This document shows positions 1 to 14,246 of a DNA stretch of 14,246 bases, one piece after another. The position numbers and the translations under genes were made by a program. The notes beneath the pieces were generated by a model, which saw nothing but the letters and a program-made list of their open reading frames with translations, was not told where the DNA came from and ran no database searches. The stretch is taken from IMG/VR virus record IMGVR_UViG_2541047787_000008; one strand, written 5' to 3'. The stretch is from a virus. Its lineage: Duplodnaviria; Heunggongvirae; Uroviricota; Caudoviricetes. Within the stretch, counting starts at the first letter, position 1; the number at the start of each line of letters is the position of its first letter.

Positions 1-183
1 GCAAAGGACTGTCTCCTTCTGCCGGTTGAAATCACCCACAGCCCACTCAGCAAAGCTGTGGGTTACAATTTCCCTGTCACCTGGTACATTAACTGCATAG
101 CAATACTCCATCTTCGCTTTTCCACCCGGTACAGGAAGCGCAATCAGTTGCGAGCGACGGTAGTGTGTTGTTAAACTGTTCAT
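1..183 (-). CDS. Hypothetical phage early-right protein, N-terminal 61 codons only (continues beyond window start)
   Basis: Hand translation of the minus strand from ATG at 183..181 gives 61 sense codons ([21 protein letters not shown]...) with no stop to position 1. Its ATG overlaps the stop of the upstream CII-like gene in an ATGA arrangement. Not in the ORF track because it has no stop in-window. Confidence 0.4.
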
Positions 184-743
184 GCGTTAGTTTCTCCACA
201 GTCACGACACGCCACGGCGCCCGGAGCTGCACACTCGCGGGCGTCATTACTTTCTGAAATGCAAAAGATTTTGTAGACCAGTGCTGCATGCTCCTGCAGC
301 TTCGAAATTGAGAGATACAGCTCGTCGTTAATTGCTGTCTTCTCATGCGGTTCCACTACACCGTCTTCGATTGCTGAACGAATCTGTCTGGAATAACTGC
401 CAATCTGTTCAATGACTTCCAGCAGGCGCTGGTTGATATCGGCGTTGTCCACATCCTCGACGTCAGGAAGAGACACAAAGACGCCATTTGCAGACTGCGC
501 CACAGCATCAGCAATGAAGTGAGTGCCACCAGCACGCTGTAAAACCATTGCCCATCCCAGCGGGAAAATCTGATCGCCATCTGCACGAAGGCGGTTGAAT
601 AAAGCGTTTTCTGTTACATCGAGCCAGTCAGCCGCTTCAGCGTAACCCCCCGGCAACGCCGCGATAGTTTTTCTGACAGCTTTCACGTACCACTCAGGCT
701 GTTTTTCTATTTTCCAGTGATGCTTACCCACGATTAGCCTCAT
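180..743 (-). CDS. Phage CII-like regulatory protein (YdaT / CP76-type), tentative
   Basis: 187-aa ORF immediately downstream of the Cro-like gene on the same strand, the position occupied by cII-like genes in lambdoid and Rac-like prophages. Family call is from recalled similarity, not a search. Confidence 0.5.
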
Positions 744-774
744 CGTTCTGTGGTTAAAAATTGAAAGTGTTCTG

Positions 775-975
775 CTAATCTTTCGGATAGATATCCGGTC
801 TTAAGTCAGATTTCGTAATTGCACCTGACGTGCATTGCTCAAGTTTTTTAGCCAGCACAAAACTGGCTTTTTTATAGCCATTGAAAACCAGCCGTAAGTA
901 GCCAGGTGTTGAGCCAACTTTTCCGGCCAACTCGCCCTGCTGTTCTTTGGTTAAAGAGTCCCAATACGCTTTCAT
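775..975 (-). CDS. Cro-like HTH regulator (YdaS-like), about 66 aa
   Basis: The ORF-track frame 775..1278 is open further upstream, but the plausible start is the ATG at 975..973 with GGAGGT about 10 nt upstream on the minus strand. Product MKAYWDSLTKEQQGELAGKVGSTPGYLRLVFNGYKKAS... has a helix-turn-helix-like core. It is divergent from the repressor gene. Confidence 0.65.
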   Translation of the reverse strand: MKAYWDSLTKEQQGELAGKVGSTPGYLRLVFNGYKKASFVLAKKLEQCTSGAITKSDLRPDIYPKD

Positions 976-1065
976 ACAATATGTACCTCCGGTATACATA
1001 TTACATGATTGAAATGAACCTTCAAGATACTTGTACCTTAACGGTACAAGGGTTTTAATTTCGTT
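976..1065. promoter_or_regulatory. Divergent promoter/operator region between the cro-like and cI-like genes (oR-like)
   Basis: Perfect inverted repeat cttgtacc-ttaac-ggtacaag at 1030..1050 and a second TGTACC-containing imperfect dyad at about 981..999. A candidate -35 TTGTAC (1031..1036) and -10 TTTAAT (1054..1059) would start the repressor transcript at or near its ATG at 1066. Confidence 0.6.
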
Positions 1066-1740
1066 ATGAAAACAATCCATGACATCCGGCGGTCTAACGC
1101 CAGAAAACTGAGAGATGGTGTTGGCGGGAATTCTTCCTTTGCCACTATGATTGATCGCGAGCCAACCCAGACCAGCAGGTTTATGGGAGATGGTGCTACT
1201 AAAAATATCGGTGACAGCATGGCACGACACATCGAAAAATGTTTCGACCTGCCTGTCGGATGGCTCGATCAAGAACACCAGACAACGAACATCACAAAAA
1301 AACCTGATGTTTCAATCACTAATAAACAAATCACATTAGTCCCTGTCATATCATGGGTACAGGCCGGAGCATGGAAAGAAGTTGGATATTCTGAGGTTGA
1401 TTTGAGCACAGCAGAAACGTATCCCTGCCCTGTACCCTGTGGGGAAATGACTTATATCTTGCGGGTGATAGGTGATTCAATGATTGATGAGTACCGCCCG
1501 GGAGACATGATTTTTGTCGATCCTGAAGTACCTGCCTGCCACGGTGACGACGTTATTGCATTGATGCACGATACAGGTGAAACCACCTTCAAAAGGTTGA
1601 TAGAAGATGGGACACAGCGTTATCTCAAAGCGTTAAACCCAAACTGGCCTGAGCCTTACATTAAGATCAACGGTAATTGCTCTATAATTGGTACAGTGAT
1701 TTTCTCAGGAAAACCAAGAAGATACAAAATCAAAGCCTAA
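1066..1740 (+). CDS. CI-like phage repressor with C-terminal S24 (LexA-type) autopeptidase domain
   Basis: 224-aa ORF. C-terminal region has the Ser/Lys dyad context (VIGDSM ... TFKRL) and a candidate Ala-Gly autocleavage site (VQAGAW). No Shine-Dalgarno before the ATG, consistent with a leaderless transcript as for lambda cI. Confidence 0.8.
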   Translation: MKTIHDIRRSNARKLRDGVGGNSSFATMIDREPTQTSRFMGDGATKNIGDSMARHIEKCFDLPVGWLDQEHQTTNITKKPDVSITNKQITLVPVISWVQAGAWKEVGYSEVDLSTAETYPCPVPCGEMTYILRVIGDSMIDEYRPGDMIFVDPEVPACHGDDVIALMHDTGETTFKRLIEDGTQRYLKALNPNWPEPYIKINGNCSIIGTVIFSGKPRRYKIKA

Positions 1741-1752
1741 TCAATGTTTATG

Positions 1753-1776
1753 AACCTGCTTCGGCAGGTTTTTTTA
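1753..1776 (+). terminator. Intrinsic terminator downstream of the repressor gene
   Basis: Stem aacctgc / gcaggtt with loop ttcg, followed by a run of T residues, 13 nt after the repressor stop codon. Confidence 0.7.
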
Positions 1777-1779
1777 TAC

Positions 1780-1812
1780 TTGACAATGTACCCTTGAGAT
1801 ACATAATGTACC
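1780..1812 (+). promoter_or_regulatory. pL-like early-left promoter with overlapping operator repeats
   Basis: TTGACA at 1780..1785, 16-nt spacer, CATAAT at 1802..1807. The 8-bp direct repeat aatgtacc occurs at 1785..1792 and 1805..1812, sharing the TGTACC half-site of the cro/cI operators. Confidence 0.65.
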
Positions 1813-1933
1813 TAAGCGAAACAACGAACAGGCAGGACGCCCACGAAGTAGCCGCCTGGGGCATATGAAGTCCAGGATGATTCGTTGAGTCATGTTGTGC
1901 CACTAGGCACTCATGTTAAAGCAGGTGTATGAA

Positions 1934-2209
1934 ATGAAAGTCCAGATTTTAAACAATAACTGTGAAGTCGTTTGGTCATACGACATAGCCGCCCCTGTAG
2001 ATCAGAGCGGCGATAGCTGGACCAATGGGAAACATCAGATTATGGCTGGAGTTGTGTTCTCTTTACGCCGTGCTTTGGAACAGGCTGAAGTATTTCCATC
2101 AGACCCTGAATGGAAATGGCCTTTTTCTATTTGTCCAAATTCGGAGAGCACATTTCAGAAAATTGGTCAGAAAGTCGCACTCGAAGAGCATCAGCCAACT
2201 GTTTCCTGA
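1934..2209 (+). CDS. Hypothetical small protein, first ORF downstream of the pL-like promoter (uncertain; overlaps the next feature)
   Basis: In-frame ATG at 1934 with AGGTG 6 nt upstream; the track ORF begins at 1913. Overlaps the convergent minus-strand ORF by 83 nt, so at most one is likely real over the shared stretch. Confidence 0.3.
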   Translation: MKVQILNNNCEVVWSYDIAAPVDQSGDSWTNGKHQIMAGVVFSLRRALEQAEVFPSDPEWKWPFSICPNSESTFQKIGQKVALEEHQPTVS

Positions 2210-2372
2210 TTTTTTCAGGTAACTCGTCGGCATCGCAGAAACAACAACGCTCGATCATGTTGAAAGCCGATTCGTAGAACTGTTTTTGCTGAGTGTCGCT
2301 GAGACAGGAAAAGAGCGACGTTACGATGATTTTATTAATTGCATTATCAAGTTCTTTTTCATCAAAAGTCAT
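2127..2372 (-). CDS. Hypothetical acidic 81-aa protein (uncertain; convergent with the previous feature)
   Basis: ATG at 2372..2370 preceded on the minus strand by AAGGA with a 7-nt spacer. Protein-like composition; no family recognised. Confidence 0.35.
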   Translation of the reverse strand: MTFDEKELDNAINKIIVTSLFSCLSDTQQKQFYESAFNMIERCCFCDADELPEKIRKQLADALRVRLSDQFSEMCSPNLDK

Positions 2373-2469
2373 TTGATTTTCCTTTTATGTATACGGGCTT
2401 AAAAGGATACCACCGAGCCTGAAGTGGTGAAAAGACAGGCACATAACAGCTAAGTATTTTCAACCTGAG

Positions 2470-2800
2470 AGAATCCTTAGCGTTGTGGTGAATGCGGCTC
2501 AGCGCACGCGGGTTAAGGTTGAGGCTGACAGTCGACCTTCTGTGGATACCCACCCGCCTGGTGTGCAACCTTCGCCAGGCACCGGGAGGCACCCGGCACC
2601 ACAACTTTATGCTGTGTGTAGTCCTGGCGGTACCAGCTTCTACCCTTGCTTCCGGCTGGTACCGCTCTTTTTACAAAACAGAGAAGAGCATCACCGGACG
2701 ACGGGCTCATAACCCAATCCACCGGGGCGGCTGCCACCGCAGGTGTTCTTCTCTGTTTTGTGGAGAAACCAACCGACCTTGCAGGGTCGATATGATGAGG
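2470..2800 (+). other. GC-rich, highly structured non-coding island (candidate ncRNA or terminator/antitermination element)
   Basis: About 63% GC in a hand-counted 60-nt stretch, against roughly 30-45% in flanking sequence. Several perfect stems; ORF-track ORFs here on both strands translate to low-complexity Arg/Pro/Gly-rich strings. The next real start looks like ATG 2810, preceded by GAGGAG. Confidence 0.4.
2627..2672 (+). terminator. Intrinsic-terminator-like hairpin inside the GC-rich island
   Basis: Perfect 11-bp stem gcggtaccagc (2627..2637) / gctggtaccgc (2655..2665) with a 17-nt loop, followed by TCTTTTT at 2666..2672. Confidence 0.55.
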
Positions 2801-2809
2801 AGCAGCAAA

Positions 2810-3172
2810 ATGGCTAGCGAACGCAGTACCAACGTGCAGGAATTTATCGGGGAGCTGGACGGCGGCGTATTTGAAACCAAAATCGGCGCAGTTCTCAGTG
2901 AAGTCGCTTCCGGTGTGATGAACACGAAAACCAAAGGTAAGGTCTCGCTCAACCTGGAAATCGAACCGTTTGATGAGAACCGTGTGAAAATAAAACACAA
3001 ACTCTCATATGTTCGTCCGACTAACCGCGGGAAAATTTCCGAAGAAGACACCACCGAAACGCCGATGTATGTCAATCGCGGTGGTCGCCTGACTATTCTG
3101 CAGGAAGACCAGGGACAATTACTGACTCTTGCCGGTGAACCTGACGGAAAACTCCGCGCAGCAGGTCATTAA
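2810..3172 (+). CDS. Hypothetical phage early protein, 120 aa (possibly YfdP-like)
   Basis: ATG at 2810 with GAGGAG 7 nt upstream; the 226-aa track ORF 2492..3172 is the same frame extended through the GC-rich region. YfdP assignment rests only on size and neighbourhood. Confidence 0.7.
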   Translation: MASERSTNVQEFIGELDGGVFETKIGAVLSEVASGVMNTKTKGKVSLNLEIEPFDENRVKIKHKLSYVRPTNRGKISEEDTTETPMYVNRGGRLTILQEDQGQLLTLAGEPDGKLRAAGH

Positions 3173-3237
3173 TATCGTTCTTAATTAACTGATTATTTAT
3201 CTCATCACTGAATATCTTTATATAGTGAGGACTTATT

Positions 3238-4062
3238 ATGTCTCAGAACTTAGACGCAACCGCAATTAATCAAATCCATGCCCTTATTTCTGCTCAGGGT
3301 GTTAATGAAATTATCAGTAAGATTGGTGCCGACGCAGTGGCATTACCTGAAAATTTCCGCATTCATGATCTGGAAAAATTTAATTTAAATCGCTTCCGTT
3401 TCCGTGGTGCGCTTTCCACTGCCAGCATCGATGACTTTACCCGTTATTCTAAAGATCTTGCGGATGAAGGCACCCGCTGCTTTATCGATGCCGATAATAT
3501 GCGTGCCGTCAGTGTGCTTAACCTGGGTACTATTGATGAGCCTGGTCACGCAGATAACACCGCCACTCTCAAACTGAAAAAGACAGCACCGTTCTCTGCT
3601 CTGTTGTCTGTTAACGGCGAGCGTAACTCCCAGAAGTCACTGGCAGAATGGATTGAAGACTGGGCCGACTACCTTGTGGGCTTTGATGCTAATGGTGATG
3701 CCATTCAGGCAACAAAAGCGGCTGCGGCAGTCCGTAAAATCACGATTGAAGCAAACCAGACCGCTGATTTTGAAGACAATGACTTCAGCGGCAAACGCTC
3801 CCTGATGGAGTCTGTCGAAGCGAAGACCAAAGATATTATGCCAGTGACATTTGAATTTAAATGCGTTCCGTTTGAAGGCCTGAAAGAACGTCCGTTTAAA
3901 TTACGCCTCAGCATTATCACTGGCGATCGTCCTGTACTGGTTCTGCGCATTATTCAGCTGGAAGCAGTGCAGGAAGAAATGGCTAACGAATTTCGTGATC
4001 TGCTTGTTGAGAAATTCAAGGACAGCAAAGTAGAAACCTTTATTGGTACTTTTACCGCCTGA
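3238..4062 (+). CDS. Phage protein of the YfdQ / DUF2303 type, 274 aa
   Basis: Clean ORF with GAGGA 8 nt upstream of the ATG. Length and position next to an HD hydrolase match the yfdP-yfdQ-yfdR module of the K-12 CPS-53/KplE1 prophage. Family call is from memory, not a search. Confidence 0.7.
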
Positions 4063-4189
4063 TTTCATTACTGCAAATGCCCCTGCGGGGGCATTTATGG
4101 AAACGTAATTGACTCAATAATCGCCGGATGGTGAGGGCTTTCTTTTACCAGAATTCAGCGCGGTGCAGCGCATATACGTGGAGAACAAA

Positions 4190-4714
4190 ATGTCATTTAT
4201 TAAAACTTTTTCCGGGAAGCATTTTTATTATGACAGGATAAATAAAGACGACATCGTTATTAACGATATCGCGGTTTCTCTTTCAAATATCTGTCGCTTT
4301 GCAGGACATCTTTCACATTTCTACAGCGTCGCCCAACATGCGGTGCTTTGCAGCCAACTGGTACCGCAGGAATTTGCTTTTGAAGCGTTAATGCATGATG
4401 CAACAGAAGCGTATTGCCAGGACATCCCGGCGCCACTGAAACGCCTTCTTCCTGACTATAAACGGATGGAAGAAAAAATAGACGCCGTAATCCGTGAGAA
4501 ATACGGGTTACCCCCGGTTATGAGTACGCCCGTGAAATATGCCGATCTCATCATGCTGGCAACCGAACGCCGCGATCTCGGGCTTGATGATGGCTCTTTC
4601 TGGCCCGTACTGGAAGGTATCCCGGCAACAGAGATGTTCAAAGTTATTCCACTGTCGCCAGGCCATACCTATGGGATGTTTATGGAACGCTTTAAAGAGT
4701 TAACTGAGTCGTAA
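4190..4714 (+). CDS. HD-domain phosphohydrolase (YfdR-like 5'-deoxynucleotidase family)
   Basis: HD-type metal-binding motifs (FAGHLSHFYSVAQH ... LMHDATEAY). Preferred start ATG 4190 with GGAGAA 4 nt upstream; the track ORF starts at 4163. Confidence 0.8.
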   Translation: MSFIKTFSGKHFYYDRINKDDIVINDIAVSLSNICRFAGHLSHFYSVAQHAVLCSQLVPQEFAFEALMHDATEAYCQDIPAPLKRLLPDYKRMEEKIDAVIREKYGLPPVMSTPVKYADLIMLATERRDLGLDDGSFWPVLEGIPATEMFKVIPLSPGHTYGMFMERFKELTES

Positions 4715-4822
4715 AAATCAGCACGTACGAATTCAAACTCTGCCATAAAAGAACATATAAGTAATTTATTAACATATAGATATAGGTTATATTACAAATT
4801 GAAAAATTATTGGAGAGCAACA

Positions 4823-5689
4823 ATGAATCAAAATCCATTCTCATTCTATGACTTTCTTGGATATTTAATACCAGGTGGTTTTTTTATCCTATTAATGTAT
4901 TTCTGTGGTTTGACATTCGATCTAGATATTGTTATTGACTTAAGTGAATTGCTCAGAGGTCAAAGTCAAATCTTTGGCATTTTGAACTACGCTTCAATAG
5001 TTATTATATCTTATATAGCTGGACATTTTATTTCTATCACGTCAGCATTTTTTATCGAAAAATACATGAATAAAGAATTAGGATATCCTTCCAAATATCT
5101 ATTTAAAAAATTGATAGATACCTCAGAAAGCATTTGTAGCCCATCATGCGATGAGAGAAGCGCTGATAAAAAAACAAAAATAAAGAATCGCATAATCAAA
5201 TGCGTATTATGTCCAATAATACTATGGGATTTTATAACACAAAAACTATGTTATTCTCAATCTCTACCATTTCATTTAGCTAATACAACATGGTTAATGA
5301 TCAAAGAAGGTTATGAGAAAAAGTTCATAACAAATCGCCAATTATTACAAGATAAAAACGGACTTGATGATGATCTCTTCAGATTGGCATATCATTATGT
5401 TTATGAGTTTTCAAAACAACATCAAACAAAAATTCAAAACTATGTTGCATTATATGGTTTTTGCAGAAACATATGTTTAATCTTTATAATTTCATTTTGG
5501 GTATCAGTTCCAACCTTTATTTATCGATTATGTACTCATAGTGATTATCTTTATAGTTTACTTTCAATAATGCTTAGCTTTTTCTTCGTCTATGTTTTCT
5601 ATGTTGGTTTTGTTAAATTTTATAGAAGATATACTTTAGAAGTATTAATGGCATTTGCTGTACTTCAAAGTAACGACACTATTCGTTAA
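4823..5689 (+). CDS. AT-rich hypothetical membrane protein in the slot between the early-left genes and xis
   Basis: Preferred start ATG 4823 with GGAG 7 nt upstream (track start 4799). About 28-35% GC in two hand-counted 60-nt stretches. Two hydrophobic helices at the N-terminus and two at the C-terminus flank a hydrophilic Cys-containing middle (CSPSC ... CVLCP). No family recognised. Confidence 0.75.
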   Translation: MNQNPFSFYDFLGYLIPGGFFILLMYFCGLTFDLDIVIDLSELLRGQSQIFGILNYASIVIISYIAGHFISITSAFFIEKYMNKELGYPSKYLFKKLIDTSESICSPSCDERSADKKTKIKNRIIKCVLCPIILWDFITQKLCYSQSLPFHLANTTWLMIKEGYEKKFITNRQLLQDKNGLDDDLFRLAYHYVYEFSKQHQTKIQNYVALYGFCRNICLIFIISFWVSVPTFIYRLCTHSDYLYSLLSIMLSFFFVYVFYVGFVKFYRRYTLEVLMAFAVLQSNDTIR

Positions 5690-5730
5690 TAATGTTGCTC
5701 CCGTGTGCAGACGGGATAATGGAGAAACGT

Positions 5731-5937
5731 ATGCTGAACCTCGATTGTGTTCCTATCTCAACTTATTGCAAAGAAACTGGCGAAACTCCTGAAGCAATAA
5801 ACAAACGTGTACAGCGCGGTGTTTGGCGTGAAGGTGTTCAGGTTTTAAAGGTTGAAGGCGTTAAGGAGAGGTGGATTGATCTTAGTGAGGTTGCAAAATG
5901 GGCCAGACAAAACTGCTCAAACTACCGCGCGGCGTAA
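5731..5937 (+). CDS. xis: Excisionase-like protein (Xis), about 68 aa
   Basis: Small basic ORF immediately upstream of int and overlapping it by about 40 nt, as in lambda. Preferred start ATG 5731 with GGAGAAA upstream; the track ORF starts at 5692. Confidence 0.65.
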   Translation: MLNLDCVPISTYCKETGETPEAINKRVQRGVWREGVQVLKVEGVKERWIDLSEVAKWARQNCSNYRAA

Positions 5938-7073
5938 CAATCAGGAAACACCGCCAGGGAGAAACGATCAATATAACTTTCACCTACAAAGGAGTTAGAT
6001 GTCGTGAGCCGCTTTCCAATCTGGAAGTAACACCAAAGAACATTAAATACGCCGAGCGTACACTCGGCGAAATCCATAATAAGATCGAAAGGGGAACATT
6101 CATTTATGCAGAATATTTTCCCCGTTCTGCTCGTTTGAAAATTTTTGGTAATGCTGCTGCAGGCAAAACGGTAAAGATGTACCTGGACGAATATCTTGAA
6201 ATCTGCGAAACAAGAAAACTTTCACCCTCTACGATTGGTGGCTATAAAAAATGCCGTAGTGCGTTAGCCTCACTTCACATTTGCCCTGCAAGTGAATTAA
6301 CACCAGCAACCCTGAAAGCGTGGATTCAAAGCCAGAAAACAACCTTAAAAACCATTCGCAACCAGTTATCTTTCCTACGGTCAGCACTTGATGAAGCCGT
6401 GACCGATGGGGTACTTCAAATTAACCCCGTATCGTTAGTAACAGCTTCGCGCTACCAAAGTGATAAGTCAGAAGCAGAAAGCAGCTATGTGGTTGATCCG
6501 CTATCACCAGCAGAAGTTGATGCATTACTAGCAGCAGCCGGAAACAAACAATGGGAAAATCTGTTCCGGTTCGCCATACATACAGGCCTGCGTAGTTCTG
6601 AATTATGTGCCCTACGATGGCATGATATCGACTTTGTTGGAAAAACAGCCCATGTTCAGAGCGCAAGTGTTGTCGGAGTTATCAAAGGAACAAAGACAAA
6701 AGCCGGTACCCGTAAAGTTGAACTGACTGAAGAAGCAATGTTGGCGTTGATAAACCAGAAGCCATTTACATTCATGAAGGATGCTACTGTCTTTGAAGAT
6801 CCAAAGACCAATAAACCCTGGGCAAGTGCTGATGCAATTAGGAAAAAAGCATGGGTGCCAACATTGCGAAAAGCAGGTATTCGTTACAGAAACCCATATC
6901 AAACCAGGCATACATTCGCCACCAGCCATATCAGCCGTGGTGCGAACCTGTTCTGGCTTGCAGGCCAGATGGGCCATAAGGGACCAGAAATGCTATTTCG
7001 TCACTATGGCAGTTACCTTGCTGCATATGACGGACATACCGCTAAAAATACTAATGATACAAAACAGGCTTGA
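5898..7073 (+). CDS. int: Phage integrase, tyrosine recombinase family
   Basis: 391-aa ORF with GAGG 7 nt upstream of the ATG. Catalytic-domain motifs are visible: HTGLRSSELCALRW (Arg box), QTRHTFATSH, MGHKG, and the terminal FRHYGSY with the candidate catalytic Tyr. Confidence 0.9.
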   Translation: MGQTKLLKLPRGVTIRKHRQGETINITFTYKGVRCREPLSNLEVTPKNIKYAERTLGEIHNKIERGTFIYAEYFPRSARLKIFGNAAAGKTVKMYLDEYLEICETRKLSPSTIGGYKKCRSALASLHICPASELTPATLKAWIQSQKTTLKTIRNQLSFLRSALDEAVTDGVLQINPVSLVTASRYQSDKSEAESSYVVDPLSPAEVDALLAAAGNKQWENLFRFAIHTGLRSSELCALRWHDIDFVGKTAHVQSASVVGVIKGTKTKAGTRKVELTEEAMLALINQKPFTFMKDATVFEDPKTNKPWASADAIRKKAWVPTLRKAGIRYRNPYQTRHTFATSHISRGANLFWLAGQMGHKGPEMLFRHYGSYLAAYDGHTAKNTNDTKQA

Positions 7074-7266
7074 TGCTGCCCGAACAAATAGCCACTGAAA
7101 CCTGATAAAAAGTTATTTGTGATGTGGTTATGTTCGTCATATCCACATCATACATACTTAAACATAAGGCACTTTTTACCTTGCAAAAATTCGAACCAAG
7201 CATTTATGTTATAGGTGAACTTGGTACTCAGGCAGCTGTCCTAGTACTAGGAACACGCGGGAAATC

Positions 7267-7296
7267 TTGGAGCCAGTACGTAGATTATGGTAAAAT
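7267..7296 (+). promoter_or_regulatory. Candidate promoter for the downstream two-gene cassette
   Basis: TTGGAG at 7267..7272, 18-nt spacer, extended -10 TGgTAAAAT at 7288..7296. A 12-bp perfect palindrome cctagtactagg lies upstream at 7240..7251. Confidence 0.45.
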
Positions 7297-7368
7297 CCCG
7301 CGCCCCGTTCTGCGGGGAGCAATAAATGCCTCAAAAGGATACATTGGGGGGACTGAAAGGAGGTCTTT

Positions 7369-7617
7369 ATGTCAGAACTAGTCATGAAGATGTTTGGGCT
7401 GAATGATTTGGTCAAAGGCGGACAAGCCATGGCCGATCGTTTGAACAAATCTGGTGTTAAAAACATCAAGGTCGTAGGGCGTGGTGCAGTTATTGTAGAC
7501 CCATCTACTGACCCAGAAAAAATCACTCAGCTTAGGAAAGCAGCTAGAAAATTCGTCGAGCAGGATGCAAAAGCTGTTGCAGCCGCTAAAGCTAACTCAA
7601 TGGACAATGACGACTAA
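7369..7617 (+). CDS. Hypothetical small soluble protein (82 aa), first gene of the int-proximal cassette
   Basis: Strong AAGGAGG at 7357..7363, 5 nt before the ATG. Charged, Ala/Lys-rich C-terminal half. No family recognised. Confidence 0.75.
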   Translation: MSELVMKMFGLNDLVKGGQAMADRLNKSGVKNIKVVGRGAVIVDPSTDPEKITQLRKAARKFVEQDAKAVAAAKANSMDNDD

Positions 7618-7620
7618 CAA

Positions 7621-8439
7621 ATGTTTGCATTGCTGATCATTCCACTTTTAGTAAGTGGATCCTTACTGGTTACATCGCCCCATAACATCAAATTATTCTA
7701 TCGACTCCACCGTTACGACGGCCAGCTTCTCTATATGAAGGTGGCCACGTACGGTGTGTACTCGTTCATTGTTGCAGTCGTGCTGGCGTATGCAACCAAG
7801 TACTTTATACCAAGCCTTACACTGGTCACATGGGTATCACATCTTATTGATGGTAGTGCAGACCCTAAAGAAAACAGGATAACATCATGGCTCATCCTGC
7901 TATCAGTGGCGACTTGTGGAGTTGCTTTTATTTGGTTGCAGATATGCAAATTTCGTATGTTTGTGGCAGCCAAAACTATTAGTTCTGCATCCAATAATGC
8001 AATTTCTATCAATTTCGCAAAGCAACTAATCAGGCTTAATGAGTTGGAAAAACTGTTGTCTGATGGCTCACTTGGTCAGCTATTCTTTGATTCAGCGACT
8101 ACAAACAGACCGGTACTGATAAGCCTGAAATGCCGCAAAGTATATGTCGGAACAGTTAACATGATTAGTGAGCCAAACGAAAAACAAGGCCCTAACCTTG
8201 AAATTTCTATTAGCCCAATCATATCTGGTTACAGGGACAAGGACACACTAAGGGTCCTGTTTTCAAATGATTACAACGATCTTGATGGAGTTGATACCAG
8301 TATCATATTTCCATTAAGTGAGGTTTCGCATGCTTCTTGGTTCAATATGGATATACATGAAAAAGTAGACAATAACCGAGAGAAGAAACCAGAAACAAAC
8401 CGCAAGAAAAAACGTAAATATGGCAGGACTACGAATTGA
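7621..8439 (+). CDS. Hypothetical membrane-anchored protein (272 aa), second gene of the cassette
   Basis: ATG 3 nt after the stop of the 82-aa gene (TAA caa ATG), suggesting coupling. Three hydrophobic helices in the first ~110 residues, a soluble C-terminal domain, and a Lys/Arg-rich tail (REKKPETNRKKKRKYGRTTN). No family recognised. Confidence 0.75.
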   Translation: MFALLIIPLLVSGSLLVTSPHNIKLFYRLHRYDGQLLYMKVATYGVYSFIVAVVLAYATKYFIPSLTLVTWVSHLIDGSADPKENRITSWLILLSVATCGVAFIWLQICKFRMFVAAKTISSASNNAISINFAKQLIRLNELEKLLSDGSLGQLFFDSATTNRPVLISLKCRKVYVGTVNMISEPNEKQGPNLEISISPIISGYRDKDTLRVLFSNDYNDLDGVDTSIIFPLSEVSHASWFNMDIHEKVDNNREKKPETNRKKKRKYGRTTN

Positions 8440-8513
8440 TAGTAAAATATCCGCAAAAGAGCCGTAAGAACCAACTTTAAATTTTATTCGTTATAAATCA
8501 ACGCATTGCAAAT

Positions 8514-8542
8514 ATTCGGACACGGGTTCAACTCCCGCCAGC
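8514..8542 (+). other. Partial copy of the ssrA (tmRNA) 3' end: attachment-site core repeat
   Basis: attcggacACgggttcaactcccgccagc matches the E. coli tmRNA 3' end (as recalled: ...TTCGGACGCGGGTTCAACTCCCGCCAGCTCCACCA) with one mismatch, but lacks the terminal TCCACCA and the upstream tmRNA body. Followed by the 14-bp palindrome ccaatcatgattgg at 8542..8555. Confidence 0.6.
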
Positions 8543-8673
8543 CAATCATGATTGGACGGTATAAGGACAACACCAATAAAAACAGTAAGTTAGCAGTCTC
8601 AGCAGGACACCGACCAGACGGTGAAGAGACATAAAAGGATACGCAAAGGAGCCGCGGCTCCTGGTGACATGAA

Positions 8674-8695
8674 AGCCCACAGATGTGGGCTTTTT
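8674..8695. terminator. Terminator hairpin between the att region and the autotransporter 3' end
   Basis: Stem gcccac / gtgggc (8675..8690) followed by TTTTT at 8691..8695 on the plus strand. On the minus strand the same hairpin is followed by TTTCAT, just downstream of the autotransporter stop at 8705. Confidence 0.6.
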
Positions 8696-8704
8696 CGTTG
8701 ATGG

Positions 8705-11700
8705 TCAGAACGACCAGTTCACACCAGCTACCCCGTTCCACGGGGATTCCACACCGGCACCATGGCTATACCCCACCCCAAGATGCCCGCTTAACGTACT
8801 GCTGAATGAGGCTTTAATACCTGCCTGGTATATTCCACGTCTGCCCGACAAATCATTGACGAAATTACCGTCACTATTCACTTTCACCCGGTTATCATCG
8901 ACAAATTCTTTGCGCACAGCCGCCTTCAGCCACGGCTCAACTTCCATACCGTTCCCCAGACGCATGTTGTAACTCAGCGTTGCACCCAGTTCACGATATA
9001 AACTGCGGGTATCGACTGATTTCGATTCCATGCCATTGGATAAATGATATTCAGGGTTATCAGCGGTGAACCCCCGTTAACGATGCATACGGCGTCAGGT
9101 TCCAGTTACCATCGGTAAATCGCATCCCGGTTTCAATGTGACCGCCCAGCCCGTAGCTGCGATAACTGCCGTTGGCGGCTCCACCGCTGCCAACCGTGGA
9201 GTCGCGAGCTTCGGTACCTGCTAATACCAATAAATTACCGCCATTTTCCAGCAACATATTGGTCGCTAAATTGCCGGAAATGGAAAAAGTGCCGTACTGG
9301 TGAGTACCGCTGATTTCAATACCGTTAGCCGTGCTCGTCTGGAGAGCGGCACCGCTGTTCTGGACGATATCTGTCGCTTTGCCATTATCGTTAACTGTCA
9401 GCGTACCGCCTTCATTGATCTTTGTTTTTATTGCCTCTCCGTTAGCTGAAACTGTTTGTATTCCGCCGTCGTTAATCGTTGTCTCATTCGCCACCCCCTC
9501 GACGATTTGTTCGCCGCCGGTGAGCGTCGTGCCTGTCGCAGTGGCTTTTGTTTTGACGATCTCCCGTCCGCCCGTATTGACCTGTGTTTTGTCAGAAGAG
9601 GTGTCTGACTCCACGGTTAACACGCCGCCATTTGCCAGCAGGATATTGTTCGCCGCACCCTGCTCGATGCTGAACGCGACGCCATCCGCGCGTGTTCCTG
9701 TGACCCGCGTCGCCCTGGTGGTTGCAACCAAAGCGCCCTGGCTACTCTGCTGTATCCCCGTTGCGCTGCCTTTCTCCCGCACATCGAGTGTGCCGCCGTC
9801 ATTAAGCACCGAGTTTTCAGCCAGACCGCCCTCATTAACTACCTGTGAACACCCATTAATAATGGAACCTTCCGCTATCCCGTTTGCCATAATTTGTTGT
9901 AGGCCAGAGACGATATCGGTATTGATCGCCTTACCATAATTCTGAACGGTTTGTGTGCCGCCATTGATGTGCGTTTTGTCAGTTGACCCACCATCAACAA
10001 TTTGTTCACCACTTTCAATATTTGCCTCAGTGGCTAAACCATATACCGTTTGCTTGCCACCTTTGATATTTGCTTTATCAGAAGTGGCACTGGCATATAT
10101 TGTTTGGGTGCCAGCACTATTAAGTACAGTGCCAACATCTTTTCCATAAACATCCATTTTGCCGTTGGCATTAATAATCGTATCAACTGCCCGGGAACCA
10201 GTGACGACTGTTAATGAGCCAGCGTTTTCCAGCACTACATTTTTAGCTTCTGAATTCCTGATGTAGAAAGCATCACCATAACTGTTGGTTCCTTCGATAA
10301 GGGTTCCGGAAGTTGTGGAAGCAATTAATGCGCCGCCGGATTGTTGCTCAACATGCTTAGCCTCACCACCGTCCTGAACCTCCAGAACGCCACCATTATT
10401 AAGTCTGGTGGTATCTGTTTTAGCCTCCTTCTGGACAATCAGCTTACCGCCAGCATCAACGGTAGTATTTTTCGCCGAGGTTTTAGCCACTACCGTCAGT
10501 TCGCCGGTATTTTCCAGCACAACATAATTAGCCTCCCCTCCGGTAATAGTGAAGTGAGAGAGCTTGTTGTATCCTTCAATATCAGTCCCTGCGCCCGTGT
10601 TGGCAACTAAAGCACTGCCCGTCTCCTGGTTAACCCCATGTGCAATACCGCCGGTATAGACAATCAGCGAGCCTCCGGCGCTAATATTGCTGCCAATTGC
10701 CGTACCATCTTTCTCAACAACTTGCTGGCTCCCGGAGGATATAATTGTTGTGTCAGCTTTCCCACCGCTTTTGATATTTTGCGTTCCGCTGTTGATATTG
10801 GTGCCTGTGGCTATGCCATAATTATTAAGATTCTGTGTGCCACCATTAATTATGGTATTTGTCGCGTTTCCTGCAACATCCATAACCCCGCCATTATCTA
10901 TTCGGGTCGCATCAGCTTTAGCATTCGTTAAAACTGACATTGTTCCTTTATCTTTAATAATCGTCTTGTTTGCGGAATGAGATACTTCTAAATGGCCTCC
11001 ATTTTCCAGCAACACATTGTCTTCCACTTTATTGTGGATGGAGAATGCACCTTCACTATTCGTACCGCTCACCGTCGTACCGTTAGTGTTTGTTTTTAAA
11101 ATTGCACCATCGTGCTGGGTAACATTTGTTGCCGTACCACCACTAACATCAAGCACGCCACCGGAATAAACTTCAATAACATCCGAGGTGCTGGTGTTAT
11201 CAACAATTTGCGTGCCACCAGAATAGATCTGCGTAATTTTTGCCGTTGACTTACTATTCAGAGACTGAGTTCCGCCTTCAATCGTCGTGTCCAGCGCACG
11301 GCTCTCATATACTCTTTGCTCACCGCCATTTTTAATGGTTGTTGTTTCTACTGTGCTCTGTTCAACATACTGTCGACCACCATTTATGGTTGTGTTCGTT
11401 GCCAGACTTCCTTGTACTACGTCCTGAGAGCCAGACTTATTTATCGTTGTACCATCAGCATGCCCTTGAACTTTTACTATCTGGCTACCACCATCAATGA
11501 GTATTCCATTCGCACTCCCTCCCTCTACGCGTGAAGCACCGCCCTTAATTGTCGTTCCATTGCTGATACCCCCTTTATAAACGTCCTGATTGCCACTCTC
11601 GATTGTCGTACCTGTGGAAATACCCCCGTCATGAATTGACTGTCTGCCACCGTTAATGGTTGTATTATTAGCCTGCCCCACAAAATTGTTATGACTTCCT

Positions 11701-11969
11701 ATATCTTGATATCCACCAGATTCAATAAGACTTCCATTAGATACCCCGCCATGAACATTCTGCTGGTCATGGTTGATAATATGAGTGTTATTTGTTGTAC
11801 CTCGTTCATCCACTTTTTGGTTGCCATCTACAGTCTCATCGTTTACCACACCAATAACATCAGGAGTGAAGGCCGCCATACCGGGCGGGGCATATATCAA
11901 GGCAGATATCAATAAGGAAAGTACTGAGCGGCGACAATAATGGGGACTGGTCCTGTTCATAAATTTCAT
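8705..11969 (-). pseudogene. AIDA-I-type autotransporter adhesin, disrupted by a frameshift near the passenger/translocator junction
   Basis: The 1009-aa track ORF 9060..12089 carries a signal peptide (MKFMNRTSPHYCRRSVLSLLISALIYAPPGMAA) and passenger repeats; the track ORF 8705..9031 in another frame ends in the autotransporter C-terminal motif ...GVNWSF. The two frames join across a C5 run (plus strand 9071..9075). Start chosen at the signal-peptide Met (11969 or 11960), not the track start. Confidence 0.75.
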
Positions 11970-12298
11970 CCTCTGAAAAGTGAATACTGAGTAGCGTTTA
12001 AGCGACCTTAGCTCTGCTGCAACATCAGCCCACAGGCACCAGACCAGGGGATTCATCCTGAAGAGACAGCGCAAGTGTATTGTGTTCACCGCTCATCAAA
12101 GACATCATGATGAAATGATGATATTCCACATAAGAAAGAAGCATTTTTTAAACGCAGTGCGCTGAAGTATGGTTGGATAAAAAAGTCAATCTATTCAGGG
12201 AATACGGGGGTATTCTTTTCTTTCGACAATCAGGTCGTCGGCAAAATAAAATGATTTACATAATCGTTTCTGATGAATATCTTCTGCTCACATAAAAA

Positions 12299-12540
12299 TC
12301 ACACAATAACTTTGAGATCGCAGATTCTTTTACTTTTACAGCATTCGTCCCCCCATTGTTGGGCAAATATAGATTGGGCCAGAGCACGAAAGTTAATACC
12401 ACGTTTGCACAGCTCCTCCAACAGCACGACAAGATGCCACATACTGCGCCCCAGTCGGTTCGGTTTACAGACTACCCGTGCGTCCACCGCCGATAATGTC
12501 CTGAGCAGTTTTTTCAGTCCGGACCTCCTGCCACGGTTTT
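12299..12540 (-). pseudogene. Serine invertase/resolvase remnant (Pin/Hin/Gin family), frameshifted and truncated
   Basis: Minus-strand translation gives ...RSGLKKLLRTLSAVDARVVCKPNRLGRSMWHLVVLLEELCKRGINFRALAQSI, closely resembling the catalytic-domain core of Pin-type invertases (...[33 protein letters not shown]...). The N-terminus is missing and the frame is lost at a G6 run. In K-12 a pinH remnant lies beside the ypjA autotransporter, from memory. Confidence 0.6.
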
Positions 12541-12872
12541 ACGTTGAAGAGGTAACCCTGAGCACGCAGTTCATCAGTCAGGCGTGGTGTACCGTAACCC
12601 TATTATTGATGGGTAAGATCAAAAAAACTTTCAGGCAGCTAAGGAAAGTTGAACCAGACATTAGAATAAATATTTCAACCAATTACAGCACCAATTCAGA
12701 CACCGCCAGCTCAACAAATAAATCAAGGGGTTACGTGAAAGCGTAGCCCCTTTTTCTTTGGTAGTGGCAGCAAAATGGTTGTAGTGTAAAAAATAATCCC
12801 GTTTAATCAATCAATAATACATATTGTTTCAATCTACGTTATTATCTCTTTGTAAAAATAGCCATTTATTAA

Positions 12873-14246
12873 TCATTGAAAACTGCTTTTAGAACTTGAT
12901 ACAACGGGACTAGTCACAACAGGACTATTCTCAACGGGATCATCCTCAGAGGAACTATCATCAAAGTCATCATCCATAAATAAAATATCATCGAATGGTG
13001 CCACGCCCGTGATGAGTTTTATTTTATTATTACGATCAGTCAAGACTCCACTTAAACCGTTTTCGCTCACAGGTTTTAATGATTTTTCATTACTCTTGTT
13101 GTAAGCAGGCGCATTAAAAATACACGGAGTATCAAGATCAAACAATGACGTTCCCCAGTTCACATATTGAATATCATAGTTACTGAAGTTCTGTCCAGAA
13201 AAGAAGCATCCCTTAAAATCCAATCCACCTAAATTATATAAACCATCCTCTTCTTTTTGGAGAGTAATGTTAATTTTGGCTATCTCCCGGACATCATCGC
13301 CATTTTTATATTTGAATACCGTTTCAAGATTTTCCCCACACAGTTTGACTTCTGGAAATAATTTGAAATCAAAGCCTATATTATTATGTATCAACGTAGA
13401 TGAACAAAAGATGGAGAAAGCTTGCAGTGCTGAATTATAGCTTTCGATTTTATCCTGAGGCTGCGCTCTTGGTAAAAACTCATAGCAACATTCATAAAAA
13501 TTAAGTAGAAACTCTGAAGACCTTCCATTTTTATCAAATAATATCCCCTTGAACTCATTCACAAACGCATCTTTTTTTTCTTGAATATCTATGGGGTGTT
13601 CCTTTGACTCTGACAAAGATGAAATCTCATCTATTTTGTTTTCATATGAATTACGTGATTCCATACAGACATTTGGCGGCGTTTCTAAAATAACACTACG
13701 CGTACTACTTGGCTTAAGTAAACCAACATGAAAATCACTTTTTCTTATATTATCGAAAAGGTTCTGTTCATTTCTTTTAGCGCATTCAAAAAACTGATCG
13801 GCATTATTTTTATTCGATAATTTTTTAGTTTCAGAAAACACATTTTCATTGTTTTCCAGCTTTAGTTTAATGAGAAGATTTTCCCAGACCTGCTTGCTTA
13901 AACATATTACGTCAGGCTCACCAGAACTAACTAACTCGTGATTATTATTAAAGTGTACGTTGAATACCTTTAAGTTATTTTCACCAACTTCATATTTAAT
14001 ACGTTTTAATTGTTCTCCAGCTCCCATAATGACAAAGGCGTTGCCTTCTTGATATATACATTCAGACATCATTTTTTGTAAAGTTTCAAGAGCACCGCGA
14101 TACGTCTCTGATGCAGCTTCCTTACAAATTAATTTTAAAATACTATGAGCTAGTAGCTCCATGTGTTTAGAAGATTTATTTTCATTATAACTTCCACTAC
14201 CCAAAACTGCGCTAGCGTTAAATCCGTTGCTTTTACTAACTAACAT
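12873..14246 (-). CDS. AT-rich hypothetical protein (at least 457 aa; N-terminus at or beyond the window edge)
   Basis: Long open frame on the minus strand reaching the window end. AT-rich coding sequence, acidic Ser/Asp-rich C-terminal tail. No family recognised with confidence. Confidence 0.65.
   Translation of the reverse strand: MLVSKSNGFNASAVLGSGSYNENKSSKHMELLAHSILKLICKEAASETYRGALETLQKMMSECIYQEGNAFVIMGAGEQLKRIKYEVGENNLKVFNVHFNNNHELVSSGEPDVICLSKQVWENLLIKLKLENNENVFSETKKLSNKNNADQFFECAKRNEQNLFDNIRKSDFHVGLLKPSSTRSVILETPPNVCMESRNSYENKIDEISSLSESKEHPIDIQEKKDAFVNEFKGILFDKNGRSSEFLLNFYECCYEFLPRAQPQDKIESYNSALQAFSIFCSSTLIHNNIGFDFKLFPEVKLCGENLETVFKYKNGDDVREIAKINITLQKEEDGLYNLGGLDFKGCFFSGQNFSNYDIQYVNWGTSLFDLDTPCIFNAPAYNKSNEKSLKPVSENGLSGVLTDRNNKIKLITGVAPFDDILFMDDDFDDSSSEDDPVENSPVVTSPVVSSSKSSFQ

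Follow-up and report, generated by a model that had tools for sequence, protein, structure and literature searches.

A predicted pseudoknotted RNA module related to the STnc100 family, followed by two terminator-like hairpins, in the early-left operon of an SfV/e14-type lambdoid prophage

The window, i.e., the whole stretch of 14,246 nucleotides that was analysed, belongs to a lambdoid prophage of the SfV/e14 type in which cro, cI, the promoter PL, orf33, a GC-rich island, and the genes yfdP through int follow each other (Table 1). PL overlaps operator repeats (1785-1823) of a kind that is also common to the cro/cI intergenic region, and orf33 (1913-2209) is the only ORF between PL and the island. 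The initial annotation had placed the island (2470-2800) between PL-proximal ORFs and the early-left genes, which is borne out by this gene context; the island lies inside the PL operon and is co-oriented with it, its RNA core starting ~670 nt downstream of PL. The abrupt jump in GC content noted there is real, albeit at 57.4 % rather than ~63 %. Against a window mean of 43.4 %, the island ranks at the 99th percentile among 331-nt windows, exceeded only by the region around 9450-9850. Upon folding the whole island and comparing it with shuffled sequences, z-scores of -6.07 and -3.44 were obtained for the + and - strand, respectively. The stronger z-score and the G-U pairs point to the + strand as the RNA sense strand. 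A promoter scan revealed neither a promoter-like site between the second hairpin (T2) and yfdP nor a visible promoter belonging to yfdP-int, so the two hairpins T1 and T2 must be read through. A PADLOC search of the neighbouring genes gave nothing.

Table 1 Features of the early-left RNA module and its surroundings (positions in the window)
Feature	Position	Strand	Basis or remark
Probable PL promoter	1780..1807	+	TTGACA, 16 nt, CATAAT; 11/12 matches in promoter scan
Possible extended -10, TGaGAGAAT (weak, tentative)	2466..2474	+	Read from sequence; start would be ~2480, foot of P1
Pseudoknotted core, STnc100/PasD-family RNA	2479..2613	+	Rfam match, covariation
P1 closing helix	2482-2490 with 2597-2605; extension 2479-2481 with 2611-2613	+	Covariation
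Junction AAU	2491-2493	+	
P2	2494-2498 with 2504-2509	+	Covariation; A2506 bulged, loop UCAGC
Pseudoknot 5' strand AAGGUUG	2515..2521	+	P2-P4 linker; pairs with CAACCUU in P4 loop
P4	2557-2563 with 2573-2579	+	Covariation
Pseudoknot 3' strand CAACCUU	2566..2572	+	Inside P4 loop
P5	2582-2586 with 2592-2596	+	Loop AGGCA
T1 intrinsic terminator	2626..2673	+	13-bp stem 2626-2638/2654-2666, 15-nt loop, U-run 2668-2672
T2 long hairpin with three-way junction	2673..2761	+	Outer stem 2673-2695/2739-2761
T2 inner hairpin A	about 2694-2729	+	
Tip of T2 hairpin A, CGGGCUCAUAACCC	2702..2715	+	Equals E. coli initiator tRNA-fMet anticodon stem-loop
T2 inner hairpin B	2727-2740	+	
Small hairpin CGACCU-UGCA-GGGUCG (tentative)	2773..2791	+	Just upstream of the yfdP ribosome-binding site
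yfdP Shine-Dalgarno GAGGAG and ATG (2810)	2797..2812	+	First gene after the island; PHROG match of 2810-3172

The covariance model of the Rfam family STnc100 (RF02076) matches 2452-2674 on the + strand over its full length (model positions 1-206 of 206) with 45.1 bits and E-values of 1.5e-8 (region) and 3.7e-7 (whole window). This is 1.9 bits short of the gathering score of the family (47 bits); no match is obtained in an Rfam search of the window at gathering thresholds, and STnc100 surfaced only in a search by E-value. The copies of SfV and phage P1 likewise stay under the gathering score (39.5 and 33.4 bits, respectively). Because its score is below that value, the window copy is, judged by sequence, best filed as a divergent relative of STnc100 ("type B") and not as a curated member. 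It has the P1 ends GGUG/CACC with the GAAU junction that are a feature of STnc100, and its P2 loop fits the 5-nt loop UNNGC of the family; the P2 stem carries one bulged A. The P5 hairpin CCGGG-AGGCA-CCCGG abuts the 3' strand of P1, with CACCACAAC coming next. The relatives were retrieved by means of the P5 motif, so its constancy among them is a condition of their selection; the mEp460 copy carries a different P5.

Comparison with diverse relatives from viral contigs revealed extensive covariation in the core. In 34 sequences, 90.9 % of the cells were paired, as opposed to 78.2 % in shuffles and 39.5-45.5 % in slid controls, and 108 cells were changed on both sides, versus 38.8 in shuffles. 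P2 alone was paired in 99.4 % of the cells, with three pairs changed on both sides. Covariation supports four helices of the core, P1, P2, and P4 among them, and, in further comparisons, the pseudoknot, T1, and T2. Both in the core and in T2, substitutions track base-pairing and not codon positions. The pairings are, then, conserved across homologues in this Rfam and covariance comparison and kept through compensatory changes, and the stable structured non-coding RNA that the initial annotation had offered as one of two readings agrees with the match to the entire STnc100 model.

The linker between P2 and P4 can pair with the loop of P4. A duplex of at least 5 pairs, made of unrelated strand sequences, was present at this fixed position in 32 of 40 representatives, and by a second scoring 36 out of 39 reached at least 5. 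The mean number of pairs was 6.4 with the sequence's own loop, 3.9 with the loops of other sequences, and 3.75 with shuffled loops. The pseudoknot between the P4 loop and the post-P2 linker was defined as a family feature in this analysis by sequence comparison, and the window copy has it. A 2026 preprint on the structure of the family, to which the literature comparison was limited, makes no mention of it. In the window, the 5' strand of the pseudoknot can alternatively pair nearby with UCGACCUU at 2532-2539; such a local pairing is seen in some type-B copies only and is absent in type A.

The core is followed by T1. The perfect 11-bp stem plus T-run described earlier was recovered exactly (arms 2627-2637/2655-2665, 11 nt, 100 % complementary), and two wobble pairs extend the stem to 13 bp. 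T1 folds with -23.1 kcal/mol (z = -4.95), and none of 200 shuffles folds as well. CUCUUUUUAC lies directly 3' of the stem, the U-run being read as UCUUUUU. A simple terminator scan missed T1 solely for its 15-nt loop, since the limit of the scan is 8. In ST64B the T1 stem has been swapped for a different complementary pair with retention of the U-run. Of 122 family cores, 73 were followed by a hairpin with U-run in a crude scan, which overlooked several further ones; by sequence, a predicted terminator follows most, not all, family copies. In many relatives of type A, there is also a clear -35/-10 from which transcription would start (+1) on the first base of P1. As many of them have a promoter and most a terminator after the core, the type-A relatives look like independent sRNA genes on the basis of their sequences.

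The second long-range stem of the initial annotation turned out to be longer than described, with arms at 2673-2697/2737-2761. The minimum free energy fold has 23 contiguous pairs around two inner hairpins (-47.5 kcal/mol, z = -6.7), and the helix reaches 25 pairs (2668-2692/2742-2766) when the U-run of T1 pairs with GUGGAG. T2 is flanked by ACAAAAC upstream and GUUUUGU downstream. In an alignment of 14 sequences, 91.4 % of the cells were paired (40-45 % in slid controls), and 10 pairs were changed on both sides (5.3 in shuffles). RNAalifold recovered only the inner hairpin from the mixed T2 alignment, the outer stem being confirmed only when the structure was supplied explicitly. Of the 91 distinct T2 copies in viral contigs, 79 come after a T-run. 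The searches of the window gave no match of T2 to an Rfam family. The suggestion of tandem terminators stands in the anatomical sense only, with T1 as a classical intrinsic terminator and T2 as a long hairpin that has UUUU behind it.

At its tip, hairpin A of T2 is identical over 14 nt to the anticodon stem-loop of the E. coli initiator tRNA, comprising three G-C pairs and the loop CUCAUAA. The 14-mer lies within a 77-nt tRNA query that hits annotated tRNA-Met genes at 100 % identity, of which E. coli genomes carry a median of 4 copies; we take these to be the initiator genes. The motif recurs in diverse phages, the anticodon-like loop being altered in K-12, ST64B, and phage P1. Judged by this likeness, T2 is apparently tRNA-derived. 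In mRNA leaders, mimics of tRNA anticodon arms are known, e.g., the thrS operator. T2 resembles it as a hairpin that is part of an mRNA and exactly reproduces the anticodon stem-loop of a tRNA, here 14 nt of the initiator tRNA, and differs from it in having no link to a synthetase gene and a loop that is not strictly conserved in the three genomes mentioned.

An ORF of 2492-3172 runs through the island as an in-frame upstream extension of yfdP. It is open, the homologous stretch in K-12 is annotated as ymfH, and small ORFs are annotated here on either strand in some phage records. That the island is a protein-coding gene, either a ymfH-type ORF or an N-terminal extension of YfdP, is nonetheless scarcely tenable: the extension (2492-2809) has no Pfam or PHROG match, its homologues differ by indels of 1 nt and 20 nt, and PGAP labels the stretch "frameshifted hypothetical protein" in a genome that is 100 % identical. 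The base-pairing pattern of the substitutions also speaks against it. The "ymfH" ORF was rejected as a conserved reading frame on the homologue indels and the missing domain match, in agreement with the earlier view that no convincing ORF is present.

The same module precedes xisE-intE in the e14 element of K-12 and yfdP in SfV, ST64B, and mEp460, and 2780 of 5426 complete E. coli genomes contain a match to 2440-2810. In a genome-wide scan, the motif also turned up in Streptomyces and in various MAGs, without the 5' half of the core; these matches were taken as chance. The named relatives STnc100, PasD1/PasD2 (EPEC), and EcOnc27/sRNA103 (EHEC Stx2 phage) resemble the window copy in the full-length covariance-model match and in their setting in lambdoid prophages. 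Closing helix, GGUGAAU junction, P2 loop, CCGGG-AGGCA-CCCGG hairpin, and terminator are shared, whereas P2 of the window is made up of GCGGC/GCACGC instead of CCCCC/GGAGGG and its central region is larger. The window copy belongs to the early-left operon and lies downstream of cI; the majority of relatives are found between Q, methylase or stx genes and esterase or holin genes. It is also without the strong promoter of its own that type-A copies have. In EHEC phages, Hfq sRNA "dyads" are located between the late promoter and the lysis genes, and STnc100-type sRNAs occur at this position (PMC7873438). The window differs in that an Rfam search of either strand gave no match to an AsxR- or AgvB-type antisense partner. 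In the late leader of lambda (PR', 6S RNA, tR'), a long hairpin resembling T2 comes directly behind tR', and truncated core-like sequence comes next. This lambda copy is a relic that is not detected by Rfam, and in the window the module has moved to the early-left operon.

The initial annotation had proposed that an antitermination element of the nut or put type controls read-through into the early-left genes. The analysis gave no support for this. The letters of the boxA-like string at 2663..2673, CGCTCTTTTTA, are present, but they are the 3' arm of T1 plus its U-run and are not conserved: the fourth base differs in three aligned relatives (CGCCCTT, CGTCCTT, CGACCTT). No N-like protein was found, as orf33 lacks an arginine-rich motif of the N type; it has two arginines, belongs to no Pfam family, and matches only PHROG 3195, of unknown function. 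A lambda-type nut site was rejected on the lack of conservation and of an N-like protein; the element that comes after the boxA-like string is the 23-bp stem of T2 and not boxB. The put RNA is ~70 nt, forms two stems immediately after PL, and occurs in a second copy after PR (PMC9378689). The put RNAs of HK022 and HK639 resemble the window RNA in being structured RNAs on the early-left transcript of an N-less lambdoid phage, upstream of terminators. HK022 putL and putR and HK639 putL align with one another and not with the window RNA, which has a pseudoknotted core of ~125 nt and is without similarity in sequence or structure. No second core copy, in the PR operon or elsewhere, occurs in the window or in the whole SfV genome, so there is no partner of the put-R type. 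Its identity as a put RNA was rejected on these grounds, together with its distance from PL. The EAR element of Bacillus eps operons is another pseudoknotted RNA (~120 nt) inside an operon and upstream of terminators; the window RNA shares this arrangement, without a match to the Rfam EAR family and in a different phylum.

Taken together, the results identify the island as a module of non-coding RNA within the early-left (PL) operon of the prophage; its family relationship, RNA structure, terminator anatomy, non-coding status, and genomic context are supported directly by the analysis. The explanation preferred here, to which a probability of roughly 0.55 is given as a whole, is that it comprises a prophage sRNA gene and a tandem terminator/processing hairpin that attenuate transcription from PL into yfdP-int. 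Its first part (2479-2672) would be a structured RNA of ~190 nt in which P1 encloses P2, P4, and P5 and which ends at T1. Transcription starting at PL, or possibly at the weak promoter at 2466-2474, would mostly stop at T1 and thereby release a small RNA as a discrete species. Such sRNAs usually bind Hfq through the U-tail of their terminator, and the released RNA may, in analogy to its relatives, depend on Hfq and act in trans on targets of its own. Polymerases passing T1 would transcribe T2, which may pair with and hide the U-run of T1 to form 23-25 bp of double-stranded RNA. T2 might serve as a back-up terminator or as a processing site of the RNase III/P type that separates the sRNA from the yfdP-int mRNA, and T1 and T2 together could attenuate or insulate the early-left genes. 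The relatives are sRNAs validated by Northern hybridization and Hfq-CRAC/RIL-seq (PMC7873438, PMC12711010, bioRxiv 10.64898/2026.05.13.724894). Against this explanation, the type-A promoter is weak or absent in the window copy and not conserved: the TG of the element at 2466..2474 is not kept in K-12, SfV, and ST64B, the last of which has GAGAAC. For a base-pairing sRNA, a pseudoknotted multi-helix core, with a P5 that is constant in the copies retrieved by this motif, is needlessly elaborate, and some other function is hinted at. The core of phage P1 lies directly before the tciA ribosome-binding site without a terminator, which fits poorly with a stand-alone sRNA. Transcription of yfdP-int also has to pass both T1 and T2, and the conserved initiator-tRNA-like loop of T2 is not accounted for by a role in termination or processing.

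Alternatively, the module might chiefly be an RNA-processing "punctuation" element, with T2 as a degenerate tRNA-like structure and P1/P5 stacked like an acceptor and T-arm, at which nucleases that process tRNA or dsRNA (RNase P, RNase III, RNase E) would cut the polycistronic early-left transcript into separate stable pieces. The exact anticodon stem-loop in T2 would fit such a role, as would the place of P5 right next to the 3' strand of P1, which is like that of a T-arm next to the acceptor stem. In Klebsiella phage GZ7, T2 directly follows two tRNA genes, with tRNA-Arg next to it, and has a 7-bp acceptor-like stem and then CCA, and in the ban operon of phage P1 the T2-core pair is surrounded by three tRNA genes and a dicF-like region. 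The perfect duplex of 23-25 bp meets the length requirement of RNase III. ARAGORN, on the other hand, found no tRNA or tmRNA in the window, the Rfam tRNA model has no match in 2300-2900 even at E up to 10, T2 has no T-loop or D-arm consensus, and the anticodon-like loop varies among relatives, which leaves this reading doubtful. It is unlikely, too, that the core is a cis-acting controller of read-through that modifies its own polymerase, as put and EAR do, or senses a signal like a riboswitch, and so decides whether T1/T2 are passed and yfdP-xis-int expressed. The phage has two terminator-like hairpins to pass without an N-like protein or a downstream promoter, a complex conserved fold stands immediately before the terminator (as in a riboswitch), the phage P1 core lies inside an operon directly before a gene, and the alternative partner of the pseudoknot strand in some type-B copies suggests two folds. 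That alternative fold, however, is absent in type A. By hand comparison, no conserved antiterminator pairing with T1 of the riboswitch type was found, the weak 7/10 complementarity between 2592-2602 and the T1 5' arm being absent in ST64B. Neither do the downstream genes (esterases, holins, yfdP/YfdQ, kil, tciA, GnsAB, TerB, and others) form a coherent regulated set. Besides the dissimilarity to put and the single copy in the window and SfV, type-A copies with a constitutive-looking promoter before lysis genes cannot be antiterminators that are always on, and the relatives accumulate as short terminated RNAs (PMC7873438).

Homology to other phages is interrupted at ~2410 and ~2625, which puts the island at mosaic joints, and T2 is nearly symmetric on both strands. 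Both would suit an element that acts as DNA, such as a recombination linker between phage modules, an attachment site, or an origin, with a symmetry that merely mimics RNA structure. This is highly improbable in view of the compensatory changes that preserve pairing while the sequence changes, the G-U pairs that work on the + strand only, a pseudoknot for which there is no rationale in DNA, and the detection of relatives as RNAs (PMC7873438). A more far-reaching and unlikely proposal is that core and T2 form a joint cis-acting device of N-less lambdoid phages deciding on read-through, processing, or translation start. In that case, the core would act on the transcribing polymerase or sense a cellular signal, T2 would engage part of the machinery for initiator tRNA (30S P site/IF3, MetRS, or RNase P), and the "sRNAs" of EHEC, EPEC, and Salmonella would be terminated by-products.

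About half of the complete E. coli genomes contain a match to the region, as do phages such as SfV, ST64B, and e14. With a score just under the Rfam cut-off, it escapes annotation pipelines, and many genomes carry it as a protein gene, the labels being ymfH, "hypothetical protein," or "frameshifted pseudogene." Studies that treat ymfH as a protein are affected, such as a screen that reportedly identified ymfH as a retron-toxin trigger. So far, the STnc100/PasD/EcOnc27 family has been discussed in terms of simple Hfq sRNAs from pathogenic E. coli. It has a multi-helix core with a pseudoknot supported by covariation and is often partnered by T2 as a second conserved, tRNA-like element without an Rfam match. 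This combination suggests a function beyond base-pairing. The question of how N-less lambdoid phages bring early-left transcription past terminators to xis and int can now be tested.

The small hairpin between T2 and yfdP is not significant by energy alone (z -0.92); it is kept in K-12, and a different complementary pair is present instead in ST64B.

The GC-rich non-coding stretch at about 2470-2800 (the island) is a conserved plus-strand non-coding RNA module, in which a pseudoknotted core of the STnc100 type is followed by an intrinsic terminator (T1, 2626-2673) and a terminator-adjacent tRNA-like hairpin (T2). The module lies inside the PL operon, and there is no promoter-like site between T2 and yfdP. 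With 57.4 % GC at 2470-2800 against a window mean of 43.4 % (99th percentile), the island is indeed GC-rich, although the 63 % given in the initial annotation was too high. Both stems described there are real: the first has 11 Watson-Crick pairs (2627-2637/2655-2665), or 13 bp around a 15-nt loop when wobble pairs are included (-23.1 kcal/mol, z = -4.95), with CUCUUUUUAC directly 3' of it, and the second is longer than was noted, with two small hairpins inside a stem of 23 contiguous pairs (2673-2695/2739-2761; -47.5 kcal/mol, z = -6.7). Folding of the whole island gave a z of -6.07 on the plus strand versus -3.44 on the minus strand. A third small hairpin (2773-2791), not significant by folding energy, is located just before the yfdP Shine-Dalgarno sequence; it is kept in K-12 and swapped for another complementary pair in ST64B. 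That the island holds no convincing ORF was also borne out: the frame at 2492-3172 merely extends yfdP upstream, neither Pfam nor PHROG has a family that matches the 106 added codons, indels of 1 and 20 nt separate the homologues, and in a genome of 100 % identity PGAP treats the stretch as a frameshifted pseudogene.

No match in the window was obtained at Rfam gathering scores. In a search by E-value, 2452-2674 (plus strand) aligned to the complete STnc100 model (RF02076, positions 1-206 of 206) with 45.1 bits, the gathering score being 47, and with E-values of 1.5e-8 (region) and 3.7e-7 (whole window). The copies of SfV (39.5 bits) and phage P1 (33.4 bits, core only) also score below gathering, which is probably why the subtype was left unannotated. 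When the best-conserved 19-mer was used to scan viral contigs, at least 120 core loci were obtained, and many of those listed hold two to four tandem, mutually divergent copies. The 89 distinct cores were reduced to 40 representatives of less than 88 % identity, 34 of which were aligned with MAFFT to count pairs of the proposed structure. In this alignment 90.9 % of the cells were paired, against 78.2 % in shuffles and 39.5-45.5 % with slid partners, and 108 cells were changed on both sides versus 38.8 in shuffles, covariation being seen for helices P1, P2 and P4. Covariation and whole-model alignment together uphold the earlier reading of a stable structured ncRNA. P5 (CCGGG-AGGCA-CCCGG) is invariant across the 34 sequences because retrieval used that motif; in mEp460 it differs. 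As the nested core alone is just modestly stable (z -2.29), the support for the core is comparative, not thermodynamic.

The core also contains a pseudoknot: in 32 of the 40 representatives, the P4 loop is complementary, with at least five pairs, to the linker that starts about 20 nt past the AAU junction. The strand sequences are mutually unrelated among representatives, linker and loop being AAGGUUG and CAACCUU in the window and, in three other sequences, AUCAGCG and UGCUGGU (L011), AGACUGACAAA and UUUGUCAGUCU (L021), and GAACUGGCA and UGCCAGUUC (L013). Linkers form a mean of 6.4 pairs with their own P4 loop versus 3.9 with the loops of other sequences and 3.75 with shuffled loops (top of 200 shuffle means, 4.1). 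In the window and some other copies of the divergent type B, the pseudoknot strand AAGGUUGA (2515-2522) can pair locally with UCGACCUU (2532-2539); this alternative was equalled in 3 of 200 shuffles and is absent from type A, the late-region copies. The word pseudoknot does not occur in a 2026 preprint on the structure of the STnc100 family by Zhu, Shabalina and Storz. As far as could be checked, the pseudoknot, T2 and the linkage of core and T2 are undescribed in the literature.

A hairpin with a U-run follows 73 of the 122 listed family copies according to a crude detector, which misses several copies that also carry both. The T1 stem of ST64B consists of a different complementary pair (GUCGGCGUC.../...GACGCCGAC) with a loop that is 20 nt larger, the U-run being kept. 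Phage P1 is a clear exception, its core leading without a terminator directly into the tciA ribosome-binding site.

T2 (2673-2761) is a long stem topped by a three-way junction, and neither gathering nor E-value searches identified an Rfam family that covers it. A second scan of viral contigs gave at least 120 T2 loci, which form 16 sequence clusters; three of these are AT-rich and spurious. With the structure given explicitly, 91.4 % of the cells were paired in 14 diverse copies (slid controls, 40-45 %), and 10 pairs were changed on both sides versus 5.3 in shuffles. Because a T-run precedes T2 in 79 of the 91 distinct copies listed, T2 is typically located directly 3' of a terminator; in P1, lambda, L189 and L027 a T2-like hairpin lies directly 5' of the core. 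The stem can be extended over the T1 U-run, which then pairs with a conserved GUGGAG to give 25 pairs (2668-2692/2742-2766). At 2702-2715, the tip of inner hairpin A (CGGGCUCAUAACCC) reproduces the anticodon stem-loop of the E. coli initiator tRNA without a mismatch. The tRNA sequence used for comparison agrees at every position with annotated tRNA-Met genes (100 % identity; a median of four per genome), which we take to be the initiator genes. The anticodon-like loop is altered to UUAAUAA in K-12 e14, CUCAUUA in ST64B and UUCAUAU in P1. Part of the T2 stretch matches Klebsiella phage GZ7 directly after its tRNA-Asn and tRNA-Arg genes, where the T2-like element (L006 2003-2080), downstream of Q, has a 7-bp acceptor-like outer stem followed by CCA. 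This GZ7 element resembles a tRNA-like gene without a D-arm and with a CAU anticodon, uncalled by ARAGORN.

Coordinates of the core RNA elements and of the genes around the island
Feature	Position	Strand	Basis
P1	2482-2490 with 2597-2605	+	
P2	2494-2498 with 2504-2509	+	
Pseudoknot	2515-2521 with 2566-2572	+	
P4	2557-2563 with 2573-2579	+	
P5	2582-2586 with 2592-2596	+	
cro	775-975	-	SfV/vB_EcoM-720R4 annotation, Pfam, PHROG
cI	1066-1740	+	SfV/vB_EcoM-720R4 annotation, Pfam, PHROG
cI terminator	1752-1771	+	
orf33	1913-2209	+	
Antisense ORF	2127-2372	-	
Island	about 2452-2800	+	
yfdP	2810-3172	+	
yfdQ (DUF2303)	3238-4062	+	
HD hydrolase	4163-4714	+	
Low-GC ORF	4799-5689	+	
Integrase	5898-7073	+	

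The window represents the immunity and early-left region of a lambdoid prophage of the SfV/e14 type. A megablast search with 2300-2900 matched 63 phage records, among them SfV (97.3 % along the full query), SfIV, SfII, mEp460 and Stx2-converting phages, and the gene map was drawn from the annotations of SfV and vB_EcoM-720R4, Pfam and PHROG. A near-consensus promoter (TTGACA, 16 nt, CATAAT; 1780-1807) is probably PL, since it overlaps repeats that also occur in the cro/cI intergenic region. Map and promoter position agree with the initial annotation, in which the island separates the PL-proximal ORFs from the early-left genes. The convergent orf33 and antisense ORF overlap by 83 nt, have full-length matches to PHROGs 3195 and 3311 (function unknown) and correspond to ymfJ and ymfI of e14. 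The leftward gene must have its promoter within 2373-2480, adjoining the RNA core. A hairpin, ACCACCGAGCCUGAAGUGGU (2409-2428), sits on the upstream homology joint (~2410); its minus strand is terminator-like, just upstream of the start of the leftward ORF.

The antitermination element of the nut or put type that formed part of the other possibility raised initially was not supported. The put sites lie just after PL, with a second copy after PR (PMC9378689), whereas the island RNA has a single copy in the window, as in the whole SfV genome, and lies ~670 nt from PL; putL and putR of HK022 and putL of HK639 align mutually and not with it. As for nut, no Pfam family matches orf33, and its product is not rich in arginine. 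The letters of the boxA-like string are present, but they form part of the first hairpin, as its 3' arm and U-run, and are not conserved, differing in K-12 e14, SfV and ST64B. A riboswitch is less likely, as neither an antiterminator conserved among the homologues compared nor a coherent regulon was found. Neither ARAGORN nor the Rfam tRNA model finds a recognisable tRNA.

The mechanism that we favour, with a probability of about 0.55 for the whole, is that most transcription would stop at T1, freeing a ~190-nt RNA with a U-tail that, by analogy with its relatives, may work with Hfq. Read-through transcripts would form T2, masking the U-run in a ~25-bp duplex that could provide back-up termination or a site for processing, and T1 and T2 jointly might attenuate or insulate yfdP-xis-int. 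In another system, processive antitermination is resisted by long-stem terminators (PMC10325885).

The first element of the module is a divergent relative of a known family, differing from its usual members in its operon and in lacking their usual promoter. STnc100 is a prophage sRNA family related to the EPEC RIL-seq sRNAs PasD1 and PasD2 (Zhu, Shabalina and Storz, bioRxiv 10.64898/2026.05.13.724894). A copy in EHEC lies just downstream of stx2B, overlapping EcOnc27/sRNA103, which was detected by Northern blot and Hfq-CRAC (PMC7873438). Listed copies are followed by sialate O-acetylesterases (15/60), holins (13/60), YfdQ-type genes (5/60), Kil, GnsAB, TerB and others, and preceded by DNA methylases (11/65), Q antiterminators (10/65), Stx B subunits and repressors. 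From these neighbours, most copies belong to the interval that runs from the late promoter region to the lysis genes, in agreement with the EHEC literature (PMC7873438), the early-left position being a minority arrangement. In many type-A copies a -35/-10 pair sets +1 at the first base of P1; the window copy has just a weak extended -10 (TGaGAGAAT, 2466-2474), not conserved in relatives. Among species-representative genomes the complete core is limited to Enterobacterales, matches elsewhere lacking the 5' half. Of 5426 complete E. coli genomes, 2780 have a sequence matching 2440-2810.

The K-12 e14 copy, between ymfJ/ymfI and xisE-intE, is annotated as the protein gene ymfH (L130 4001-4358), and its P5 is damaged by a deletion and a substitution. 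Overexpression of ymfH is among the listed triggers of the retron-Sen2 toxin RcaT (preprint 10.1101/2020.06.22.160242); the RNA instead of the protein could be the active agent. mEp460 (L131 2340-2490) carries a third core type, undetected by the Rfam model, with P1, T1 and T2 kept and P2 and P5 (CCGG-AGAUCAGCA-CCGG) different; the core of L134 is still more reduced. Homology with the window breaks at ~2625, so that cores have apparently been module-swapped before a constant T1-T2-yfdP block. Three or four tandem cores, spaced by ~220-260 or ~485 nt, occur in L019, L027, L081, L286, L287 and L317; as their pseudoknot sequences all differ, they look like arrays of diverged units, not recent duplications. 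In lambda (L132 ~985-1110, between tR' and gene S), a T2-like long hairpin directly after tR' is followed by a truncated core-like relic (CCGTTGTGCTGAAT...ACCGGAAGCAGAACCGGATCACC), neither being detected by Rfam. In the P1 ban operon (L005 2436-2623), a T2-like hairpin is fused to an STnc100-type core that lacks a terminator. The fused pair is surrounded by three tRNA genes and a dicF-like region, immediately precedes tciA and overlaps the start of the annotated upl on the other strand. Within the PR operon of SfV (L008 27603-27791, inside orf37), an isrK RNA (64.2 bits) is directly followed by a C4 antisense RNA (82.3 bits), an immunity arrangement of the P1/P7 type; the window does not extend to the corresponding region.

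No Pfam family was assigned to the low-GC ORF (296 aa, GC 27-30 %) that separates the HD-hydrolase gene from xis/int, and PADLOC gives only a weak match to Csx27 (E 1.4e-5); the ORF was probably acquired as cargo (a moron gene). Past the integrase, an AIDA-type autotransporter adhesin with 12 repeats and a DUF5507/DUF5508 protein are encoded on the minus strand (9060-12089 and 12873-14246), probably as host or island genes bordering the prophage end.

Follow-up and report, generated by a model that had tools for sequence, protein, structure and literature searches.

What is the very AT-rich gene that lies beside the excisionase gene of this element, how did it come to be there, and what might it do? 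We examined it within a 14,246-nt window, that is, the whole stretch of DNA analysed. The CI-like S24 repressor encoded upstream identifies the element as a lambdoid prophage, in which the leftward early region has the slot next to xis at its distal end. The features on which the analysis draws are as follows (positions in the window).

1066..1740, + strand: CI-like repressor with an S24 peptidase domain, ymfK-like (Pfam Peptidase_S24; phrog_4; annotation)
4190..4714, + strand: yfdR, HD-domain 5'-deoxynucleotidase (phrog_318, E 8e-107; annotation), the conserved left flank of the slot
4710..5699, no strand assigned: exchangeable cargo segment (blastn of the window against AVS0362, locus L002)
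4710..4822, + strand: AT-rich leader (26% GC) from the yfdR stop to the target ATG, with a GGAG ribosome-binding site at 4812-4815; left end of the swapped segment
4823..5689, + strand: target coding sequence of 288 aa, ATG at 4823, stop codon at 5687-5689 (ORF call and translation)
5719..5937, + strand: excisionase gene xis (phrog_2917, excisionase, E 5.6e-45), the right flank of the slot
5898..7073, + strand: gene for a tyrosine integrase (int) with an Arm-DNA-bind_2 N-terminus (Pfam)

Exchangeable cargo between yfdR and xis

The gene had previously been delimited as 4715-5689 by a sequence-only reading. Its end was correct; position 4715, on the other hand, is merely the first base past the yfdR stop codon, and the start codon lies at 4823. 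On the left, yfdR is the last gene of a yfdP-yfdQ-yfdR block, and its match to the Pfam YfbR-like model was sub-threshold (24.4 bits against a cut-off of 25.9). On the right, xis may start at either 5719 or 5731.

Comparison of the slot across prophages, which the same reading had proposed, revealed that it is variable, with unrelated genes occupying it between conserved flanks. In Escherichia coli AVS0362, two small ORFs replace positions 4710-5699, and the flanks are 96% identical to those of the window. Homology to sister prophages stops exactly at 4709/4710 and restarts at about 5700 (blastn), and the cargo found in these prophages consists of either two small ORFs or a hypothetical gene together with a SAM methyltransferase and an exonuclease. 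Among 5426 E. coli genomes, yfdR is present in 2971 and the target gene in 205, whereas the same xis-int pair occurs in 399, in 181 of which it is adjoined by the target gene. Carriers include UTI89, S88, APEC O1, IHE3034, NU14 and other extra-intestinal pathogens, and 176 of the 205 copies are at least 99% identical.

The composition of the gene is equally unusual. Its GC content is 28.4% (GC3, 21.5%), which is 3.9 SD lower than the value for non-overlapping 867-nt windows of the whole window (44.7 ± 4.2%) and the lowest found anywhere in the window at this length. The low GC counted by hand in two short stretches was borne out by the windowed calculation, in which 60-nt windows within the gene span 20-42% GC, and so was the GC-rich island upstream, where 60-nt windows peak at 70% near position 2540. 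On the basis of its patchy presence, the sharp breaks in homology and its aberrant GC content, the target gene is horizontally acquired, as had been proposed, and is interchangeable with other cargo. Two findings had been named as counting against this view: a common position in related prophages with normal composition, and clear homology to a known non-defence function. Neither was encountered; the gene recurs upstream of xis in several genera, always with aberrant composition and swappable with other cargo, and the homology searches gave no non-defence homology for it. It is best explained as mobile single-gene cargo (a 'moron') of a lambdoid prophage. An Rfam scan of the window returned nothing, and no tRNA genes were found. 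A 272-aa ORF that follows int was considered as a relative of the target or of a co-located Salmonella ORF and proved unrelated to either.

With regard to expression, the gene has its own ribosome-binding site, GGAG, 7 nt ahead of the ATG, and the leader at 4715-4822 is AT-rich (25.9% GC), both as described before. The promoter-like hexamers reported for this leader did not reappear: a sigma-70 scan of 4715-4822 detected no site, so that a promoter belonging to the gene itself is unsupported, and the scan of 4400-6100 detected two sites, fewer than shuffled sequence (6.8 ± 2.3). No terminator was detected between yfdR and the target gene or between the target gene and xis; it should be noted that promoter and terminator scans are weak evidence in DNA of 26% GC. 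Given that neither a promoter site nor a terminator after yfdR was detected, transcription reading through from the early-left operon is no less likely than transcription from a separate promoter. The gene also has the same orientation as the early-left operon and xis-int, and together with the lack of a detectable promoter this means that it may be expressed during lytic development and not in the lysogen, in which case a function serving the phage would fit better.

The predicted protein and its family

Hydropathy analysis located four hydrophobic helices in the target protein, at about residues 12-32, 52-78, 206-232 and 244-264, and the AF2 model (pLDDT 90.2, pTM 0.89) has helices at 8-31, 52-86, 198-237 and 243-281. 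The arrangement of two plus two hydrophobic helices around a hydrophilic domain, previously noticed in the translation, was thus supported by hydropathy, by positive-inside analysis and by the model. These three lines suggest a four-pass inner-membrane protein whose short N-terminus and C-terminal tail would be cytoplasmic; between TM2 and TM3, a domain of about 125 residues, helical throughout, would face the cytoplasm too. This hydrophilic, Lys-rich domain does contain the cysteines that had been pointed out (Cys105, 109, 127, 130 and 143), but an alignment revealed that they are unconserved even within enterobacterial homologues; the label of a Cys-containing domain therefore carries no functional weight, and a role for these residues was rejected. 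The conserved polar residues are instead D10, H68, S74, E79, H191, E195, H200, K203, N206, R215, K265, R268 and E273, which are predicted to lie within TM3 and where the helix bundle opens to the cytoplasm. No recognisable sensor domain was found in the protein.

The DNA of the gene is 100% identical to a locus of UTI89 whose product is WP_001075212.1, 'hypothetical protein', and all copies are annotated as hypothetical. A literature search with the accession WP_001075212 retrieved no paper. Pfam gave no match for the target protein or for 48 diverse family members, and structure searches of PDB and BFVD yielded no relative of the fold, which accordingly suggests no mechanism. In PHROG, the protein matches phrog_12528 (E 8e-174). 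A megablast search of the phage collection found nothing, whereas tblastn recovered phage homologues. Clustered at 50% identity, the family numbers 958 clusters at E<=1e-3 and 208 at E<=1e-30, almost all of which are full-length (270-300 aa), and the invariant residues persist across sequences of 24-35% identity. Between the target and its Salmonella copy dN/dS is 0.18, so that the gene is under purifying selection along its entire length; taken together, the clusters and the low dN/dS indicate that the gene is real and selected.

This family is large and uncharacterised and, judging from profile comparisons, distantly related to Csx27, the accessory membrane protein of type VI-B1 CRISPR-Cas13b systems, whose modulation of Cas13b is said to have been recognised since 2017. 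In 2019, Makarova, Gao, Zhang and Koonin reportedly described an expansive family of four-TM Csx27 proteins extending well beyond CRISPR loci. The family was reportedly predicted to act on nucleic acids at the membrane, including by forming ssDNA channels, and its members are said to form operons with natural-transformation, ubiquitin-system, WYL or DNA-modification genes.

In our data, the PADLOC Csx27 HMM matched the target (E 1.4e-5, profile positions 4-188 of 206) and 35 of the 48 diverse family members (best E 1.3e-8). NCBIfam NF040557 matched nine of the 48 (best E 2e-6), all below threshold. In the reverse direction, an HMM of the family scored 24 bits (E 4.5e-9) against a bona fide Csx27, in an alignment spanning the N-terminal and TM3 motifs; hhalign against a single Csx27 sequence, on the other hand, gave a probability of only 16%. 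Like the target, Csx27 (NF040557; PADLOC PDLC01605, tm_4) has four TM segments in a 2+2 layout with a cytoplasmic insert. The two share an N-terminal motif, S-x-Y-[DE]-x-L-x-[YF]-x-x-P-G (SIYELLSFVVPG in Csx27 and SFYDFLGYLIPG in the target), and a second one, F..AY.Y...K.qN[YF]..[LI]Y.[FL].RN, that runs into TM3 (NFQSIYFLFRN and NYVALYGFCRN, respectively). Both are also low-GC accessory genes of patchy presence. The reciprocal profile matches and the two collinear motifs thus indicate that the target is a distant relative within the Csx27 superfamily.

It is not Csx27 itself. On the target, NF040557 reached 14.9 bits (E 0.02, residues 5-43 only) against a curated cutoff of 65 bits, and therefore the protein is not a Csx27 equivalog; the genuine Csx27 of C. 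stomatis scored 290 bits. The target has 288 aa with a much longer cytoplasmic domain, whereas Csx27 has 219 aa. The target subfamily belongs to Proteobacteria, where it is found in prophages, integrons and P2 phages, whereas Csx27 belongs to CRISPR loci of Bacteroidota. A genuine csx27 sits 10 bp upstream of cas13b, but the target has no cas13b nearby, and no cas proteins were detected when the larger ORFs were scanned with Pfam and PADLOC; the Rfam scan of the window revealed no CRISPR array either. Csx27 in the strict sense was rejected on the sub-cutoff score and on the neighbours, which are yfdR, xis and int. In addition, the operon associations reported for the wider family were absent from the window and about 18 homologue loci, in all of which the gene is solitary (L001, L003, L006-L009, L012, L014, L017, L019-L024, L027, L035); the enterobacterial subfamily differs in this respect, its sole hint being a coiA gene at L003. 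That locus carries a frameshifted E. coli copy, and coiA lies on the opposite strand about 0.5 kb downstream of it. Experimentally, the superfamily is represented by a single observation, namely that interference by Cas13b is lowered by Csx27 (PMC8209922; PMC11662929).

Homologues on other mobile elements

The module formed by the target gene, xis and int has 80-83% DNA identity to prophages of Salmonella and Klebsiella oxytoca (blastn; L019-L024 context), with homology starting at 4808-4810. Compared with the Salmonella copy, dS is 0.80 for xis and 0.75 for the target gene; since the dS of the target is similar to those of xis and int, the three genes diverged together and form a module co-inherited across genera. 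Homologues with 48-78% identity also lie directly upstream of xis-int genes of differing types, and such xis-int-proximal copies were found in Salmonella, K. oxytoca, Enterobacter hormaechei, Cronobacter and the Klebsiella phage P7641. All homologues examined (11 other loci) are 5-22 GC points below their surroundings.

Two further homologues, 32-34% identical to the target, are single-gene integron cassettes bracketed by attC sites.

8001-8867 of L007: integron homologue with attC-like repeats at 7956-7983 and 8869-8896
8001-8834 of L008: integron homologue with attC copies at 7909-7983 and 8813-8887

No partner gene is conserved across L006, L007, L008, L009 and L012. Some homologues, such as the one at L006, stand alone in an ordinary chromosomal context, and some occur in non-phage islands. 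At L012 and in the L008 cassette array, homologues lie amid toxin-antitoxin genes. Overall, mobile elements of at least three kinds carry members of the family as autonomous cargo. One preprint showed that integron cassettes lacking an assigned function encode defence (bioRxiv 10.1101/2024.07.02.601719); cassettes in integrons also confer adaptive traits unrelated to defence.

A paralogue with 43% identity to the target is located between gpQ and gpA of P2-like phages (L026, L028). The gpA-gpQ interval, home of old and tin, is the validated defence hotspot of P2, and the paralogue is listed there as System #3: DUF4760, with 1102 occurrences (Rousset 2022, Table S5B; PMC9122126). Its sequence is given only in the catalogue of that study (Table S5) and is absent from the table of evaluated systems (PMC9122126). 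For P4, six of eight randomly picked hotspot loci of unknown function protected against phages (bioRxiv 10.64898/2026.02.27.708500). Protein 2 of System #3 is WP_000193205, which we found in 289 of the 5426 E. coli genomes. It has the same N-terminus as the target, M-x-QNPFSFYDFLGYLIPGG, and the same C-terminal motif, and both are cargo of temperate E. coli phages at a variable locus. The System #3 protein is, however, paired with a one-TM DUF4760 protein encoded 40 bp upstream, a partner that the target lacks, and it belongs to the gpA-gpQ locus of Peduoviridae, whereas the target occupies the xis-proximal slot of another phage family. A literature search with DUF4760 gave one paper, on genomic islands of a Serratia strain.

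Possible functions

Several small multi-pass inner-membrane proteins are known to act in exclusion or abortive infection, including lambda RexB, HK97 gp15, lactococcal Sie2009 and T4 Imm, and genes of this type are dispensable, patchy cargo beside int, a repressor gene or xis. The target has no sequence or fold similarity to these proteins, is larger than they are and has a conserved cytoplasmic domain. RexB needs RexA, whereas the target is without a partner, and a RexAB-like pair was rejected since no RexA-like neighbour is present. An O-antigen or Gtr-type conversion module was also rejected, for want of a partner gene and of similarity.

We tentatively favor, at somewhat less than an even chance, the view that the target is an autonomous phage-exclusion or defence protein acting at the membrane. 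The protein would act alone as a determinant of the lysogen, either by interfering with incoming phage nucleic acid as it crosses the inner membrane (superinfection exclusion) or by opening or perturbing the membrane once infection is sensed (abortive infection). The P2-hotspot paralogue, the integron-cassette homologues and the link to Csx27 lend circumstantial support to exclusion or abortive infection as a plausible reading, and selection on the gene, its variable slot, its autonomy and its recurrent position are circumstantial points in the same direction. PADLOC searches with the target and the 48 family members matched only Csx27 and tm_4, which are CRISPR-associated accessory proteins, apart from faint PDC-M48A matches in three of the 48, and no validated stand-alone defence protein was matched. 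This lack of a defence match counts against the defence reading, as do the frameshifted copy at L003, the ordinary chromosomal contexts of some homologues, the absence of a recognisable sensor domain and of a detectable promoter, and a fold uninformative on mechanism. Moreover, the lowering of Cas13b interference by Csx27 does not point to defence.

A more specific form of this reading, which we regard as possible but rather unlikely, is that the target represents a branch of the Csx27 superfamily that is free-living and autonomous, with one inner-membrane protein serving as both sensor and effector and controlling either how foreign nucleic acid crosses the membrane or membrane integrity. It would act upon phage attack and, as a single gene, would move between prophages, integrons and P2 hotspots. 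Were this the case, it would be a new and widespread single-gene anti-phage system and would allow the function of Csx27 next to Cas13b to be approached for the first time, in E. coli.

The outcome matters in either case, since a family of about 1000 clusters (50% identity), lacking a Pfam model and hypothetical throughout, ranks with the commonest cargo of the P2 defence hotspot and also occurs on integrons and lambdoid prophages. The target is present without a partner gene in the well-studied, tractable strains UTI89, S88 and APEC O1, so that a clean knock-out or expression test is possible. If defence were confirmed, it would add a new single-gene membrane defence and shed light on CRISPR-associated relatives; if it were disproved, a major occupant of a 'defence hotspot' would not be a defence gene, a useful caution for inferring function from location.

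Among the other explanations, it is unlikely that the protein has a part in the life cycle of the phage itself or in counter-defence, with synthesis from the early-left transcript once the prophage is induced or a cell is infected. In that case it would modulate either the membrane of the host or one of the host's membrane-bound defence or transport systems, as Csx27 damps Cas13b, or it could supply or alter a nucleic-acid conduit, in line with the ssDNA channels reportedly predicted for the Csx27 family. The strand and operon position shared with yfdPQR and xis-int, the lack of promoter and terminator signals around the gene, its co-divergence with xis-int across genera and the reported repression of Cas13b interference by Csx27 all agree with such a role. 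However, about 55% of the E. coli prophages with the same xis-int lack the gene, which is thus dispensable for the phage; the role would be senseless for homologues in integron cassettes and non-phage islands; and in the Salmonella prophage the homologue has no early operon ahead of it, but a strong terminator downstream of cI followed by a spacer of 700 nt. A search of the E. coli genome collection found no cas13b context with the target's cargo, and E. coli is not known to have type VI CRISPR. It is doubtful, and quite unlikely in our view, that the gene contributes to lysogenic conversion or host fitness without any connection to phages, with a role in envelope physiology, transport, stress tolerance or virulence. 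Although many carriers are ExPEC or APEC, this bias is accounted for by a single prophage having been inherited clonally, given the near-identity of most copies. The conserved His, Glu and Asp at the membrane interface could form a catalytic or ligand-binding site, and the non-defence functions of other integron cassettes fit as well, but Pfam, NCBIfam, PDB and BFVD gave no similarity to transporter, enzyme or envelope-modification families, and a partner gene such as a glycosyltransferase is absent.

A selfish membrane toxin or addiction element, which would keep the prophage or cassette stable through damage to cells that lose or mis-express it, is improbable. A small membrane protein on mobile elements, with homologues among toxin-antitoxin genes and one frameshifted copy, might suggest it; on the other hand, no antitoxin-like partner or antisense RNA is conserved beside the gene (homologue loci, Rfam), purifying selection extends along its entire length, and 288 aa with a large conserved cytoplasmic domain is unlike the known small hydrophobic toxins. 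Scarcely credible, finally, is a non-functional chance ORF or decaying remnant in AT-rich junk DNA, even though the sequence is AT-rich and annotated as hypothetical everywhere: the proper ribosome-binding site and the confident AF2 model speak against it, and the conservation data, with residues invariant throughout so many clusters and a dN/dS far below one, refute it for practical purposes.

Target gene and encoded protein

The early-left and integration end of a lambdoid prophage occupies the first part of the window, and chromosomal DNA comes after it. The same gene arrangement was observed in UTI89 at 99.4% identity.

Prophage genes in the window (ORF and domain annotation)
1066-1740, +, CI-like S24 repressor
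2492-3172, +, yfdP
3238-4062, +, yfdQ/DUF2303
4190-4714, +, yfdR, HD-domain 5'-deoxynucleotidase
4823-5689, +, target, 288 aa (ATG at 4823, stop codon at 5687-5689)
5719-5937, +, excisionase (xis), phrog_2917
5898-7073, +, tyrosine integrase (int) with an Arm-DNA-bind_2 N-terminus

The sequence-only reading of this gene was largely right. Its end stands, but the proposed start, 4715, is the base directly after the yfdR stop, and the ORF itself opens at the ATG at 4823, seven bases after a GGAG motif (4812-4815). The low GC content was confirmed: the target has 28.4% GC (GC3 21.5%) versus 45-54% in neighbouring genes, and windowed GC analysis found no poorer 867-nt stretch in the window, the target being 3.9 SD under non-overlapping windows. 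The leader (4715-4822) has 25.9% GC. The 2+2 hydrophobic layout was also recovered by hydropathy analysis, with TM segments at approximately 12-32, 52-78, 206-232 and 244-264. The central segment (79-205) contains 21 Lys/Arg residues and the C-tail four, and the loop 33-51 is acidic; because of this distribution, the positive-inside rule points to an N-in, C-in topology with a cytoplasmic central domain. On the other hand, the promoter-like hexamers described upstream were not recovered, as a sigma-70 scan found no promoter-like site in the leader, and sites over 4400-6100 were fewer than in shuffled sequence. No terminator was detected by scanning on either side of the target. Even enterobacterial homologues differ in the central-domain cysteines to which the reading had drawn attention.

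The target had no match in Pfam and matched phrog_12528 ('unknown function') over its full length in PHROGs, and all 593 relatives in the protein database were annotated as 'hypothetical'. When 1.84 billion cluster representatives were searched with a profile, 958 clusters were identified at E <= 1e-3 and 208 at E <= 1e-30, nearly all members being 270-300 aa long and matched end to end. Conservation was analyzed in an alignment of 149 members with 26-79% identity to the target (most 29-36%). F6, Y14, Y64, G67, S74, E79, R215 and K265 were invariant. Residues conserved in at least 90% of members were P5, S7, Y9, D10, F11, L12, G13, P17, G18, H68, Y88, P89, S90 and P131 in the first half and H191, E195, H200, K203, N206-L210, G212, F263, F266, R268, E273 and M276 in the second. 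The conserved polar residues occupy the cytoplasmic ends of the four helices and a juxtamembrane helix before TM3, with R215 inside TM3. With the same alignment, AlphaFold2 produced a confident all-helical model (pLDDT 90.2, pTM 0.89), for which the structure libraries searched (PDB and BFVD) contained no solved or viral-model relative. The target is a genuine gene on which selection acts, and its product is a membrane protein.

Occurrence in variable slots and mobile elements

Among 5426 complete E. coli genomes, yfdR was present in 2971, the window-type xis-int in 399 and the target in 205, in 181 of which it adjoins the window-type xis-int. E. coli AVS0362 matches the window at 96% identity in the flanks, and ORFs of 120 and 71 aa stand in place of window 4710-5699; the segment is swapped in the same way in two further comparison loci (L005 and L025). 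An O157 prophage has yfdR followed by a hypothetical gene, a SAM methyltransferase and an exonuclease fragment, and strain 13E0780 (L003 4634-8387) carries a frameshifted, 88%-identical target copy after yfdR and before a PrtN-type excisionase. In Salmonella and Klebsiella oxytoca prophages without yfdPQR, homology to the window begins at 4808-4810, that is, at the ribosome-binding site, and continues through xis and int at 80-83% identity. The dS values of target, xis and int were similar (0.75, 0.80 and 1.09, respectively); therefore, the three genes diverged together as a module. The dN/dS ratio of the target was 0.18 versus 0.06 for xis and int, which at the sequence level means purifying selection with faster protein change than in xis and int. 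The target and its homologues were 5-22 GC points below their surroundings in twelve loci from at least six genera. The suggestion that the target is an accessory gene, acquired horizontally and placed in a variable slot, is well supported by the slot swaps, genome counts and GC contrast. A 99.3%-identical copy was found in the same phage on a 44,611-bp circular, non-mobilizable 'plasmid' (L035, NZ_CP148393.1), which is probably an excised prophage and, if so, would suggest that the element is still active.

More distant homologues in Enterobacter hormaechei (48% identity), Cronobacter (52%) and Klebsiella phage P7641 (52%) immediately precede a small xis-like ORF and an integrase, although the latter is of a type unlike that of the window. 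In Luteimonas and a 3.8-Mb metagenomic contig (32-34% identity), homologues are single-gene integron cassettes between attC repeats (L008 7909-8887 and L007 7956-8896) in long chromosomal arrays, with at least 16 attC copies in L008. A Thioalkalivibrio homologue resides in an island with HipAB, HicAB, MazE and an HNH protein, a Pseudomonas homologue is followed by a small membrane protein, and one chromosomal homologue stands alone between unrelated operons.

In P2-like phages (vB_EcoM-705R2, P88-like), a 43%-identical paralogue lies in the interval from the portal gene Q to the replication gene A and follows a DUF4760 one-TM protein at a distance of 40 bp. This two-gene unit was present in 289 of the 5426 E. 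coli genomes.

P2-hotspot locus
L028 (E. coli 4/1-1) 4464-5843, DUF4760 gene plus paralogue in the gpA-gpQ defence hotspot; also in L026

The gpA-gpQ hotspot of P2 is home to old and tin, and many anti-phage systems have been demonstrated there (PMC9122126). Table S5B of that study lists the pair as System #3 ('DUF4760', 1102 occurrences; '1 TM in protein 1, 4 TM in protein 2'), protein 2 starting with MTQNPFSFYDFLGYLIPGG; this sequence is absent from its table of evaluated systems. The target family behaves as autonomous single-gene cargo, interchangeable with other genes, in mobile elements of three kinds, and it recurs both beside the temperate-phage integration module and in a validated defence hotspot.

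Relationship to Csx27 and possible functions

The PADLOC HMM for Csx27, an accessory membrane protein of type VI-B CRISPR-Cas13b, matched target residues 6-268 on profile positions 4-188 of 206 (E 1.4e-5) and 35 of 48 diverse family members (best E 1.3e-8). The NCBIfam model NF040557 matched nine of the 48 (best E 2e-6); the target scored 14.9 bits, under the curated cutoff of 65. For the reverse test, genuine csx27 was traced via the Bergeyella zoohelcum VI-B repeat and Cas13b neighbours. The csx27 of Capnocytophaga stomatis is a 219-aa ORF 10 bp upstream of cas13b (290 bits on NF040557), and an HMM of the 149-member alignment matched its product with 24.0 bits (E 4.5e-9, three sequences searched). 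Two motifs within this alignment are collinear between Csx27 and the target, namely SIYELLSFVVPG against SFYDFLGYLIPG at the N-terminus and from ..F..AY.Y.. to NFQSIYFLFRN against NYVALYGFCRN, entering TM3. Pairwise BLASTP gave weak collinear matches (for example, E 3.5e-5 for the Klebsiella phage homologue), and hhalign with the single Csx27 sequence gave only 16% probability. The target is thus a distant homologue of a CRISPR-associated membrane protein; we conclude that it is a distant Csx27-superfamily member, not a Csx27.

This placement agrees with Makarova et al. 2019, who reportedly described an 'expansive family' of four-TM Csx27 relatives, said to share operons with genes for transformation, the ubiquitin system, WYL proteins or DNA modification. 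In contrast with those operons, the subfamily of the target is solitary, the P2 paralogue being paired with the DUF4760 protein. The target branch is a solitary, enlarged, proteobacterial part of the superfamily that is borne on mobile elements and lacks a Pfam model.

The defence idea raised from the sequence now has circumstantial support and is plausible. We tentatively propose, at somewhat less than an even chance, a defence or exclusion role overall, covering two sub-mechanisms together. The target would protect the lysogen at the inner membrane, either by blocking the entry of superinfecting phage nucleic acid or by aborting infection, in which case it would be a gated pore or a perturbant. 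Its cytoplasmic helical domain might be the sensing or gating part, and the conserved polar cluster (D10, E79, N206, R215 and K265) might form a functional site. With regard to such loci in general, six of eight randomly chosen loci of unknown function in P4 hotspots protected against phages, and machine learning rated 15-32% of the unknown proteins in P2 hotspots as antiviral (2026 preprint, bioRxiv 10.64898/2026.02.27.708500). One main counter-argument is that the superfamily's only functional datum, the lowering of Cas13b interference by Csx27 (PMC8209922; PMC11662929), does not suggest a defence role.

Another is that the target has no detectable promoter of its own and lies in line with the early-left operon; this would fit a phage-serving or counter-defence protein, a reading that we regard as rather unlikely. 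That the target is a conversion factor for host fitness seems unlikely, and an addiction toxin would be very improbable. A non-functional ORF is excluded for practical purposes by the conservation data. With tractable host strains and a unit of only one gene, the proposed defence or exclusion role deserves a test at the bench.

Further observations on the window and related loci

The 13E0780 locus also has, on the opposite strand, genes for a competence protein (coiA) and a Panacea-domain protein; the former is noteworthy in view of the reported link between natural-transformation genes and the Csx27 family. In a Salmonella prophage (L020 5263-6000), a strong intrinsic terminator (5277-5299) lies between cI and the target homologue. 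The approximately 700 nt after it are GC-rich, lack a called ORF in most copies and gave no match in Rfam; this locus also contains C4 antisense RNA and isrK (3117-3305).

A GC-rich peak in window 2400-2850 (maximum 70% in 60 nt at approximately 2540) falls in the N-terminal coding part of the long yfdP ORF (2492-3172); the UTI89 annotation treats this stretch as a frameshifted hypothetical gene in its own right and places a shorter yfdP after it. Homology of UTI89 and other prophages to the window ends at approximately 7009, 64 bp short of the int end, and the window flank is also unlike that of UTI89; therefore, the integrase C-terminus and attachment site may differ between otherwise near-identical prophages.

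A second variable slot directly follows int (window 7100-8700), where a 272-aa ORF (7621-8439, +) had no match in Pfam or PADLOC. After the same int, Salmonella has an unrelated 270-aa ORF, K. oxytoca and E. coli AH19E045 have an AAA_15/AAA_21 ATPase plus a Dam-like methylase, a pair that looks like a defence system, and the 44.6-kb circular record has an AAA ATPase and two hypothetical genes. Window 8484-14246 (- strand) looks like chromosomal flank. Its AIDA-type autotransporter (-) is apparently split into 1009 aa at 9060-12089 and a separate beta-domain fragment at 8705-9031, and from 12600 to 14246 (-) lies a second AT-rich block, at 33% GC, with the gene for a DUF5507/DUF5508 protein that extends past the window edge.

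What the first reader, a model, noticed from the sequence alone, without database searches (positions are those of the whole stretch)
7240..8439. Promoter-equipped two-gene cassette (82-aa soluble + 272-aa membrane-anchored protein) between int and the att copy
Seen in sequence: palindrome cctagtactagg (7240..7251); candidate promoter with extended -10 (7267..7296); AAGGAGG before ATG 7369; the second ORF starts 3 nt after the first stops; protein 2 has three N-terminal hydrophobic helices, a soluble C-terminal domain and a strongly basic tail. Neither protein matches a family I recognise. Inference: the int-to-att interval at a prophage end is a recurrent site for anti-phage defence or superinfection-exclusion cargo, and a small cytoplasmic partner plus a membrane effector is a common layout for abortive-infection modules. 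This is the strongest candidate here for an undescribed system.
Basis: partly seen in the sequence, partly recalled or inferred. Interest (0 to 1): 0.75.

Follow-up and report, generated by a model that had tools for sequence, protein, structure and literature searches.

The report
Conserved mobile two-gene membrane cassette
Between the integrase and the attachment site of an E. coli prophage sits a real, strongly conserved two-gene unit (a small soluble protein plus a membrane protein with an Sm-like domain) that travels on phages, satellites and plasmids, sits in known anti-phage hotspots, and is most likely an undescribed phage-defence module, though nobody has tested it.

Summary
The cassette is real. 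orfA (7369-7617, 82 aa) and orfB (7621-8439, 272 aa) lie between int and a copy of the ssrA 3' end. They have a strong ribosome-binding site and an extended -10 promoter element that is invariant in eight diverged loci. The 12-nt palindrome is at chance level.

orfB has three membrane helices (predicted N-out, C-in). Its cytoplasmic C-terminal domain is predicted to have an Sm/LSm/Hfq/WYL-like fold. orfA is predicted as helix, beta-hairpin, helix.

Neither protein matches Pfam, NCBIfam, PADLOC or any solved structure by sequence. Both fall in PHROGs of unknown function.

orfB belongs to a large family: 2,853 clusters at 50% identity. In 52 of 54 lineages a small orfA-like gene abuts it upstream. 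No third gene is conserved.

The pair occurs at prophage int-att ends, in the P2 and P4 defence hotspots (next to IetAS, bSEFIR, TIR), on IncC plasmids and in chromosomal islets. A P2-type homologue scores as a 'predicted novel defense gene' in DefensePredictor but was not among the units that study tested.

Best reading: an undescribed, self-contained anti-phage module with a membrane effector. I put about 0.6 on any defence or exclusion role and about 0.4 on a regulated membrane-effector, abortive-type mechanism. Function remains inferred.

The parts
5692..5937 (+). excisionase (context; not part of the cassette)
   Evidence: phrog_2917 excisionase, E 8e-45.
5898..7073 (+). tyrosine integrase (context). 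Homology with other E. coli prophages ends near 7010.
   Evidence: Arm-DNA-bind_2 plus Phage_integrase domains. Window 6300-7009 is found in 742 genomes at 93-98% identity, and the match stops at query position 710.
7240..7251 (.). 12-nt perfect palindrome, judged to be chance
   Evidence: Five such palindromes in the window against 4.0 +/- 2.0 in shuffles. Not conserved in phiES15.
7267..7296 (+). candidate sigma-70 promoter with an extended -10 (TTGGAG, 18 nt, TGgTAAAAT)
   Evidence: Read directly from the sequence. The only TGnTAWAAT in the window. The TG and -10 core are invariant in 8 diverged loci. Below the threshold of the consensus scan.
7356..7363 (+). Shine-Dalgarno sequence AAAGGAGG for orfA
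   Evidence: Read from the sequence. GGAGG is invariant in 8 loci.
7369..7617 (+). orfA: 82-aa soluble, basic (pI 9.4) protein, predicted as helix, beta-hairpin, helix
   Evidence: phrog_35771, E 1e-45. AF2 pLDDT 70 with H3-28, E33-36, E40-43, H49-81. dN/dS about 0.06. Homologues abut orfB homologues in 52 of 54 lineages.
7621..8439 (+). orfB: 272-aa inner-membrane protein with 3 TM helices, a conserved cytoplasmic loop LHRYDGQLLYMK, a helical linker, an Sm-like beta-barrel (residues ~150-241) and a basic tail
8511..8600 (+). att copy: duplicate of the 3' end of ssrA (tmRNA), marking the prophage end
   Evidence: Matches annotated ssrA in other E. coli genomes at 91.6-96% identity. Rfam tmRNA fragment at 8523-8537.

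Best explanation
orfA-orfB is a self-contained, horizontally mobile two-gene module. It is expressed from its own extended -10 promoter in the lysogen, and its job is to protect the host, and so the prophage, against other phages.

Shown here: OrfB is an integral inner-membrane protein. It has three helices, with the N-terminus predicted outside and the C-terminus inside. Its cytoplasmic C-terminal domain is predicted to have the Sm/LSm/Hfq/WYL fold. OrfA is a small soluble protein that always accompanies OrfB and diverges in step with it.

Inferred: Sm-like domains typically assemble into hexameric to octameric rings and bind nucleic acids or nucleotides. OrfB probably forms a ring-shaped oligomer that gathers 18-24 membrane helices. 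OrfA, made in a fixed ratio by translational coupling, keeps this assembly closed or supplies the trigger-sensing surface. On infection, a phage-derived cue would release or rearrange OrfA and open OrfB. The cue could be a nucleic acid end, a nucleotide or a phage protein that binds the conserved EPxE / SGYRDKD loops or the LHRYDGQ loop. Opening would dissipate the membrane potential and abort the infection.

My probability for any defence or exclusion role is about 0.6. My probability for this regulated membrane-effector (abortive-type) mechanism is about 0.4.
For: Gene reality and coupling:
- Strong ribosome-binding site, a 3-nt gap between the genes, and no separate ribosome-binding site for orfB.
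- dN/dS about 0.06. The identities of orfA and orfB to their homologues track each other: 80/78, 82/79, 79/81 and 65/65%.

Conserved unit:
- 52 of 54 orfB lineages (clusters at 60% identity or less) have an abutting small same-strand ORF. 43 of these match the OrfA profile. Only 29% of control ORFs have such a neighbour.
- This holds from Enterobacterales to Vibrio, Pseudomonas, Legionella, Lautropia, Asticcacaulis and Acidobacteria.
- No third gene is conserved.

Mobility and hotspot residence:
- Between int and attP in phage phiES15, and at prophage ends in Klebsiella.
- In the P2 hotspot between gpA/DinI and the portal gene, in Klebsiella phage ST15-OXA48phi14.1, Salmonella SEN4/5 and E. 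coli O157:H16.
- In a P4-like satellite next to IetAS, and on IncC plasmids.
- 224 hits in viral contigs.
- Known defence genes lie within two large ORFs of the pair in representative loci: IetAS x2, bSEFIR, CBASS cyclase plus NucC, AbiLi/ii, AriA, MzaA.
- Rousset 2022 Table S5 lists the P2-type pair with changing neighbours: SieB, PIN_12 and DUF262.

Independent prediction:
- WP_000212611.1 has DefensePredictor log-odds 5.1, above that study's stringent cut-off of 4.

Architecture:
- 3 TM helices plus an Sm-like barrel.

Variable slot:
- The same integrase is in 742 genomes and the pair in only 17. Other cargo occupies the slot elsewhere.
Against: - No experiment exists. No homologue has been tested in the papers I could read.
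- There is no match to any of 5,027 PADLOC models.
- Many homologues sit beside ordinary chromosomal genes rather than in defence islands. Only roughly a fifth to a quarter of representative loci have a PADLOC-family neighbour, a figure estimated from aggregate counts.
- The alternative cargo in the same int-att slot is not known defence either.
- Oligomerisation, ligand binding and pore formation are inferred from fold analogy on a predicted model (pTM 0.53). The OrfA model is only moderately confident (pLDDT 70).
- OrfA is basic, unlike typical labile acidic antitoxins.
Confidence: 0.4

Rival explanations
1. Superinfection exclusion at the entry step. OrfB sits at the inner membrane and blocks or traps the incoming phage genome or its injection machinery. 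It could do this, for example, with an Sm/WYL-like ring binding the DNA end or the tape-measure protein. The cell is not killed, and OrfA acts as a cofactor.
For: - Membrane location, with a cytoplasmic domain of a nucleic-acid-binding fold and a lysine/arginine-rich tail.
- Prophage-end and P2-hotspot locations are typical of exclusion genes.
- Membrane proteins that act during injection are established knowledge: HK97 gp15, P22 SieA, T4 Imm, and SNIPE (PMC13190303).
Against: - There is no similarity to any known exclusion protein.
- The basic tail is not conserved across the family.
- Presence in non-phage contexts (IncC plasmids, chromosomal islets, Acidobacteria) argues for a general rather than a phage-specific entry block.
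Confidence: 0.2
2. A toxin-antitoxin-like addiction module. OrfB is a membrane toxin and OrfA its antidote. The module's main role is to stabilise the mobile element that carries it, not to stop phages.
For: - The layout is a small upstream gene and a larger downstream gene with tight coupling.
- It is carried on plasmids, prophages and satellites.
- The two genes diverge at matched rates.
Against: - OrfA is basic and has no DNA-binding fold typical of type II antitoxins.
- There is no match to a TA family in Pfam, NCBIfam or PADLOC.
- Residence in the P2 and P4 hotspots, and the DefensePredictor score, point to defence.
- The two roles are not mutually exclusive.
Confidence: 0.12
3. Lysogenic-conversion cargo unrelated to genetic conflict. 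It would be a membrane protein that changes host physiology (ion or osmotic homeostasis, envelope stress, signalling), together with a small chaperone-like partner.
For: - Many homologues lie next to ordinary metabolic or transport genes.
- The layout of 3 TM helices plus an Sm-like domain loosely recalls MscS-type channels (my own knowledge of MscS structure).
- No defence phenotype is known.
Against: - No sequence, profile or full-length fold match to MscS or any transporter.
- Patchy distribution: 17 and 62 of 5,426 E. coli genomes.
- Repeated presence in defence hotspots, and rapid swapping at the slot.
Confidence: 0.13
4. OrfB is a signal-activated effector of neighbouring TIR or SEFIR proteins, a Thoeris-like arrangement. 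The pair would then be only part of a larger system.
For: - In two P2-type loci the pair lies directly upstream of a TIR or bSEFIR protein.
- Sm/WYL-like domains can bind nucleotides (PMC11880434, listed).
Against: - The window, phiES15, SEN4/5, Vibrio, P4-type and plasmid loci have no TIR gene.
- Rousset Table S5 shows the same pair with SieB, PIN_12 or DUF262 instead.
- bSEFIR is a single-gene system in PADLOC.
Confidence: 0.05

Closest known systems
Lambda RexAB (prophage-encoded abortive infection)
   Same: A two-gene unit expressed from a prophage in the lysogen. One product is soluble and one is an integral membrane protein. The proposed outcome is loss of membrane potential.
   Different: No sequence or fold relationship (PADLOC negative). 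In Rex the large protein is soluble and the small one is the 4-TM channel, whereas here the sizes are reversed. Rex lies in the immunity region, not at int-att.
TM-plus-beta-barrel effectors of CBASS and Pycsar (Cap15 / S_2TMBeta type)
   Same: N-terminal membrane helices followed by a small cytoplasmic beta-barrel that senses a ligand. They act by disrupting the membrane.
   Different: No cyclase partner. The barrel here is a five-strand Sm-like fold preceded by a helix, not the Cap15 barrel. No PADLOC match.
Sm / LSm / Hfq proteins and WYL-domain defence regulators (BrxR, CapW, DriD, PafBC)
   Different: Those proteins are soluble and are either rings of the domain alone or HTH-WYL transcription factors. 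None is membrane-anchored. No Pfam LSM, Hfq or WYL match even at E<=1.
MscS mechanosensitive channel
   Same: Overall layout of three membrane helices followed by an Sm-like beta domain, with N-out / C-in topology (my own knowledge of MscS).
Rst_2TM_1TM_TIR of P2-like phage AC1 (Rousset et al. 2022)
   Same: Same P2 hotspot, membrane proteins, and a TIR gene next to some homologues.
   Different: The three AC1 proteins, read from Table S2A, are unrelated in sequence and size (126, 186 and 331 aa). Most OrfAB loci have no TIR.
DefensePredictor DS-13 (two TM-containing hypothetical proteins)
   Same: A validated two-gene E. coli system made of small proteins with membrane helices.
   Different: The sequences WP_000387046 and WP_001022716 are unrelated to OrfA and OrfB.

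Membership tests
PHROG families 35771 (OrfA) and 3630 (OrfB) | Full-length profile match | tested here: met
   E 1.1e-45 over residues 1-82 of 82, and E 5.5e-82 over 1-269 of 274. Both families are of unknown function.
Any known or candidate defence system in PADLOC-DB 2.0.0 | Profile match of either protein to a system component | tested here: not met
   No hit at E<=1 for OrfA or OrfB, or for the P2-type homologues at E<=0.01. Newer DefenseFinder and PADLOC releases could not be run.
Sm-like fold (structural superfamily) | An N-terminal helix followed by five strongly bent antiparallel strands | tested here: met
Sm-like fold (structural superfamily) | Ring oligomer (hexamer to octamer) and RNA, DNA or nucleotide binding | not testable with these tools
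   No multimer prediction or biochemistry was available.
LSM / Hfq / WYL sequence families (Pfam) | Profile match including the Sm1/Sm2 or W-Y-L motifs | tested here: not met
   No Pfam family at E<=1. No PDB sequence relative.
MscS channel family | Sequence or profile similarity to MS_channel (TM3 plus beta domain) | tested here: not met
   No Pfam hit. hhalign probability 0.1%. Not among the fold hits shown.
Cargo of the P2 / P4 defence hotspots (Rousset et al. 2022) | Located between gpA/DinI and the portal gene in P2-like phages, or in the P4 hotspot near int and AlpA | tested here: met
   Met for homologues, not for the window copy: L004, L005 and L173, P4-like L013-15 next to IetAS, and listed in Table S5. 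The window copy lies in a different slot, int-att of a lambdoid prophage.
Anti-phage defence system (functional class) | Reduces phage plaquing or propagation when expressed | not testable with these tools
   Only indirect evidence: context, plus DefensePredictor log-odds 5.1 for WP_000212611.1, which is not among the 118 tested units.
Type II toxin-antitoxin module | A toxic product neutralised by the upstream gene product; an antitoxin with a DNA-binding fold | tested here: inconclusive
   The gene order and coupling fit. No TA family match. The OrfA fold has no informative neighbour. Toxicity was not tested.
Rst_2TM_1TM_TIR | Homology to the three AC1 proteins and presence of a TIR partner | tested here: not met
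   The AC1 sequences read from Table S2A show no resemblance by eye, in sequence or in size. There is no TIR gene in the window.

The most novel reading that the evidence does not exclude
OrfB defines a new class of immune sensor-effector. In this reading a membrane-anchored Sm/WYL-like ring detects a nucleic-acid or nucleotide cue of infection directly at the inner membrane and converts it into opening of its own transmembrane bundle. OrfA acts as a stoichiometric lid. This would make it a widespread, minimal, two-gene immune channel with no relative among known systems.
Probability: 0.2. Interest if true: 0.8.

Novelty: new variant of a known kind. Interest (0 to 1): 0.6.

Why it matters
If it is active, this would add a very compact (about 1.1 kb) and very widespread system to the anti-phage repertoire. 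The family has 2,853 clusters at 50% identity, from Proteobacteria to Acidobacteria. Its architecture, a membrane anchor joined to an Sm-like domain, has not been described for an immune effector. It would also show that the Sm/WYL fold, so far known in defence only as a soluble regulator, can be wired directly to the membrane. On the practical side, it would explain part of the 'hypothetical' cargo that fills the P2, P4 and int-att hotspots, and it would give current detection tools a family they now miss.

Tried and rejected
- Palindrome as an operator: rejected. Its frequency is at chance level and it is not conserved.
- Consensus promoter scan: did not find the site. I kept the site because of extended -10 conservation.
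- 5' UTR RNA element: Rfam found nothing, the fold z-score was -1.3, and RNAalifold gave no consensus. Dropped.
- Membership in Rst_2TM_1TM_TIR: suspected because of TIR neighbours, rejected after reading the AC1 protein sequences.
- Identity with DS-13 of DefensePredictor: rejected.
- Identity with the new P4 systems Crouga, Bandua, Aernus, Toga, Reve and Hailong: rejected from their descriptions.
- MscS relationship: rejected at the sequence and fold level.
- OrfA fold search: only generic helical hairpins.
- Profile search of solved structures: nothing.
- AFDB Foldseek library: unavailable.
- Per-locus defence tallies: the tool returns only aggregate counts, so the fraction of loci with defence neighbours is approximate.
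- Accession-number searches of the literature: no hits in main texts.
- Brenes & Laub 2025: not held in the library.

Full report
**Where the window comes from**

The window is the right end of a lambdoid E. coli prophage. It carries:
- a cII-like gene, an S24 cI-type repressor and yfdP/Q/R;
- an excisionase (5692-5937) and a tyrosine integrase (5898-7073);
- the two genes of the finding;
- a duplicate of the ssrA 3' end at 8511-8600.

Beyond that lie a disrupted AIDA-type autotransporter and a DUF5507/DUF5508 gene.

**The observation**

The palindrome at 7240-7251 is not meaningful. The window has five perfect 12-nt palindromes against 4.0 +/- 2.0 in shuffles, and phage phiES15 lacks it.

The promoter reads TTGGAG, 18 nt, TGgTAAAAT (7267-7296). 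The consensus scan missed it because the -35 matches only three of six bases. Two things speak for it. It is the only TGnTAWAAT in the window. And the T..TGnTA...T core and the GGAGG ribosome-binding site are invariant across eight loci whose proteins are only 65-80% identical, while the DNA around them has diverged.

orfB starts 3 nt after the orfA stop codon and has no ribosome-binding site of its own, which suggests translational coupling.

Both ORFs are under strong purifying selection. dN is 0.10-0.28 with synonymous sites saturated, giving dN/dS of about 0.06 where it can be calculated. The two genes also diverge in step.

**The proteins**

OrfB:
- It has three hydrophobic segments. The loop charges (+4/-1 for residues 19-40, +1/-3 for 63-85) indicate an N-out, C-in topology with the C-terminal domain in the cytoplasm.
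- The family alignment shows three conserved blocks: the N-terminal helix (MFALLIIPLLVSG), the first cytoplasmic loop (LHRYDGQLLYMK, the most conserved stretch) and the C-terminal domain (RKVYVG...EPxE...ISI.P..SGYRDKD).
- The basic tail is variable.
- AlphaFold2 with a 68-sequence alignment gave pLDDT 80.
- No solved structure matches the full-length architecture.
- An MscS-like relationship, which the layout suggests, finds no support.

OrfA:
- It is soluble and basic. It is predicted at moderate confidence as helix, hairpin, helix.
- It has no informative structural neighbour.

Neither protein matches Pfam, NCBIfam, PADLOC or PDB sequences. Both belong to PHROGs of unknown function.

**The family and the pair**

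- A word-indexed search found 104 OrfB clusters, all labelled hypothetical.
- An exhaustive profile search found 2,853 representatives at E<=0.001 and 1,798 at E<=1e-10. The 150 listed run from 152 to 354 residues, most of them 240-340, and none of them shows a fused extra domain.
- I fetched 157 further loci from genomes and viral contigs.
- In 52 of 54 lineages (clusters at 60% identity or less) a small ORF on the same strand abuts orfB. 43 of these match an OrfA profile at E<0.001. The two exceptions are ORF-calling artefacts. Only 29% of control ORFs have such a neighbour.
- The small proteins share three elements: an N-terminal hydrophobic or amphipathic motif, a V-x-G-x-G-x-V hairpin with one nearly invariant glycine, and a following helix.
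- No third gene is conserved. Neighbours range from gpA and integrases to ordinary metabolic genes.

**Context**

The same pair lies in all of these settings:
- between int and attP in Cronobacter phage phiES15;
- at prophage ends in Klebsiella;
- in the P2 hotspot between gpA/DinI and the portal gene, in Klebsiella phage ST15-OXA48phi14.1 (next to bSEFIR), Salmonella SEN4/5 and E. coli O157:H16 (next to a TIR protein);
- in a P4-like satellite next to IetAS;
- on IncC conjugative plasmids;
- in a Vibrio chromosomal islet.

Among the two nearest large ORFs on each side of the 54 representative loci, PADLOC families include IetAS (twice), bSEFIR, a CBASS cyclase with NucC, AbiLi/ii, AriA and MzaA.

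In E. coli the window type is in 17 of 5,426 complete genomes, and the P2 type in 62.

The integrase itself is in 742 genomes. Its homology stops near 7010, inside the last codons of int, and other cargo fills the slot in UTI89 and AVS0171. That alternative cargo is not known defence either.

**Literature**

- Rousset et al. 2022 list the P2-type pair (WP_000094764 plus WP_000212611) as 'hypothetical' in the P2 hotspot, with changing neighbours: SieB, PIN_12 and DUF262/DUF1524. The pair is not among the systems in the part of Table S2 that I read, and these accessions occur nowhere in that table.
- I suspected the validated AC1 '2TM + 1TM + TIR' system because of the TIR neighbours, but it is made of unrelated proteins.
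- DefensePredictor lists WP_000212611.1 as a 'predicted novel defense gene' with log-odds 5.1, above its stringent cut-off of 4. It is absent from the table of 118 tested units.
- That study's DS-13 is unrelated.
- The new P4 systems of the 2026 NAR study do not fit either.
- Text searches for the accession numbers, the PHROG ids, or Sm-like domains in anti-phage effectors found nothing relevant.
- Brenes & Laub 2025 could not be read.

**Interpretation**

The following is shown:
- a real, promoter-equipped, translationally coupled two-gene unit;
- extreme conservation of the pairing;
- carriage by phages, satellites and plasmids;
- recurrent residence in experimentally defined defence hotspots;
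- a membrane protein with a predicted cytoplasmic Sm-like domain.

The following is inferred:
- that the unit defends against phages;
- that OrfB oligomerises as Sm-like domains usually do;
- that OrfA restrains or informs OrfB;
- that activation compromises the membrane.

My probabilities:
- about 0.6 on a defence or exclusion role of any kind;
- about 0.4 on the regulated membrane-effector (abortive) mechanism;
- 0.2 on an entry block;
- about 0.12 on a pure addiction module;
- about 0.13 on unrelated lysogenic conversion;
- 0.05 on a TIR-dependent effector.

**Novelty and score**

The kind of thing is familiar: a small defence-like cassette in a mobile-element cargo slot, with a membrane component. 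The protein families and the membrane-anchored Sm-like architecture are not described in anything I could search, and current detection models miss them. I rate it a new variant of a known kind and give it interest 0.6. It is a well-supported, widespread candidate, but one of many untested candidates in a crowded field.

Noticed in passing
window 4799-5689 (+): A 296-aa multi-pass membrane protein at 27-31% GC, against about 45% in the surrounding DNA. It matches phrog_12528 and has weak hits to the Cas13b accessory protein Csx27 (PADLOC E 1.4e-5; NCBIfam E 0.02). It sits between yfdR and xis. Two small hypothetical genes replace it in strains HS13-1 and AVS0171, and it is present in UTI89. 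This is a second variable cargo slot in the same prophage. It has no similarity to DefensePredictor DS-40.
   Followed up: partly
window ~7010 (inside int, 63 nt before its stop at 7073): Homology with the integrase of 742 other E. coli genomes ends here, not at the stop codon. The junction where cargo is exchanged therefore lies within the 3' end of int, and the last ~21 residues of the integrase travel with the cargo.
   Followed up: partly
L174 5263-7133 (UTI89), L175 5313-6092 (AVS0171): The same int-att slot holds other uncharacterised cargo. UTI89 has three minus-strand genes, including a STAS-like protein. AVS0171 has a 259-aa hypothetical protein. None matches PADLOC.
   Followed up: partly
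window 8705-9031 and 9060-12089 (-): An AIDA-type autotransporter split into a beta-domain fragment and a 1,009-aa passenger with 12 AIDA repeats. It appears disrupted. It lies just outside the prophage end.
   Followed up: no
window 12873-14246 (-): A low-GC gene encoding a DUF5507 plus DUF5508 protein of unknown function (E 5e-109 and 1e-177).
   Followed up: no
window 8672-8695 (+): By eye there is a good intrinsic-terminator shape: AAAGCCCAC, loop agat, GTGGGCTTT, then T-rich sequence. It lies about 230 nt after orfB and beyond the att copy. The scan did not list it. It could end the orfAB transcript, or belong to the old ssrA flank.
   Followed up: no
window 7298-7350 and the matching stretch in L002, L016, L099, L108-L110: Most of the eight diverged loci have a GC-rich hairpin straight after the -10, and a second CCTCAAA...TTTGAGG-type hairpin before the ribosome-binding site.
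   Followed up: partly
L176 4791-5789 (Salmonella IncC plasmid pSTY1-2010K-1587): A 68-aa plus 262-aa version of the pair sits on conjugative IncC plasmids, beside a RecD-like helicase and a mercury-resistance transposon. 26 of the 29 plasmid hits are from Salmonella.
   Followed up: partly
L004 4853-5062; L067, L069, L080 just downstream of the pair: A small basic ORF (consensus ...RIV..ARQ.RAF.Y.MQVHEN...KRAGVAGIRAR) recurs immediately downstream of the P2-type pairs. It is probably a conserved P2 backbone gene rather than part of the system.
   Followed up: no

What the first reader, a model, noticed from the sequence alone, without database searches (positions are those of the whole stretch)
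8514..8555. Truncated ssrA 3'-end copy with an adjacent 14-bp palindrome marks an att junction about 1.4 kb beyond int
Seen: a 29-nt match (one mismatch) to the tmRNA 3' end with no upstream tmRNA body and no terminal TCCACCA; the perfect palindrome ccaatcatgattgg directly follows. Established: ssrA is a frequent integration site in E. coli, and integrated elements are flanked by a duplicated 3' segment of the target gene. Inference: this is an attachment junction, probably a composite or tandem island boundary, and the two-gene cassette lies inside the mobile element rather than in the core chromosome.
Basis: partly seen in the sequence, partly recalled or inferred. Interest (0 to 1): 0.5.

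Follow-up and report, generated by a model that had tools for sequence, protein, structure and literature searches.

The report
Prophage attR junction at ssrA
This is the ordinary right-hand attachment scar (attR) of a lambda-like prophage inserted in the E. coli tmRNA gene, carrying a 5-base deletion in the leftover gene tail that has already been published.

Summary
Window 8515-8542 matches the ssrA (tmRNA) 3' end with one mismatch, and no tmRNA body is present. It is the integrase-proximal attR junction of a lambdoid prophage. That prophage's integrase is 92% identical to that of phage phiNP, which integrates at a mapped 25-bp ssrA core. Everything to the right is the normal chromosomal ssrA trailer, its terminator and ypjA, exactly as at an empty site. 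So this is a simple end of the element, not a tandem or composite boundary, although some relatives do have a second island there.

The "missing TCCACCA" is a 5-bp deletion (CTCCA). The CCA end survives as the first three bases of the palindrome. The palindrome is native ssrA trailer, found in attB, attL, attR and in a free phage's attP.

The deletion removes U357, the G.U wobble base of tmRNA. It occurs in at least 178 of 5,426 complete E. coli genomes, next to several unrelated elements. Once (strain WB61) it sits in the only ssrA at an empty site. This tail variant, and its inactivation of trans-translation, are already published (PMC10107115 Table 1, citing Williams 2003).

The two-gene cassette does lie inside the prophage. 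Interest is low.

The parts
5692..5937 (+). Excisionase (xis), 81 aa, overlapping the start of int
   Evidence: phrog_2917 excisionase, E=8e-45. Same position as the annotated xis in phages phiNP and LLS.
5898..7073 (+). Tyrosine integrase, 391 aa, reading towards attR
   Evidence: Pfam Arm-DNA-bind_2, Phage_integrase and SAM-like domains; phrog_1 integrase. It is 92% identical to Citrobacter phage phiNP integrase and 85% to phage LLS integrase.
7369..7617 (+). Cargo gene 1 (82 aa) in the int-att slot, function unknown
   Evidence: phrog_35771, unknown function. No Pfam or PADLOC hit. Annotated as hypothetical in strains 4588, HS13-1 and TA8571.
7621..8439 (+). Cargo gene 2 (272 aa) in the int-att slot, function unknown
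   Evidence: phrog_3630, unknown function. No Pfam or PADLOC hit. Unrelated to the 271-aa gene in the same slot of phage LLS.
8440..8514 (+). Phage P arm of attR: phage-specific DNA next to the core
   Evidence: Identical in HS13-1, 4588 and TA8571 attR, and different from ssrA upstream sequence. Arm-type Int sites are expected here but were not tested.
8515..8541 (+). Displaced ssrA 3' fragment: T arm (aCGGG 8522-8526, loop TTCAACT 8527-8533, CCCGC 8534-8538) plus CAG of the acceptor 3' strand. Bases 8525-8544 are what remains of phiNP's 25-bp core.
   Evidence: The phiNP attP/attB identity is GGTTCAACTCCCGCCAGCTCCACCA (PMC6456863). The P-arm-specific A8522 shows that strand exchange lies to its right.
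8541..8542 (.). Site of the 5-bp deletion (CTCCA = ssrA C356-A360, including the wobble U357). Its placement is ambiguous by 1 nt.
   Evidence: Alignments A1 and A2. The same allele is listed as CGCCAGC-----CA in PMC10107115 Table 1.
8542..8555 (.). Perfect palindrome CCAATCATGATTGG = ssrA CCA end plus the first 11 nt of the native trailer
   Evidence: It is present in attB, attL, attR and in LLS attP.
8545..8696 (+). Chromosomal ssrA 3' trailer ending in an intrinsic terminator hairpin (AAAGCCCAC-AGAT-GTGGGCTTT, 8673-8694, then TT)
   Evidence: Co-linear with the sequence after ssrA at the empty NCTC9064 site, apart from a few SNPs such as CAGtAAG. The hairpin appears in both the MFE and centroid folds. 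The simple terminator scan did not list it.
8705..12089 (-). Split or shortened ypjA autotransporter gene (ORFs 8705-9031 and 9060-12089): conserved chromosomal flank, outside the element
   Evidence: It is 99.9% identical to the CV839-06 flank, where it is annotated as a beta-barrel fragment plus a ypjA pseudogene.

Best explanation
Window 8440-8544 is the attR junction of a lambdoid prophage. The window holds that prophage's immunity-to-int end at 1-8542. It integrated by tyrosine-recombinase site-specific recombination into the 3' end of ssrA.

The phage attP carries its own copy of the ssrA T arm, acceptor tail, trailer and a terminator. After integration the functional gene, about 45 kb to the left in relatives, ends in phage-supplied sequence. 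The original chromosomal tail is displaced to attR, next to xis-int and a two-gene cargo slot.

Strand exchange most likely occurs in or just after the T loop, at the left edge of the 25-bp identity mapped for phiNP. This step is inferred.

The displaced tail is not under selection and carries a known 5-bp deletion that removes U357 of the G3.U357 wobble pair. Precise excision would therefore be expected to move the deletion into ssrA and inactivate tmRNA, as documented for CP4-57 and CP4So. This step is also inferred, and it is supported by the natural empty-site strain WB61.
For: Shown:
- The fragment is unique and non-random, and there is no tmRNA body.
- Homology breakpoints lie at 8511-8543.
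- Strain 4588 has ssrA, then a lambdoid prophage, then xis-int, then the same two cargo genes, then this junction, then ypjA.
- The empty site of NCTC9064 joins ssrA to the identical right flank.
- int has Arm-binding and catalytic domains. It is 92% identical to phiNP Int, whose attP/attB core is experimentally the 25-bp ssrA 3' end (PMC6456863).
- Free phage LLS carries the tail, palindrome, trailer and terminator in its attP.
- All P-arm-private mismatches lie at or left of T-stem base 3.

For the direction of transfer:
- The window and the P2-like lysogens CV839-06, ETEC1731 and ETEC1747 share a 99.9% identical right flank. It includes a private SNP that never occurs with an intact tail.
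- WB61 has the deletion in its only ssrA at an empty site, with acceptor pairs 2-3 broken.
- DTU-1 shows the analogous CP4-57 product, ssrA delT357.
- PMC10107115 lists this allele and reports loss of trans-translation.
Against: The window itself contains neither the intact ssrA nor attL, so the far end of the element is inferred from relatives.

The exact crossover position for this integrase family has not been mapped to the nucleotide. The deletion lies inside phiNP's 25-bp identity and only 1-2 bp beyond a canonical 21-bp core, so it might impair excision rather than be transferred by it.

The same deletion also occurs on several different right-flank haplotypes. A simple 'inherited with the chromosomal arm' history does not fully explain that.
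Confidence: 0.9

Rival explanations
1. The fragment is an internal boundary of a tandem or composite array of ssrA islands. A second element would then begin to its right.
For: In TA8571 and about nine other genomes, homology to the window stops exactly at CGCCAGC. In TA8571 an intact tail is followed by a second integrase gene.
Against: In this window the sequence after the fragment is the chromosomal trailer, terminator and ypjA, co-linear with the empty site of NCTC9064. There is no second ssrA fragment or second integrase in the window.
Confidence: 0.04
2. The 5-bp deletion belongs to the phage (P) side of the crossover. Excision would then restore a normal ssrA, and the deletion would travel with the phage.
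For: The deletion is found with the same P arm on two different right flanks (window and HS13-1). It is also found on several flank haplotypes.
Against: phiNP's attP/attB identity ends at CCA, leaving only 3 bp to the right of the deletion for strand exchange. The same P arm also occurs with an intact tail in 4588, PCP06173 and TA8571. Different phages share the deletion together with a private flank SNP. WB61 has the deletion in ssrA with no phage present.
Confidence: 0.08
3. The deletion cripples attR, for example by damaging the B' core-type Int site. The prophage would then be locked in and could not excise precisely.
For: The deletion lies within the 25-bp identity of phiNP and starts 1-2 bp beyond CCCGCCA.
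Against: The deletion occurs next to at least four unrelated elements and once in an empty site. That pattern is most easily produced by repeated excision and re-integration at sites carrying the deletion. PMC10107115 lists the allele as an excision-induced ssrA mutation.
Confidence: 0.12
4. The match is a chance resemblance or part of some other conserved repeat, such as a tRNA-like or REP element.
For: None beyond the short length of the match.
Against: No match in any of 200 shuffles. The fragment is co-linear with ssrA in all att alignments. Homology breakpoints coincide with it.
Confidence: 0.01

Closest known systems
Citrobacter phage phiNP (and Escherichia phage LLS), ssrA-integrating temperate phages
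   Same: The integrase is 92% (phiNP) and 85% (LLS) identical. The xis-int-cargo-attP layout is the same, and so is the core at the ssrA 3' end: phiNP's mapped 25 bp GGTTCAACTCCCGCCAGCTCCACCA. LLS attP carries the same palindrome, trailer module and a terminator.
   Different: The cargo genes in the int-att slot differ: an AAA ATPase in phiNP, an unrelated 271-aa protein in LLS. The P arm sequence differs. The window shows the integrated attR with a deleted tail rather than a free attP.
Eco48X (E. coli RS218) / Ecoc48X (CFT073) ssrA prophages of Williams 2003, as tabulated in PMC10107115
   Same: These are ssrA-integrated prophages about 48 kb long. Eco48X has the identical attR tail CGCCAGC-----CA. 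UTI89-type B2 strains show this allele with a homologous integrase and early region.
   Different: The window's P arm (TTCGGACaCGGG) and cargo genes differ from the UTI89 type (TTtGGACtCGGG, with a three-gene cargo on the opposite strand). The right flank here is ypjA rather than glaH. That UTI89's prophage equals Eco48X is my inference and was not tested.
CP4-57 (E. coli K-12) and CP4So (Shewanella oneidensis) 'phage regulatory switch' on tmRNA
   Same: The attR tail is defective at U357. Excision transfers the lesion to ssrA and inactivates tmRNA, switching ribosome rescue to ArfA (PMC10107115, PMC5148205). K-12 attR and the DTU-1 excision product are visible in the genomes.
   Different: Those are P4-like cryptic elements with a 1-nt lesion. 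Here the element is a lambdoid prophage with a phiNP-type integrase and a 5-nt lesion. Regulated excision and its physiological effect are untested for this element.

Membership tests
attR junction of a prophage integrated in a tRNA/tmRNA gene | A duplicated 3' segment of the target gene sits at the element-chromosome junction | tested here: met
   28 nt of the ssrA 3' end at 8515-8542, plus the CCA.
attR junction of a prophage integrated in a tRNA/tmRNA gene | Homology to empty-site genomes starts at the repeat, and homology to element-bearing genomes ends there | tested here: met
   Breakpoints at window 8511 and 8542/8543. The empty site of NCTC9064 was aligned.
attR junction of a prophage integrated in a tRNA/tmRNA gene | An intact target gene with the partner repeat (attL) lies at the other end of the element in the same genome | not testable with these tools
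   The window does not reach that far. The feature is met in relative 4588, where ssrA lies about 45 kb to the left.
attR junction of a prophage integrated in a tRNA/tmRNA gene | A tyrosine integrase (with excisionase) lies adjacent, and close homologues use this site | tested here: met
   Pfam and PHROG hits. 92% identity to phiNP Int. The phiNP site was mapped experimentally (PMC6456863).
Prophage-excision switch that inactivates tmRNA (CP4-57/CP4So type) | The attR tail carries a lesion that removes the wobble U357 | tested here: met
   The 5-bp deletion CTCCA covers U357. The allele is listed in PMC10107115 Table 1.
Prophage-excision switch that inactivates tmRNA (CP4-57/CP4So type) | The crossover lies 5' of the lesion, so excision moves the lesion into ssrA | tested here: inconclusive
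   Supported by the P-arm mismatches, the shared flank haplotype under different phages and the WB61 empty site. No excision junction of this element was observed.
Prophage-excision switch that inactivates tmRNA (CP4-57/CP4So type) | The lesion abolishes tmRNA function | not testable with these tools
   Rfam shows acceptor pairs 2-3 and the CCA register broken in WB61. [quoted passage not shown]
Prophage-excision switch that inactivates tmRNA (CP4-57/CP4So type) | Excision is regulated by physiological conditions | not testable with these tools
   Needs experiments.
Tandem/composite island array at ssrA | A second element (integrase, further att repeat) lies directly beyond the junction | tested here: not met
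   There is a single ssrA fragment and the flank equals the empty-site flank. The feature is met in relative TA8571.

The most novel reading that the evidence does not exclude
The identical 5-bp tail deletion sits beside at least four unrelated element families. These are two lambdoid P-arm types, a P2-like prophage and a P4-like satellite. It also occurs on several flank haplotypes, once in a live empty-site ssrA (WB61), and, according to the literature table, in Salmonella.

This might reflect recurrent origin driven by a mutational hotspot, or by selection. Loss of U357 in the displaced tail makes curing cost the host its tmRNA. That would act as a passive 'addiction' favouring whichever element occupies ssrA, and favouring re-lysogenisation of cured cells.

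My data do not exclude this and do not establish it. A single origin spread by recombination remains possible.
Probability: 0.2. Interest if true: 0.4.

Novelty: already known. Interest (0 to 1): 0.15.

Why it matters
Mainly for annotation. The junction fixes the right boundary of the prophage at 8541-8544. It places the two unknown genes at 7369-8439 in the variable int-att cargo slot of a mobile element. It shows that ypjA and everything beyond it is chromosomal.

It also predicts that curing this prophage would probably leave a tmRNA-defective host dependent on ArfA. That matters for anyone engineering or curing such strains. The phenomenon itself is already documented for ssrA prophages.

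Tried and rejected
- ARAGORN and Rfam at gathering threshold on the window found nothing. The fragment is too short to be called.
- An exact scan of 185,579 species-representative genomes for the deleted junction with the palindrome gave 0 hits. A 22-mer without the E. coli flank gave only one hit, in an alphaproteobacterial MAG, which I did not follow. With one genome per species these scans say little about E. coli strains.
- Williams 2002 and 2003 and Wang 2009 are not held in the library. Their content is cited only second-hand, through PMC10107115.
- The simple terminator scan missed the ssrA terminator hairpin, probably because the A/T extension of the stem uses up the T run. Folding recovered it.
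- I considered the palindrome as the recombination core and rejected it. phiNP's identity ends at CCA and does not include the rest of the palindrome.
- I considered slipped-strand deletion. Only 1 nt of microhomology flanks the deletion, so this explanation is weak.
- PADLOC and Pfam gave nothing for the two cargo genes.

Full report
**Observation.** Window 8515-8542 reads TTCGGACaCGGGTTCAACTCCCGCCAGC. This is the ssrA 3' end: the T arm plus the start of the acceptor 3' strand. It has one mismatch, A8522 against G, at the first base of the T stem. The match is unique in the window, and 0 of 200 dinucleotide-preserving shuffles gave a match. ARAGORN and Rfam find no tmRNA gene anywhere in the window, so it is an isolated tail. 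The palindrome CCAATCATGATTGG lies at 8542-8555.

**Context.** A 3-kb query around the site matched nearly all of 5,426 complete E. coli genomes, but in two halves. One group matches up to window 8542/8543. The other starts at window 8511.

- In strain 4588 the order is smpB, intact ssrA, a lambdoid prophage, then this junction, then ypjA. The prophage reads tail, head, lysis, Q, replication, cI-like ymfK, yfdPQR, xis-int and two hypothetical genes.
- In NCTC9064 ssrA abuts the ypjA flank directly, so that site is empty.
- Window 1-8542 is therefore the immunity-to-int end of such a prophage, and 8543 onward is chromosome.
- The integrase (5898-7073) has Arm-DNA-binding and catalytic domains. 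An excisionase (5692-5937) overlaps its start.
- As in lambda, int reads towards its att site. Here a two-gene cargo (7369-7617 and 7621-8439) lies in between.

**Base-level anatomy.** Alignments A1 and A2 show that attB, and attL and attR of 4588, read CGCCAGCTCCACCAATCATGATTGG. The window reads CGCCAG-----CCAATCATGATTGG.

- The 'missing TCCACCA' is therefore a 5-bp deletion (CTCCA, or equivalently TCCAC). The CCA terminus survives at 8542-8544.
- The palindrome is that CCA plus the first 11 nt of the native ssrA trailer.
- It occurs after intact ssrA at the empty site, in attL, in attR, at K-12's CP4-57 attR (annotated psaA), and in the attP of free phage LLS.
- The homology between attL and attR in 4588 is not 29 nt but about 150 bp. 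It covers the tail, the trailer and the approach to a terminator.
- In LLS the attP carries all of this plus its own terminator. These phages therefore bring a complete replacement 3' end for the ssrA transcription unit.
- In the window the chromosomal trailer ends in the hairpin AAAGCCCAC-AGAT-GTGGGCTTT at 8673-8694.

**Mechanism.** The integrase is 92% identical to that of Citrobacter phage phiNP and 85% to that of phage LLS.

- For phiNP the attP/attB identity was mapped experimentally to 25 bp, GGTTCAACTCCCGCCAGCTCCACCA. Integration was shown to reconstitute ssrA (PMC6456863).
- Across four P-arm variants (window, UTI89, LLS, phiNP), the private mismatches all lie at or to the left of T-stem base 3. 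The uninterrupted block common to all is exactly those 25 bp.
- In 4588, attR keeps the phage-type A while attL has the bacterial G.
- Strand exchange therefore lies to the right of 8522-8524. By the usual logic for tRNA-gene integrases it is in or next to the T loop (8527-8533). That last step is inference.

**The 5-bp deletion.** It removes C356-A360, including U357 of the G3.U357 wobble pair. A junction-specific 44-nt probe that cannot seed on the intact form found it once each in 178 of 5,426 genomes. This is a lower bound. It occurs in these contexts:

| Context | Example(s) |
|---|---|
| UTI89-type lambdoid prophage, about 118 genomes | UTI89 |
| The window's own P arm, four genomes, on a different right flank | HS13-1 |
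| P2-like prophage | CV839-06, ETEC1731, ETEC1747 |
| P4-like satellite | strain 190 |
| Divergent remnant elsewhere in the chromosome | PSUO2 |
| Full-length ssrA at an empty site, the only such genome | WB61 |

The P2-like lysogens share the window's right flank at 99.9% identity. That flank includes a private SNP which never occurs with an intact tail. This argues that the deletion travels with the chromosomal arm. It would pass into ssrA on excision and be healed by the next phage to integrate. In WB61, Rfam shows acceptor pairs 2-3 and the CCA register broken, scoring 270 against 296 bits. ARAGORN has to shift the 5' end to call the gene. DTU-1, a laboratory strain, shows the analogous product for K-12: CP4-57 is gone and ssrA reads CGCCAGC-CCACCA.

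**Comparison with what is known.** This is already described.

- PMC10107115 shows that CP4-57 excision deletes T357, inactivates tmRNA and switches ribosome rescue to ArfA/RF2.
- Its Table 1, which draws on Williams 2003, lists the very allele CGCCAGC-----CA. The listed elements are E. coli RS218 Eco48X, EDL933 OI-108 and Salmonella LT2 Stm27X.
- Shewanella CP4So is a further precedent (PMC5148205).

**The tandem idea.** In TA8571, the same prophage end is followed by an intact tail and a second integrase gene, which is a true tandem array. In about nine other genomes, homology to the window likewise stops at CGCCAGC. In this window the empty-site flank follows directly, and there is no second ssrA fragment. 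Here it is a simple terminal attR.

**The cassette.** The two genes lie between int and attR and accompany this prophage end in 17 complete genomes. The slot is variable:

- phiNP has an AAA ATPase there.
- LLS has an unrelated 271-aa gene.
- UTI89 has three other genes.
- The P2-like prophage of CV839-06 has an anti-phage dCTP deaminase at the equivalent place.

The window's two proteins match only PHROGs of unknown function.

**Unresolved.** It is not clear why the identical 5-bp deletion appears on several right-flank haplotypes and, according to the literature, in Salmonella. Only 1 nt of microhomology flanks it. Single origin followed by recombination, and recurrent origin, both remain open.

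**Verdict.** The att-junction reading is correct, and so is placing the cassette inside the element. The tandem reading is not supported here. The palindrome and the truncation were misread. The feature is ordinary and already documented, so interest is low.

Noticed in passing
L006 (E. coli WB61, NZ_CP020025.1) 5665-6023: WB61 is the only one of 5,426 complete genomes with the 5-bp tail deletion in a full-length ssrA at an empty site. It is probably a natural tmRNA-defective strain left by prophage excision. Assembly error and a second ssrA copy were not excluded.
   Followed up: partly
window 7369-8439; L007 9974-11844; L011 5171-6958; L012 5218-6033; L004 7065-8798: The slot between int and att holds different cargo in each related element: two unknown genes here, three genes including a STAS-like one in UTI89, an AAA ATPase in phiNP, an unrelated 271-aa gene in LLS, and an anti-phage dCTP deaminase in a P2-like prophage. 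It looks like a moron or defence hotspot. The window's genes have no PADLOC or Pfam hit.
   Followed up: partly
window 4799-5689 (+): This 296-aa ORF upstream of xis matches phrog_12528 (unknown function) strongly. It has a weak PADLOC hit to Csx27, a type VI-B CRISPR-associated membrane protein (E=1.4e-5).
   Followed up: no
window 8705-12089 (-): ypjA is split and shortened here (108-aa and 1009-aa ORFs). The 3-kb query spans 4.3 kb in strain 4588, so about 1.3 kb of the repetitive passenger domain is missing. CV839-06 and strain 190 have the same split form, annotated as a pseudogene.
   Followed up: partly
L013 (E. coli TA8571) 7040-8468: The same prophage end is followed by an intact ssrA tail, a different trailer and terminator, and a second integrase gene. 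This is a true tandem array at ssrA in relatives.
   Followed up: partly
L015 (E. coli DTU-1, NZ_CP026612.1) 2216-2577: This laboratory strain has a 362-nt ssrA reading CGCCAGC-CCACCA directly next to ypjA. That is the documented CP4-57 excision product (ssrA delT357), fixed in a sequenced genome.
   Followed up: yes
L010 (E. coli PSUO2) about 5005-5140: A divergent copy of the T-arm half, the 5-bp-deleted tail, the palindrome and the trailer module lies at another chromosomal location. It sits near the vat island and next to a truncated Arm-binding integrase fragment.
   Followed up: no
L012 (phage LLS) 6054-6250; L003 8200-8400: Phage-borne attP and attL arms carry about 150 bp homologous to the ssrA tail and chromosomal trailer, then their own terminator. 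This is far more than the 25-bp core reported for phiNP, and it provides substrate for homologous exchange between attL and attR.
   Followed up: partly
L014 1523-1544: The single exact hit of CGGGTTCAACTCCCGCCAGCCA among species-representative genomes is in an uncultured alphaproteobacterial MAG. It may be a chance match or an unrelated tmRNA or tRNA tail.
   Followed up: no
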